In this document: one piece after another, positions 1 through 64,000 of the stretch | Position numbering within the stretch: the first letter of the stretch is position 1 | Layout of the letters: every line of letters starts with the position of its first letter | NCBI GenBank assembly: GCA_965248055.1 | Contig: CBDFIJ010000004.1 | Location: 3,104,001-3,168,000, forward strand | Source: Candidatus Multivoradales bacterium | GTDB taxonomy: Bacteria; Acidobacteriota; Thermoanaerobaculia; Multivoradales; JAHEKO01 | Direction: 5' to 3' | Length of the DNA stretch: 64,000 bases | Made by a program: the position numbers and the translations under genes | The notes under the pieces: model-generated | What the model saw: only the letters and a program-made list of their open reading frames with translations | Database searches by the model: none | Told to the model about the DNA's origin: nothing

Positions 1-912
1 CGGGTGAAGAAGCAGCTCAGATCTTGGGCAAGAGTCGAGCTACCCTTTACCGCTGGCGCAAACGCCTTGAGCGTGGCCCCCGACATCTAGAACCGATCTC
101 AAGCCGACCCAAGCGGGTGCGTAAGGCTGACTGGTCACCTGAATTGGTACAGAGAGTCGAAAGTCTCCGTCGAGACTTTCCTGCCTGGGGCAAGGAAACC
201 CTAGCGCCGCTGATCCAGGGCGAGGGCTTTGAGGTATCAGAAGCCACCGTCGGGCGTATCTTGCGCAAACTAATGGATCGAGGGGTAATCCACCGGGTAC
301 GCTACCGGCGCCAGAAGTACAAAAACTCCCGGCGTATGCGCCGGCTCCACGCTCAGCGACTGCCGAAATGGTGTCCCCGACCAACGCGCCCTGGCGAGCG
401 ACTGCAGATCGACACGCTGCATCTGGTCCCTGCTCCAGGCAAGTGGCTCAAACACTTTTCAGCCTCCTGTCCGGTCAGCCGGTGGACAGTGGGAGAGATC
501 TATCAACGTGCCACTTCTCGCTGTGCAGCACGCTTTCTAGACAAAGTCATTGCCGAGTGTCCGTTTGACATCACCTCGATCCAAGTGGACGGTGGTAGTG
601 AATTTATGGATGAATTTGAGAAAGCCTGCCGAGATAGAGGCATCACCCTCTATGTGCTGCCGCCAAAGAGTCCGAAGCTCAACGGCACCGTCGAACGAAT
701 GCAGGAAACCTGGAGAGGAGAGTTTTATGAAATGTATGAGCTACCCGATACTGTCTCGGCTTTGAGACCTTACATCCAGAGATTCCAGGACCTCTACAAC
801 ACCTACAGGCCGCACAAGAGCTTGAAAAGAAAACCCCCGGCAAGGTACCTTCTAAAGCTCGACCCAGGGGTCGTGCTCCCGCCAACTGTCTCAAAGGTAC
901 TGATCTAGGACA
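1..912 (+). mobile_element. IS481-family insertion sequence, left part cut by window edge
   Basis: Transposase ORF ends at 908; the end reads TGTCTCAAAGGTACTGATCTAGGACA, finishing in ACA at 912 as expected for IS481 (TGT...ACA termini). Confidence 0.8.
24..908 (+). CDS. IS481-family DDE transposase, true start probably upstream of window
   Basis: HTH (SRATLYRWRKR), rve core with LQIDT, IQVDGGSEF, NGTVER and YNTYRPHKSL motifs. Confidence 0.9.
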   Translation: MGKSRATLYRWRKRLERGPRHLEPISSRPKRVRKADWSPELVQRVESLRRDFPAWGKETLAPLIQGEGFEVSEATVGRILRKLMDRGVIHRVRYRRQKYKNSRRMRRLHAQRLPKWCPRPTRPGERLQIDTLHLVPAPGKWLKHFSASCPVSRWTVGEIYQRATSRCAARFLDKVIAECPFDITSIQVDGGSEFMDEFEKACRDRGITLYVLPPKSPKLNGTVERMQETWRGEFYEMYELPDTVSALRPYIQRFQDLYNTYRPHKSLKRKPPARYLLKLDPGVVLPPTVSKVLI

Positions 913-917
913 TCAAG

Positions 918-946
918 TTGGACTTGGTACCTAAATAGTGTATAGT
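918..946 (+). promoter_or_regulatory. Putative sigma70 promoter for giant gene copy 1
   Basis: TTGGAC (918-923), 17 bp spacer, TATAGT (941-946). Confidence 0.5.
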
Positions 947-1154
947 CCCTTTGTGCGACGTGGAGTCGCATTATTTTCAGGCCGACACATCGGGGGATCT
1001 GTCTGTCTGCTTTGAAGCACGTTTTAGCGCGTGCTGTTTTTTTCGTTTCTTAGGCTCAACCAAAAGCCCAAAGCCAACAGTCGGGGGTACGGAGTCGCGC
1101 TTAATCATAGCTCGGGAAAGCCGAGGGTGTGCAAAAAGAGTGAGGTATTGAGCG

Positions 1155-4100
1155 ATGACGATGGAATCCCACAACCATATGAACCGTGGACTGTGCAAAG
1201 CAAGGAGCTGCACTTTGGTGGCATGGGGCACCGGGGAGAGTAAGAAAATGAATAGAGCAAAATCTGTAGTCAATAAGATGTTCTGCATCGGCCCGGAGCG
1301 GCTGTCGCTTGCCACAATCCTGTCTTCAACTGCACCATGGGGATTTGAAATCAACCCGAAAGCAATCATAAAAGCCTTGTGCATGGCTGTTGTTTTTCTA
1401 GCAGCTAATCTTTTCGCGGCATCCGCGGCGCAGGCGCAGACCAATGTCGCCTTAAACAAAACCATCACTGGTTTCAGTTCGCAGGTCGACGGCACTACGT
1501 GGGCGGCAACCAACATCAATGATGGTGTGGTCAATTTGACCGATCGGGCTTGGGCTTCGGTGAACCAGGCTCCGAATTCAACTGGATTGGATGAATGGGT
1601 GAGCATTGACCTCGGTGCAGCGTATCTGCTGGATTCGTTGAGGGTCACGAGTGAGATTGTTACTGGTGGTTCCCGCAATATTAAAGACTACAATCTGTAT
1701 GGCAGCGCCACCGGCGACTTTGCGGGGGAGGAAACGCTCCTGTCGTCGGGCACGATTCCGCCATTGGGGGACATGGGGACCCACGACGTTTCGTTTACTC
1801 CCCAAGCGTTCCGCTACGTGAAACTCCAAGGCACATCGACCTATTTTATTGGCTCGAACATTTACGTTATCGTCGGTGAGTTGGCTCTTTTTGGTGAGTT
1901 GGTCCCAGACAGCGACGGCGACGGGGTCTTCGACGACGTCGACATTGATGACGACAACGACGGCATTCTGGACACCGTCGAGGGCGACGGCGCGGTGGAT
2001 ACCGACGGCGATGGCCTTGCCGACTCGCTGGATCTGGATTCCGATGGCGACGGGCTGCCCGATACCACGGAAGCTCAAGCCGGCACCATTACCGCCAGCG
2101 GCAACGACACTGACAACGACGGTTTGGACGACAACTTCGAGCCCGGCGGGCTGCCGGCGACCGCTCAGGATGCCGATGGCGACAGCACCCCCGACTGGCG
2201 TGACTTGAACGTGGCGCAGCTGGTGATCGAGAAAGTGGGCACGGCGCGAACCACTAGCTCCACCAGCGCCGTGGCCGAAGACGACCTGATCGATTGGGTG
2301 CTCAGCTATGACAACCAGACTGGCGGCACGATCAATAATGTGGTTTTGGGCGACGTGCTCTCCGGCGATCACAGCGTCGTCAGTAGCGATTTTCCAGATG
2401 GCTGGGGCTTCACAGCCGGAGAGTTCACCGCTGATCGGGTGGCCGGCGGCGGCTTCGGCCTCACTACTCCGCTGCCGGCGGTGCCCGCCGCGACCAACAT
2501 CAACTTCGGCAGCACCGGCGGCGATGGTTACGACCCGATTCTCGGTGCCGACGATGGCCGTATCTATATGACGTTTCACCATCAATCCTCCAACGGCGTA
2601 CTGCAGTGCGTTGATCCGGTAACCGGTACCGTCTGTGCTGGCTATACGGTGCTCTTGCGCCCCAACCTCATCAGTTCTACCAAAATAGGCCAGACGCCGG
2701 AGAACACGCTGTTTATCGGTAACCGTCTCTACTACCCCTATACCGATCCCACGTCGAGCGATTGGGGTCTGGGCTGTTTCGATGTTTCGGCCTATGACGG
2801 GGTGGATCCACTGACCGGCAATTGTGACAAAGACAGCAATTTCTCGGGCAGTGCCTGGGATGACGGCGGGGTGTCACTGGGCGGTGGCGGCGTAACCTCG
2901 GATCGTGGAGCCATCCAGGGACCGGTGTTGGCTGACGACGGCAATCTATACCTGTTCGACTACAACATGCTGATGCACTGCGTGCAGCCCGATGGCAACC
3001 TGTGTGCGACCACTGGCACCAATATGTCAACCGGCGATGCAAATCTATTTACCATTAGCGCAGATAGTCTTTACAGTGGTACGGCAATTGAGATGGAGTT
3101 ATGGCAAAACCGGATCTATTTCGGCGTGATGTACCATGACGTCACCGATGGCGGTGATCCCAACAATAGTAGTGTTGTGATTGGTTGTTTCGATATTGCC
3201 ACGGCAACAAATTGCTGGGGAACGTCCGCCATAGTCGATGATCTCTCTGGATTATCGATCGACGCGAGCACCTTCTCCAATATTCATATACGTTATGACC
3301 AAGCCGGGGCGGCGGATGCGGTATGTATCCTCAGTCGGGCCTATGATTCCACGCGCAACGCGGAAGGTTGTGCCAGTTTGACCGGCGTTGCCATCGCCAA
3401 CGATGACGCAACCTATTGTGCGGCTTATCCTGGGGGCACCTGCGTTCGCGGTATTCCGACCAATCTCGAAGCGCTGTTCCCCAATGTCAACCGGACCAAC
3501 GGCAGCGGTGGCGAAGTGCATCACAATGGCAGGACGTATTTCAACCGTTTCTTTACAGATGAAGTGTACTGCTGGGACTGGTTGGCGGCGCCTGGGGGGG
3601 CGCTGTGCGCCGACTTTGGGGTTGCTGGCTTAGTCACCGGACCCACGGGTGCCGAAACCTATGGTATTGCTCGTGACGAAGCGGGGTGTTTCTGGGTGCT
3701 GGGCGACAATAATAACCTGTGGAACTTCGATGTCTTGGGCAACTCGCCGTGTTTAATTGGCGAGATTTTCGCCGACGAGACGCTTACCCCGGCGAACACC
3801 TACTGTGCCACTGGCCCCAGCGCTTTGACCGATAACGGCGCGTTGTGGGAAAAACTCCGTCTGACGGATATTGACAGCGATCAATTCATCGCCTTGAGCG
3901 CGGATGTCTACGACCTCACCGGCGCGCTGGTTACCCATTGCGACTTCAAGGCCGATACCTGTAGCAACGGCTTCACTGTGGTCGACAGCGGCTTTGAGGA
4001 GACGGTGGATCTGAGCTCTCTCAGCGTGGCCGGCAACAACCTGGAACTAAGGGTTGAGTTTGCCGCCCAGGTGCCCCTGGGTACCGACCTGGAAGCACTC

Positions 4101-7100
4101 GGCCGTTCGCCGCAATTTGATCTCACCTGGGACTACCCCGGCACCGCGCCGCCGCTTGAGCTGTGTCTGGTGACCGATCCCGGCCCCACCAGTTGCCCGG
4201 TCTCCGGCAGCGACTTTGCCGCCAACAGCGCTACGGTGCAACTGCAAGGCTCGCCCAACCCCGACGACAGCGCCGGACCGGTGTCGCTGGACATTATTCC
4301 CTCCACCACCGCTGCTACTTGCAGCATGGACTATGGCGATGCGCCGGACAGCTACGGTGCGCTGCTGGCCAGTGATGGGGCGAGGCATGCGCTTCAAACC
4401 GGAACCTTAGCGCGCTATGTGCGGATCATGAAATCGGGCAATAACACATTCGATGATCTGATTAATTTGGCAGAGGTTGAGGTGCTTGATGCTGGCGGTG
4501 TCAACCGGGCGTTGGCCAGCATGGGCGCAACGGCCAGCCAAAATTCCACCTTTAACTCTTCAACTTTGGCTTTGAATTGCAACGACGGCAATACCACCGG
4601 GAGTGGAGGGGCTAGTAACATATGTGCTACCGCTGGCACTACCGCCAACGACTGGTGGGAAGTGGATTTAGGCGCGGTTTACAACATCGCTGAAATAAAT
4701 ATCTTCAATCGTGACGACGGTGCCGAAGAACGCTTGAGCAATGTGTATGTACTGGCGGCGGATACCGCCTTTCCCGGGACCACCAACCTGACCGATGCGC
4801 GCAACAACGCCGATTTCGAATTTCAGCTCGGCGAAGTTATAGCCGCCAACCCGGACCGCACAGTGACGGTAACGGGGGGCACCGCCCCGACACTGACTCT
4901 GGGCCCGACGGTGGACAACGAGGCAGACGGCCAGCCGAGTGGCACGGCCACGGACGACGGCGCGGATGAGGATGGTTCGGTTTTTCGATCGCCTGCCGGA
5001 ACGAGTCATTCGATCTTCGGAGATGTAACAGTCAACAACGCGACAGGGGGCTCGGTGACGGTGTGTGCTTGGCTGGACCTGCCTTCAGGGGGCAGCGTAG
5101 ACGGTGCGTTCGGCGCCTCAGACGGCCAGTGCCAGACGACCAGCGCGAGCAATCCGACGCTAACGTTTCAATGGTCGGGTCTGCCGGATGACCAGACTTA
5201 TGCGACCTACGCTCGTTTCCGAGTGAGTTCGTCGGCGATGACGACCTCTCAGGCGACGGGAGCCTTTGCGGACGGCGAGATCGAGGACTACCTGGTGAAC
5301 TTCGATTTCACGCCGACGCGGGCGACGGTGAAGGGATTGAGGGCTCGCTTGCTGCCCGCCGGTTCGCTGCGGGAGGTGGCAGGGCTAGCGAGTCTGGTGG
5401 AAGGGATTGCGGATTCCCAGCTGGTGGCTGTGGTGGAGTGGGAGACGGTGATGGAGCAGGGCACCAGCGGGTTTGACCTGGAGCGTCGTGGCGAGAATGG
5501 TTCTTGGCAGAAGCTCAACAATCAGATGCTTCCGGGCTTGGTGGTCTCTCGCCAGGGTGGTGAATATCTGTGGGTCGACACCGAGGTTAGCGAAGGCAAG
5601 GTTTCCTACCGCTTGGTTGAGCACGAGGTCTGGGGTACCGAGTTGATGCACGGCCCTTGGAAGGTCGACTTGAAAGCTCCTTTGCCGGGCAAGGGTCGAG
5701 GTCCGTCCAAGTCCATGCAACCTTCGATTTCAGAGGGTGGCAGCTCGAACGGTGTGCTCGAGTGGTGGGCCTGGGAAAAGCTCGACAGGCGTTTTGCTGG
5801 TCGTGGTCGCTCGGCTCCGCTGCCCGATGAGGAAGAAGTAGCGACGCGTTTGCGCCAGCGCACGGCCCAGCGCCAGATCCAGTTGAAGCAAAGAGCTGGG
5901 GCCGCAGCGCTTGCTGACAAGTCTGCAAGCACCGTCGGTAGCGGCGGTCGCCAGGCTGGGCTAGGCGCAGGTGTTGGATCTCGGGATGGAAACAACTTGA
6001 TCAAATCCAGGCCCAAAGGCAGCGCTCGCCTAGTGACCGATGGTTCCGGTTGGTACAGCGCACAGGTTGCCGATCTCGCAGCGGCTCTGGGAGCGCCGAG
6101 CGCTAAGGTCAGTGCGTTGTTACGCAAAAGTCACTTGGGTCTTTCGATGGGTGGCCAAGAAGTTCCTTATAGCTACGATGGCGGCAGTACGATCTACTTG
6201 GTCGGTTATCCGTATCAGAATCTGGATACTTTCTCGAATGCCTACCAGTTGGGGCGCAGTCGTGGCACAGCGATGGCTGTGACCAGCGGAAGTGGTCCGT
6301 CCTCTGGGGTTGCCGGAACCTTCCGGGATACCTTGGTTGCCGAGCAAGAAGTGTGGTTGCTACCTTGGGCGACGCGGGAAGAGGGTGGAGATACTTGGTA
6401 TTGGGATTTCACCTACGCCCCGTACACGCCGGAAACGGTCTTGAGCTTCGATCTTCCCGACGCCGCAGCGGCTGGGACCGCTGACCTCCGCATCGCTTTG
6501 CGCGGCGCCAGCAAAAATGGTTCGGCACAGGATCATCACGCCTGGGTTTCGGTCAACGGGCAGGTACTGCCAGGCAGCGTGACCTGGGACGCCTACGGCT
6601 TGGTAACCCTGGAAACCAGTTTTGACCAGAGCCTGCTGGCTGGTGGCAATACCGTGACCTTGACGGTACACGCACAAGCCGGTGGCGACGCAACCTACAG
6701 TTTGGTGCTGGTCGATGACGTTCAAGTTTCCTTTGAGCGCAAGATGAGGGCCAAGGAAGGTTCTTTATGGGTGCGTAATGCAAGTACTGGAGTGATGACG
6801 GTAGAAGGCTTTGAGTCTGCCGACATCCGGGTTATTGAATTGAGTCAAGGCACCTCGGCAACCGAGCGGCAAAATTTGACGGTTGGTGCCGACGGCTTGG
6901 GCGGCTGGCAGGTGAGCTTCCGCGGTAAGAATGGCCGGGATTACTTGGTGGTCGACCGCGCTCGCCCGGCATTGGTGGAAGCTGAGGTGGCTTCATCGCT
7001 CAAGAACCGTGGTTTAAGTGCTGAGTACCTGATCATCGCCCCTGAGTCGCTGGCTGAAGGTGCCCAGGCACTCAAGGATTACCGTTCCAACCGCTTTTCG

Positions 7101-8042
7101 ACCCAGATCGTCTGGTTGCAAGACATCTACGATGAGTTCAGCTACGGTCGCACCGATTCGGCGGCGATCGAGGCCTTCTTGGCCAGCGTCTACGCCAAGT
7201 CACCACAACCCCCGCTCTACGTAGTCCTGCTGGGGCGAGGAACGCTGGATCATCGCGATTTGCAGGGTTACGGCGAAAGCCTGATTCCGTTGCGACTCGC
7301 GGTCACTCCTTGGGGCCTGTATTCGAGCGATAACCGCTACGCGGACATCAATGGCGACAAGCGGCCTGAGTTCTCTGTCGGTCGTATCCAGGCAATGACC
7401 AACGCCGAAGTGCTGACTTATGTCAACAAACTGGCGGCTTACGAGGCTGGTGTTGGTACCGGTAGCGCCCTAGTGCTGGCGGACAATCCAGACGCTGCTG
7501 GAGACTTCCACGCCAACAGTGAAAAGACTGCGGCGAACCTCAGGTCCTACGGAGTGACGGTCGACAAGCTGTACCATCCGACGGATGCGGTGCGCACCGA
7601 TCTGTTGAGTGGTTGGGCAGCCGGCGACTGGTCGTTGATTGTCTACGACGGCCACGGTGCATCCACCCAGTTGGGTAGTGAGGCCTATCTCAAGTCTAGC
7701 GACGTTGCCGGCTTGACCAACGGCTCGGCACTGCCGGTGTTTTCCGCCTGGACCTGTGCTGCTGGGGACAGCACTAGCCCCGGGATCATGGGTCTGGCAG
7801 ATAGCTTGGTGCTGTCGTCAGGTGGTGGTGCGATCGCGGCGGTGGCCCCTGCTGGCTTGTCCTTGGATGCCCCAGCCCAACGGTTGAGTCAGTCGTTTCT
7901 CAATTCCCTGGTGGGTCGTGGCGAGACCGTGGGTCAGGCGTTTGTCCGTGCCCACGAGCAAGGGGAAGCGGAAGGTCTGTCTCCCTGGATGCTGGACATC
8001 TACCTGGTGTCGGGCGACCCGGCGGTCAACCTGCAGGACTAG
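1155..8042 (+). CDS. Giant secreted lectin/adhesin-C25 cysteine peptidase, copy 1; start uncertain because the paralogous ATG is ATC at 1350
   Basis: Signal peptide ending AQA-Q; F5/8-type C domain (NVALNK...EWVSIDLG...FRYVKL); DxDxDG repeats; second discoidin/F-type lectin (WWEVDLG...NRDD...ERL); DYGDAP...GEIEDY (GEVED); C25 peptidase with GHG (His 7653) and WTC (Cys 7755), ending GDP. Confidence 0.85.
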
Positions 8043-8048
8043 TTGTTA

Positions 8049-8234
8049 TTAAGAAGGGGACACAATACCCCCTAATCAGAAAACTCAATTCCGAATCAAA
8101 GAATCGCGGATCGGTGGAAACGGGTTTTGTTAAGAAAGGGGACACAATACCCCCTAATCAGAAAACTCGATTCGATTCAAAGAATCGTGGATCAATGGAA
8201 ACGGGTTTGGGTTGCAAATAGGGTTTGTGTCCCC
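8049..8234. repeat. GGGGACACA...TGTGTCCCC element: two ~80 bp direct units plus inverted end
   Basis: TTAAGA(A)AGGGGACACAATACCCCCTAATCAGAAA...GGAAACGGGTTT at ~8049 and ~8130, closed by GGGTTTGTGTCCCC at 8221-8234. Confidence 0.85.
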
Positions 8235-8397
8235 GTCTTGTCCGAAGGGCGGCGGCTTGGTGGTCGGGGATCTACTTCACACAGGTGTCAGATCCCGGCT
8301 CCACACCTGCCGTATCCATCCGCCGCTCCCCATCCGCCTCGCACCTCTGAGTGTGTCGAGTGGACCTCGATTAATGTTGTTATGTATGATCCATCAC

Positions 8398-8413
8398 AGT
8401 GGCGGGGGTCACA
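8398..8413. promoter_or_regulatory. Degenerate CRP/FNR-like box in an ~80 bp block shared with the copy 3 upstream region
   Basis: AGTGG-N6-TCACA; homologous to AGTGA-N6-TCACA at 16282. Confidence 0.3.
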
Positions 8414-8804
8414 TCTGATTTTGGGCGGAAGTTGTGCGATCTATTGTCGTAATTTGACATAGTGAAAGTACTGTTTTGTAGCGGGGGCTGCAGCGAGAAA
8501 TCAAAAAATGAGTGGAACAAGAAGCGTGGTTGAGGTGCTTGTGGGTCTGGCTTTGGGGCGATGGATGGGAAACGTGCATAGTGCAATTCTGGCGTATGTT
8601 TTCGGGGTTACGCATTTGCATGGGGCCGGTTGGCTGGAGTCCGGTGTGAATAAGAGTTGTGAAGTGAGAGTAATACAAATGTTGCGGCGGGGAGGTACCA
8701 TGACAAGAACGAGAAGAAAAGAAAAATGCCCCGGTGTCGCCTTCGCACCGGAGCGGCTGTCGCTTGCCACAATCCTGTCTTCAACTGCACCATGGGGATT
8801 TGAA

Positions 8805-11800
8805 ATGAACCCGAAAGCAATCATAAAAGCCTTGTGCATGGCTGTTGTTTTTCTAGCAGCTAATCTTTTCGCCGCATCCGCGGCGCAGGCGCAGACCAAT
8901 GTCGCCTTAAACAAAACCATCACTGGTTTCAGTTCGCAGGTCAACGGCACTATGTGGGCGGCAACCAACATCAATGATGGTGTGGTCAATTTGACCGATC
9001 GGGCTTGGGCTTCGGTGAACCAGGCTCCGAATTCAACTGGATTGGATGAATGGGTGAGCATTGACCTCGGTGCAGCGTATCTGCTGGATTCGTTGAGGGT
9101 CACGAGTGAGATTGTTACTGGTGGTTCCCGCAATATTAAAGACTACAATCTGTATGGCAGCGCCACCGGCGACTTTGCGGGGGAGGAAACGCTCCTGTCG
9201 TCGGGCACGATTCCGCCATTGGGGGACATGGGGACCCACGACGTTTCGTTTACTCCCCAAGCGTTCCGCTACGTGAAACTCCAAGGCACATCGACCTATT
9301 TTATTGGCTCGAACATTTACGTTATCGTCGGTGAGTTGGCTCTTTTTGGTGGGCTGGACAGCGACGCTGACGGGGTCATTGACGACGTCGACATCGACGA
9401 CGACAACGACGGCATTCTGGACACCGACGAGGGCGACGGCGCGGTGGATACCGACGGCGATGGCCTTGCCGACTCTTTGGATCTGGATGCCGATGGCGAC
9501 GGGCTGCCCGATACCACGGAAGCTCAAGCCGGCACCATTACCGCCAGCGGCAACGACACTGACAACGACGGTTTGGACGACAACTTCGAGCCCGGCGGTC
9601 TGCCGGCCACCGCTCAGGATGCCGATGGCGACAGCACCCCCGACTGGCGTGACTTGAACGTGGCGCAGCTGGTGATCGAGAAAGTGGGCACGGCGCGAAC
9701 CACTGGCTCCACCACCGCCGTGGCCGAAGACGACCTGATCGATTGGGTGCTCAGCTATGACAACCAGAGTGGCGGCACGATCAATAATGTGGTTTTGGGC
9801 GACGTGCTCTCCGGCGATCACAGCGTCGTCAGTAGCGATGTTCCCGACGGCTGGGTTTTCACAGCCGGAGAGTTCACCGCCGATCGGGTGGCCGGCGGCG
9901 GCTTCGGCCTCACTACTCCGCTACCAGCCGTGCCCACCATGAGCAACATCAACTTCGGCAGCACCGGCGGCGATGGTTACGACCCGATTCTCGGTGCCGA
10001 CGATGGCCGTATCTATATGACGTTTCACCATCAATCCTCCGGCGGCGTGTTGCAGTGCGTTGATCCGGTAACCGGTACCGTCTGTGCTGGTTATACGGTG
10101 CTCTTGCGCCCCAACCTCATCAGCTCTACCAAAATAGGCCATACGCCGGAGAACACGCTGTTTATCGGCAACCGTCTCTACTACCCCTATACCGATCCCA
10201 GCTCCAGCGATTGGGGTCTGGGCTGTTTCGATGTTTCGGCCTATGACGGGGTGGATCCACTGACCGGCAATTGTGACAAAGACAGCAATTTCTCGGGCAG
10301 TGCCTGGGATGACGGCGGGGTGTCACTGGGCGGTGGCGGCGTAACCTCGGATCGTGGAGCCATCCAGGGACCGGTGTTGGCTGACGACGGCAATCTATAC
10401 CTGCTCGACTACAACATGCTGATGCACTGCGTGCAGCCCGATGGCAACCTGTGTGCGACCACTGGCACCAATCTGTCAACCGGCGATGCAAATCTATTTA
10501 CCATTAGCGCAGATAGTCTTTACAGTGGTACGGCAATTGAGATGGAGTTATGGCAGAACCGGATCTATTTCGGCGTGATGTACCATGACGTCACCGATGG
10601 CGGTGATCCCAACAATAGTAGTGTTGTGATTGGCTGTTTCGATATTGCCACGGCAACAAATTGCTGGGGAACGTCCGCCATAGTCGATGATCTCTCTGGA
10701 TTATCGATCGACGCGAGCACCTTCTCCAATATTCATATACGTTATGACCAAGCCGGGGCGGCGGATGCGGTATGTATCCTCAGTCGGGCCTATGATTCCA
10801 CGCGCAACGCGGAAGGTTGTGCCAGTTTGACCGGCGTTGCCATCGCCAACGATGACGCAACCTATTGTGCGGCTTATCCTGGGGGCACCTGCGTTCGCGG
10901 TATTCCGACCAATCTCGAAGCGCTGTTCCCCAATGTCAACCGGACCAACGGCAGCGGTGGCGAAGTGCATCACAATGGCAGGACGTATTTCAACCGTTTC
11001 TTTACAGATGAAGTGTACTGCTGGGACTGGTTGGCGGCGCCTGGGGGGGCGCTGTGCGCCGACTTTGGGGTTGCTGGCTTAGTCACCGGACCCACGGGTG
11101 CCGAAACCTATGGTATTGCTCGTGACGAAGCGGGGTGTTTCTGGGTGCTGGGCGACAATAATAACCTGTGGAACTTCGATGTCTTGGGCAACTCGCCGTG
11201 TTTAATTGCCGAGATTTTCGCTGAAGACACGCTTACCCCGGCGAACGCCTACTGTTCCACTGGCGCCAGCGCCTTGACCGATAACGGCGCGTTGTGGGAA
11301 GAAGTACATCTGACGGATATTGACAGCGATCAATTTATCGCCTTGAGCGCGGATGTCTACGACCTCACCGGCGCGCTGCTTACCCATTGCGACTTCAAGG
11401 CCGATACCTGTACCAACGGCTTCACTGTGGTCGACAGCGGCTTTGAGGAGACGGTGGATCTGAGCTCTCTCAGCGTGGCCGGCAACAACCTGGAACTAAG
11501 CGTTGAGTTTGCCGCCCAGGTGCCCCTGGGTACCGACCTGGAAGCACTCGGCCGTTCGCCGGAGTTTGATCTCACTTGGGGCTTCCCCGGCACCGCGCCG
11601 CCGCTTGAGCTGTGTCTGGTGACCGATCCCGGCCCCACCAGTTGCCCGGTCTCCGGCAGCGACTTTGCCGCCAACAGCGCTACGGTGCAATTGCGAGGCG
11701 CACCCAACCCCGACGACAGCGCCGGACCGGTGTCGCTGGACATTATTCCCTCCACCACCGCTGCTACTTGCAGCATGGACTATGGCGATGCGCCGGACAG

Positions 11801-14800
11801 CTACGGTGCGCTGCTGGCCAGTGATGGGGCGAGGCATGCGCTTCAAACCGGAACCTTAGCGCGCTATGTGCGGATCATGAAATCGGGCAATAACACATTC
11901 GATGATCTGATTAATTTGGCAGAGGTTGAGGTGCTTGATGCTGGCGGTGTCAACCGGGCGTTGGCCAGCTTGGGCGCAACGGCCAGCCAAAATTCCACCT
12001 TTAACTCTTCAACTTTGGCTTTGAATTGCAACGACGGCAATACCACCGGGAGTGGAGGGGCTAGTAACATATGTGCTACCGCTGGCACTACCGCCAACGA
12101 CTGGTGGGAAGTGGATTTAGGCGCGGTTTACAACATCGCTGAAATAAATATCTTCAATCGTGACGACGGTGCCGAAGAACGCTTGAGCAATGTGTATGTA
12201 CTGGCGGCGGATACCGCCTTTCCCGGGACCACCAACCTGACCGATGCGCGCAACAACGCCGATTTCGAATTTCAGCTCGGCGAAGTTATAGCCGCCAACC
12301 CGGACCGCACAGTGACGGTAACGGGGGGCACCGCCCCGACACTGACTCTGGGCCCGACGGTGGACAACGAGGCAGACGGCCAGCCGAGTGGCACGGCCAC
12401 GGACGACGGCGCGGATGAGGATGGTTCGGTTTTTCGATCGCCTGCCGGAACGAGTCATTCGATCTTCGGAGATGTAACAGTCAACAACGCGACAGGGGGC
12501 TCGGTGACGGTGTGTGCTTGGCTGGACCTGCCTTCAGGGGGCAGCGTAGACGGTGCGTTCGGCGCCTCAGACGGCCAGTGCCAGACGACCAGCGCGAGCA
12601 ATCCGACGCTAACGTTTCAATGGTCGGGTCTGCCGGATGACCAGACTTATGCGACCTACGCTCGTTTCCGAGTGAGTTCGTCGGTGATGACGACCTCTCA
12701 GGCAACGGGAGCCTTTGCGGACGGCGAGATCGAGGACTACCTGGTGAACTTCGATTTCACGCCGACGCGGGCGACGGTGAAGGGATTGAGGGCTCGCTTG
12801 CTGCCCGCCGGTTCGCTGCGGGAGGTGGCAGGGCTAGCGAGTTTGGTGGAAGGGATTGCGGATTCCCAGCTGGTGGCTGTGGTGGAGTGGGAGACGGTGA
12901 TGGAGCAGGGCACCAGCGGGTTTGACCTGGAGCGTCGTGGCGAGAATGGTTCTTGGCAGAAGCTCAACAGTCAGATGCTTCCGGGCTTGGTGGTCTCTCG
13001 CCAGGGTGGTGAATATCTGTGGGTCGACACCGAGGTTAGCGAAGGCAAGGTTTCCTACCGCTTGGTTGAGCACGAGGTCTGGGGTACCGAGTTGATGCAC
13101 GGCCCTTGGAAGGTTGACTTGAAAGCTCCTTTGCCGGGCAAGGGTCGAGGTCAGTCTAAGTCCATGCAACCTTCGATTTCAGAGGGTGGCAGCTCGAACG
13201 GTGTGCTCGAGTGGTGGGCTTGGGAAAAGCTCGACAGGCGTTTTGCTGGTCGTGGTCGCTCGGCTCCGTTGCCCGATGAGGAAGAAGTAGCGATGCGTTT
13301 GCGCCAACGCACGGCCCAGCGCCAGAGCCAGTTGAAGCAAAGAGCTGGAGCCGCCGCGCTTGCTGACAGGTCTGCAAGCACCGTCGGTAACGGCGGTAAC
13401 GGCGGTCGCCAGGCTGGGCTAGGCGCAGGTGTTGGATCTCGGGATGGAAACAACTTGATCAAATCCAGGCCCAAAGGCAGCGCTCGCCTAGTGACCGATG
13501 GTTCCGGTTGGTACAGCGCACAGGTTGCCGATCTCGCAGCGGCTCTGGGAGCGCCGAGCGCTAAGGTCAGCGGGATGCTGCAGAAGGGACATCTTGGCCT
13601 CTCAATGGGCGGGGACAGCGCACCCTACAGCTACGATGGCGGCAGTACGATCTACTTGGTCGGTTATCCGTATCAGAATCTGGATACCGTCTCGAACGCT
13701 TATCAAATGAGCTACGGTCGTGGAACGGTGATGACTGCCGCGGGTGGTGGTGGCCCCTCTTCTGGGGTTGCCGGAACCTTCCGGGATACCTTGGTTGCCG
13801 AGCAAGAAGTGTGGTTGCTGCCTTGGGCGACACGGGAAGAGGGTGGAGATACTTGGTATTGGGATTTCACCTACGCCCCGTACACGCCGGAAACGGTCTT
13901 GAGCTTCGATCTTCCCGACGCCGCAGCGGCTGGGACCGCTGACCTCCGCATCGCTTTGCGCGGCGCCAGCAAAAATGGTTCGGCACAGGATCATCACGCC
14001 TGGGTTTCGGTCAACGGGCAGGTACTGCCAGGCAGCGTGACCTGGGACGCCTACGGCTTGGTAACCCTGGAAACCAGTTTTGACCAGAGCCTGCTGGCTG
14101 GTGGCAATACCGTGACCTTGACGGTACACGCACAAGCCGGTGGCGACGCAACCTACAGTTTGGTGCTGGTCGATGACGTTCAAGTTTCCTTTGAGCGCAA
14201 GATGAGGGCCAAGGAAGGTTCTTTATGGGTGCGTAATGCAAGTACTGGAGTGATGACGGTAGAAGGCTTTGAGTCTGCCGACATCCGGGTTATTGAATTG
14301 AGTCAAGGCACCTCGGCAACCGAGCGGCAAAATTTGACGGTTAGTGCCGACGGCTTGGGCGGCTGGCAGGTGAGCTTCCGCGGTAAGAATGGCCGGGATT
14401 ATTTGGTGGTCGACCGCGCTCGCCCGGCATTGGTGGAAGCTGAGGTGGCTTCATCGCTCAAGAACCGTGGTTTAAGTGCTGAGTACCTGATCATCGCCCC
14501 TGAGTCGCTGGCTGAAGGTGCCCAGGCACTCAAGGATTACCGTTCCAACCGCTTTTCGACCCAGATCGTCTGGTTGCAAGACATCTACGATGAGTTCAGC
14601 TACGGCCGCACCGATTCGGCGGCGATCGAGGCCTTCTTGGCCAGCGTCTACGCCAAGTCACCACAACCCCCGCTCTACGTAGTCCTGTTGGGCCGAGGAA
14701 CGCTGGATCATCGCGATTTGCAGGGTTACGGCGAAAGCCTGATTCCGTTGCGACTCGCGGTCACTCCTTGGGGCCTCTATTCGAGCGATAACCGCTACGC

Positions 14801-15500
14801 GGATGTTAACGGCGACAAGCGGCCGGAGTTTGCTGTCGGTCGTATCCAGGCAATGACCAACGCCGAAGTGCTGACTTACGTCAACAAACTGGCGGCTTAC
14901 GAGGCTGGTGTTGGTACCGGTAGCGCCCTAGTGCTGGCGGACAATCCAGACGCTGCTGGAGACTTCCACGCCAACAGTGAAAAGACTGCGGCGAACCTCA
15001 GGTCCTACGGAGTGACGGTCGACAAGCTGTACCATCCGACGGATGCGGTGCGCACCGATCTGTTGAGTGGTTGGGCAGCCGGCGACTGGTCGTTGATTGT
15101 CTACGACGGCCACGGTGCATCCACCCAGTTGGGTAGTGAGGCCTATCTCAAGTCTAGCGACGTTGCCGGCTTGACCAACGGCTCGGCACTGCCGGTGTTT
15201 TCCGCCTGGACCTGTGCTGCTGGGGACAGCACTAGCCCCGGGATCATGGGTCTGGCAGATAGCTTGGTGCTGTCGTCAGGTGGTGGTGCGATCGCGGCGG
15301 TGGCCCCTGCTGGCCTGTCCTTGGATGCCCCAGCCCAACGGTTGAGTCAGTCGTTTCTCAATTCCCTGGTGGGTCGTGGCGAGACCGTGGGTCAGGCGTT
15401 TGTCCGTGCCCACGAGCAAGGGGAAGCGGAAGGTCTGTATCCCTGGATGCTGGACATCTACTTGGTGTCGGGCGACCCGGCGGTCAACCTGCAGGACTAG
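8805..15500 (+). CDS. Giant secreted lectin/adhesin-C25 cysteine peptidase, copy 2
   Basis: Near-identical to copy 1. Start placed at ATG 8805 (MNPKAIIK), behind a GGGGA SD and conserved with copy 3. Confidence 0.88.
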
Positions 15501-15506
15501 TTGTTA

Positions 15507-15694
15507 TTAAGAAGGGGACACAATACCCCCTAATCAGAAAGCTCAATTCCGAATCAAAGAATCGCGGATCGGTGGAAACGGGTTTTGTTAAGAAAGGGGA
15601 CACAATACCCCCTAATCAGAAAGCTCGATTCCGAATCACAGAATCGCGGATCAATGGAAACGAGTTTGGGGTTGCAAATAGGGTTTGTGTCCCC
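15507..15694. repeat. GGGGACACA...TGTGTCCCC element, two direct units plus inverted end
   Basis: Same layout as 8049-8234, directly after the copy 2 stop. Confidence 0.85.
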
Positions 15695-15848
15695 TTGTCC
15701 TCCGCTCCCCGCGCCAGGCTCTCCCAATATTGCGTGCTGTTTCTTTGGGAGGGTGGATACCCTGCCGGAATCACGGATCGGCGAATGCACAGGGGATAAG
15801 AAAGCAACAAAATACGTCCCTCTCCTCATCGGGCAGAGCAAGAATCCT

Positions 15849-15928
15849 TATGTTTACATCTTGGCCAATAATCCCAACGCAATCCTCTGCGTCGGAGTGA
15901 GCTCGAACCGAGTGCGTCGCATAAACTT
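15849..15928 (+). pseudogene. N-terminal remnant of a small GIY-YIG endonuclease
   Basis: YVYILANNPNAILCVGVSSNRVRRI resembles the YVYIL...LYxGVTxxLxRR signature; interrupted by an IS3 end at 15929. Confidence 0.6.
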
Positions 15929-16031
15929 TGAAACTGCCCCGTTTTAGTGGACACACAGTCTAGCTCTCATTAGGCGAGAGCGGTTTGGTTAAGGACCGTA
16001 GCCACAGCGGCAAGTTGGTTTTCGTAGGCGA
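15929..16031 (-). mobile_element. Isolated, diverged IS3 right-end fragment
   Basis: TGAAACTGCCCCGTTTTAGTGGACACACAGTCTAGCTCTCATT... aligns with the reverse complement of ~24995-25097. Confidence 0.85.
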
Positions 16032-16281
16032 GCGGACGCCGTTGTTCCCTCATTCCCGTGAGGATAGGGTACTGCAAATTGGATAGCTGCCACTGAGCCT
16101 AGGAACCCAACATATTCTCCTGGGAGAAACTCCCGCCCCCGCCCTTCCGTGGCAGTTACTTAAGTTGGGAACTCATTCTGATTCAACGGTTAGGAATTTG
16201 GCTCAGGAGTTGCATTTACAACCGGTAATCACTAATGTGTCGGGTGGAGCTCGATCAATATTGGTGTTTCTGATCCATCAT

Positions 16282-16297
16282 AGTGACATGGGTCACA
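16282..16297. promoter_or_regulatory. CRP/FNR-family-like binding site upstream of copy 3
   Basis: AGTGA-CATGGG-TCACA, one mismatch to TGTGA-N6-TCACA. Confidence 0.4.
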
Positions 16298-16483
16298 TCT
16301 AATTTGGGCGAGACGGCTAGCCAAAGTTTCAGCTTTGACGCGAATCACTCGGCTTCGAATTGCAACGCTGGCAGCACCAACGGGATTTTTGCGGGAAACA
16401 GCAAATATGCGAATTGATGGGAATTAAAATGTGGATAGAACTTAAACACGATATGTTGACCATTGCACCACAGGGGATTTGAA

Positions 16484-19400
16484 ATGAACCCGAAAGCAAT
16501 CATAAAAGCCTTGTGCATGGCTGTTGTTTTTCTAGCAGCTAATCTTTTCGCCGCATCCGCGGCGCAGGCGCAGACCAATGTCGCCTTAAACAAAACCATC
16601 ACTGGTTTCAGTTCGCAGGTCAACGGCACTATGTGGGCGGCAACCAACATCAATGATGGTGTGGTCAATTTGACCGATCGGGCTTGGGCTTCGGTGAACC
16701 AGGCTCCGAATTCAACTGGATTGGATGAATGGGTGAGCATTGACCTCGGTGCAGCGTATCTGCTGGATTCGTTGAGGGTCACGAGTGAGATTGTTACTGG
16801 TGGTTCCCGCAATATTAAAGACTACAATCTGTATGGCAGCGCCACCGGCGACTTTGCGGGGGAGGAAACGCTCCTGTCGTCGGGCACGATTCCGCCATTG
16901 GGGGACATGGGGACCCACGACGTTTCGTTTACTCCCCAAGCGTTCCGCTACGTGAAACTCCAAGGCACATCGACCTATTTTATTGGCTCGAACATTTACG
17001 TTATCGTCGGTGAGTTGGCTCTTTTTGGTGGGCTGGACAGCGACGGCGACGGGGTCATTGACGACGTCGACATCGACGACGACAACGACGGCATTCTGGA
17101 CACCGACGAGGGCGACGGCGCGGTGGATACCGACGGCGATGGCCTTGCCGACTCTCTGGATCTGGATGCCGATGGCGACGGACTGCCCGATACCATGGAA
17201 GCTCAAGCCGGCACCATTACCGCCAGCGGCAACGACACTGACAACGACGGTTTGGACGACAACTTCGAGCCCGGCGGGCTGCCGGCCACCGCTCAGGATG
17301 CCGATGGCGACAGCACCCCCGACTGGCGTGACTTGAACGTGGCGCAGCTGGTGATCGAGAAAGTGGGCACGGCGCGAACCACTGGCTCCACCACCGCCGT
17401 GGCCGAAGACGACCTGATCGATTGGGTGCTCAGCTATGACAACCAGAGTGGCGGCACGATCAATAATGTGGTTTTGGGCGACGTGCTCTCCGGCGATCAC
17501 AGCGTCGTCAGTAGCGATGTTCCCGACGGCTGGGGCTTCACAGCCGGAGAGTTCACCGCTGATCGGGTGGCCGGCGGCGGCTTCGGCCTCACTACTCCGC
17601 TGCCGGCGGTGCCCGCCGCGACCAACATCAACTTCGGCAGCACCGGCGGCGATGGTTACGACCCGATTCTCGGTGCCGACGATGGCCGTATCTATATGAC
17701 GTTTCACCATCAATCCTCCGGCGGCGTGTTGCAGTGCGTTGATCCGGTAACCGGTACCGTCTGTGCTGGTTATACGGTGCTCTTGCGCCCCAACCTCATC
17801 AGTTCTACCAAAATAGGCCAGACGCCGGAGAACACGCTGTTTATCGGCAACCGTCTCTACTACCCCTATACCGATCCCACCTCGAGCGATTGGGGTCTGG
17901 GCTGTTTCGATGTTTCGGCCTATGACGGGGTGGATCCACTGACCGGCAATTGTGACAAAGACAGCAATTTCTCGGGCAGTGCCTGGGATGACGGCGGGGT
18001 GTCACTGGGCGGTGGCGGCGTAACCTCGGATCGTGGAGCCATCCAGGGACCGGTGTTGGCTGACGACGGCAATCTATACCTGCTCGACTACAACATGCTG
18101 ATGCACTGCGTGCAGCCCGATGGCAACCTGTGTGCGACCACTGGCACCAATATGTCAACCGGCGATGCAAATCTATTTACCATTAGCGCAGATAGTCTTT
18201 ACAGTGGTACGGCAATTGAGATGGAGTTATGGCAGAACCGGATCTATTTCGGCGTGATGTACCATGACGTCACCGATGGCGGTGATCCCAACAATAGTAG
18301 TGTTGTGATTGGCTGTTTCGATATTGCCACGGCATCAAATTGCTGGGGAACGTCCGCCATAGTCGATGATCTCTCTGGATTATCGATCGACGCGAGCACT
18401 TTCTCCAATATTCATATACGTTATGACCAAGCCGGGGCGGCGGATGCGGTATGTATCCTCAGTCGGGCCTATGATTCCACGCGCAACGCGGAAGGTTGTG
18501 CCAGTTTGACCGGCGTTGCCATCGCCAACGATGATGCAACCTATTGTGCGGCTTATCCTGGGGGCACCTGCGTTCGCGGTATTCCGACCAATCTCGAAGC
18601 GCTGTTCCCCAATGTCAACCGGACCAACGGCAGCGGTGGCGAAGTGCATCACAATGGCAGGACGTATTTCAACCGTTTCTTTACAGATGAAGTGTACTGC
18701 TGGGACTGGTCGGCGGCGCCTGGGGGGGCGCTGTGCGCCGACTTTGGGGTTGCTGGCGTAGTCACCGGACCCACTGGTGCCGAGACCTATGGTGTTGCTC
18801 GTGACGAAGCGGGGTGTTTCTGGGTGCTGGGCGACCAGAATAACCTGTGGAACTTCGATGTCTTGGGCAACTCGCCGTGTTTAATTGCCGAGATTTTCGC
18901 TGAAGACACGCTTACCCCGGCGAACGCCTACTGTTCCACTGGCCCCAGCGCTTTGACCGATAACGGCGCGTTGTGGGAAGAACTCCGTCTGACGGATATT
19001 GACAGTGATCAATTTATCGCCTTGAGCGCGGATGTCTACGACCTCACCGGCGCGCTGGTTACCCATTGCGACTTCAAGGCCGATACCTGTAGCAACGGCT
19101 TCACTGTGGTCGACAGCGGCTTTGAGGAGACGGTGGATCTGAGCTCTCTCAGCGTGGCCGGCAACAACCTGGAACTAAGCGTTGAGTTTGCCGCCCAGCT
19201 GCCCCTGGGTACCGACCTGGAAGCACTCGGCCGTTCGCCGCAATTTGATCTCACTTGGGACTACCCCGGCACCGCGCCGCCGCTTGAGATGTGTCTGGTG
19301 ACCGATCCCGGCCCCACCAGTTGCCCGGTTTCCGGCAGCGACTTTGCCGCCAACAGCGCTACGGTGCAACTGCGAGGCGCGCCCAACCCCGACGACAGCG

Positions 19401-22400
19401 CCGGACCGGTGTCGCTGGACATTATTCCCTCCACCACCGCTGCTACTTGCGTTATGGACTACGGCGATGCGCCGGACAGCTACGGCTCGCTGCTGGCCAG
19501 CGATGGGGCGAGGCATGTGATTCAAACTGGAACGTTAGCGCGCTATGTGCGGATCATGAAATCGGGTAATAACACAGGGGGTAATTGGTTAAATATGGCA
19601 GAGGTTGAGGTGCTTGACGCTGGCGGTGTCAACCGGGCGTTGGCCAGCTTGGGCGCAACGGCCAGCCAAAGTTCCACCGCTTCCGGTCCCCTCCTGCCTT
19701 CGTTTTGCAACGACGGCAACACCGCCGGGACAGGTACAGCAGGGAACATTTGTCGTACTAATGCCCCCACCGCTAACGAATGGTGGGAAGTAGACCTGGG
19801 CGCGGTTTACGACATCGCTGAAATAAATATCTTCAATCGTGATGATTGTTGCCAGGAAAGATTGAGCAATGTGTATGTACTGGCGGCGGATACCGCCTTT
19901 CCCGGGACCACCAACCTGACCGATGCGCGCAACAACGCCGATTTCGAATTTCAGCTCGGCGAAGTTATAGCCGCCAACCCGGACCGCACAGTGACGGTAA
20001 CGGGGGGCACCGCCCCGACACTGACTCTGGGCTCGACGGTAGATTCGGAAAGCGACGGCCAGCCGAGTGTTGCGGCCGTGGATGACGGCGCGGATGAGGA
20101 CGGTACAGTTTTTCGAACACCTGCCGAAACGAGTCATACGATCTTCGGAGATGTAACAGTCAACAACGCGACAGGGGGCTCGGTGACGGTGTGTGCTTGG
20201 CTGGACCTGCCTTCAGGGGGCAGCGTAGACGGTGCGTTCGACGCCTCAGACGGCCAGTGCCAGACGACCAGCGCGAGCAATCCGACGCTAACGTTTCAAT
20301 GGTCGGGTCTGCCGGATGATCAGGCTTATGCGACCTACGCTCGTTTCCGCGTGAGTTCGTCGGCGATGACGACCTCTCAGGCGACGGGAGCCTTTGCGGA
20401 CGGCGAGATCGAGGACTATCTGGTGAACTTCGATTTCAGGCCGCCGACGCGGGCGACGGTGAAGGGATTGAGGGCTCGCTTGCTGCCCGCCGGTTCGCTG
20501 CGGGAGGTGGCAGGGCTAGCGAGTTTGGTGGAAGGGATTGCGGATTCCCAGCTGGTGGCTGTGGTGGAGTGGGAGACGGTGATGGAGCAGGGCACCAGCG
20601 GGTTTGACCTGGAGCGTCGTGGCGAGAATGGTTCTTGGCAGAAGCTCAACAATCAGATGCTTCCGGGCTTGGTGGTCTCTCGCCAGGGTGGTGAATATCT
20701 GTGGGTCGACACCGAGGTTAGCGAAGGCAAGGTTTCCTACCGCTTGGTTGAGCACGAGGTCTGGGGTACCGAGTTGATGCACGGCCCGTGGAAGGTCGAC
20801 TTGAAAGCTCCTTTGCCGGGCAAAGGTAGAGGTCAGTCTAAGTCCATGCAACCTTCGATTTCACAGGGTGGCAGCTCGAACGGTGTGCTCGAGTGGTGGG
20901 CCTGGGAAAAGCTCGACAGGCGTTTTGCTGGTCGTGGTCGCTCGGCTCCGTTGCCCGATGAGGAAGAAGTAGCGATGCGTTTGCGCCAGCGCACGGCTAA
21001 GCGCCAGAGCCAGTTGAAGCAAAGAGCTGGAGCCGCCGCGCTTGCTGACAGGTCTGCAAGCACCGTCGGTAACGGCGGTAACGGCGGTCGCCAGGCTGGG
21101 CTAGGCGCAGGTGTTGGATCTCGGGATGGAAACAACTTGATCAAATCCAGGCCCAAAGGCAGCGCTCGCCTAGTGACCGATGGTTCCGGTTGGTACAGCG
21201 CACAGGTTGCCGATCTCGCAGCGGCTCTGGGAGAGCCGAGCGCTAAGGTCAGCGGGATGCTGCAGAAGGGACATCTTGGCCTCTCAATGGGCGGGGACAG
21301 CGCACCCTACAGCTACGATGGCGGCAGTACGATCTACTTGGTCGGTTATCCGTATCAGAATCTGGATACCGTCTCGAACGCTTATCAAATGAGCTACGGT
21401 CGTGGAACGGTGATGACTGCCGCGGGTGGTGGTGGCCCCTCTTCTGGGGTTGCCGGAACCTTCCGGGATACCTTGGTTGCCGAGCAAGAAGTGTGGTTGC
21501 TGCCTTGGGCGACACGGGAAGAGGGTGGAGATACTTGGTATTGGGATTTCACCTACGCCCCGTACACGCCGGAAACGGTCTTGAGCTTCGATCTTCCCGA
21601 CGCCGCAGCGGCTGGGACCGCTGACCTCCGCATCGCTTTGCGCGGCGCCAGCAAAAATGGTTCGGCACAGGATCATCACGCCTGGGTTTCGGTCAACGGG
21701 CAGGTACTGCCAGGCAGCGTGACCTGGGACGCCTACGGCTTGGTAACCCTGGAAACCAGTTTTGACCAGAGCCTGCTGGCTGGTGGCAATACCGTGACCT
21801 TGACGGTACACGCACAAGCCGGTGGCGACGCAACCTACAGTTTGGTGCTGGTCGATGACGTTCAAGTTTCCTTTGAGCGCAAGATGAGGGCCAAGGAAGG
21901 TTCTTTATGGGTGCGTAATGCAAGTACTGGAGTGATGACGGTAGAAGGCTTTGAGTCTGCCGACATCCGGGTTATTGAATTGAGTCAAGGCACCTCGGCA
22001 ACCGAGCGGCAAAATTTGACGGTTAGTGCCGACGGCTTGGGCGGCTGGCAGGTGAGCTTCCGCGGTAAGAATGGCCGGGATTATTTGGTGGTCGACCGCG
22101 CTCGCCCGGCATTGGTGGAAGCTGAGGTGGCTTCATCGCTCAAGAACCGTGGTTTAAGTGCTGAGTACCTGATCATCGCCCCTGAGTCGCTGGCTGAAGG
22201 TGCCCAGGCACTCAAGGATTACCGTTCCAACCGCTTTTCGACCCAGATCGTCTGGTTGCAAGACATCTACGATGAGTTCAGCTATGGTCGCACCGATTCG
22301 GCGGCGATCGAGGCCTTCTTGGCCAGCGTCTACGCCAAGTCACCACAACCCCCGCTCTACGTAGTCCTGCTGGGGCGAGGAACGCTGGATCATCGCGATT

Positions 22401-23182
22401 TGCAGGGTTACGGCGAAAGCCTGATTCCGTTGCGACTCGCGGTCACTCCTTGGGGCCTGTATTCGAGCGATAACCGCTACGCGGACATCAATGGCGACAA
22501 GCGGCCTGAGTTCTCTGTCGGTCGTATCCAGGCAATGACCAACGCCGAAGTGCTGACTTATGTCAACAAACTGGCGGCTTACGAGGCTGGTGTTGGTACC
22601 GGTAGCGCCCTAGTGCTGGCGGACAATCCAGACGATGCTGGAGACTTCCACGCCAACAGTGAAAAGACTGCGGCGAACCTCAGGTCCTACGGAGTGACGG
22701 TCGACAAGCTGTACCATCCGACCGATGCGGTGCGCACCGATCTGTTGAGTGGTTGGGCAGCCGGCGACTGGTCGTTGATTGTCTACGACGGCCACGGTGC
22801 ATCCACCCAGTTGGGTAGTGAGGCCTATCTCAAGTCTAGCGACGTTGCCGGCTTGACCAACGGCTCAGCACTGCCGGTGTTTTCCGCCTGGACCTGTGCT
22901 GCTGGGGACAGCACTAGCCCCGGGATCATGGGTCTGGCAGATAGCTTGGTGCTGTCGTCAGGTGGTGGTGCGATCGCAGCGGTGGCCCCTGCTGGCCTGT
23001 CCTTGGATGCCCCAGCCCAACGGTTGAGTCAGTCGTTTCTCGATTTCTTGGTGGGTCGTGGCGAGACCGTGGGTCAGGCGTTTGTCCGTGCCCACGAGCA
23101 AGGGGAAGCGGAAGGTCTGTATCCCTGGATGCTGGACATCTACTTGGTGTCGGGCGACCCGGCGGTCAACCTGCAGGACTAG
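16484..23182 (+). CDS. Giant secreted lectin/adhesin-C25 cysteine peptidase, copy 3, with a divergent second lectin domain
   Basis: Same architecture; ATG 16484 behind GGGGA; lectin segment contains [10 protein letters not shown]. Confidence 0.88.
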
Positions 23183-23188
23183 TTGTTA

Positions 23189-23294
23189 TTAAGAAGGGGA
23201 CACAATACCCCCTAATCAGAAAGCTCAATTCCGAATCAAAGAATCGCGGATCGGTGGAAACGGGTTTGGGATCAAAAATGGGGTTTGTGTCCCC
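23189..23294. repeat. GGGGACACA...TGTGTCCCC element, one unit plus inverted end
   Basis: Single ~80 bp unit followed by GGGTTTGTGTCCCC. Confidence 0.85.
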
Positions 23295-23311
23295 GTCTTG
23301 TCGGTACCAAC

Positions 23312-23775
23312 GTCATCCCCGTAGGGAGGGGGTTTCGGGGGGTCGGGGATCTTTGTCAATGCCAGAGACGCTCGGTACGGGACTGCAATTGCCACTAGAT
23401 CCCGGCCCCGCGCCCTCGCACCCGCCGGGATGACGAGGGAATGGGTCCTGCCGGGGTGACGGAGCGGATCCCGGCTAGCGTCTCCTCAACCTGCGGGCGG
23501 GGATCAACCCCGCCCCTGCGGAGAGGGCGGTCGCCATCACATTCTTTGTACCCCGTCGCGATTATTGGCCGTAGGGAGCCGGCAATCCCATTTCTTGGTA
23601 GGGAGGGGTTTACCCCCTCCCACGGCTCATTCCGAAATTGTCGCCTTGAAACCTGCCCCCCACATCGTCATCCCCGAAGGTTGGGGGTCTTTGGGGGTCG
23701 GGGATCTTTCAAGCGTAGGGGCATGCGTGCTGCCCTGAGATCCCGGCCCCCCGTCGGCCCACCCGCCGGGATGAC
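23312..23775. repeat. REP cluster: GTCATCCC/GGGATGAC pairs and GTAG-type palindromes
   Basis: GTCATCCCC...GGGGATC and GATCCCGG...CCGGGATGAC pairs at ~23312-23435 and ~23667-23775; GGGCGGGGATCAACCCCGCCCCT at 23495; GTAGGGAGGGGTTTACCCCCTCCC at 23598. Confidence 0.85.
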
Positions 23776-23866
23776 GAAAGAAAAGACGAGGCGCCTTTTG
23801 TTGGTTTGGAGTTGACCCGTTTTAGTGGACACTAAGAATAGGATCATTGGATCTAAGGAGGTGTTC

Positions 23867-24163
23867 ATGTCAGTAGTTCGTCGTCGATTTAGCAAAGAGT
23901 TCAAACGAGAAGCAGTACATCAGGCTCTGGAAAGCGATCTGCCGATGTCGTCAGTGGCTCGAGATCTAGGCATCCGGCCGAATCTTCTGGGTAGGTGGAA
24001 GCAGCAGTACTTGGATGACCCAGACCAAGCGTTTCCCGGCGAGGGGCGTTTAAAGCCAGAGGAAGAGGAGTTACGTCGTCTTCGCCGCGAGCTGGCGATG
24101 ATGAGAGAGGAACACGCGATCCTAAAAAAAGCGGTGGCGATCTTCTCGGATCGACGACGATGA
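23867..24163 (+). CDS. IS3 OrfA
   Basis: AAGGAGG SD; RRRFSKEFKREAV HTH; ILKKA end; A7G frameshift motif at 24124-24131. Confidence 0.92.
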   Translation: MSVVRRRFSKEFKREAVHQALESDLPMSSVARDLGIRPNLLGRWKQQYLDDPDQAFPGEGRLKPEEEELRRLRRELAMMREEHAILKKAVAIFSDRRR

Positions 24164-25059
24164 GATTCGATTTCATTCGCCGTCATCGGCGCGAGTATTC
24201 TGTACTCGTCATGTGTCGTGTGCTGGAGGTGTCACGCAGCGGCTATTACGCTTGGGTGCGTCGCCCAGAGTGCCGACGTGGCCGAGAAGATCGCCGACTT
24301 CTGACTCAGATTCGTATGATTCACTCCGAGAGTCGGCGGACGTATGGGAGCCCTAGAATCCATGGTGAGTTGCGAGACCAGGGGTTTTGCCACAGCCGCA
24401 AGCGTGTGACTCGGTTAATGCACAATCACGGCATTCGCTCAATACGGGCCAAGCAGTTTCGGGTAACGACGCAGTCGAAACATAAGCATCCGGTGGCTGC
24501 GAATGTATTGGACCGCCGTTTCGAGGTCGAAGATCCCAATCATGTGTGGTTGAGCGATATAACCTACATTCCCACCACTGAAGGCTGGCTGTACTTGGCA
24601 GCGATCATGGACCTTGGGTCCCGGCGTATTGTTGGTTTTTCGACCAGTACTCGTCTGACTCAGGATTTGACTCTACGGGCCCTGGAGAGCGCTCTCTATG
24701 AGCGCCGGCCAGATCCTGGCAGGCTCCTGCACCACTCTGATCGCGGTAGTCAGTACGCAGCGTCTGACTATCGCAAGAAACTCGAAGATGCCCGCATCAC
24801 GGTGAGTATGAGCCGTAAAGGCAACTGCTGGGACAACGCACCGATGGAGAGCTTCTTTGCCAGCTTGAAGACCGAGCGGGTGCATCATGTGCGCTATACC
24901 AGTCGTCGACAAGCTCAAAGAGACCTCTTCGATTACATCGAAATTTTCTACAACCGCAAGCGACGCCACTCAAGCCTCGGAGGCTTGAGTCCTGTCGCCT
25001 ATGAAGACCGACTCGCTGCTTTGGCAACGGTCGCTAACCAAACCGCTCTCGCTCAATGA
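24160..25059 (+). CDS. IS3 OrfB DDE transposase
   Basis: WLSDITYI, HHSDRGSQY, DNAPMESFF and YNRKRRHSSLG motifs; ATGA overlap with orfA. Confidence 0.95.
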   Translation: MRFDFIRRHRREYSVLVMCRVLEVSRSGYYAWVRRPECRRGREDRRLLTQIRMIHSESRRTYGSPRIHGELRDQGFCHSRKRVTRLMHNHGIRSIRAKQFRVTTQSKHKHPVAANVLDRRFEVEDPNHVWLSDITYIPTTEGWLYLAAIMDLGSRRIVGFSTSTRLTQDLTLRALESALYERRPDPGRLLHHSDRGSQYAASDYRKKLEDARITVSMSRKGNCWDNAPMESFFASLKTERVHHVRYTSRRQAQRDLFDYIEIFYNRKRRHSSLGGLSPVAYEDRLAALATVANQTALAQ

Positions 25060-25164
25060 GAGCTAAACTATGTGTCCACCAAAACGGGGCAGCTTCAGTT
25101 GTAGCTTTGGCCGGTCTCCGCAACCTTCGGGCGGGGATCAACCCCGCCCCTTGTATGTTTGTGG

Positions 25165-25305
25165 AGATGAGTCTCTTCGGCAGGGAAGCTGTCCCGCCCC
25201 TTAGGCCCTGAGCCTGTACGTAGATCAGCTCCCTGCCTTACCTCTCGAACGCCGGAGAGAATCTGAGGCCCTAGAGCCTGCATTCACAAGGTCGGTGCGA
25301 GAGTT
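25165..25305 (+). ncRNA. IS110 bridge RNA with target- and donor-binding loops; ends approximate
   Basis: Stem 25179-25191/25226-25237 encloses CCCGCCCCT and CGTAG; stem 25242-25247/25298-25303 encloses AGAGAATCT and ACAAG. These match the target and donor junctions. Confidence 0.85.
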
Positions 25306-25354
25306 ACCCAAGGTCAGGGAGCCGAAGGGACAGTGTAACCGAAAGGAGAAAACG

Positions 25355-26359
25355 ATGAAGAAGCCACTGCCCTGCGGAATCGAAGTCAGCGCCAAGTCCT
25401 TTGAGCTATGTCTCAAGCTTGCCTCAGGCAAGCTTGAGAGGCGACAGTTTGCAAATACTGCGTCCGGTATTCGCCAGCTGGCCGCTTGGCTCAAGAGACA
25501 AGAACGGCCCGTTCAAGCGGTCCTGGAAGCCACCGGAGTGTACGGTCAAGATCTGACCTTCACTCTGTGCAAAACCACAGGTGTTGAGGTCATGGTTGCC
25601 AACCCTCGTGCTGCTCGCCGTTTCGCTGAAGCTTTGATGAAAAGAGCCAAGACCGACCGCATCGACGCGGAAATGCTTTGTCAGTTTGCTCAACGCATGC
25701 CGTTTGAAGAGTTCCAGCCACCTGGTGACCAAGAACTGGCCCTAAGGTCCATCACCCGCCGCATCCTGGCATTGACTCAACAACGAACAGAGGAGAAGAA
25801 CCGACTCCATGCTGCATCTGCCTCTAGAACGATTCCGGCAGCTGTAAGCCAAAGTCTTAATCGCCAAATCGTTGTACTGAATCGGGAAATCGATCGGCTC
25901 GACAAACAGGCACTCAAACTCATCAACAACCAGACCAAACTCAAGATACGTTATCAATTCCTGCTGAGTATCCCGGGAATCGGACCCAAGAGCGCATCTC
26001 GGATTCTTGCCGAACTCGCAGTGCTGCCCAAAGAGCTCACCCCTAGGCAATGGGTCGCTCATGCCGGACTCGATCCGAAACCGGTCGAATCCGGCTCCTC
26101 TGTCAACAAACCACGAAGAATCTCCAAGACCGGAAACTCACGCCTTAGACAGGCTCTCTACATGCCCGCTCTCTCGGCTGCGAGGGCCAATCCTCACTGT
26201 CGAAGTTTCTATCTCAGTCTCCAACAACGAGGACTAAAACCCATGCAAGCGATTGTCGCCATCATGAGAAAACTACTCCACGCCATTCATGGAATCTGGA
26301 CACACGCCACTGACTTTGACGCTACAAAGCTCTTCCCAAATGTCGTTATTAACCATTGA
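25355..26359 (+). CDS. IS110-family recombinase (DEDD plus Ser domain)
   Basis: AAGGAG SD; GIEVS, LEATG, AKTDRIDA, IPGIG, ESGSS, ISKTGNSRLRQALY and AIMRKL motifs. Confidence 0.95.
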   Translation: MKKPLPCGIEVSAKSFELCLKLASGKLERRQFANTASGIRQLAAWLKRQERPVQAVLEATGVYGQDLTFTLCKTTGVEVMVANPRAARRFAEALMKRAKTDRIDAEMLCQFAQRMPFEEFQPPGDQELALRSITRRILALTQQRTEEKNRLHAASASRTIPAAVSQSLNRQIVVLNREIDRLDKQALKLINNQTKLKIRYQFLLSIPGIGPKSASRILAELAVLPKELTPRQWVAHAGLDPKPVESGSSVNKPRRISKTGNSRLRQALYMPALSAARANPHCRSFYLSLQQRGLKPMQAIVAIMRKLLHAIHGIWTHATDFDATKLFPNVVINH

Positions 26360-26406
26360 CCCCGAACAGAGAATCTACGGAGCGAGCGGTCGCTGTTACA
26401 TTTCTT

Positions 26407-26432
26407 GTAGGGGAGGGGTTTAGCCCCTCCCG
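26407..26432. repeat. GTAG-type REP
   Basis: GTAGGGGAGGGGTTTAGCCCCTCCCG hairpin. Confidence 0.75.
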
Positions 26433-26529
26433 GTTCTCTTGCAAGGTGGCACGAGTGTTCGGGCCGACGAATCACCAGCCAACAACACCAAGGACAAGCC
26501 GTTACAATTCGTAGCAGAGGGAAAGAACT

Positions 26530-27267
26530 ATGGAGTGGCTGAGCAACCCGGAAACTTGGATCGCATTGGCAACTTTGACCGCGGTCGAAATTGTTCTCGG
26601 AATTGACAATATTGTTTTCATCGCGGTGCTGGCGGGGCGCCTGCCACCGGAGCAACAGGGACGCGCTCGCACCCTTGGGCTCGCTGCTGCGATGCTCACT
26701 CGTATCCTGCTCTTGCTGTCGATTACTTGGGTGATGGGCTTGACCAAGCCGTTGTTTGAGGTGCTTGATTTTACCTTCTCCGGTCGCGATCTGATCTTGA
26801 TCGGCGGTGGGTTGTTTCTGTTGGGCAAGAGCACTCTGGAGATTCATCACAGTCTAGAAGGTGTGGATGGGGAAGTGCATACTAGAGTCGTGGCGTCCTT
26901 TGCGGGAGTGATCTTTCAGATCATGATCCTAGATATTGTTTTCTCCCTAGACTCGGTGATCACTGCGGTCGGTTTGGCGGACCAAGTTGGGGTGATGGTG
27001 GCAGCTATTGTGATCGCGGTGGCAGTGATGATGCTGTCCGCCGGGACCATTTCCAAGTTCATTGACGAACACCCGTCTTTGAAGATCTTGGCTCTATCAT
27101 TTCTCTTGTTGATCGGCATGAGCCTGGTCGCTGAAGGCTGGGAGTTCCATATCCCCAAGGGATACATCTACTTCGCGATGGCGTTTTCAATCTTTGTCGA
27201 GATTCTCAACTTGCGTCTGCGTCGCGGCCGGGCTGTCAAGCTGCACAAGCAGTTTGAAGACAAGTGA
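26530..27267 (+). CDS. TerC-family membrane protein
   Basis: EIVLGIDNIVFI, LDIVFSLDSVITAVG and HIPKGYIYFAM motifs. Confidence 0.95.
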   Translation: MEWLSNPETWIALATLTAVEIVLGIDNIVFIAVLAGRLPPEQQGRARTLGLAAAMLTRILLLLSITWVMGLTKPLFEVLDFTFSGRDLILIGGGLFLLGKSTLEIHHSLEGVDGEVHTRVVASFAGVIFQIMILDIVFSLDSVITAVGLADQVGVMVAAIVIAVAVMMLSAGTISKFIDEHPSLKILALSFLLLIGMSLVAEGWEFHIPKGYIYFAMAFSIFVEILNLRLRRGRAVKLHKQFEDK

Positions 27268-27300
27268 CTGGGTGACCTCACCCTCCCTTGGTGTCACTTG

Positions 27301-27666
27301 GTAGGAGCGGGGTTTACCTCGCCCGCGGTTTTCGATCTACATCATCAGGAGAGACAAAAGGCCGGGCTGGTACCGCCGGTCTCTGGCGCTGATGAAGATC
27401 CCCGACCCCCAGAACCCCCAACCTTCGGGGATGACATTGGTGCTTTGTGACCTTGTTGCTGAGTTGCTGATCTGCCGACTGGCGCTGCCTCTTGTAGGGG
27501 TGGGGTTTATCCCCACCCGCGGGAGCCCATAAAGGGCTCCCCTACGGAGAGGTGTGTCTTTGAGCCCGTCATCCCGGCGAGGCGTTTCAACCTCGTCATC
27601 CCGGCGGGTGTTAGAGCCTGCCCCGGCGCAAGGGGGGTGAGGGCCCGGCGCGGGGGGCCGGGATCC
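27301..27666. repeat. REP cluster between convergent genes
   Basis: GTAG...CTAC doublet at ~27494-27545 plus several GTCATCCC/GGGATGAC units. Confidence 0.85.
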
Positions 27667-27689
27667 GTCTCCTCATGAGATCGGAAAAC

Positions 27690-27716
27690 AAAAAAGGAGC
27701 CCCGTGCGGGGCTCCT
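27690..27716 (-). terminator. Rho-independent terminator of the PDZ gene
   Basis: AGGAGCCCCG-TG-CGGGGCTCCT inverted repeat with a T tract on the minus strand. Confidence 0.75.
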
Positions 27717-27734
27717 GAAGGAGAGTTTGTTTAC

Positions 27735-28670
27735 TTACTCCATGGCTGGGCAGTCAGCCACCTCGCCATTGACTTTGCACGAGCAGTTACTGCGGTCTTC
27801 GCTTTCGCAGCGAACTTCGACTTGACACTCTTCCAAACCTTCGCATAACTCGTCGGTATCGAAATCGTGAACTGCCATGGCGTGGACTCCTGGAGCGCCT
27901 GGAGTGTGAGGCATACCCTTCATCTTGCGAATCTCGATGCGTTTGTTGGCATGCGGTGCTCCCATCATGTGCATCTTGCCGATCGGCAATTTTTTGGTCT
28001 CGAGGGTTGCCTCAACTACGGTCTCACGACCGTCGCGCAGCACTCCCAGACGGACCGCGTCGCCGCCTTCTTTGCCGTGGATGGCACCGACCAGGCCGTG
28101 TCCGGCGAGGGGTTCGCCATCGACCGAAGTGACGATGTCACCGACCGCCAAACCGGCGCGGGCCGCGGGGCTGTCCTCCATGACCTTCGAGACCAGTACC
28201 GCATGGTCTGCGGCGGCACCGAAGTGTTCGGCGAGTTCTTCGGTCAAAGATAGAAACTGCACACCCAGGTAGGCGCGCGGTCCGTGGGCGAAGCCAAAGG
28301 AATGCCCTTCATCGTTCGACCACGCCATCGGCGCGTTGTGCTCGCCGGAGCCGCTCTTGTAGACAAAGACTTGGTGATTTTCGCAGTCTTCTCCCTGACA
28401 TGGGTGCAGCATGTCGCCGTTCATCACTTTTTCGATGATCACATCGACGTCACATTCTTGGCCCTGGCAATCTTCATTGACCCAAGCCAAGGGTGCTTCC
28501 CGGTCGTGGACAAAGACGTGTTTTTGTTCGTCGCAATCTCCGTCTTCGCACTTGATAATGATTTTCTTGACCGTTTTGCGCTCGGTCTTGGGCGCATCGT
28601 CGCCCGCCTGGGCGCTGCTGACCGCAAGTCCGAGGGAGAGGATTGCGGCGAGGATGGTTGTTGGTCGCAT
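27735..28670 (-). CDS. Secreted PDZ-domain protein with Cys/His-rich flanks
   Basis: Signal peptide (AQA); AYLGV...VSKVMEDSPAARAGLAVGDIVTSVDG PDZ signature. Confidence 0.85.
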   Translation of the reverse strand: MRPTTILAAILSLGLAVSSAQAGDDAPKTERKTVKKIIIKCEDGDCDEQKHVFVHDREAPLAWVNEDCQGQECDVDVIIEKVMNGDMLHPCQGEDCENHQVFVYKSGSGEHNAPMAWSNDEGHSFGFAHGPRAYLGVQFLSLTEELAEHFGAAADHAVLVSKVMEDSPAARAGLAVGDIVTSVDGEPLAGHGLVGAIHGKEGGDAVRLGVLRDGRETVVEATLETKKLPIGKMHMMGAPHANKRIEIRKMKGMPHTPGAPGVHAMAVHDFDTDELCEGLEECQVEVRCESEDRSNCSCKVNGEVADCPAME

Positions 28671-28881
28671 TGGGGCGATTCTCCTATTTTGGATTGGATT
28701 GTTTTTGCAGATTTGCAGGTTGTTTCATCGGTTTGGGTACTCGGCGGTATTGCCGCCGTTCGATCAGTACAACGACCCGAGCTGAGAAAAGGTTCCGACA
28801 ATCGGATTTGCTCCGGAAACTGGGCAATTGGGCGAATCTCGGTTTGGTAACTGCGTGGATCGCTCATATCATCGGTGCCTC

Positions 28882-29880
28882 ATGAGTGACTCGCCCCAAG
28901 CCCTGCCTCTGGTTGTTCTCGCTGGTAGCGACGAGGAGCCGGCGGCGCTTCCCGAGGGCGCTGACAAACACGCGATCCACGGCAAGAAGGGGCTTGAGGT
29001 GCAGGTGGAAGGCCGAGCGCTGATCGACCACGTTTTGGAACGGATGCAGGCGTCTGGCCACTTTGGCCCAACTTATGTTGGAGGGCCGCGGTCGGTCTAC
29101 GGGGAGAACCGCGGAAGCGCTGAGGTGATCGATACCGATCGGAGTCTGGGCGAGAATCTGCAAACCGTGATTGAGGCGATGATCGAGCGGCATCCTAGTC
29201 AGCCGGTTGCCTTCACCACCTACGACATCATTCCCGACCTAGACGAGTTGGATACCTTGATGGAGGACTATCGGGAACATGTGCCGATGGACTTTTGGTA
29301 TCCGTTGGTTCTGGCGCGCGAAGAAGATCTGGGGGAGTCGGCGTGGAAGCCCAAGTATCGCTTGAGACCGGAGGTTGGCGAGCCAGCGCGAGTGGTGTTG
29401 CCTTGCCATCTGATCGTAATGCAGCCTGGGGTTTTCCGTTTGGGACTGGTCTACAAGGTTCTGGATCTGTTGTATCGGAGCAGGAATCGACCTGTTCTCT
29501 ATCGCTTGGCATACGGCCTCAGCAGGATGGCTGGTTATTTTGTTTCTCGCGATTTTCGCCACCTGATGGCGTTGCGACCGCCGGTGGTTACCTTGCCGAT
29601 CATGTTCCAGGGCACCCGATTGGCACTGCGTTTGCGCAGGGGGGCGATGACCACCCAGGAACTTGCCGATCGGATTCGGGCAATCCTGGTGCGCTGGCGT
29701 CACCGCAAGGATAATCCCGATCGGCGGGGCCGAATTCCGTTGGTTGACGCCTTGTCCTTTGCCAAAGACATTGACACCTTTGAAGAGGCGGAAGAGCAGC
29801 GCAAGTTATTTCGACTGCACCGCACCAAGGCTGCCACTGCCAAGTTTCGTTCCCGTTTCCGCCAGTCCCCGCCTTCTTGA
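28882..29880 (+). CDS. MobA-like NTP transferase-fold protein
   Basis: VVLAG...GKK...VEGRALIDHVL N-terminus and DIDTFEE C-terminal motif; start moved to ATG 28882. Confidence 0.65.
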   Translation: MSDSPQALPLVVLAGSDEEPAALPEGADKHAIHGKKGLEVQVEGRALIDHVLERMQASGHFGPTYVGGPRSVYGENRGSAEVIDTDRSLGENLQTVIEAMIERHPSQPVAFTTYDIIPDLDELDTLMEDYREHVPMDFWYPLVLAREEDLGESAWKPKYRLRPEVGEPARVVLPCHLIVMQPGVFRLGLVYKVLDLLYRSRNRPVLYRLAYGLSRMAGYFVSRDFRHLMALRPPVVTLPIMFQGTRLALRLRRGAMTTQELADRIRAILVRWRHRKDNPDRRGRIPLVDALSFAKDIDTFEEAEEQRKLFRLHRTKAATAKFRSRFRQSPPS

Positions 29881-29902
29881 GATCCATTCTCTTCGCTTAA
29901 GA

Positions 29903-30134
29903 GATCCCCGACCCCCCGACCCCCCGAACCCCCGACCCCCCGACCCCCCGACCCCCAGAACCCCAGAACCCCCGACCCCCAGAACCCCAGAACCCCCGAC
30001 CCCCAGAACCCCAGAACCCCCGACCCCCAGAACCCCAGAACCCCCAGAACCCCAGACCCCCCGACCCCCAGAACCCCAGAACCCCCAACCCCCAGAACCC
30101 CAGAACCCCAGAACCCCCTCCCTTCGGGGATGAC
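29903..30134. repeat. REP half-unit expanded by an 8 bp C-rich tandem repeat
   Basis: GATCCCCG, then about 25 CCCCAGAA/CCCCCGAC units, then CCTTCGGGGATGAC; unexpanded form at ~27397-27435. Confidence 0.9.
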
Positions 30135-30183
30135 GATGTTGGGTAATTCCGGCTACCGGCCTGCCGTCCGGGCGCTGTCTCTT

Positions 30184-30404
30184 GTAGGGGCGGGGTTTAC
30201 CCCGGCCCGTGGCCTTTTCGGTCTACATCAGAAGAGGTGAGAAGGCCGGGCGTTCAAAAAGGACGCCCCTACGAAGAGGGCGCGTGATTTTGTGCAGCGC
30301 AGCACCGCCGTTGTCATCCGTAGGGGTGGGGTTTATCCCAGCCCGGGTCATAGATCTAGATCGGATAAGGCAAAAGGCTGGCCGCCCGTAAAGGACGCCC
30401 CTAC
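30184..30404. repeat. Two GTAG...CTAC REP doublets
   Basis: GTAGGGG(C/T)GGGGTTTA.CCC.GCCCG ... GGACGCCCCTAC occurs twice. Confidence 0.8.
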
Positions 30405-30427
30405 GAAGGAGGGATTACGCCAGCTTG

Positions 30428-30813
30428 GTCATCCCGGCGGGGGAGAGGGAGAAGAGAAGACGTCCTGCAAGAGAATGTCATCCCGGCGAGGGAGAGGGAG
30501 AAGAGAAGACGTCCTGCAAGAGAATGTCATCCCGGCGGGGGAGAGGGAGAAGAGAAGACGTCCTGCAAGAGAATGTCATCCCGGCGAGGGAGAGGGAGAA
30601 GAGAAGACGTCCTGCAAGAGAATGTCATCCCGGCGGGGGAGAGGGAGAAGAGAAGACGTCCTGCAAGAGAATGTCATCCCGGCGAGGGAGAGGGAGAAGA
30701 GAAGACGTCCTGCAAGCGAATGTCATCCCGGCGGGTGTGAGGGAGGGGGGCCGGGATCTGTTACGTGATTGGAAAAGGTCTCCTCTCCCCACCCAACCCC
30801 CTCCGGGGATGAC
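30428..30813. repeat. 6 x 49 bp tandem repeat followed by a GTCATCCC REP pair
   Basis: GTCATCCCGGCG(G/A)GGGAGAGGGAGAAGAGAAGACGTCCTGCAAGAGAAT at 30428, 30477, 30526, 30575, 30624 and 30673. Confidence 0.95.
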
Positions 30814-30841
30814 ATTCGTGCTGCGTGATGTTGTTAACGGA

Positions 30842-32719
30842 CTACCGATCAATAAAGAACGGACTCGACCACGCGGCGCCAAAGCCACGCTGGCGCACCC
30901 GGACGTAGAGGTAGGAAATCTTGCGGGTGTCGAGCGTCAGGTCCCAGGAACCAAAGACACCGGACTTAACCGGGTGCTCGGCGATCACCGCTCCATCAAC
31001 GATCACTTCAAAGGTTGCTAGCTGCTCTGTGCCGGCAGCAAATATGCGCAAGAGGGCTGCTGAGTTACCGGCAACCTCGGACCCCATTTCCATTCCATCG
31101 AGACGCGCGCGTAACAGGATTCTGGGCCCGTTGGTGGCATAGCTGCGGCGGGTGCGCAGTGCTTCCAGAATGTCAGCTCGGGAGTTGCTCTTGCTGAATA
31201 CCGCTGCCATGCCACCACTGGGTGAGGCCAGGTGTGCCAGCCCGGGATGGCCATCGTGACTGTCGCCGCTACCGACGAAACCTAGGTTGTAGCCTCGGTC
31301 CAGGGCATCGCGGACAAATTGACCTGGTTTCGCCCCGGTGACCAGCCCTCGGTCGTCGTCGGCTTCACTGGAACCGTGTACTGAAACGATCTCGGTAATC
31401 GGTTCCAGGACTGGATCAGGGGTGATCGACCAATCGGTCGGGATCGGTGCCCCTGCGGAATGGTGGGCAAAGGTCAAAGCAGGGAGACCTGTGAGCGCCG
31501 CCCAAAGCTGCTGTGGATGCTCGGTCTCGCGGTTGAGAGAGGAGAACATCGGGCCACGATCGGCAAAGTACACTACGTGGCGATGACCGTAGATCCAACT
31601 GGTCCACTCGTATCCCAGCAGGGCGACAAATCGATCTGGCTGATGGGCTACTGCTACCGCTTGGCGAATACGCTGCCAGCTTTGCGGCGCGCCGTCGAGC
31701 GGCTCCAAGCCCCAGTGGTCGTGGTCGGTAATCGCCGCGAAATCCAGCGCAGCCACTTGCTGTGCGTACCAGAAGTAATCTTCCGGAGTGCCGGTACCGT
31801 CAGACAGGCCGGTGTGCCCGTGTAGGTCGCCCCATAGGATTCGCGGGAATTTTTCACTGGCGAGCATGGGATTGCTCAACGCTGAATCAAGGTCAGCTCC
31901 ATGAATCTCGACTCGGTAAAAACCCTCTGTTTCGACCGTGAGCATCTCGCTGCCGGTTCCCTGTTGGATCGTCACTTGTCTCGGTCCCGATAAGCCACTG
32001 GGGAGATCGAGGGTTACCCTGGTGGTGGGTTCGATCGCCAAGTTGCCCCAGGCGTCGACCGATGCCACGCGTAAGGGAACTCGATCACCTGCTTGTGCCG
32101 TGGCTGGCAAGTGCACGAGCCAAGCAGCCGCCGAGCCCGCTTCAACCACTGCAAAGGGTCGACCGGCGACCCACGAGCGCACTCCGTCGCCGTCTCCATC
32201 CACGCCGATCCAAAAGCGCGACTCGCGATCTCGATAGCGGTCGCTCCGTGCGCCGATTTCGCCTCCGTAGTCGATGCGCACTCGATCCCCTGGTTGCAAA
32301 GCTTCCTGCACCACGATTTTCAGCAGTTGTTGGTCGACCGTGCGCGGCTCGACTCGGCGAGTCGGGGTTGTGCTCACTTGGGTGTAGCCGAGGCGGTTGG
32401 GGGTACTGGTCTGCGGCGTGCTCCAACCCCAAAACGGCGATACCTGGAAAAAGATCGAGCCGCCGACTTGAATCCCCAGCTCACCGGCTTCATAGATCAA
32501 CGTCCAGGAAGCTGGCCGACCGGCGAGCGCCGGTTTTGGATCGACCAACCAAGCTTTGCCACCGCCGTCGGCGGGATGGCGCTCGGCGTCGCGAAACTCG
32601 CGCAACGCCACAGCAATCTCTGGCCGCGCTCCGGGTGGGAACGCGGCAGTGGGTTCTCCGCAAGAGACCACAGCGATCACAAGAGACAGCAGCGCGACGC
32701 GAGGGGAGCCGAAGCGCAA
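30842..32719 (-). CDS. PHP-domain metallohydrolase (CehA/McbA or DUF3604-like), probable lipoprotein
   Basis: WGDLHGHT..SDG, ITDHD, GYEWT and GSGDSHDG motifs; lipobox-like VVSC. TTG 32719 chosen to avoid overlap; start uncertain. Confidence 0.8.
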   Translation of the reverse strand: MRFGSPRVALLSLVIAVVSCGEPTAAFPPGARPEIAVALREFRDAERHPADGGGKAWLVDPKPALAGRPASWTLIYEAGELGIQVGGSIFFQVSPFWGWSTPQTSTPNRLGYTQVSTTPTRRVEPRTVDQQLLKIVVQEALQPGDRVRIDYGGEIGARSDRYRDRESRFWIGVDGDGDGVRSWVAGRPFAVVEAGSAAAWLVHLPATAQAGDRVPLRVASVDAWGNLAIEPTTRVTLDLPSGLSGPRQVTIQQGTGSEMLTVETEGFYRVEIHGADLDSALSNPMLASEKFPRILWGDLHGHTGLSDGTGTPEDYFWYAQQVAALDFAAITDHDHWGLEPLDGAPQSWQRIRQAVAVAHQPDRFVALLGYEWTSWIYGHRHVVYFADRGPMFSSLNRETEHPQQLWAALTGLPALTFAHHSAGAPIPTDWSITPDPVLEPITEIVSVHGSSEADDDRGLVTGAKPGQFVRDALDRGYNLGFVGSGDSHDGHPGLAHLASPSGGMAAVFSKSNSRADILEALRTRRSYATNGPRILLRARLDGMEMGSEVAGNSAALLRIFAAGTEQLATFEVIVDGAVIAEHPVKSGVFGSWDLTLDTRKISYLYVRVRQRGFGAAWSSPFFIDR

Positions 32720-32720
32720 T

Positions 32721-34211
32721 CTATTGTCGGACTGCTGCCTGGGCGTAGCCGAAGACTTCCGCCGCCGGCTTGTGGCCCAGGTGATCGTCAAGAATGGCGA
32801 ATTGCTCAAGAGTGACCTGTGATGGGTGGTCGAAGCCGCAGGCGCGCGCCAGTTGTTGCAGCTCTTTGCGCAAGCTGATGACGTAATTGGCCAATCGGGC
32901 CGCTTTGTCGGTGGGGTCGAGGCCGCGCATTAACCATTTGTTTTGGCTGGCAACCCCAGTCGGGCAGTGCCCTGTGTGGCAGCGTTGGGCTTGAATACAA
33001 CCTACTGCGAGCATGGCTTCACGCGCCACCGCGATCAGGTCGCAGCCCATCGCCATTGCCAGTAACCCTCGTTGCGGAAAGCCGAGCTTGCCAGCGCCAA
33101 TGAATACGATGTCGTCGCTCAAGCCGTGGCTGTCGAACAAGGTTCTTACTGCGGCGAACCCCTGTAAGAAGGGTAGTGAGACATGGTCACTGAATACCAA
33201 CGGAGCCGCCCCGGTGCCACCTTCGCCGCCGTCAATGGTGATGAAGTCAAGCTTGCGGTCGCTGCCTACCAGCAAGCCTGTCAGCTGGTGCCAGAAATCC
33301 ATGTCGCCCACTGCGGATTTGATTCCCACCGGTAGTCCACTGTCAGTGGCCAGAGACTCGGCGAAATCGAGCAGCGAGTCGGCATCGCTGAACTCGGTAT
33401 GGTGCGCGGGACTCAGGCAAGCCTCGCCGACCGGGATGCCGCGGATCTCGGCGATCTCAGGGGTCACTTTTTCGGCGGGTAATACACCCCCGAGCCCAGG
33501 CTTGGCTCCTTGAGACAGCTTGATCTCGAGCGCTCGCACCGGACCCTTTTGGATGGTTTCTAAAAAACGCTCGCGACTGAAGCCGCCATCATCGGCGCGG
33601 CAGCCGAAGTAACCGGTACCGATCTGCCACATCAGATCACCGCCATGTAAGTGATGTGGAGCAACCCCGCCCTCTCCGGTGTTTTGCATGCATCCAGCGA
33701 TCGCTGCGCCCCGGTTGATCGCTTCGACCGCCGGCCCACTGAGTGAGCCAAAGCTCATCGCCGAAGTGTTTACCACCGAAGCGGGTCGGAACGCCTGGCG
33801 TCGGCCGCTGGGTCCACCCAGAATCTTGCTGCAACCGACCGGATAGCTCGGGTCGTAGTCCGGGTCTCCAGGATGAGGTGCCGACTTGGGAAAAGTCGAC
33901 TGGCGGATGATCAGGTAGTTGGGCGACCGGGCCAGGTCGTTATCGGTACCAAAGCCAAAGTAGTTGTTGACCCGCTTGGCCGAGGTATAAACCCAGCTTC
34001 GTTGATCGCGGGAAAAGGGGCGCTCTTCGTCGTTGGAGGTGACAATGTACTGGCGTAGCTCCGGCCCGATTGCCTCCAACCAGTATCGGAAGTGTCCGAT
34101 CACTGGAAAGTTGCGCAGGATGGCATGGCGGCGCTGCAATAGGTCGTAGACCACCACCAGCAGAACGAGCAACAAGAGTACGGCGAAGAGAGTGAATAGG
34201 GTTGTCATCAC
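32721..34211 (-). CDS. FMN-binding glutamate synthase family protein
   Basis: SAMSFGSLS, NTGEGG, EIKLSQGAKPG, IDGGEGGTGAAP and CIQAQRCHTGHCPTGV motifs. Confidence 0.93.
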   Translation of the reverse strand: MMTTLFTLFAVLLLLVLLVVVYDLLQRRHAILRNFPVIGHFRYWLEAIGPELRQYIVTSNDEERPFSRDQRSWVYTSAKRVNNYFGFGTDNDLARSPNYLIIRQSTFPKSAPHPGDPDYDPSYPVGCSKILGGPSGRRQAFRPASVVNTSAMSFGSLSGPAVEAINRGAAIAGCMQNTGEGGVAPHHLHGGDLMWQIGTGYFGCRADDGGFSRERFLETIQKGPVRALEIKLSQGAKPGLGGVLPAEKVTPEIAEIRGIPVGEACLSPAHHTEFSDADSLLDFAESLATDSGLPVGIKSAVGDMDFWHQLTGLLVGSDRKLDFITIDGGEGGTGAAPLVFSDHVSLPFLQGFAAVRTLFDSHGLSDDIVFIGAGKLGFPQRGLLAMAMGCDLIAVAREAMLAVGCIQAQRCHTGHCPTGVASQNKWLMRGLDPTDKAARLANYVISLRKELQQLARACGFDHPSQVTLEQFAILDDHLGHKPAAEVFGYAQAAVRQ

Positions 34212-34379
34212 GGTGCTTCCAGAGTCTGACTCTACCGGTATTGCTTGGGCTGCGTCATCAGGCGCAACTCTTTGTTGCCAGTTACCGTAGAATAGTTACC
34301 GAGTGTTGCAAGTGCCTGCATGACGGGCAGTGCGATCACTGTAAAGCTGTACCAACAACTACATAAATGAGGAGTCAAG

Positions 34380-35915
34380 ATGGCTAGATTGAATTGGAGA
34401 GGGCTTGTGCTGATCATTCCATTGATCGCACTGCTTGCGGTTCCAGCAATGGCGCAGGATCTGGCGTCGTTCGAGGAGCGAACCAGCACCCACGTATTGG
34501 ACAATGGTTGGACTTTTGTGATCGTCAATCGTCCGGTGGCACCGGTATTTTCCTACGCCACCTTTGCCGATGTCGGGGGCGCCCAGGAAGTTCCTGGTAT
34601 CACCGGGTTGGCTCACATGTTCGAGCACATGGCCTTCAAAGGCACGCCCAACATTGGTACTACCGACTATGAGGCCGAGAAGGTCGCGCTGGCGGAGCTG
34701 GAAGACGCGTATCAGGCCTATCAACGGGCCCGGTCGGCTATGAACCCAGACCAAGAGCAGGTCGACCAACTGTTGGCGGCGTTTGAAGAGAAGCAGCAAG
34801 CGGCCTCCGAGTTCGTGGTCGCCAACGAATTCGGGGAAGTCTTTTCTCGCGAGGGAGGCACGGGTCTCAACGCGTTCACCAATTCCGACGCTACGGGCTA
34901 CTTCTTCTCTCTGCCCGCCAATCGATTTGAACTGTTTGCCTTCCTGGAGTCCGAGCGTTTTCTGCATCCGGTATTTCGCGAGTTCTACAAAGAGCGGGAT
35001 GTGGTGCAAGAGGAGCGCAGGCTGAGAACTGAGAGCAACCCGATCGGGCGCATGATTGAGCAATTTCTCGCCACCGCCTATGTTGCCCACCCCTACAAGC
35101 AGCCAGTGGTTGGTTATATGAGCGATTTACAGGCGTTCACCGCTACCGACGCTCAGGAATTTTTTGAAAAACACTATGGCCCTTCTAACTTGACCACCGT
35201 GATCGTCGGCGACGTAACCGCCGAACAAGTGATGCCGACCATTGAATCTTACTTTGGCCGCATCGCAGCGCGTCCCAAGCCGGAGGCGTTGCGCACCATT
35301 GAACCGGAGCAAATTGCAGAAAAGACGGTGGTACTCGAAGATCCGTCGCAACCGGTTTATGTTGAGGGCTACCACAAGCCTGCAGCGACCGGCCCAGACC
35401 AACCGGTGTGGGATGCCATCGACGACATTCTCTCTGGTGGCCGCGCTTCGCGCCTCTACCGTTCGTTGGTGGAGGACAAGAAGATCGCCGCCCAGACTGG
35501 ATCCTTTGCCTCCTTCCCAGGCAGCAAATATCCCACCATGTGGATTGCCTTTGCCTTTCCCTCCAAGGATGCCAGCAACCAAGAAGTCCAGGCTGCGATT
35601 CATGATGAGATTGAACAGCTCAAGACCGAGCTGGTCAGCGACCAGGAATTGGAGCGATTCAAGACCAAGGCCCGCGCTGGACTGATTCGCGGGCTGCGCG
35701 ACAACCAAGGTATGGCTTTTCAGTTGGTCCAGTTTCAAACCTGGTACGGCGATTGGCGCGAAGCCTTTCGCTACATTGACCGTATCGATGCAGTGACTGC
35801 TGAGGACATTCAACGAGTGATCAAAGAGACTTTGATCCCCAGCAATCGAACGATTGGCATGATTAAAACCGCTGAGACAGAAGAAGACGAAGCGGAACTT
35901 GAGGAGGGTGCCTAA
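34380..35915 (+). CDS. M16 (pitrilysin) metallopeptidase, catalytic subunit
   Basis: Signal peptide; GLAHMFEHMAFKG (HxxEH). Confidence 0.95.
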   Translation: MARLNWRGLVLIIPLIALLAVPAMAQDLASFEERTSTHVLDNGWTFVIVNRPVAPVFSYATFADVGGAQEVPGITGLAHMFEHMAFKGTPNIGTTDYEAEKVALAELEDAYQAYQRARSAMNPDQEQVDQLLAAFEEKQQAASEFVVANEFGEVFSREGGTGLNAFTNSDATGYFFSLPANRFELFAFLESERFLHPVFREFYKERDVVQEERRLRTESNPIGRMIEQFLATAYVAHPYKQPVVGYMSDLQAFTATDAQEFFEKHYGPSNLTTVIVGDVTAEQVMPTIESYFGRIAARPKPEALRTIEPEQIAEKTVVLEDPSQPVYVEGYHKPAATGPDQPVWDAIDDILSGGRASRLYRSLVEDKKIAAQTGSFASFPGSKYPTMWIAFAFPSKDASNQEVQAAIHDEIEQLKTELVSDQELERFKTKARAGLIRGLRDNQGMAFQLVQFQTWYGDWREAFRYIDRIDAVTAEDIQRVIKETLIPSNRTIGMIKTAETEEDEAELEEGA

Positions 35916-35916
35916 A

Positions 35917-38073
35917 ATGGTACGCAAACAATGGGTTTTTGTTCTCGCGATCTTGGCGATCGCGATTCCGGCTGCGGCGCAGGTTTCTTCAGTCGATGAA
36001 ATCGAGTATCCGGCGCTGAGGGCGTTTGCCCCGCCGACGCCGGAACGGGTGGAGTTGGACAACGGGTTGGTGCTTCTTCTACTGGAAGATCACGAGATGC
36101 CGATTGTCGATGTGATTGCTCGGGTTCGAGTTGGTGCGCGCTCCGAGTCGACCGACCGCGCTGGATTGACCGGCATCTTGGCCGAAACCATGCGTACCGG
36201 TGGCACTACTTCAATGACCGGAAGTGAGCTGGACGAATACCTGGATAGCAAGGCCGCCACCATTGAGGCCAACATCGGCGTCGCAGCGGGAAATCTGACC
36301 GCCAGCTTCCTCTCCGAGGACGCCGCTGAGTTGTTGCCCGTGGTTGCCGATGTCTTGCGCAATCCAATTTTTGAACAGGACAAGATCGAGGTCGCCAAGA
36401 CCCAGGTCAACGCTGGCATTGCGCGTCAAAACGACAATCCGCAGGGGATCCTGTTCCGTGAATTCGCTGAGTTGGTTTATGGCGATGACTCGGCCTATTC
36501 GACCGCAGCGAGCTACGACTCGGTGGCAGCCATTAGCCGGGAAGACCTGGTTGTGGCGCATCAGGCCCATTTCGCTCCAGGACAGTTGCTGTTGGGTGTG
36601 GTCGGAGATTTCGATCGCGACAGTATGGTCGCCCTAATCCAGGATGCTTTTGGCGACTGGCAATCCGATACCGCGACAGAAGTGGCCGAGGCGGCAGTCG
36701 GCGATGGCGCTGCTCCTGGTGTCTACTTTGTCGCCAAAGAAGATATGACTCAGTCCAACATTGCCATCGGCCATATGGGGGTCACCCGAGAAAGCCCTGA
36801 CTACTACCCGATTCAGGTGTTTAATCATGTCCTCTCTGGTGGCTTCAAGTCGCGGTTGTTTTCTAACGTGCGTACCAAAAAAGGCTTGGCTTATTCAGTG
36901 CGCGGATCGATCGGCAGCAACTGGGACTATCCGGGGTTATTCCAGATGTGGATGACCACCAAGACCGAAACCACCGGTGCCGGAATTGACGCACTGCTGG
37001 AAGAAGTCGAGCGCTTGGCGAGTGATCCGATCACCGATGAAGAGATTGAATTGGCTAAGTCGGCAATTTTGAACTCGTTTGTCTTCAACTCGGATTCGAC
37101 CGCCAAGATTCTGGGTCAGCAGATGACCTACGAGTACTTTGGTTTCCCCAGTGACTACCTGGCGCAATACCAAGCCGGAATCGAAGGGGTTACCCGCGAG
37201 CAGGTGGTCGAAGTCTCTGAGACCTACATCCATCCCGACGAGTTCGTGTACTTGGTGGTCGGCCCGTCCGAGGGTACTGACAAGCCTTTGTCTGAGTATG
37301 GCGAGGTGTTCGAGCGCGACATCACCATTGCTGAGTTGACCCAAGAGCGGGCTGAGGTCAGCGAAGAGGCGATGGCCGCCGGTGTGGCGATTCTCAGCAG
37401 TGCCCTAGAAGGCATGGGCGGTTCTGATGCCGTGCTCGCGGTGCAATCGCGTTATTTCAAAGCCAGCGGTGAGATTACGGTTCCCCAGGGTACATTTCCC
37501 ATCGGCAACGAGTCTTGGGCGATCTTCCCAGATCAGACGAGCCAAACGGTCACCCTACCGTTTGGTGTGCAGAAGATGATTGTCACCGCTGACGCTGCGG
37601 TTGCTGTAACTCCCGTCGGAGTGCAGGAACTGGGTGAGGAAGGCCGTGCGGACATTCTCAAAGCCCTACGTCGTGACACTTTGATGGTGCTTGCTGCGAT
37701 TGCTCGCGGAGAACTCGGTGGCGTAGCCTCCGGTTCTTTGGAGGTCGACGGCGCGACTCTACAACTGGTCGAAATCGACTTGGATGGTGAGCTCTTGGAG
37801 TGGGGCGTCAACGACGCTGGGCAAGTGGTACGGGCCAGATACCGAGGCGACTTTCAAGGCGCTCCAGGTGAGATCATTCAGACCTTTTCGGACTTCCGCG
37901 AAGTCTCCAGTTTGTCCCTGCCGTTTGTGCTGGCGCAAACCTTTGAAGGACAGCCGTTCTTGACCGGGACTGTCGAGACCTTGGAGATCAACCCAGAGAT
38001 TCCTGAGTCGGCGTTTGCGGTTCCACAGGCCGCCGCTGAGGAGGCTGAAGCGGAGGACGAGGCAGCCGAGTAG
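35917..38073 (+). CDS. M16 partner subunit lacking HxxEH, with a C-terminal extension
   Basis: LDNGL start, SRLFSNVRTKKGLAYSV motif; adjacent to the catalytic subunit. Confidence 0.9.
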   Translation: MVRKQWVFVLAILAIAIPAAAQVSSVDEIEYPALRAFAPPTPERVELDNGLVLLLLEDHEMPIVDVIARVRVGARSESTDRAGLTGILAETMRTGGTTSMTGSELDEYLDSKAATIEANIGVAAGNLTASFLSEDAAELLPVVADVLRNPIFEQDKIEVAKTQVNAGIARQNDNPQGILFREFAELVYGDDSAYSTAASYDSVAAISREDLVVAHQAHFAPGQLLLGVVGDFDRDSMVALIQDAFGDWQSDTATEVAEAAVGDGAAPGVYFVAKEDMTQSNIAIGHMGVTRESPDYYPIQVFNHVLSGGFKSRLFSNVRTKKGLAYSVRGSIGSNWDYPGLFQMWMTTKTETTGAGIDALLEEVERLASDPITDEEIELAKSAILNSFVFNSDSTAKILGQQMTYEYFGFPSDYLAQYQAGIEGVTREQVVEVSETYIHPDEFVYLVVGPSEGTDKPLSEYGEVFERDITIAELTQERAEVSEEAMAAGVAILSSALEGMGGSDAVLAVQSRYFKASGEITVPQGTFPIGNESWAIFPDQTSQTVTLPFGVQKMIVTADAAVAVTPVGVQELGEEGRADILKALRRDTLMVLAAIARGELGGVASGSLEVDGATLQLVEIDLDGELLEWGVNDAGQVVRARYRGDFQGAPGEIIQTFSDFREVSSLSLPFVLAQTFEGQPFLTGTVETLEINPEIPESAFAVPQAAAEEAEAEDEAAE

Positions 38074-38111
38074 CTTCGATCCCAACGCTTGGGGGTTTAT
38101 TCCAGGTATTC

Positions 38112-38143
38112 AAAAAGGCCGCCTTCGGGCGGCCTTTTTTTTT
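38112..38143. terminator. Rho-independent terminator, probably bidirectional
   Basis: AAAAAGGCCGCC-TTCG-GGCGGCCTTTTTTTTT. Confidence 0.9.
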
Positions 38144-38164
38144 GTCTTCAACCTGTTTGGTGCA

Positions 38165-38309
38165 GATCCCATCTCCCCACCCACACCCCCTCCAGGGATG
38201 ACATTAGTGCTGTCGATCCTTCCCGTATCGTCGTATCGATCTTGATCAGAAGAGGAAAGGCCGGGCTACAAGGCCGGACCCGGGGACACAATACTTTGTT
38301 TGTGTCCCC
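38165..38309. repeat. REP half-unit plus a mini GGGGACACA/TGTGTCCCC palindrome
   Basis: GATCCC...GGGATGAC at 38165-38202; GGGGACACAATACTTTGTTTGTGTCCCC at 38282-38309. Confidence 0.75.
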
Positions 38310-38333
38310 TCCCGGAGACGGTCCGAAGCTGAA

Positions 38334-38444
38334 TTAGTCAGGATCGCGATGATCCACCCGCCATAGGTAGATCAAACACGCCAGAAATCCACCCCACAAA
38401 ATGCCGCAGATGAGGGCCATGTAAAGAATTTGCCGGAGGGTCAT
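38334..38444 (-). CDS. MetS-like small subunit of the NSS transporter (36 aa, absent from ORF track)
   Basis: MTLRQILYMALICGILWGGFLACLIYLWRVDHRDPD; one TM helix with WGG; ATGA overlap with the transporter stop. Confidence 0.75.
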   Translation of the reverse strand: MTLRQILYMALICGILWGGFLACLIYLWRVDHRDPD

Positions 38445-39907
38445 TTTTCTCCCTCTCCGGCTACTGCTAGACGGCTATTGAGTGCTCGAAAGACCAAGAT
38501 CACCAGCAGCCACTGAGCGACGACGGTTCCCAGACTAAAGGTGCGCATCGGGTCCCACCAATGCTGGGGGTCATAGACCCAGGCGGCTTGATAGAACCAC
38601 CAACCGAGCAACACCACGAACTGAAACGGGATCCACCAAAACACCAGCAGTGCAAACCAGCGACCAACACGCCATTTGGGGCCACGATTGATCCAGTTGT
38701 TGAGCAGCCGCTCAGAACCCACGCTACGCGCGGCCAAAGCGAAGAAGAAACCCGAAACCAGCAGCCCCAGACCCCACACCCAGTCTTGATTGAGAAAGAA
38801 TTCTTGCGACAGTGCGCTCGGCAACCCGAGCAAGAAAGTCAGCGCGACGACGATCGCCAAGGCCCGATGGCGACTAACTCCGAAATCGGCGACGTTGCGC
38901 ACCCCCAGTTCCAGCATCGAGATCATCGAACTCACGGCGGCGATCGACAAGGCCAAGAAAAACAGTGGGGCAAAGATCGAGCTACCTCCGGGGATGCGTG
39001 CCAAGACTTCGGGAAAGTAGATGAAGGTCATGCCGGTTGACGCTGGGCCGGATTCCTGTAGCGCAGCGACTGCCTCGGCGTGGGGCAGTACGGCAAACAC
39101 CGTTGGAATGATCGCCATCGCTGCCAACAGCGAGGCCGAGTTATTTCCCAACCCGGTAATCAAGGATGAAAAAACCAGATTCTGTTTTTCCTTCATGTAT
39201 ACCGCGTAGGTCAACAGCAATCCCCAGCCTGCCCCGGTAGACCAGGCTGACTGGGATAGGGCTTCGAGCCAGATCTTGTAGCCGCCCAATCGTGCCGGCT
39301 CGAAGGAAAACATGAAACTCAAGCCTTGAGAGGCCCCCGGAAGAGTGACGGCACGGATGGCTGACGCGATCAGGATTACGAACAGAGCTGGGATCAAGAC
39401 GCGGTTCACTTTCTCGATTCCCGAGGTGACGCCTCGCCACACCACCCAGGCACAGATTGCCAGGGCGAGAGCGAAAAAGGCCACCTGGATACCTCCGCTG
39501 GCAGCCAAGTGGTCCCAGGTTTGGCGCGCCGAACGATCGTCGAGTTTGCCGCTCACCGCGAGCACGAAATAGTAAGCGCACCAGCCGGCTACCACGCAGT
39601 AATAGAAAGAGATCGCCATGGTGCAAAAGCCGACAAAGGCGCCGCGCCATGCGGTGTGTTTGCCGGTCAATAGCGCGAAGGACCCGACGGTGCCGCGCCG
39701 CGAGCGCTTCCCCATTGAGGACTCAATAATCAGTAGCGGAATCGACCAAGAGAAAAGGAAAAACACCCAAGGCAGCAGAAAAGTGCCGCCGCCATTGGAG
39801 GCCAAGATACGCGGAAAACGCCAAACATTGCCGGTGCCGATCGCCATTCCCAGGGCCGCCAAGATTAGACCCCAGCGAGATGAGAATCGTTCCGTTACTC
39901 TGCTCAT
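38441..39907 (-). CDS. Sodium-dependent NSS/SNF family transporter
   Basis: AIGTGNVWRFP...NGGG motif; many hydrophobic segments. Confidence 0.95.
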   Translation of the reverse strand: MSRVTERFSSRWGLILAALGMAIGTGNVWRFPRILASNGGGTFLLPWVFFLFSWSIPLLIIESSMGKRSRRGTVGSFALLTGKHTAWRGAFVGFCTMAISFYYCVVAGWCAYYFVLAVSGKLDDRSARQTWDHLAASGGIQVAFFALALAICAWVVWRGVTSGIEKVNRVLIPALFVILIASAIRAVTLPGASQGLSFMFSFEPARLGGYKIWLEALSQSAWSTGAGWGLLLTYAVYMKEKQNLVFSSLITGLGNNSASLLAAMAIIPTVFAVLPHAEAVAALQESGPASTGMTFIYFPEVLARIPGGSSIFAPLFFLALSIAAVSSMISMLELGVRNVADFGVSRHRALAIVVALTFLLGLPSALSQEFFLNQDWVWGLGLLVSGFFFALAARSVGSERLLNNWINRGPKWRVGRWFALLVFWWIPFQFVVLLGWWFYQAAWVYDPQHWWDPMRTFSLGTVVAQWLLVILVFRALNSRLAVAGEGEK

Positions 39908-40051
39908 ACTCCGGGCGGAAATGTAGCACAGCGACCGGTGGGTTCTCGGTATTTACGGCAGTGCCGGTTGGTTATGCTCAGGGTGGTCAACCGGTGTGTG
40001 ATTTTGTGAACATCCGGAGACTGTAAAATATCTACTTGTGAGGTCTTCGCC

Positions 40052-40903
40052 ATGTCCCCATGCCGCATCGCCCTAGTCCAGCAGAAAGCGAGCCTGAATC
40101 AGGCGGCCAATCTTGAGAAGGGACTGGAGGCTTTGAGCAAGGCCGCTTCTCAGGGTGCCGATTTGGTGGCCTATTCGGAGCTGGCGTTCGAGCGCTTCTA
40201 TCCTCAATTTCGCGGTGCGGAAACACCCCTGGAGCGAGCGGAGACGATTCCAGGCCCGACGGTCGAGGCATTTCAGCGCAGAGCTGCTGAACTGGGTGTG
40301 GTGGTCATCCTTAACCTGTATGAGCGGGATGGCGATCAGGCCTACGACTGCTCTCCAGTGATTGATGCTGATGGGACTCTGTTGGGGCGTACCCGGATGG
40401 TTCACATTACCGACTACGAGGGATTCCACGAGCAGGATTACTACTCACCGGGAGCTGGCGACCAACTGGTGTTTACAACCACCGTGGGGCGCGTGGGGGT
40501 GGCGATTTGCTACGACCGGCACTTTCCCGAGTCGATGCGTGCCTTGGCTCTCCAGGGTGCTGAGTTGGTGGTGGTGCCACAAGCGGGAACGGTGGGGGAG
40601 TGGCCTGCAGGTCTCTATGAAGCGGAACTCCAGGTGGCGTCATTCCAGAATGGTTATTTTTGTGCCCTGTGCAATCGAGTCGGTGGTGAAGATGCTCTCA
40701 ATTTTGCCGGTGAGTCTTTCGTCACCAATCCATCTGGAGAGGTGGTTGCCCGGGCCGGAAGCGAAACCGAGGAGATCTTGTACGCAGACCTGGACCTTGC
40801 CGAGGTCGAGCGGTCGCATGCCCGACGCTTGTTCTTGCGCGATCGTCGCCCGGAGTTGTATCGCGGTTGGTTTTCCTCGGAGAACGAATCCAGAACTGAT
40901 TGA
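40052..40903 (+). CDS. Carbon-nitrogen hydrolase (AguB/beta-ureidopropionase-like)
   Basis: SELAF, ICYDRHFPE, NRVG and DRRPELY motifs. Confidence 0.9.
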   Translation: MSPCRIALVQQKASLNQAANLEKGLEALSKAASQGADLVAYSELAFERFYPQFRGAETPLERAETIPGPTVEAFQRRAAELGVVVILNLYERDGDQAYDCSPVIDADGTLLGRTRMVHITDYEGFHEQDYYSPGAGDQLVFTTTVGRVGVAICYDRHFPESMRALALQGAELVVVPQAGTVGEWPAGLYEAELQVASFQNGYFCALCNRVGGEDALNFAGESFVTNPSGEVVARAGSETEEILYADLDLAEVERSHARRLFLRDRRPELYRGWFSSENESRTD

Positions 40904-40935
40904 GGCTGTTCGTTTCAACGGTGGGTGTTGCGACA

Positions 40936-41112
40936 GGTCCCGGCCCCCCGCCCTTCTCCCCGCCGGGATGACATTAGCTGGCAGGGGCGCTTTTCTTCCC
41001 TCCCACCCCACCGCCGGAACGACCTACCAGACCCCGTAGTACGAATGTCATCCCCGCAGGGAGGCAGCACGACGTCATCCCCGTAGGGCGGGGGTTTGGG
41101 GGTCGGGGATCT
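40936..41112. repeat. GTCATCCC/GGGATGAC REP cluster between convergent genes
   Basis: Units at 40936-40972, 41047 (partial) and 41074-41112. Confidence 0.8.
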
Positions 41113-41146
41113 GCCGAGCGTAGGGACAGCGGGGCTTGTCGAATGA

Positions 41147-42415
41147 CTAGTTGGCTCTGGCGGCCATCGACTTGGGCACCAGCATCCATATGCGGCCGGT
41201 TTGTTTCATCCGCCCGGCGATCTCGGCGGCCTCGGCTCCGGGGCCCCAGAAGACGTCCCCACGTTGCGCGCCGCGGATCGCACCGCCGGTGTCTTGGGCG
41301 CTCATCAGCCTTTGAAATGGCTGGTCGGTGGTTTCGCCAGGGTGTGAGGTCGACAGCCAAACTGGGGTCCCCAACGGTACGACCTTGGGGTCAACCGCCA
41401 AGGATCTTCGTGGGGTCAGGGCTACCCCCAGGCTGCCCACCGGTCCGGCTTCGCTGAGCTCGCGAAAGAAGATGTAAGACGGGTTGGTGTGCAAGATATC
41501 TACGCGGCGATCGGGGTGGCTGTCCAACCAAGCTCGGATCGACTGCATAGAAACCTCATCCACCTTCATGGATCCCCTTTGCACCAGTTCGCGCCCGATC
41601 GCCCAATAGGCGTGACCGTTTTGTCCGGCGTATCCCAGCCGCAGCACGCTGCCGTCATCGAGTTCCACCCGACCCGATCCCTGGATGTGGAGAAAAAAGG
41701 CATCCACCGGGTCATCAACCCAGGCTAGTTCTAAGCCACGCTGTTGCAGACGCCCGCCATCAATCTCCGACCGCTGGTAGTAGGGCTCAAAGGCGCGATT
41801 ACGGACGTGGCCGAGGATCTTCTGTCCGGCCAAGCTGTCGCGAAACTGCCCTAGGTCGAGTTCCACCAACTCTGGGGGCCGTTTGTAGAGCGGCCAGTTG
41901 TAGCGTTCACTGGGGCTGCGACTGCCCGACAGCGTTGGCTCGTAGTAGCCGGTGAATAGGCCGTCTCCAGCGGAGTCGTCGACCTCGACCGGGGAAAGAA
42001 GGGATTCGATCGCCCGTCGAATAGCCGCGTCGTTGTTGGAGCGGCTGAGTTCAGCACAAAACGGTTTCCAGTCGCCAATGGTTCCTCCGAGCGCACCCTG
42101 TAACGCCCTGGAGTCGGGTTGCGCAGCCAAGCGACTACAAGAGGACTTGAGTGCCGGTGCGGCTGCGGTGAAGTCGTCTTCGCTCCATCCCGGAAGCTCG
42201 GCGAACTCGACGCGAAGATACCGCGTGGTGTTTTCTGGCTGGCTGGATTCGGTCGGCCCAACGGTTTGGTCGCCCGGTTCGGTCGCCACATTTTCCACTG
42301 GCGGGTGAGTTTTTACCGACGCCGCGGGTTCAAGGAAAAGATAGAGAGTCGCTACCAAGGCCCAGACGGTGGTTGCAGCGGCAACAATCGGCCACAGGTT
42401 GGAATGATTCCGCAC
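41147..42415 (-). CDS. mltA: Lytic murein transglycosylase A
   Basis: FTGYYEP, FFLHIQGSG, SLAVDP and QDTGGAIRG...DVFWG motifs. Confidence 0.93.
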   Translation of the reverse strand: MRNHSNLWPIVAAATTVWALVATLYLFLEPAASVKTHPPVENVATEPGDQTVGPTESSQPENTTRYLRVEFAELPGWSEDDFTAAAPALKSSCSRLAAQPDSRALQGALGGTIGDWKPFCAELSRSNNDAAIRRAIESLLSPVEVDDSAGDGLFTGYYEPTLSGSRSPSERYNWPLYKRPPELVELDLGQFRDSLAGQKILGHVRNRAFEPYYQRSEIDGGRLQQRGLELAWVDDPVDAFFLHIQGSGRVELDDGSVLRLGYAGQNGHAYWAIGRELVQRGSMKVDEVSMQSIRAWLDSHPDRRVDILHTNPSYIFFRELSEAGPVGSLGVALTPRRSLAVDPKVVPLGTPVWLSTSHPGETTDQPFQRLMSAQDTGGAIRGAQRGDVFWGPGAEAAEIAGRMKQTGRIWMLVPKSMAARAN

Positions 42416-42475
42416 GTCTGGGTTATGTGGAGAATTGGGTTATTTGGAGAATTTGGGCGCTAGGTCAAATGCTGA

Positions 42476-43540
42476 CTAACCGGCATCAGACTGGGGATCA
42501 GACTGGGCATCGGGCCGGAAGTCAGGCTGGGACTCAGCGTCGTTCCTAAGGTCGATCAACTCGGTGTCCTGGTTGACCGCCACCCAGGTGTACCAGAAGG
42601 TGTCGAATCCTGATTGCCTTTGGATTCCCGACTCTTCAGCACGGGCTAAGGCCAGAAGATCGGTGACGCTGTGGTCTTGGGCCAAAGTGCGGGGTATCAG
42701 ATAGGCCTCCGACGAGGCATAGATCGGATCTTCGGCGTGGCGATGCAATAACAGAACGTGGTCCGAGTCAGCGCTCAGATCGATCAGAGCGCCACTGCGA
42801 TAACTGCTGTGGGACACCGCGTAGGGCCGATCGCCGTGCCAAAAGCTGAAAATCAGCGCCTTGGGCTTGAGCCGAGTGTCCGATACTTCAGAGTTGCGAA
42901 AGGTATCTTCGGAGGTGAAGTAGTTGTCGTAGGGATTCGATTGGTCGTGCTCAACGCCGTCGACTGACAGCACTTTGGTGCCCGGGTGAAGTCGTTCCCA
43001 GTCGCCCCACGGCATCTTTTCACCATGGGGAACCTGCGGCATGCCGGTACCTTCCAACTCCCCGCCGATCGCATCCGAAGTCATGATTGACCACCAACTG
43101 TCGGTCTCGCGATCGCGCATCACCAAGGAGGCGTCCAGTAGTCCCCCTGATGCTTCAAAACTGAGTTCTTGATCTCCATGCTGGCGGCCGTAGACCACGG
43201 CCGTGTTGGCCAGCGGTCACCAAACTGCGGCGACCGGAAGGTCACCGAAGCGATCGTTGACCACCTCGTGGTGGTTGAGCAGATTCAAACTGTAGGCGTG
43301 GGCCTCTCCTTCGATCACTACGCCCAGGACCCAGGCCTCGTCCGGAATCTCAGCATCGTTCGCCGAGACCCACTGAGGGTCGAACACTGCGCCAATGGCC
43401 CCGCGGGGCAACAGGATCTGTACCCCGTCGGGGGCTCCCTGCTGCGCCGTCTCGAGCGATTCGTTGGATTGCGCCGCCAGCGGCGGGCTCGTTGCCAGCA
43501 CCAGTGCGAGCGTGACGAGAGATGAGGGTAAGGCGTGCAT
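42476..43540 (-). CDS. DUF3179-domain selenoprotein (in-frame UGA at 43217-43219)
   Basis: Two track ORFs are in frame across one TGA: HEVVND...VW-U-PLANTAVVY, the usual CPLC position; SECIS follows; signal peptide. Confidence 0.85.
43180..43214 (-). promoter_or_regulatory. Bacterial SECIS element
   Basis: UGA-CC-GCUGG-CCAACA-CGGCCGU-GGUCU-ACGGCCG-CCAGC: 7 bp upper stem with a GGUCU loop. Confidence 0.8.
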
Positions 43541-43547
43541 GCTCAGG

Positions 43548-45329
43548 TTACGGTGCCAGAGTAGAGGTGGATGGGTGGTTGTTGCGGTAAACGATGCGAC
43601 CGCCAACGATGGTCTTGAGTACCTGGGTTTGGGCGATCTGTTCGGGGTCCACCGTCAAGGGGTCCTGATCGACGACCACCAAGTCAGCGAGTTTTCCCAC
43701 CTCGATGGTGCCCAGTGAGTCTTCAGCTTTGATTGCGAAGGCACCGTCACGGGTGTAGGAGGCGAGCGCTTCGCTGGCGGTCATCGCTTGACCGGGGTAG
43801 AACTGTGCGCCGTTGGCCATTGTGCGCGTGATGCTGGCCGCCAAGTTGGCCCACGGATCGATGCTTTCAACCGGTACGTCGGTGCCATTGACCACGGTGG
43901 CACCGGAGTCGATCAGCCTGCGCCAGACATACGCCCCCTGTTGTGAACGCTGTTCTCCTAGACGGCTGGGCACCCAAGGTCCGTCTGAGGTGCAATGGAT
44001 TCCCTGCATCGAGGCGATGACCCCAAGTGCGCCAAAGCGCTCGATGTCGTCGGGGTGCAAATGCTGTGCGTGCTCGACCCGCCACCTGGGTGAAGCACCG
44101 GGAGCGGTCGACAGCACGTCTTCATAGAGATCTAGTAGCTCACGATTGGCGCGGTCGCCGATTGCGTGAACTCCCAGTTGTAAGTCGCGTTGGAGAGCGA
44201 TTTCGGCAGTGCGGCGCAAAGAGTCAATGCTGACTTGCTGTGCCCCGGTTTCCCCGGCCGCGTCGGAGTAGGGTTGCAGCAGCCAAGCACCGCGCGAGCC
44301 GAGCGCGCCATCCAACGACACCTTGATGCCGCCCACCCGGAACCAGGGAGTCTGGCCCGGCAATTCACCGGATTCCAGGATTTGGTTGGTGTCGCGGATC
44401 ATCGCCCAAATGCGCACTCCCAACCCTCCCTCGGTGTTCAAGGCTGCCAGCTTGTGCAGCACTTCCAAACGAGTGCCGGCGTCTACAAAGGTGGTCACTC
44501 CGTGCTCCGCGGCTTGCTCTGCTGCTGCCGTCGCCAAGCGGGCGAGAGTCTGTTGTTCCAGGTTCAAGTCTTCTTCCGCACGATCTGACACCAAATCCAA
44601 AGCTGCTTCGTTGAGCAGTCCGGTTGGCGCACCGCTTCGGTCGAGGATGATCTCTCCGCCCTCAGGCACGGCGCTGTCTGCGGTAATCCCGCTAAGTTCC
44701 ATCGCCTTCTGGTTGACCAACACCGCGTGGCCAGAGGCGTGCTCCAATGCCACCGGATGGTTGGGCGTTTTGGCGCTCAGTGATCGATGTACCGGGAAAC
44801 CGCGAATTGTCTCGTCGGGCGAGCGATCCCATTTTTCTTGGTGCCAGCCAAAACCCCGAATCCAAGTTCCCGGTGCGGCGGAGGCGGCAGCGGCAGCGAC
44901 TCGACCAATGATTTCATCGAAACTGGAGGCTCCACTGAGATCAACTTGGGTTAGCGCCTCGCCCAGGCCGAGGAAATGACCGTGGTTTTCGATCAGCCCT
45001 GGAAGTACGGTAGCGCCCTCTAGGTCGATAACTGCGGTTTGGTCGCCGATCCAGGGGTTGATCTCGTCATCGCTACCAACTGCGACAATGCGCTCGCCCC
45101 GTACGGCGACCGCCTGGGCTGGCTTGGGAGTGGCTTCGGCAGTACTCGCCCCAGCCACCATGGTGTGAACCGTGCCGCTGCGTAGCACCATGTCAGCAAA
45201 CTCGAGGTCGGCGGACTGGTCATTGGACTGGTCATTGGACTGGGCGGCGGAGTGATCGTTTGGGGTACAGGCGCTGGTCAAAAGGGCGATCAACGCTAAT
45301 GCTGTGGTTGCGCCTCTGGCAATGCTCAT
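43548..45329 (-). CDS. Amidohydrolase-3 (YtcJ-like) lipoprotein
   Basis: LTSAC lipobox; PGLIENHGH, DGALGSRGA, HAIGD, EHAQ, GTD and GKLAD motifs. Confidence 0.92.
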   Translation of the reverse strand: MSIARGATTALALIALLTSACTPNDHSAAQSNDQSNDQSADLEFADMVLRSGTVHTMVAGASTAEATPKPAQAVAVRGERIVAVGSDDEINPWIGDQTAVIDLEGATVLPGLIENHGHFLGLGEALTQVDLSGASSFDEIIGRVAAAAASAAPGTWIRGFGWHQEKWDRSPDETIRGFPVHRSLSAKTPNHPVALEHASGHAVLVNQKAMELSGITADSAVPEGGEIILDRSGAPTGLLNEAALDLVSDRAEEDLNLEQQTLARLATAAAEQAAEHGVTTFVDAGTRLEVLHKLAALNTEGGLGVRIWAMIRDTNQILESGELPGQTPWFRVGGIKVSLDGALGSRGAWLLQPYSDAAGETGAQQVSIDSLRRTAEIALQRDLQLGVHAIGDRANRELLDLYEDVLSTAPGASPRWRVEHAQHLHPDDIERFGALGVIASMQGIHCTSDGPWVPSRLGEQRSQQGAYVWRRLIDSGATVVNGTDVPVESIDPWANLAASITRTMANGAQFYPGQAMTASEALASYTRDGAFAIKAEDSLGTIEVGKLADLVVVDQDPLTVDPEQIAQTQVLKTIVGGRIVYRNNHPSTSTLAP

Positions 45330-45532
45330 TGGCGAATCCTAGTGCAAAGATCGCCCAAATGGGGCGAAGGTCGCCTTGCCTCATGCAGCGGGTTTGTTTC
45401 CACCGGTAGGTCTGGAACAATAGGAGCCCGCGAAGGTTCTTGTCACCGACGCTTGGTGGCGAGCCTTTCGTAATTGGCTATTCAACCAGCAACCCGTTTA
45501 CAGGGTATTAGAGCTGCTAAGGAGTTAGATCG

Positions 45533-46099
45533 ATGGGCTCAATAGACGCTAACCAAGCGCGTCCAGGCACCAAATTGATTTTCAAAGACGACCTCTACAC
45601 GGTGGTTGCGCGGGCGCATCACAAGCCTGGCAAGGGTGGGGCATTCGTCAAGTTCAAGCTCAAAGGAATTATCAGCGGCAAGGTTATCGACCATACCGTC
45701 CGCGCAGGTGCCAGCATGGAAACCGCCGATGTCAGCACCGCAGCGATGCAGTATCTCTATCAAGAGGGGACCGGGTACGTGTTCATGGATCTGGAAACCT
45801 ATGAACAGCACACGGTGGAAGCAGAGACCATGGGCTTGGCCTCGAAGTTCCTGGTCGAAAATGTCGAAGCCCAAGTCACCATGTATGAAGGCAGGGCGAT
45901 CGGATTGCAGTTGCCGCAAAAGATGGAATTTGTCATTGCCGAGACCATCGATGACGCCGCCAGAGGCAACACGGCGACCTCGGTGACCAAAGATGCGGTG
46001 CTGGAAACCGGGCTCAAAATCCAGGTCCCCAATTTCGTCAAGACCGGTGACCGGGTCCGTGTTTCCACGGAAGACGGCAGTTACCTTGAGCGCGCCTAG
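45533..46099 (+). CDS. efp: Elongation factor P
   Basis: HHKPGKGGAFV, MQYLY and LETGLKIQVP motifs. Confidence 0.96.
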   Translation: MGSIDANQARPGTKLIFKDDLYTVVARAHHKPGKGGAFVKFKLKGIISGKVIDHTVRAGASMETADVSTAAMQYLYQEGTGYVFMDLETYEQHTVEAETMGLASKFLVENVEAQVTMYEGRAIGLQLPQKMEFVIAETIDDAARGNTATSVTKDAVLETGLKIQVPNFVKTGDRVRVSTEDGSYLERA

Positions 46100-46141
46100 C
46101 GGGCGAAGCGTGGGCGGCTTGTCGGTACTCAACGAGAGACA

Positions 46142-47863
46142 TTGAAAATCAAGCGCCGACCGCCGCAAGACGCGGCCCATCTGGAGCCGGTCCTGGGATC
46201 TGTGCTGGCGCGGGTGTACGCCGCGCGCGGCATCACGGACCCGGGCGAATTGGATTACAGCCTGCAGCATCTGCCGGGGTTTTCGAGACTCTCCGGAATC
46301 GATGATGCGGCGAGGGTGATCGCGGATGCGATCGCTGCCGAGGATCGAATCGTGGTGGTAGGGGACTACGACGCGGATGGAGCGACCGCCACCGCGTTGG
46401 TTGTTGAAGCTTTGAAAATGATGGGGGCGACCGATGTCGCCTACAGTGTGCCCAACCGATTTATTGACGGCTATGGCCTGGGTCCCGAACTAGTTGCCAC
46501 CTTTGCCGATCCACCGCCGGGCTTGGTGATCACGGTCGACAACGGGATCGCCGCGTTTGAGGGCGTGGCGGCGGCGAAAGAGATTGGCGCTCGGGTGGTG
46601 GTGACCGATCACCACCTTCCTGGTCCAGAGTTGCCTGACGCTGACGTCATCGTCAACCCGAATCTGTCCGGCGACCAATTTGAATCCAAGAACTTGGCTG
46701 GAGTCGGCGTTGCGTTCTATGTCATGTCAGCGGTTCGTGCCGAACTGCGGGACCGCGGCGCCTTCGAGCACCGCACACAACAACCCAGCTTGGGCGGTCT
46801 ACTGGACTTAGTGGCGATCGGTACCGTGGCGGACGTCGTGGCCCTGGATCGAGTCAACCGCATTTTGGTGCAGCACGGGCTTACCCTGATGCGTGCCGGA
46901 AGATCGCGGCCAGGGATTCGCGCGCTATTGGAGACCGGAGGCCGCCGCGCCAAGACTGTCAATGCTGGCGATCTGGGATTTGTCGTTGGGCCGCGCCTCA
47001 ACGCCGCGGGCCGGATGGACGACATGTCTTTAGGGATCGAAACCCTGATGGAGGACAAACTGCCGCGGGCCTTGGATCGAGCGACCCGCCTGGAGAACCT
47101 TAATCGGGAAAGAAAGACGGTAGAGGCCGGGATGGAGAAGGATGCCCTCGCCGCTCTGGAGAACCTTTCCCTGGGAGATCCGGAACAATTGCCCTTCGGT
47201 TTGGTGGTCTATCAGTTTGGATGGCACGAGGGAGTTTTGGGGATTGTGGCTTCGCGGCTCAGGGAGCGTTTTCACCGGCCAGTGGTGGCCTTTGCTGCTG
47301 GCGATCAAGGAATCAAGGGGTCGATGCGGTCGATCCCAGGGGTTCACGCGCGAGATCTATTGGAAACTGTAGATCTCGCCGTTCCGGGAGTGATCTTGCG
47401 CTATGGCGGGCACGCAATGGCGGCGGGCTTGACCATCGACTCCAATCGACTTGAGGAATTTCGACAGCAATTTGAATCCGCGGTTGCTGCGCTGGTTGGT
47501 CCTGAAGATCTAGAAGGAGTTTGGATTACCGACGGAGAGCTGGCTGCGACAGAGATGACCTTGGACCTAGCTCGTGAGATTCGCCGTGGTGGACCGTGGG
47601 GGCGGGACTTTGAGGAGCCCAGCTTTGATGGGGTCTTGGTGGTCGAGAGCCGATCGGTGGTGGGTCAGAATCATTTGCGATTGCAGCTTAAACCGCAGGA
47701 TTCCGATCGACCGATTGCCGGGATCGCCTTTCGCTGCAGTGACCAAGATTGGCCGGTGTCGCCGTTTGAGGCTCAAGTGGTTTATCGTCTGACGGTGAAT
47801 GATTTTCGAGATCCAGAAACGATGCAGATCCAAGTGCTGGCGATTGAGCCGATGGAAGAATAA
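46142..47863 (+). CDS. recJ: ssDNA exonuclease RecJ
   Basis: GDYDADG, TVDNG, TDHH, PRLNAAGR and GGHAMAAG motifs. Confidence 0.97.
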   Translation: MKIKRRPPQDAAHLEPVLGSVLARVYAARGITDPGELDYSLQHLPGFSRLSGIDDAARVIADAIAAEDRIVVVGDYDADGATATALVVEALKMMGATDVAYSVPNRFIDGYGLGPELVATFADPPPGLVITVDNGIAAFEGVAAAKEIGARVVVTDHHLPGPELPDADVIVNPNLSGDQFESKNLAGVGVAFYVMSAVRAELRDRGAFEHRTQQPSLGGLLDLVAIGTVADVVALDRVNRILVQHGLTLMRAGRSRPGIRALLETGGRRAKTVNAGDLGFVVGPRLNAAGRMDDMSLGIETLMEDKLPRALDRATRLENLNRERKTVEAGMEKDALAALENLSLGDPEQLPFGLVVYQFGWHEGVLGIVASRLRERFHRPVVAFAAGDQGIKGSMRSIPGVHARDLLETVDLAVPGVILRYGGHAMAAGLTIDSNRLEEFRQQFESAVAALVGPEDLEGVWITDGELAATEMTLDLAREIRRGGPWGRDFEEPSFDGVLVVESRSVVGQNHLRLQLKPQDSDRPIAGIAFRCSDQDWPVSPFEAQVVYRLTVNDFRDPETMQIQVLAIEPMEE

Positions 47864-47876
47864 GGAGAGTAGTCCG

Positions 47877-49121
47877 ATGAATAGAACACCGATGAATAGA
47901 ACACTGTTGTTGGTCTTGAGCGCCCTGGTTATGGTCGCTGCCTGTGGTAAATCTCCCGAGCCGGTGGTGGACTACGGACCGGTCGCCCAACAGATAGCTG
48001 AAGAAGCGATCTTGGTCGATACCCACATCGATGTTCCTTACCGTCTGCGTGAGAAACCGGAAGATGTCTCACAGCGCACCGAGACCGGCGATTTTGACTA
48101 TCCCCGCGCCCGTGAAGGAGGCTTAAATGTCGCTTTCATGTCGATCTACGTGCCCGCAGAGACCCAGCAGACCGGGGACTCGGCGCAGGTTGCCGACCAA
48201 CTGATCGACGGGGTGGAAGCGATGGCGGCTGCTGCCCCAGAACGCTTTGGCCTGGTCGACACGGTTGCCGAGATCCGCGAGCAGTCCGCCGGGTCACAAG
48301 TGCTGTTGGCCTTGGGTATGGAGAATGGCGCCCCGATCGGCTCGCTGGAAGATCTACAGCACTTCTACGCTCGGGGTATCCGCTACATCACCTTGACTCA
48401 TTCCGAGAACAATCAGCTGAGCGACTCTTCCTACGCCAAAGAGCGCCAGTGGAATGGCCTCAGTGATTGGGGTCGAGAAGTGGTGGTGGCGATGAACGAC
48501 CTAGGGATTATGGTGGATGTTTCGCATCTTTCCGAGGCCGCTTTCTACCAAGTCCTGGAGACCAGCGCCGCACCGGTGATTGCCTCGCATTCTTCGGCGC
48601 GCCATTTCACCCCGGACTTCGAGCGCAATATGGATGACGCGATGATCCAAGCCTTGGCAAAAAGCGGTGGGGTCATCCAGATCAACTTCGGTTCGGCGTT
48701 CGTCACTGGTGAGGCCAACGCGCAGAGCATGGCCTATTGGAAATTGCAGAATACCTTTATCGCCGAGAACGGGCTAGAGGATGACGATCCGTTGGTCGCC
48801 GAGTTCAAAGACAACTACTTCGCCGAATCACCACGCCTCTACGCAGATGTCGAAGATGTCGCCGATCACATTGACCACGTGGTCGCCTTGGTGGGTATCG
48901 ATCACGTCGGTCTGGGGTCAGACTATGACGGCGTTGGCGATTCCTTACCCACTGGGCTGAAAGACGTCAGCGCCTACCCAAATCTTCTGCGCGTGCTGCT
49001 AGAACGCGGATATTCCGAGGAGGATGTGAGCAAGGTAGCGGGTGAGAACCTGCTGCGCGTGTGGAATGAGGTAGAAGGCGTGGCGGCGGGTTTAGATGGC
49101 AAGCTAGAGGTTGCTGGGTAG
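47877..49121 (+). CDS. M19 membrane dipeptidase, lipoprotein
   Basis: VAAC lipobox; DTHID, GMEN, DVSH, ASHS and GSDYDG motifs; ATG 47877 behind AAGGAG. Confidence 0.92.
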   Translation: MNRTPMNRTLLLVLSALVMVAACGKSPEPVVDYGPVAQQIAEEAILVDTHIDVPYRLREKPEDVSQRTETGDFDYPRAREGGLNVAFMSIYVPAETQQTGDSAQVADQLIDGVEAMAAAAPERFGLVDTVAEIREQSAGSQVLLALGMENGAPIGSLEDLQHFYARGIRYITLTHSENNQLSDSSYAKERQWNGLSDWGREVVVAMNDLGIMVDVSHLSEAAFYQVLETSAAPVIASHSSARHFTPDFERNMDDAMIQALAKSGGVIQINFGSAFVTGEANAQSMAYWKLQNTFIAENGLEDDDPLVAEFKDNYFAESPRLYADVEDVADHIDHVVALVGIDHVGLGSDYDGVGDSLPTGLKDVSAYPNLLRVLLERGYSEEDVSKVAGENLLRVWNEVEGVAAGLDGKLEVAG

Positions 49122-49272
49122 TGCGGAGTCACCGTCTTGGAAAGACAGCATGCATTGCTTACCACCGTTTGAAGGTTGGCAACCGGCTCCGCGAACGATT
49201 CAAAGCTGACTGAGCCTTGATTGGGGTCGACACCTTGAAACGCGATACCCTTCGTGCTTAGCAGAGGCTACT

Positions 49273-52200
49273 GTGAACGGGAAGTTATTCACCGAGGATT
49301 TTCTGCGCGAGGGAATTCGTGAGCGCCCAGAATGGCAAAATTTCGGCGACAGCGAGTTGGAGGCGTTCTCGACAGGGATCACGCAGGTTCTAACCCCTCT
49401 GGGGTCGACTCCAAGCCTTAACGAAGCCCAGACGATCGACGCGGTCATTGTTCCAATCCTAGAGTTGTTAGGCTGGCAACACTATATCCGCGAACAAGCA
49501 CTGCAGGGTCACCATCAGACGCCCGATTTTCTTCTCTTCGACTCCGCTGACGCCAAGGCCGAAGCCAGCCGGATCAAGGGTAATTCTCGCTATCGACACG
49601 GCAAGGCGATCCTAGAAGCCAAGAAATGGCAGCGGCCGCTGGACAAGACCGCTCCTAGCGAGACATTCGACTACAGCGCTCCCTCGACCCAGATCCTGAC
49701 CTACTTGAGTACGGTGGAAGTGGTTTCCAACGACGCCGTCCAATGGGGCATCCTCACCAACGGTCGGCACTGGCGGTTGTATTGGCAAAAGGCTCGATCT
49801 CGGGCGGAGGACTTTCTCGAACTGGATCTCTACAGCCTCGCCGGTCCAGGAGCCCAGATCGAACTGCACTCAGAGTTGGAAGCGTCCGATCCCGAGCACT
49901 TCCTAAAGGTGTTTGCTCTGCTCTTTGGCACCCAAGCCCACGCACCCTCGGCATCCCAACCCGGTCTGACGCTGGTCCAAGACTGCCTCGACGAGAGCCG
50001 GTTGTGGGAGGAGAAGGTCTCAAAAGACCTAGGCGATACGGTTTTTGACTACGTGTTCCCGGCCTTGGTTCAAGCCATCGCTGACATTCATCCGGACGCT
50101 CCCAGCGCCGACCTTGAAGAAGTGCGCCAGGACGCGCTGCTCCTGCTCTACAGAATGTTGTTCTTGCTCTACGCTGAGGATCGCAACTTATTGCCGCCGC
50201 GCGACAAAGACTACGATGACTACTCATTGCGCCACATTCGCGAGGAAATCGCCGGTCGCACAGACGAGCCCGACGCCTTTAGCGATACCGCCACACACTT
50301 TTCGGGTCACCTCGCCGATCTGTGTCGCATTGTCGATCAGGGCGACGCTTCCATCGGGATGCCGCCCTACAACGGAGGATTGTTCGCGGCCGACGCTGGA
50401 TACGCTCTGGGGTCGCTGCGCTTGAGTGACCAGCGTTTCGCGCCGATCCTCGACGGTCTCTCCCGGCACGAGAGCCCAGGGGGGCGTCGCTGGATCAACT
50501 ACCGAGACCTTTCGGTGCAGCACCTGGGCGCGATCTACGAGCGATTGCTCGAGTACGACCCGGTCCGGGGTGCTGCCGGCGAGATCGAGCTGCACCGACA
50601 TCCTTTCGCCCGCAAGGGCAGTGGCAGTTACTACACCCACGACGACCTGGTGCAGTTGATCCAGCGCCGGGCCGTGGGGCCACTGGTGGACCAGATAGTG
50701 CAAGAGTTCGAAACCGCCGCCGCCCGTCTGGCGGGTGATCGTCGCCCGATTGCGAAACGGCTTGCGGAACTCCGATCTCTCGATTCGGCCAGTAGAATCC
50801 TTGAGTTGAAAATTTGTGATCCGGCGATGGGTAGCGGTCACTTTCTGGTGTCGCTGGTGGACTACCTTACGGATCGAGCCCTGGAGCAGATCGGGCGCGC
50901 CGAAGCGATCGTGAACTGGGCCCCCGATGAGGCACCGTATCAGTCACCACTCCTGGATCGCGTCGCGGAGATCCGAAACCATATTCTCGACCAGGCCGAC
51001 AGGCACTCCTGGTCGTTGGACCCCACTCGGCTCGACGACCGGCACGTGGTTCGACGCATGGTTCTCAAACGCGTGGTCTACGGAGTGGACAAGAATCCGA
51101 TGGCGGTAGAGCTGGCGAAAGTCTCGCTGTGGCTGCACACGTTTACCGTCGGCGCGCCGCTGTCGTTTCTCGATCACCACTTACGCTTGGGTGACTCGCT
51201 ATTCGGCGAGTGGACAGATGACGTGCGCGACCACCTGCACGAGCTGGGGGGCCTACACCTCGATCGGGCGTTGGTGAGCCTGGGAATGGCGAGCAAGACC
51301 TTCGAGGAGATCGCCGCCCTCACCGACGCCGACATCCACGAGGCGCAGCAATCGGCGCGGTTTTTCCATCAGGCGGAGGAGACACTACGGCCGATCGATC
51401 GACTGTTCAGCTTTTGGCAGGCCTTGAAGTGGCTGCCAGGGAAGAAGAAAAAAGGCGTTCCCGACCACGAAGGAATTCGGCCGCTGTTGCAGGAGACATT
51501 CGGCGAACTCCTGGCTGTGGTCGATCGCGGCGAGGTCCGCACCGACGACCCGCGCAAAACCTGGGAGGCTGCAGCAGTCAACGAACTGTTGCGCGAGACG
51601 CGGGCGTTGGCAGAGCAAGAGCGTTATCTTAACTGGGAGGTGGCGTTTCCGACCGTTTGGGCGATCGCACACAGGAGCAACGTGGTTTCGACGCGGTTAT
51701 CGGCAATCCACCCTGGGACCGGATCAAGCTGCAGGAGGTGGAGTGGTTCGCCGAGCGGCGCCCGGAGATTGCCAAAGCGGGTAAACAGAGCGAACGCAAG
51801 CAACTGATTGCAGCCCTGGAGAAGGCGGGCGACCCGCTGCACAAGGATTACCTCGCGGCCAAAGGGCGCGCCGAAACCGAGGCGGCCGTGGCGCGGTCAG
51901 GAGGTGAGTATCCGCTTCTGGGCAAGGGGGACATCAATCTCTACTCGCTGTTCGTAGAACGCGCCGCCAAGCTCATCAACGCGCGCGGCATGGTCGGTCT
52001 GCTCACCCCCTCGGGGATTGCCGCCGACAAGAGTGCCGCCGAATTCTTCCGATCGATCTCCACCACCGGGCGGCTTCATAGCCTCGTGGACTTTGAGAAC
52101 AAGAAGATCTTTTTCCCAGACGTACACGCCAGCTTCAAGTTCTGTGTCCTCGCCTTCGGCGGCGCCGACCGGCATTTCGCCGCAGCCGACTGCGCCTTCT

Positions 52201-53315
52201 ACCTCCACGATGTGGCGGAACTGGATGACCGCGATCGACGCTTCCAGCTCGCAGCCGAGGACTTTACAGAGGTCAACCCCAACACCGGCACCGCCCCCAT
52301 CTTTCGCACTCGACGCGACGCGGAGATCACCACCGATATCTACCGGCGACTGCCGGTGCTGATGGATCGCCGTTCGGACCCGCCCAAGCGCGCGTGGCCG
52401 GTCACGTACAAGCGTATGTTTGACATGACCAACGACTCCCACCTGTTCAAGCGCGCCGACGAGCTGGAGGCTGACGGGTTCTACCGAGTCAATGTCAACG
52501 AGTGGAAAAAAAGGGAAGCAAGTTATCTGCCGTTGTACGAAGGCAAGATGGTGCAGATGTACGATCACCGCGCGGCGAGCGTGGAGATAAATCCGGAGAA
52601 CCTCCATCGGCCAGCAATGGCAAGAGAGTCGACTAGCGAACAGAAAACTGATCCGAGCTGGCGAACCGAGCCACAATACTGGGTTGAATCGGCGGTCCTC
52701 GCACGGAACCGAGAGTGGGCTTTGGGTTTTAAGGATGTGACAGCACCCACGAACCGTAGGACCATGATCTCATCTGTCCTTCCTGCTGTTGGATTTGGCA
52801 ATAGCTTGCCCGTCCTTGTTTTGAGGGGCGACGTGGGACTAAACAACGCCTCAATGACTGCGTGGTACGTCGCAAACCTGAACTCGTTTGCGTTTGACTT
52901 CCTGGCTCGACAGAAAGTGCAGGGTCAACATCTCAACTGGTACATAGTGGAGCAGATCGCCGTCCTCAGTCTTGAATCGGCTGCTGCTGAACATGTCGAT
53001 CTTGTCGCGAGAGAAGTATTGCGCCTTTCTTACTGCAGCTATGAGCTGTGCGATTTCGCCCGAGCTCTGGCACATGAGGGTGATCCCTTTCCCTGGGATG
53101 AAGAGGACCGCCGCCACCGCATGGCACGGCTAGACGCGCTCTTTTTCCACCTCTACGGCCTCGACAAAAACGATGCCGACTACATCTTGAACACTTTTCC
53201 CATCGTTCGCGCCGACGATGAAAAGGAATTCGGCCGCTTCCTGACCAGGGATCTTATCCTCGCCTACATGAACGCGGTCGCGGCGGGCGATTTCGAAACT
53301 CGGGTCAGCGTGTGA
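49273..53315 (+). pseudogene. Type IIG (Eco57I-like) fused restriction-modification gene, frameshifted at ~51660
   Basis: PD...EAK nuclease and DPAMGSGHF (motif I) lie in ORF 49273-51807; GFDAVIGNPPW (motif IV) and the TRD lie in ORF 51657-53315; one extra G joins them. Confidence 0.85.
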
Positions 53316-53331
53316 CGCCGGGGCTGTAGCG

Positions 53332-53958
53332 CTAGAAATCCAGCAAGCGCCACAGATACCAAGAGGCGGTGGATCGATAGGGAGCCCAGCGCTCACCCAG
53401 TTCAGCGACTTCTGCCGGACTGGGCATGGCATCCGAATCGTGCAGTTTTTGCACACCCTTGCGAATGCCCAGGTCGTCGCTGGGCAGGATGTCCGACCTT
53501 TGCAGTCGGGTCATGAGAAAGATATTCGCGGTCCAGGGGCCAATTCCGGCTACTTGGGTTAGGACTTGGCGAACCTGATTGTCGTTGAGATGGCGCAGTT
53601 GTCGGGCTTTGATCCGGCCATCGACAAAGTGCGCGGCCAGGTCGCGCAGGTAGCGCTCTTTAGCTCGCGAGACACCGGCAGTGCGAAAGACGGTTTCTGA
53701 GGCACTGAGCAGACTCTGCGGAATGGGGAAATCACGCGCCGCGAACCCACGGACTAGGCGTCGATGGATGGTTGCAGCCGCGGCACCGGCCAGTTGTTGG
53801 TAGAGGATGGCTCTGGCCAGAGCATGAAAGGTTGAGCCGCTGGTGCGCCAGTCAGGGCGCGGCAAGGTTTTGACCAGCGGCGCAAAGCGCGGATCGCGGC
53901 GTGCCAGGGCGGCAGGGTCTCTCGGGGCCGACGTCCTGTGTTTCGAGCGGGGGCTCAA
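53332..53958 (-). CDS. DNA-3-methyladenine glycosylase II (AlkA family); start uncertain
   Basis: AILYQQL, GIGPWTA (HhH), DDLGIR and WAPYRS motifs. Confidence 0.9.
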   Translation of the reverse strand: MSPRSKHRTSAPRDPAALARRDPRFAPLVKTLPRPDWRTSGSTFHALARAILYQQLAGAAAATIHRRLVRGFAARDFPIPQSLLSASETVFRTAGVSRAKERYLRDLAAHFVDGRIKARQLRHLNDNQVRQVLTQVAGIGPWTANIFLMTRLQRSDILPSDDLGIRKGVQKLHDSDAMPSPAEVAELGERWAPYRSTASWYLWRLLDF

Positions 53959-53974
53959 AGCACACCCACTGGCA

Positions 53975-55897
<1,923 letters not shown>

Positions 55898-56021
55898 GGT
55901 CGATGCAGTGCCTGAACGAAAGGAGGCCCCACACTCGACACCATCGAGAGGGGGATTGAACGCTGGAGTTTATCGGCAGCCGGGGCCAGCGCCTAACTGG
56001 CCAGCACTAACTTACCTACCG

Positions 56022-58958
56022 TTAACTGGCCGGCGCCGCTTCAGTCGATTCCGGGGCGGCTTCCTGTTTTTCCGGGTAGAGCACTCCGAGCACGTAGTTT
56101 TCCAAACTGAAGTATCGCTCGGCGGTTTGTTGCAGTGTCTCCGGCGTCAAGTTGTCGAGCAACTGATCGTGATCCAGAAGCACCAACGGATCCCAGCCGT
56201 GGCGGTAGTACTCGGTCAGGGCGCGCAGCCAAAATCCGTTTTCTCGCATCAGCGTCTCCCGCCGACGACGTTGTTGCTCGCGAACCTTGGTGGTGTAGCT
56301 CTCAGCGAGGCCCTCAGCTTTGACCACTTCCAGTTCTGCGAACACCCGTTCGACCATCTCATCGACATTCTCTGGTGAGCAGCCAAATTCGATCGTCACT
56401 TTGTACCCCGGTGCCGGTCGATCCGATAGATCGCTGGAGACCCGAACCCCGTAGGTGGCACCCATTTCCTCGCGCAGAACCTCGCGCAGGCGAATCGATA
56501 GGGCTTGTGAGGTGGAGCGCAGGTCGTACAGTTCTTGGACCCCGAATGGGGCGGCACCAGAGAAGATCAAGCGCACCTGACTCTTGGGTTCCAGGCCGCT
56601 GAAGACCTCGACCTGTTGCACCCCGTCCGGGCCCTCGACACCGATGTTTTTCCAGGTCTCCTCGCGCTCTGCCCCCGGCAGGCTGGCCAGGTAGGTAGTG
56701 ATCAAGGGTTTGATCGCCTCCAGTTCAAAGGAGCCGACGATGACGAAGGTGAAGTCGCTTGCGTCGCCAAACCGATCCTGGTAAACCGACGACGCTTTGT
56801 CCAGGTCGACCTTGGCGAGCATTTCGCGGTCGGGTGGTCGCCGTCGAGGATGGTTTCCGGTGAGCACGCCATTGAGCCGATCGTCGAACTGCACCTGAGG
56901 CAAGCTGGCGCGATTGTAGACCCAACCGCGGATCCGTCCCATCACCGCTTGGTAAGCGTTGGCGTCCATTCGGGGTTGGGTGAATGCCAGGTGGACCAAC
57001 TGAAACATGTCCTGCAGATCCCGCGACGAGGCACTGGCGTCGAGGCCTTCTTCGAGTTCGTCGATGTAAGGGGAAACTTGCACCGTCTTGCCGGCCAAGA
57101 CTTTGCTCAGGTCGATGGGATCAAACGCTCCCATACCGCTTTCTTCAACGAAGGTGGTGGCGAGCAGTGAGGAAGCGTAGTCGTCATCACCGACCACCGA
57201 GTTGCCACCGGGACTGAAAGCCGATACCAGCACTTGATCGGAACGAAAGTCGGTGGGCTTGAGAACCACGGTTGTACCATTGCTCAGGGTCCAGACGGTG
57301 ATCCCGAGCTCTTCAACCGACTGTTCGGAGACGATCTCTCCGGCTTCGGGGATTTCGGCCAACAACGGTTGATCGGGAACGTCGTCGACGTAGGGTTCCA
57401 ATTTGGTTTTCTTGACTTTCTCGAAGATCGCCAGAGCTTCTTTCTGTTTTGGCATGCGATCGCGATGGCGATCGGGTGCGCTCACCAGGATCACTCGATT
57501 GGAGTCGTCCAAACTGCGGGCGGCCAGAGCGTTCATTTCTTTCAAGTCCAGCGGCGGAACGAACTGCTGTACCAGTTCCAGTTCGACAGCGATTCCAGGA
57601 GTCGGTTCCTGAACCAGGAACACCCGGCTGTACTCGGAGGCATAGTCGCTGGAATCGGCAGCGTTGGTGTCTTGGGCCGCGCGCTCATAGGTGCGGATGT
57701 ACTGCGCTCTCGCCCGGTCGAGTTCGGACTGGGAAAAACCGAACTGTGCCAGGCGTTCTACCTCGGTCAATAGGGCGGTCATGCCCTTGGCGACCTCCCC
57801 TTCGCCGACCGCTGCAACTAGGGTGGAAACGTGCTTGGAGCGTACAAACCGTCCCGAAGACGAGTTGGCGACCAAGAACGGTGGGTTGGGTTGTCGGGTG
57901 AATTCCTCCAACCGAGCGTTGACCATCATGTGGTAAATCCGCTCCACGATCCATTGGCGATAGTCGCGCACTCTGCCCTCGGGGCGTCGCGGCAGCTTGT
58001 TGAAGATCGCGAAAGTAGTGCCTGCCGCCTCGGGGTCGGTTGCCACCCCGTACAGGGTTTCTTCATGGTCTGGGATCGGGTGGATGATTCGCGGCTTGGC
58101 TTCCTCCGGGTTGGTCAACCCGGAGAATCTGGCGGCAAGCTTGGCCGCCATCTGCTCTCGGTCGATGTCACCCACTGCGATCACCGCCATTAGGTCGGGC
58201 CGGTACCAATCGTGATAAAAGTCTTTCAACCGTTGTGCCGGTGCGTTCTTGAGAATCTCAGGAGTACCGATCGGCAGGCGTTCGGCGTAGACCGAATCTT
58301 GAAACAAGATGGGAAATTGTTGGTCGCGAAGGCGTGAGCCAAAGCCCAGGCCCAGTCGCCATTCTTCGGTCACCACCCCCCGTTCGCGATCGACCTCTTG
58401 GTCGTCAAAGGTCACGGCGCTAGCCCACTGGTGCAGGATGTCGAGGCCGGTGTCGACCAATTCCTCTGAATCGGTGGGCACCCGCAACATATAGACCGTC
58501 TCGTCGAAACTAGTCGTCGCGTTGATGTCGGGGCCAAAACGCATGCCGATGGTTTCGAGGTAGTTCACCAGCTCTAGGCGTTGGTATTTTTCCGTGCCGT
58601 TAAACGCCATGTGCTCAACAAAATGAGCCAGCCCGCGCTGATCGGCGTCCTCTAGCGTTGACCCGGCGTTGACCACCAACCACAACTCAACCCGAGCCTC
58701 AGGCGTCTCGTTTTGGCGCACGTAGTAGGTCAAGCCGTTGTCCAGCTTGCCGACGGTCAGCACTGGATCTACGGTGAGATCTTGATCCAGTTTGTTCGCC
58801 CAGTCTTGAGCGGCGACCGGTGCGGCGATGGTCGCGAGCACGGCGACCGCGAGCAGAGTAGTTCTGAGAACGGCAATTCTGAGAACAGGTGCGTACCGTA
58901 AGCGACAAGAGACAGCGGGTACGGCGTTTCGGAGCACAGTTGGTTTGGTCATATTCAT
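56022..58958 (-). CDS. PqqL-like M16 zinc protease
   Basis: GLAHFVEHMAFNG, NATTSFDETVY and LREEMGATYGV motifs; signal peptide. Confidence 0.93.
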   Translation of the reverse strand: MNMTKPTVLRNAVPAVSCRLRYAPVLRIAVLRTTLLAVAVLATIAAPVAAQDWANKLDQDLTVDPVLTVGKLDNGLTYYVRQNETPEARVELWLVVNAGSTLEDADQRGLAHFVEHMAFNGTEKYQRLELVNYLETIGMRFGPDINATTSFDETVYMLRVPTDSEELVDTGLDILHQWASAVTFDDQEVDRERGVVTEEWRLGLGFGSRLRDQQFPILFQDSVYAERLPIGTPEILKNAPAQRLKDFYHDWYRPDLMAVIAVGDIDREQMAAKLAARFSGLTNPEEAKPRIIHPIPDHEETLYGVATDPEAAGTTFAIFNKLPRRPEGRVRDYRQWIVERIYHMMVNARLEEFTRQPNPPFLVANSSSGRFVRSKHVSTLVAAVGEGEVAKGMTALLTEVERLAQFGFSQSELDRARAQYIRTYERAAQDTNAADSSDYASEYSRVFLVQEPTPGIAVELELVQQFVPPLDLKEMNALAARSLDDSNRVILVSAPDRHRDRMPKQKEALAIFEKVKKTKLEPYVDDVPDQPLLAEIPEAGEIVSEQSVEELGITVWTLSNGTTVVLKPTDFRSDQVLVSAFSPGGNSVVGDDDYASSLLATTFVEESGMGAFDPIDLSKVLAGKTVQVSPYIDELEEGLDASASSRDLQDMFQLVHLAFTQPRMDANAYQAVMGRIRGWVYNRASLPQVQFDDRLNGVLTGNHPRRRPPDREMLAKVDLDKASSVYQDRFGDASDFTFVIVGSFELEAIKPLITTYLASLPGAEREETWKNIGVEGPDGVQQVEVFSGLEPKSQVRLIFSGAAPFGVQELYDLRSTSQALSIRLREVLREEMGATYGVRVSSDLSDRPAPGYKVTIEFGCSPENVDEMVERVFAELEVVKAEGLAESYTTKVREQQRRRRETLMRENGFWLRALTEYYRHGWDPLVLLDHDQLLDNLTPETLQQTAERYFSLENYVLGVLYPEKQEAAPESTEAAPAS

Positions 58959-59034
58959 TACAGGGCGCTTTACTGCAGGATCGCTGCCGAATATGGCCTT
59001 CCGATCCGGGAACTCAGAAAAGTATACGGCTGGT

Positions 59035-61635
59035 TTAGGAAACTTGTTCTAGCAGGCGGGCGAGTGCAGTTTGCAGGTCTGGTTGGGTTTCCATTAGCCC
59101 AGCCAGAGGGTCGGTCTTCTGACGCCCGACGCGAGCGGCGAGGTTGCCCAGATGAAACTTTCCTGGGGTCAGAGATGCATTGACCTCGGACCAGCGCAGG
59201 GGGGTGGACACCGGGGCACCGACAAAGGGTCGCACACTGTAGGGAGCGACCAGCAACCTGCCGTGACCGTTTTGCAGGAAGTCAACATAGACCTTGCCCT
59301 GACGCTGAGCCAAACGGCGGGTGGTGGTGGCGATTTCGGGTTGTTCAGCGATCGTCCATTGAGCGATCAACCCGGCCAACTGGCGGCTTTGTTCATGGGT
59401 CAACTGTCCACCCAGTGGAATGAGAATGTGCAAGCCGCTGCCGCCGCTGGTCTTGGGGTAGCTGGGCAAAGCGATCTTCTCCAGTAGCCGGTGGATGGTG
59501 CGAGCGATAGTCACCACGTGCGCAAACGGTGCCTCTTTGGGATCCAAGTCCAGAATGCACCAGTCGGGGTGAGCCAGCGAACCGATTCGGCTCGACCAAA
59601 TATGCAACGGGATGGCACCTAGGTTGGCGATGTAGAGCAATGACGCCAGATCGTCGCAAACAAAATAGGTGGTCGGTTGGTCGGCGTCGTCGGCGCCTAT
59701 GTCTTCAGTATGCATCCAATCGGGGGCGAAGTCGGGAGCGTTTTTTTGGTAGAAGGATTTGCCGTGTATGCCGTCGGGATAACGATCCAAAACCAGAGGC
59801 CGATCGCGAAGCCAGGGCAAGAGTTGAGGAGCCACCGAACGGTAGTAGGCAACTAGGTCACCTTTGTTCAAGCCATCTTCGGGCCAGAAAACCTTGTGCG
59901 GTCGGGTGATCTCGATCTCGTCCGCTTGCGGGCGTGCGACGACATCGACTTCGGGGATTGGCTGGCCGGGCCAGCGACAGTCGGCCGGGTCTTTGTCGCT
60001 GCGGAGACGCAAGAACACCGGGTGGCGCAAGAATCCAGATGGCGTCACCTCGCTGAAGCGCACCTCGACCACCTGCAGAGGGTGCAGCCAAACGTGGTTC
60101 GAACCCTTGGGGAGATCTCCCTGACAGATCGGCGCCGGGGTAACACTCCCAGCCAACCCGCGCCCAATCTGTTCGGCTACAGCTTGACTGAAGCCACTGC
60201 CGACCGCGCCGACATAGGTCAATAGATCCTGGTCCCAGATCGCCAGATGAAGAGCGGCAAACGAGACGCTCTCCGCATTGGAGTCGTTGCTTGTAGTGGC
60301 CGGGCCGATGTTTTTCGGCAGGGTGTAGCCGACCACGACGAAGTCCTCGCTCTTGTCGGCGCGGATTTTCTGCCAGCGATCCGAACGGCCTTTGCGATAG
60401 TGACTGCTGGCGTCCTTGGCGACGATGCCCTCAAGGTCTAGCTTGCGGGCGGCTCGATAGAATTCAGTGCCTCTGGCCTCAATGTGATCGGTGTAGCGCA
60501 CCGCACCCTGCCCGGGCAGGACTTGGCGCAGCAGCTTCTTGCGCTGCTGCAGCGGGATCTGACGTAGGTCGTAGCCTTCCAACATCAACAGGTCAAAGAC
60601 CATGTAGGTGACCGGCGTTTCTACGGTCGCTCTTTCAATTTCAAACCGATTGCGCGTCTGAGCCCGTTTCTGAAGCGCCGAGAAACTGGGCTTGCCGTCG
60701 GAATTGAGGACGACGATTTCTCCGTCGAAGACGAATTGATTGAAGGGCAGCGCGGTCAGGGTGCGGGTGATCTCCGGGAACACCTTGGCGACGTGTTGAC
60801 CGTTGCGGGTGCTCAGGTCCACGCCGGCCCCCCGTCCAAAGGGATTGGCTCCCTTGCTCTGGCTTTGATCTTTGGCGGCTAGGATTCGATGACCGTCATA
60901 TTTGAGCTCAAACAACCATCCAGGACGGTCGAAAGGTTCGGCCGTGAGCTGGGCGAGCATCGGCGAAAGTTCCACCTCGCTGACGATCGCGGTCGGTGCG
61001 CCCAGCTCGCCAAGTTGTTGGCGCAGTTCGGTGCGAACCGTGCCGGCCTCAGCCAGCTGGTGCACTGTGAGCCCGGACAAGACCGAAGTTTCGGCGAACG
61101 GCTGATCTTCTTCCTCGCGCGACCATGCGTCCGGCTTCTTGATGAACAGCCACTCTTTGGGGTTGCGCGAGGTGCGCACCAAGGTCCACAGCCCGCGCAG
61201 CTTGTAGCCGTAGAGGTCGAACAACAGTTTGCCGTCGGCCAGACTGGTGGCGGGGTCGAGGTGGGACACCCAGCGACCTCGATCCCAAATAATCATCGCC
61301 CCCGCGCCGTAGTTGCCCTTGGGGATGACGCCCTCGAAGTCGGCGTAATCGAGGGGGTGATCCTCGGTCTCCACCGCCAAGCGCTTCTCGCTTGGATCTG
61401 CGGAGATTCCCTTGGGAACCGCCCAGGAATGCAGGGTGCCGTCGATCTCCAGGCGCAAGTCGTAGTGCAGTGCACGAGCGTCGTGGCACTGAACGACGAA
61501 GGCTCCTGGGCGCTGTTGTGTGGAGTCGCCAAACGGTTCTGGGGTCGAGCCGCGCTGACGTTTCTGACGATACTTGTCGAGACGGTCTTTGCCTTGGGCG
61601 GCAGCGGACTCCGGGTTTGAGGGCTTGGCGGTCAA
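59035..61635 (-). CDS. ligD: NHEJ DNA ligase D (phosphoesterase-ligase-polymerase)
   Basis: HYDLRLE...SWAVPKG; ELKYDG and EGIVAK; RYPDGI, DLDP and KTSGGSGLH. Confidence 0.96.
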   Translation of the reverse strand: MTAKPSNPESAAAQGKDRLDKYRQKRQRGSTPEPFGDSTQQRPGAFVVQCHDARALHYDLRLEIDGTLHSWAVPKGISADPSEKRLAVETEDHPLDYADFEGVIPKGNYGAGAMIIWDRGRWVSHLDPATSLADGKLLFDLYGYKLRGLWTLVRTSRNPKEWLFIKKPDAWSREEEDQPFAETSVLSGLTVHQLAEAGTVRTELRQQLGELGAPTAIVSEVELSPMLAQLTAEPFDRPGWLFELKYDGHRILAAKDQSQSKGANPFGRGAGVDLSTRNGQHVAKVFPEITRTLTALPFNQFVFDGEIVVLNSDGKPSFSALQKRAQTRNRFEIERATVETPVTYMVFDLLMLEGYDLRQIPLQQRKKLLRQVLPGQGAVRYTDHIEARGTEFYRAARKLDLEGIVAKDASSHYRKGRSDRWQKIRADKSEDFVVVGYTLPKNIGPATTSNDSNAESVSFAALHLAIWDQDLLTYVGAVGSGFSQAVAEQIGRGLAGSVTPAPICQGDLPKGSNHVWLHPLQVVEVRFSEVTPSGFLRHPVFLRLRSDKDPADCRWPGQPIPEVDVVARPQADEIEITRPHKVFWPEDGLNKGDLVAYYRSVAPQLLPWLRDRPLVLDRYPDGIHGKSFYQKNAPDFAPDWMHTEDIGADDADQPTTYFVCDDLASLLYIANLGAIPLHIWSSRIGSLAHPDWCILDLDPKEAPFAHVVTIARTIHRLLEKIALPSYPKTSGGSGLHILIPLGGQLTHEQSRQLAGLIAQWTIAEQPEIATTTRRLAQRQGKVYVDFLQNGHGRLLVAPYSVRPFVGAPVSTPLRWSEVNASLTPGKFHLGNLAARVGRQKTDPLAGLMETQPDLQTALARLLEQVS

Positions 61636-61656
61636 CGGAAAGTGTAGGATTTAGCG

Positions 61657-62508
61657 ATGAGTGCTCGACCGATAGCAACTGGAACTGTGTCTTTTGGCTT
61701 GGTGGCAATCCCGATCAAGATGTATTCGACGGCTGAAAGTTCTCAGACCGTTCGCTTCAACATGATTCACGAGAAGTGTGGCACACGAGTTAAGTATAAG
61801 TACTACTGCCCGACCGACGACGAGATCGTCGAACGCAGCGACCTGACCAAGGGCTTCGAATACACCAAAGGCAAGTTCGTTTTGTTCTCCCCAGAGGAGC
61901 TCAAAGCGCTGACCCCGGATCCGACTCACTCGATCGAGATTACCGAGTTCGTTCCATCTGAGACCGTCGACCCGCTGTATTTTGACAAAGCGTATTTTCT
62001 TGGCCCAGACAAAGGCGGGGCTCGACCGTATCGATTGTTGGGCGAGGCGATGCGCCAGACTGGTCGGGTTGCGCTGGCGCGCTACGCGGCGCGTGGCAAG
62101 GACTACGTGGTGTTAGTACGACCTTTTGAACAGGGGTTGGTGATGCAGCAGCTTTTCTATGGCGAGGAAGTTCGCGGCTTGGATCAAGTGCCGATCGAAG
62201 AGGCCTCAATCAAGGACTCCGAACTTGAGTTGGCGGTGCAGTTGGTGGAACAAATCGCCAAAGAAACTTTCGACCCCAAGGCCTATCGCGACGAAGTGCG
62301 CGACCAGATCTGGGGTTTGATTGAGTCCAAGATTGAAGGGCAAGAAATCGTCGCCGCCCTTCCTGACGAACCCAAGGCGCAAATCATCGACTTGATGGAA
62401 GCCTTGAAAGCAAGCCTCGGGGAGTCCGAGGGGGCCGCCCAGGAGCAGAGAAAGGCGGCCAAGGCCTCGCGACCTCGAGTGGCTTCAAAGAAGGCAGCGA
62501 AAGGATAA
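61657..62508 (+). CDS. ku: NHEJ Ku protein
   Basis: GTVSFGLVAIPIK start, YFDKAYFLGP, IDLMEALKASL and a basic tail. Confidence 0.96.
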   Translation: MSARPIATGTVSFGLVAIPIKMYSTAESSQTVRFNMIHEKCGTRVKYKYYCPTDDEIVERSDLTKGFEYTKGKFVLFSPEELKALTPDPTHSIEITEFVPSETVDPLYFDKAYFLGPDKGGARPYRLLGEAMRQTGRVALARYAARGKDYVVLVRPFEQGLVMQQLFYGEEVRGLDQVPIEEASIKDSELELAVQLVEQIAKETFDPKAYRDEVRDQIWGLIESKIEGQEIVAALPDEPKAQIIDLMEALKASLGESEGAAQEQRKAAKASRPRVASKKAAKG

Positions 62509-63336
62509 ATGTCCGCCCAGCCAGCAAAACCAGGCAACTTGATCGGCGTCTATTCGGCGCCGCAGTTGGCTCGACTGGTGGGCGTGAGTCCAACAGTTGT
62601 CCGGCGTTACGCGCTGGCGGGAATTCTCGGAGAAGGAGATGGCTCGGGTCGCTTCGGGTTTGCCGATGTGGTTTTGTTGCGGGCGATTCAAGAACTACTG
62701 CAAGCGAGAATTTCCTCTCATCGCATTTGTCGAGCGCTGGAGCGGTTGCGTGGTGAACTGCCAGCCGGCATGCCGGTGAGTGCCGCCTCGATTGCCGCCG
62801 AAGCAGGCCACATCGTTGCTCGTTTTGAGGCCGATGTTTGGGACCTGGAAAGTGGCCAGCGAGTGCTGGATCTAAGCCGCCCGAACGGCGACTCTGGGGA
62901 GGCGACGGTGGCTCCGGTGGGGCAGAGAGTCGAGGAATGGTTTGCCCAAGCGTTGGCGGCCGAGGATTCAGATCCAGAAGACGCCGCACGGCTCTATCGT
63001 CGGGTTTTGGCGCTCGATCGCGACCACCCGGAGGCCCATCTAAATCTGGGGCGTCTGCTGCACGAGCGGGGTGATTTGTACCTCGCAGAACGCCACTACC
63101 GTCGGGCGATCGCCGTGCATGATCAAGATCCCACCGCCTGGTTCAACTTGGGTGTGGTGTTGGAGGATCGTAGCCGTCGACAGGCAGCGGTTGAGGCGTA
63201 CCAGAAGGCGACTGGCCTCGACGATACTTACGCCGATGCTTTTTTCAATCTCGGAAACCTCTATCAGCATCTCGGCGAAACGAGTGCGGCGGTGGGCTGT
63301 TTTAAGCGATACCGCGAATTGATCCAGGATTCTTGA
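62509..63336 (+). CDS. MerR-type HTH plus TPR protein
   Basis: YSAPQLARLVGVS...FGFADVVLLR HTH; TPRs (AHLNLG, AWFNLG, AFFNLG); abuts the ku stop. Confidence 0.85.
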   Translation: MSAQPAKPGNLIGVYSAPQLARLVGVSPTVVRRYALAGILGEGDGSGRFGFADVVLLRAIQELLQARISSHRICRALERLRGELPAGMPVSAASIAAEAGHIVARFEADVWDLESGQRVLDLSRPNGDSGEATVAPVGQRVEEWFAQALAAEDSDPEDAARLYRRVLALDRDHPEAHLNLGRLLHERGDLYLAERHYRRAIAVHDQDPTAWFNLGVVLEDRSRRQAAVEAYQKATGLDDTYADAFFNLGNLYQHLGETSAAVGCFKRYRELIQDS

Positions 63337-64000
63337 TGCAAGCGCAACGTGGAGGCCCGAATTGGGGGCTGACCGGACCGATTCCGACCGACATTGCGGT
63401 CTTGATCGGCGTTTTGTTCTTTACCTTTAGCTGCCAATTCTTTGAATTGGGGCGCCCGTTGGTCAGCGCCCTCAGGTTGAGTCAAGAGGCTTGGCACTCG
63501 GGACAGATATGGAGATTGGCGAGCTACCCGATGGCTGGCTCCGGGATGCCCGGATTGTGGATTGTGGTTGAGTGGCTGGTGTTATTTATGTTCGCCCGCA
63601 CGATTTTTTTCCAACTGGGCCGGCGGCGGTTTTGGCGCACCCTGGCTACGGCGGCGGTGATTGCAGCGGTGGTGGCGTTGTTGGTCGACGCGATCACCGG
63701 TACTGGTGGGGGTGCCGGCGGCGTTGGCTTTGTATTGATGCAAGGGCAGCGGATGGTGCTGGCGATCGTGATTGCCGCCTTCGCGACGCTGAATCGCAGT
63801 GCCACGGTGTTGCTTTTCTTTGTCCTACCGGTAAAGGCGGGTTGGTTCTTGGGAATTGAGATTCTGTTTGCCTTTCTCGGCTATCTCTCGAGTGGTGATT
63901 TTCCGGGATTCGTCGGCATTGCGGTGGCGGTTGGGGTGACCTTTTGGCTGCTCGATGGCGGCAGTGCTCGACAATTTCGTCTGCGACTAGAGGAGCGCTG
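63336..64000 (+). CDS. Rhomboid-like multi-TM protein, truncated by window end (absent from ORF track)
   Basis: ATG overlaps the upstream TGA; frame open to the window end; GQIWRLASYP, LGRRRF and LLFFVLPVKA resemble the rhomboid superfamily; no GxSG seen. Confidence 0.6.
   Translation, partial: MQAQRGGPNWGLTGPIPTDIAVLIGVLFFTFSCQFFELGRPLVSALRLSQEAWHSGQIWRLASYPMAGSGMPGLWIVVEWLVLFMFARTIFFQLGRRRFWRTLATAAVIAAVVALLVDAITGTGGGAGGVGFVLMQGQRMVLAIVIAAFATLNRSATVLLFFVLPVKAGWFLGIEILFAFLGYLSSGDFPGFVGIAVAVGVTFWLLDGGSARQFRLRLEER

Follow-up and report, generated by a model that had tools for sequence, protein, structure and literature searches.

A probable bridge-RNA-guided IS110-group element inserted in a small family of GTAG-headed host repeats

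Introduction

Can the target and donor guides of a natural bridge-RNA recombinase be read from a single locus, and does the reading hold among the relatives of that locus? The bridge-RNA class of IS110 elements has predicted members that number in the thousands, while IS1111-group elements share the same recombinase family and follow an RNA-guided logic with seekRNA. In a 64,000-nt stretch of a Candidatus Multivoradales genome, hereafter the window, a sequence-only reading had proposed an IS110 bridge-RNA recombinase, a distinct orthologue of IS621, with all four guides legible and programmed against a host repeat of the GTAG-type REP class. Here we examine the protein, the RNA, the guides, the target repeat and the other copies of this element.

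Results

An intact element with both domains of bridge recombinases

Vacant sister repeats of the same genome fuse both flanks with a single CT, and a second copy is identical; together these fix the ends of the element at 25152 and 26376 (Table 1). The layout is a left end of 203 nt (25152-25354), the recombinase gene and a right end of 17 nt (26360-26376). The CT core is present at both element junctions, and terminal inverted repeats are absent.

The recombinase contains the N-terminal DEDD RuvC-like domain (PF01548, 2.3e-27, residues 7-153) and the C-terminal Tnp domain (PF02371, 9.1e-22, residues 201-286). It aligns over its full length with solved bridge recombinases: the best solved-structure match is ISCro4 (PDB 9t56; 8.9e-49, residues 7-328), a likeness of protein sequence only, and IS621 follows at 1.4e-45. 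Kinship to both is only distant. The closest database protein is 66% identical, so the term distinct orthologue was correct; in a 30-sequence alignment the nearest database relatives are 49-65% identical to the recombinase. Relatives in genome contigs were collected by a profile scan; a single-protein scan there found none.

The catalytic set comprises E10, E58, D101 and D104 together with the conserved serines S246 and S249. All of these are invariant in the 30-sequence alignment except position 10, which is E in 25/30 and D in 5/30 clade members. Because E10 replaces the Asp of IS621 and ISCro4, the locus might be viewed as an immobile relic of the IS110 family, in which Glu at the first catalytic position marks decay and the guide matches are the fossil of a past insertion. 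The genome does hold three decayed copies (L003, L004 and L006), and the circle junction is absent from the contigs. Yet Glu is the clade majority at this position, the other catalytic residues are invariant, the ORF is open, and two copies at different loci agree at 1225/1225 bases. A relic is therefore improbable.

A conserved, covarying two-loop RNA fold in the left end

The RNA of the left end is modelled as a pair of stem-loops, both of which contain an internal loop and, further in, an AGGC/GCCU hairpin; the twin hairpins had been pointed out in the sequence-only reading and are present in both loops. A covariance model of this fold, R1, was built from the studied locus and the variant fragment L003 only. 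With E <= 0.001 it matched upstream of the recombinase gene in 77/87 genome loci and 72/80 metagenome loci (149/167). The covariation alignments drew on 69/87 genome and 69/80 metagenome loci (138 RNAs), after removal of duplicates with identical sequence, of hits truncated at the end of a contig and of loci that gave no hit; in the genome-locus alignment L012 and L013 then came out above the cut-off. In these alignments, which had been fitted to R1, 89.6% and 90.7% of pair cells were paired in the two sets, versus 32-48% when partners were slid, and 24/32 pairs in each set showed changes on both sides. The observed covariation score was reached by 0/500 shuffles. Consistent with this, when 24 of the 138 RNAs were aligned independently with MAFFT, RNAalifold recovered both stems and both inner hairpins; of the 26 pairs that it predicted, 16 had compensatory changes.

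Folding of the single sequence gave a different picture. Folded as a whole, the left end had a minimum free energy (MFE) structure other than the two-loop fold, and it did no better than shuffled sequences (z = -1.16). The 145-nt core has -48.2 kcal/mol in the proposed fold, versus -53.5 for its MFE. For the fold we therefore relied on comparative evidence. The suggestion that folding and a covariance model would confirm the RNA thus held for the model, which finds a conserved, covarying two-loop RNA, but not for the MFE fold. An Rfam search found no bridge-RNA family and returned two below-threshold matches at chance level.

The MFE fold also bears on another reading, in which the guide is an IS1111-type (seekRNA) molecule encoded beyond the 3' end of the gene, leaving the left-end structure only to regulate recombinase expression. 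In that fold the leader at 25172-25180 can pair with the ribosome-binding region, and small RNAs of ISPpu9 have been proposed as expression regulators, as cited in Durrant et al. (PMC11208160). But just 17 nt lie beyond the stop codon, too few to hold a downstream RNA, and the target and donor sequences are found in the loops of the left end. We regard a seekRNA arrangement as extremely improbable here.

Table 1. Positions of the element, its predicted RNA parts and its target in the window
Feature	Positions	Strand	Remark
IS110-group insertion sequence, 1225 bp	25152..26376	+	CT core counted once, at the right end
Recombinase gene, 334 aa	25355..26359	+	ORF; GGAG ahead of ATG
Bridge RNA core as modelled (R1)	25166..25310	+	covariance model, RNAalifold
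Target-binding stem-loop	25179-25237	+	model R1
Inner hairpin of target-binding loop, AGGC-CCUGA-GCCU	25203..25215	+	99.6% / 99.3% of cells paired, compensatory changes
Donor-binding stem-loop	25242-25303	+	model R1
Inner hairpin of donor-binding loop, AGGC-CCUAGA-GCCU	25266..25279	+	98.5% / 98.6% of cells paired
Left target guide CCCGCCCCT	25193..25201 (effective 25194-25201)	+	equals left flank 25143-25151
Right target guide UACGUAG	25217..25223	+	AG = core, UGC = +1 to +3, A mismatched at +4, U = +5
Putative handshake guide of target loop, AU	25224..25225	+	complementary to donor positions 6-7 (AT), not target positions 6-7 (CC)
Left donor guide AGAGAATCT / AGAGAAUCU	25256..25264	+	equals right end 26368-26376
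Right donor guide	25281..25290	+	ACAAG (25286-25290) is the reverse complement of CT-TGT (25150-25154)
Putative handshake guide of donor loop, GU	25291..25292	+	G can pair target position 7 (C)
Left target, CCGCCC + core CT (25150-25151)	25144..25151	+	identical to guide 25194-25201
Right target ACGGA	26377..26381	+	read from the sequence; family profile +1 to +5
Target repeat hairpin GGGCGGGG-ATCAA-CCCCGCCC	25129..25149	+	8-bp stem; 3' arm = left target
Vacant sister repeat, same hairpin + CCCGCCCCT	23495..23517	+	followed by GCG, not ACG; within the window
-35-like hexamer TTGACC, right end	26356..26361	+	overlaps the stop codon; sequence reading
-10-like hexamer TATGTT	25154..25159	+	17 nt from TTGACC after end joining

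Guides match flanks and element ends across the family

Direct reading bore out all four guide matches at exactly the positions first proposed. For the right target guide, CGTAG (25219-25223) is the reverse complement of CT-ACG (26375-26379), as had been claimed. Beyond the ACAAG of the right donor guide, a further pairing of CAU (25281-25283) to ATG (25155-25157) is possible if 2 nt of the RNA (UC) bulge out, so this guide may extend discontiguously; discontiguous pairing is described for the right donor guide of IS621 (Durrant et al. 2024, PMC11208160).

By chance, 1.15 occurrences of CCCGCCCCT and 0.40 of AGAGAATCT are expected on both strands of the window, and roughly 0.002 and 0.0006, respectively, on one strand of the 203-nt left end; these figures precede the requirement that each 9-mer lie on the 5' side of an internal loop and face a 5-mer matching the other junction.

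Among relatives, 100 of 138 loci had a single left-end motif and sufficient sequence for the left flank to be compared with its own guide, giving 97 distinct pairs. Positions -8 to -1 matched at 0.59-0.93, versus 0.32-0.88 with permuted guides, the core positions -2/-1 being barely above the permuted values (0.93/0.88 vs 0.87/0.88). Flank position -9 does not track the guide (0.24 vs 0.20 permuted, 97 distinct related loci). Since -9 is uninformative across the family, the first base of the 9-mer is probably no guide base: the proposed 9-mer identity is real, but the effective length is 8 nt.

For the right flank, 96 of 125 rows yielded 82 distinct pairs, of which the 79 with a CT core were scored. 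Positions +1 to +5 matched at 0.96, 0.97, 0.77, 0.76 and 0.61, versus 0.72, 0.43, 0.40, 0.34 and 0.27 when permuted. The right target guide, first read as CGTAG, is hence refined: it reaches +5. In both full copies of the studied element, +1, +2, +3 and +5 pair with it and +4 does not. On the donor side, nucleotides 1-8 of the left donor guide recurred, with at most one mismatch, in the right-end zone of 104/125 loci, versus 41/138 for a stretch of equal length in the ORF. Guide-to-flank and guide-to-end matching therefore holds family-wide against permuted controls.

These comparisons also weigh on the idea that the 9-mer in the loop is no guide at all but a captured host repeat or an assembly duplication. 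In its favour, the host sequence is itself a GC-rich repeat, and the window contains CCCGCCCCT 4 times. Against a capture, the match lies on the 5' side of an internal loop in the same register in 97 distinct relatives with unrelated flanks, the donor loop relates likewise to the element's own ends, and guide and flank are altered together in the variant fragment L003. Capture or duplication has, in our judgement, hardly any likelihood.

Candidate handshake bases

In IS621, handshake bases pair with non-cognate rather than cognate DNA (Hiraizumi et al. 2024, PMC11208158). Among related RNAs, the first handshake base of the target loop pairs with donor position 7 in 91/91 and with its own target in 4/91, while that of the donor loop pairs with target position 7 in 80/91. 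The donor-loop base and target position 7 switch jointly, a G-C pair in some relatives being a C-G pair in others. As read from the sequences, both handshake positions fit the IS621 rules.

The target is a small, mostly extragenic repeat family

With the element removed, the target repeat on the opposite strand begins with GTAG. The studied genome has 14 copies of the pattern GTAGGGG[A/C]GGGG and the genome of a congener 57, versus 0 for a reversed control pattern. This genome holds about 20 GTAG-type repeats: 14 are vacant, 4 are followed by a left end and 1 by a right-end remnant. Vacant perfect sites are few, CCCGCCCCTACG occurring once and CCCTCCCCTACG four times. The target repeat is mostly outside long ORFs: stop-to-stop ORFs of at least 150 aa, a crude proxy used without annotation, cover 91% of genome bases but only 14/39 hairpin loci. 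There are 13 matches to PF01797 (Y1 transposase) in the genome, the nearest 13.9 kb from any hairpin locus, so no Y1 transposase (RAYT) stands beside the repeats within that distance of any copy. The description of the target as a GTAG-type REP is accordingly apt for its GTAG head, GC-rich palindrome and mostly extragenic position, but the family is small, falling short of the hundreds of copies a REP would have, and has no adjacent Y1 transposase; the label REP is founded on resemblance.

A hairpin with the left target as its 3' arm was found in 20/96 related left flanks, versus 3.3 in shuffles. The hairpin at 25129-25149 also scored as terminator-like, and is followed by a T-rich stretch of the left end.

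Copies in sister repeats and a one-base change of guide and target

A second full copy lies outside the window on the minus strand of contig C4. It is inserted at CCCTCCCCT followed by ACG, in a sister repeat with one mismatch to the guide, and this single left-guide mismatch falls at target position 4. A mismatch at this position is tolerated in nature by IS621 (PMC11208160 / PMC11208158). The truncated variant copy L003, also outside the window, has CCCTCCCCT both as flank and as guide, a matching single-base change; it retains the full two-loop RNA and merely 11 nt of the recombinase gene. L004 is a 72-bp right-end remnant. An origin of L004 by recombination at the internal pseudo-target CACGCCACT was considered and rejected, as its junction is unlike a clean crossover at the CT core.

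The second full copy and two remnants occupy the same position in sister repeats, in the same orientation. The expectation that other copies would share the target was thus mostly correct, although the site of the second copy is one base off the guide. As for timing, the two identical copies show recent mobility and nothing further.

In a congener (G001), the TerC-like gene is 74% identical and has no repeat upstream, hence no orthologous empty site; vacant sister repeats of the studied genome served as a stand-in. In the contigs, which derive from four DNA runs of one sample and in which rare forms are invisible, we found no joints, no circle junction and no empty site; depth in these contigs is no measure of copy number.

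The target guide of L003, CCCTCCCCT, is the commoner allele of the host repeat. Its orphan bridge RNA could conceivably lend a target loop in trans, steering the recombinase of the intact copies to T-type repeats, because the synaptic complex of IS621 draws target loop and donor loop from separate RNA molecules (Hiraizumi et al., PMC11208158). Trans guidance would explain the second copy, with its G-type guide in a T-type repeat site. We consider it unlikely; if true, one host would have two guide alleles for two repeat alleles, one of them without a gene.

A candidate promoter across the joined ends

In IS621, a promoter is formed across the circle junction (Durrant et al. 2024, PMC11208160). 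The putative -35-like and -10-like hexamers of the studied element lie at opposite ends (Table 1). Among the relatives, 64/92 distinct right ends share TTGAC at one fixed offset, and the left ends begin with TGTAT. For the integrated element, no promoter of sigma-70 type was detected.

Discussion

We conclude, with a probability of about 0.9, that 25152-26376 is an intact, recently active IS110-group element that would move by bridge-RNA-guided recombination as IS621 does. It is the best explanation because of its domain content, the conserved two-loop fold, the exact guide matches, about 100 relatives and the copies in sister repeats. The original assignment as an IS110 bridge-RNA recombinase is likewise upheld by the protein domains, the layout, the conserved covarying two-loop RNA and family-wide guide matching.

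In the mechanism that we propose, the element would be excised as a circle, bringing the TTGACC of the right end and the TATGTT of the left end to a 17-nt spacing to form a promoter, from which the bridge RNA would be transcribed starting at about 25166. The first loop would pair with the host repeat and the second with the circle junction, AGAGAAT-CT-TGT. The recombinase would then exchange strands after the CT core, with the AU and G handshake bases receiving the incoming strands. Insertion, with exchange at the CT core of the paired repeat, would therefore separate the GT of its GTAG from the AG.

Several features are shared with IS621 of Escherichia coli as it has been described. Both have the two protein domains, joined by the full-length match; a left-end RNA with a target loop followed by a donor loop, each with an inner hairpin; and a CT core that is part of all four pairings. 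Both targets end in CTAC, so that the GTAG of the repeat is split in each. The handshake letters AU and GU are those of A81/U82 and G166/U167 in IS621 (PMC11208158). The differences lie in the target (CCGCCC-CT-ACG.A in the studied element, ATCGGGC-CT-AC in IS621), in the effective left guide (8 nt versus 9), in the reach of the right guide (+5 versus +2) and in the first catalytic residue (Glu versus Asp). The 5' stem-loop described for IS621 has no evident counterpart here, about 13 nt separating the predicted start from the first stem. IS621 has been tested experimentally, whereas the studied element is known from sequence alone.

Two other systems help to place the element. ISPpu10 of Pseudomonas putida inserts into a repeat that forms a GC-rich stem-loop, with the 3' arm serving as left target, and Na et al. 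propose the target hairpin as a structural gate (bioRxiv 10.64898/2026.03.19.712850). The left target of the studied element is similarly the 3' arm of its 8-bp stem; the likeness is one of target arrangement, and the host repeat family here is much smaller. In the IS1111 group, as described by Durrant et al. (PMC11208160), it is the right end that is long and the left end that is short, and long subterminal inverted repeats are present; the ends found here are 203 nt on the left and 17 nt on the right.

The element is a further example of a known bridge-RNA system, clear but ordinary; it or its clade may already be among the predicted orthologues listed by Durrant et al., and it leaves the working picture of bridge recombinases unchanged. 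What it adds is a fully readable natural bridge system with a distinct target. Within one genome, a guide and a repeat allele pair differing by one base represent a natural retargeting event, and the same pair could readily serve to test how well a mismatch at position 4 is tolerated. The data for the clade, with 138 RNAs drawn from many phyla, show a left guide of 8 nt, a right guide made up of the core and five further bases, and Glu as the first catalytic residue; about one member in five has a hairpin target. Such data may aid the mining of orthologues for genome engineering.

An IS110 element with four guides matching its junctions

The insertion sequence occupies 1225 bp (25152-26376) and encodes a recombinase with DEDD_Tnp_IS110 (2.3e-27) and Transposase_20 (9.1e-22) domains, which matches the solved bridge recombinases over its whole length (ISCro4, 8.9e-49; IS621, 1.4e-45). 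When aligned with 30 relatives, E58, D101, D104, S246 and S249 are invariant, and Glu takes the place of the first catalytic Asp in this protein and in 25/30 relatives. A search of 5.8 billion clusters returned 4948 proteins at E <= 1e-30, the closest at 66% identity. Among 60 related genomes, only 6 gave a match at E <= 1e-40 (best, 48% identity), and the congener G001 gave none at that threshold. Within the first 30 codons of the gene lies a 29-nt near-perfect palindrome (25411-25439; 13-bp stem, 3-nt loop), seen as an opposite-strand self-match and without a T-run on its 3' side.

The four guide matches proposed in the sequence-only reading were all recovered, position for position (Table). 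By chance, CCCGCCCCT and AGAGAATCT would be expected 1.15 and 0.40 times, respectively, over both strands of the whole window; chance falls far short of explaining both 9-mers within one 203-nt stretch, each facing a 5-mer with a match to the other junction. The full right target guide is UACGUAG and the right flanks are ACGGA (copy 1, the element in the window) and ACGAA (copy 2, a second full copy), so that both have a mismatch at +4 of the right target. Across a 2-nt bulge, pairing of the right donor guide can extend to ATG at 25155-25157, the same discontiguous pattern that is described for IS621 (Durrant et al., PMC11208160).

Table. Features of the IS110 element and the adjacent IS3-family element.
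Feature	Position	Strand	Description
IS3-family element	23825-25097		54 bp upstream of IS110 left end
IS3 orfA	23825-24163		HTH_Tnp_1
IS3 orfB	24160-25059		rve
IS3 right end	near 25097		ends ...CAGCTTCA
First stem (target loop)	25179-25191 with 25226-25237		encloses internal loop and hairpin 25203-25215
Left target guide	25193-25201		CCCGCCCCT; equals left flank 25143-25151
Right target guide (part)	25219-25223		CGTAG; complement of CT|ACG, right junction
Target-loop handshake bases	25224-25225		AU; complementary to donor AT, not to target CC
Second stem (donor loop)	25242-25255 with 25292-25303		encloses internal loop and hairpin 25266-25279
Left donor guide	25256-25264		AGAGAATCT; equals last nine bases of element, 26368-26376
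Right donor guide	25286-25290		ACAAG; complement of CT|TGT, left junction
Donor-loop handshake bases	25291-25292		GU; G can pair target C7
Recombinase gene	25355-26359	+	ATG preceded by GGAG; 334 aa

The two-loop bridge RNA is conserved

The two-loop fold was drawn by hand from the sequence. Over the 145-nt core its energy is -48.2 kcal/mol, compared with -53.5 for the minimum free energy (MFE) fold; for the whole left end, the MFE fold differs from the two-loop fold and is no better than shuffles (z = -1.16). In that MFE fold the leader UCUCUUCGG (25172-25180) pairs with 25335-25345, a region that holds the ribosome-binding site of the recombinase; this pairing may act as a translational brake, in a predicted fold that as a whole is no better than shuffles.

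With a covariance model made only from the element locus and a truncated variant fragment elsewhere in the genome (L003), we searched 167 related loci drawn from a protein profile search or from relatives' genomes. A same-strand match 5' of the gene at E <= 0.001 was present at 77/87 and 72/80 loci. Two model-fitted alignments (69 and 71 rows; input from 69/87 and 69/80 loci, omitting duplicates, cut hits and misses) had standard pairs in 89.6% and 90.7% of pair cells, compared with 32-48% when partners were slid. Both-sided changes occurred in 24/32 pairs in each set, and 0/500 shuffles reached the covariation score. Because these alignments lean towards the model, 24 of the 138 RNAs were also aligned with plain MAFFT and folded with RNAalifold, which again gave both outer stems and both inner hairpins (26 pairs, 16 compensatory). 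Covariance modeling, part of the check proposed at the outset, shows a two-loop RNA conserved at 149/167 related loci. Together with the guides and the recombinase matches, this bears out the assignment to an IS110 bridge-RNA element of the IS621 type.

Two strong matches (L068, L070) lie on short contigs (1.6-1.7 kb) of archaeal-labelled MAG records (Methanosarcinaceae, Candidatus Methanovorans); these labels could reflect transfer or binning error.

Guides follow their targets across the family

The four guides of each locus were read from the alignments, anchored on the stems. With the left boundary set by the conserved element start TGTA[TC]NT and not by the guide, 100/138 rows could be used (97 distinct pairs). 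At -8 to -1 the flank agreed with the left target guide of its own locus at 0.59-0.93, compared with 0.32-0.88 when permuted; at the core positions (-2, -1) the agreement hardly exceeded permuted values, and -9 carried no guide signal in these pairs (0.24 vs 0.20). The right-end zone contained the first eight bases of the left donor guide, with no more than one mismatch, at 104/125 loci, compared with 41/138 for an equal-length ORF stretch. Setting the right boundary by this match (96/125 loci, 79 pairs), right-flank positions +1 to +5 agreed with the complement of the right target guide at 0.96, 0.97, 0.77, 0.76 and 0.61, against permuted values of 0.72, 0.43, 0.40, 0.34 and 0.27. From these alignments, we read the clade's left target guide as probably 8 nt, core included, and its right target guide as the core plus five bases; some orthologues are described as having a longer right guide than IS621 (Durrant et al., PMC11208160). 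At the final base of the left donor guide, opposite the second core base, the 138 RNAs are mixed (U 57, C 46, A 18, G 8; U in the window), and relatives' right ends nevertheless end in CT.

According to Hiraizumi et al. (PMC11208158), each right guide is followed by two bases that, once strands have been exchanged, pair with positions 6-7 of the other DNA, and that must not pair with their own DNA; the wild-type IS621 letters there are identical to the element's AU and GU. Among 91 distinct CT-core RNAs of relatives, the first handshake base of the target loop pairs with position 7 of the donor in 91/91 and with its own target in 4/91. The first handshake base of the donor loop pairs with position 7 of the target in 80/91, with G/C switching along with the target.

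A promoter may form when the ends join

A promoter search found no sigma-70-like promoter in the integrated element. With the ends joined, TTGACC (26356-26361) and TATGTT (25154-25159) would be spaced 17 nt apart; TTGAC has the same offset in 64/92 distinct right ends of relatives, whose elements begin TGTAT. This arrangement would fit a promoter across the circle junction, as reported for IS621 (Durrant et al., PMC11208160). No circle junction was found in the assembled contigs, which cannot show rare forms.

The target is a REP-like hairpin repeat

An 8-bp hairpin (25129-25149) provides the left target as its 3' arm; once the element is taken out, the opposite strand reads GTAG and then the palindrome. 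A loose pattern gave 39 hairpin loci on the main contig (C4), 14 of them vacant and bordered by TAC, and 4 before an element left end; one further hairpin locus bears a right-end remnant. Of the 39, 14 lie inside an ORF of at least 150 aa, compared with 91% of genome bases. The pattern GTAGGGG[A/C]GGGG occurs 14 times here, 57 times in the element-less congener and 0 times when reversed; given its presence in that congener, the repeat family appears to predate the element in the genus. Exact 12-mer targets are scarce (one G-type, four T-type, the two repeat and guide alleles).

The target repeat is REP-like in form and location. The proposal of a host GTAG-type REP holds for form and extragenic location, but the family is small and none of the genome's PF01797 matches puts a Y1 transposase gene close to a copy of the target repeat. 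The main contig has 13 such matches, mostly open frames of ~300 aa, which may serve another repeat family.

A 7-kb stretch around the element contains seven target-family hairpin repeats (window 23495-30194; C4:3127495-3134323). Several combine two hairpins in one unit, with a GTAG-headed GGGAGCCC-type palindrome beside a GGG[ACT]GGGG palindrome, and such units form tandem clusters in the congener.

The hairpin arrangement is the same as that described for ISPpu10 targets (Na et al., 10.64898/2026.03.19.712850). It recurs, in unrelated sequences, in 20/96 related left flanks (shuffle mean 3.3, maximum 8; 50 shuffles).

Other copies and the guide/repeat alleles

The window (C4:3104001-3168000) is part of a 3.4-Mb genome. 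Copy 2, outside the window on the C4 minus strand, is identical to the element at 1225/1225 bases. Its flanks are CCCTCCCCT and ACGAAG, its orientation to the sister hairpin is that of copy 1, and its site has one mismatch to the guide, at target position 4. Such a site fits tolerance at position 4, the reading given to natural IS621 insertions, which lie mostly at ATCAGGCCTAC with a loop encoding ATCGGGCCTAC (Durrant et al., PMC11208160). It also fits a history in which the guide of copy 2 mutated from T to G and the element then transposed to the matching G-type repeat of copy 1. In L003 the left end survives at 94% identity and the gene is reduced to 11 nt; guide and target have changed together there, as flank and guide are both CCCTCCCCT. 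That this orphan RNA guided copy 2 in trans is improbable. The expectation that other copies share the target is mostly upheld: copy 2 stands before ACG, and guide and flank are identical in L003, but the site of copy 2 departs from its guide by one base.

Two remnants complete the set: 16 nt of a left end, directly following CCCCTCCCCT (L006), and a 72-bp right end joined directly to a repeat hairpin (L004, G000:C4:433785-433878). A clean crossover at the CT core was considered for the latter and rejected because the junction misfits. The IS3 end next to copy 1 also occurs 32 nt from the break in L003. The small contigs C1-C3 (14.8, 16.7 and 28.4 kb) have 39-43% G+C, compared with 57% for the main contig, and may be plasmids, phage or foreign contigs.

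The element belongs to a known class, the bridge-RNA systems, of which thousands of RNAs have been predicted by the same kind of analysis (Durrant et al., PMC11208160). What is modestly new is the particular target, the guide/repeat allele pair in one genome, the locus with an orphan bridge RNA and some details at the level of the clade.
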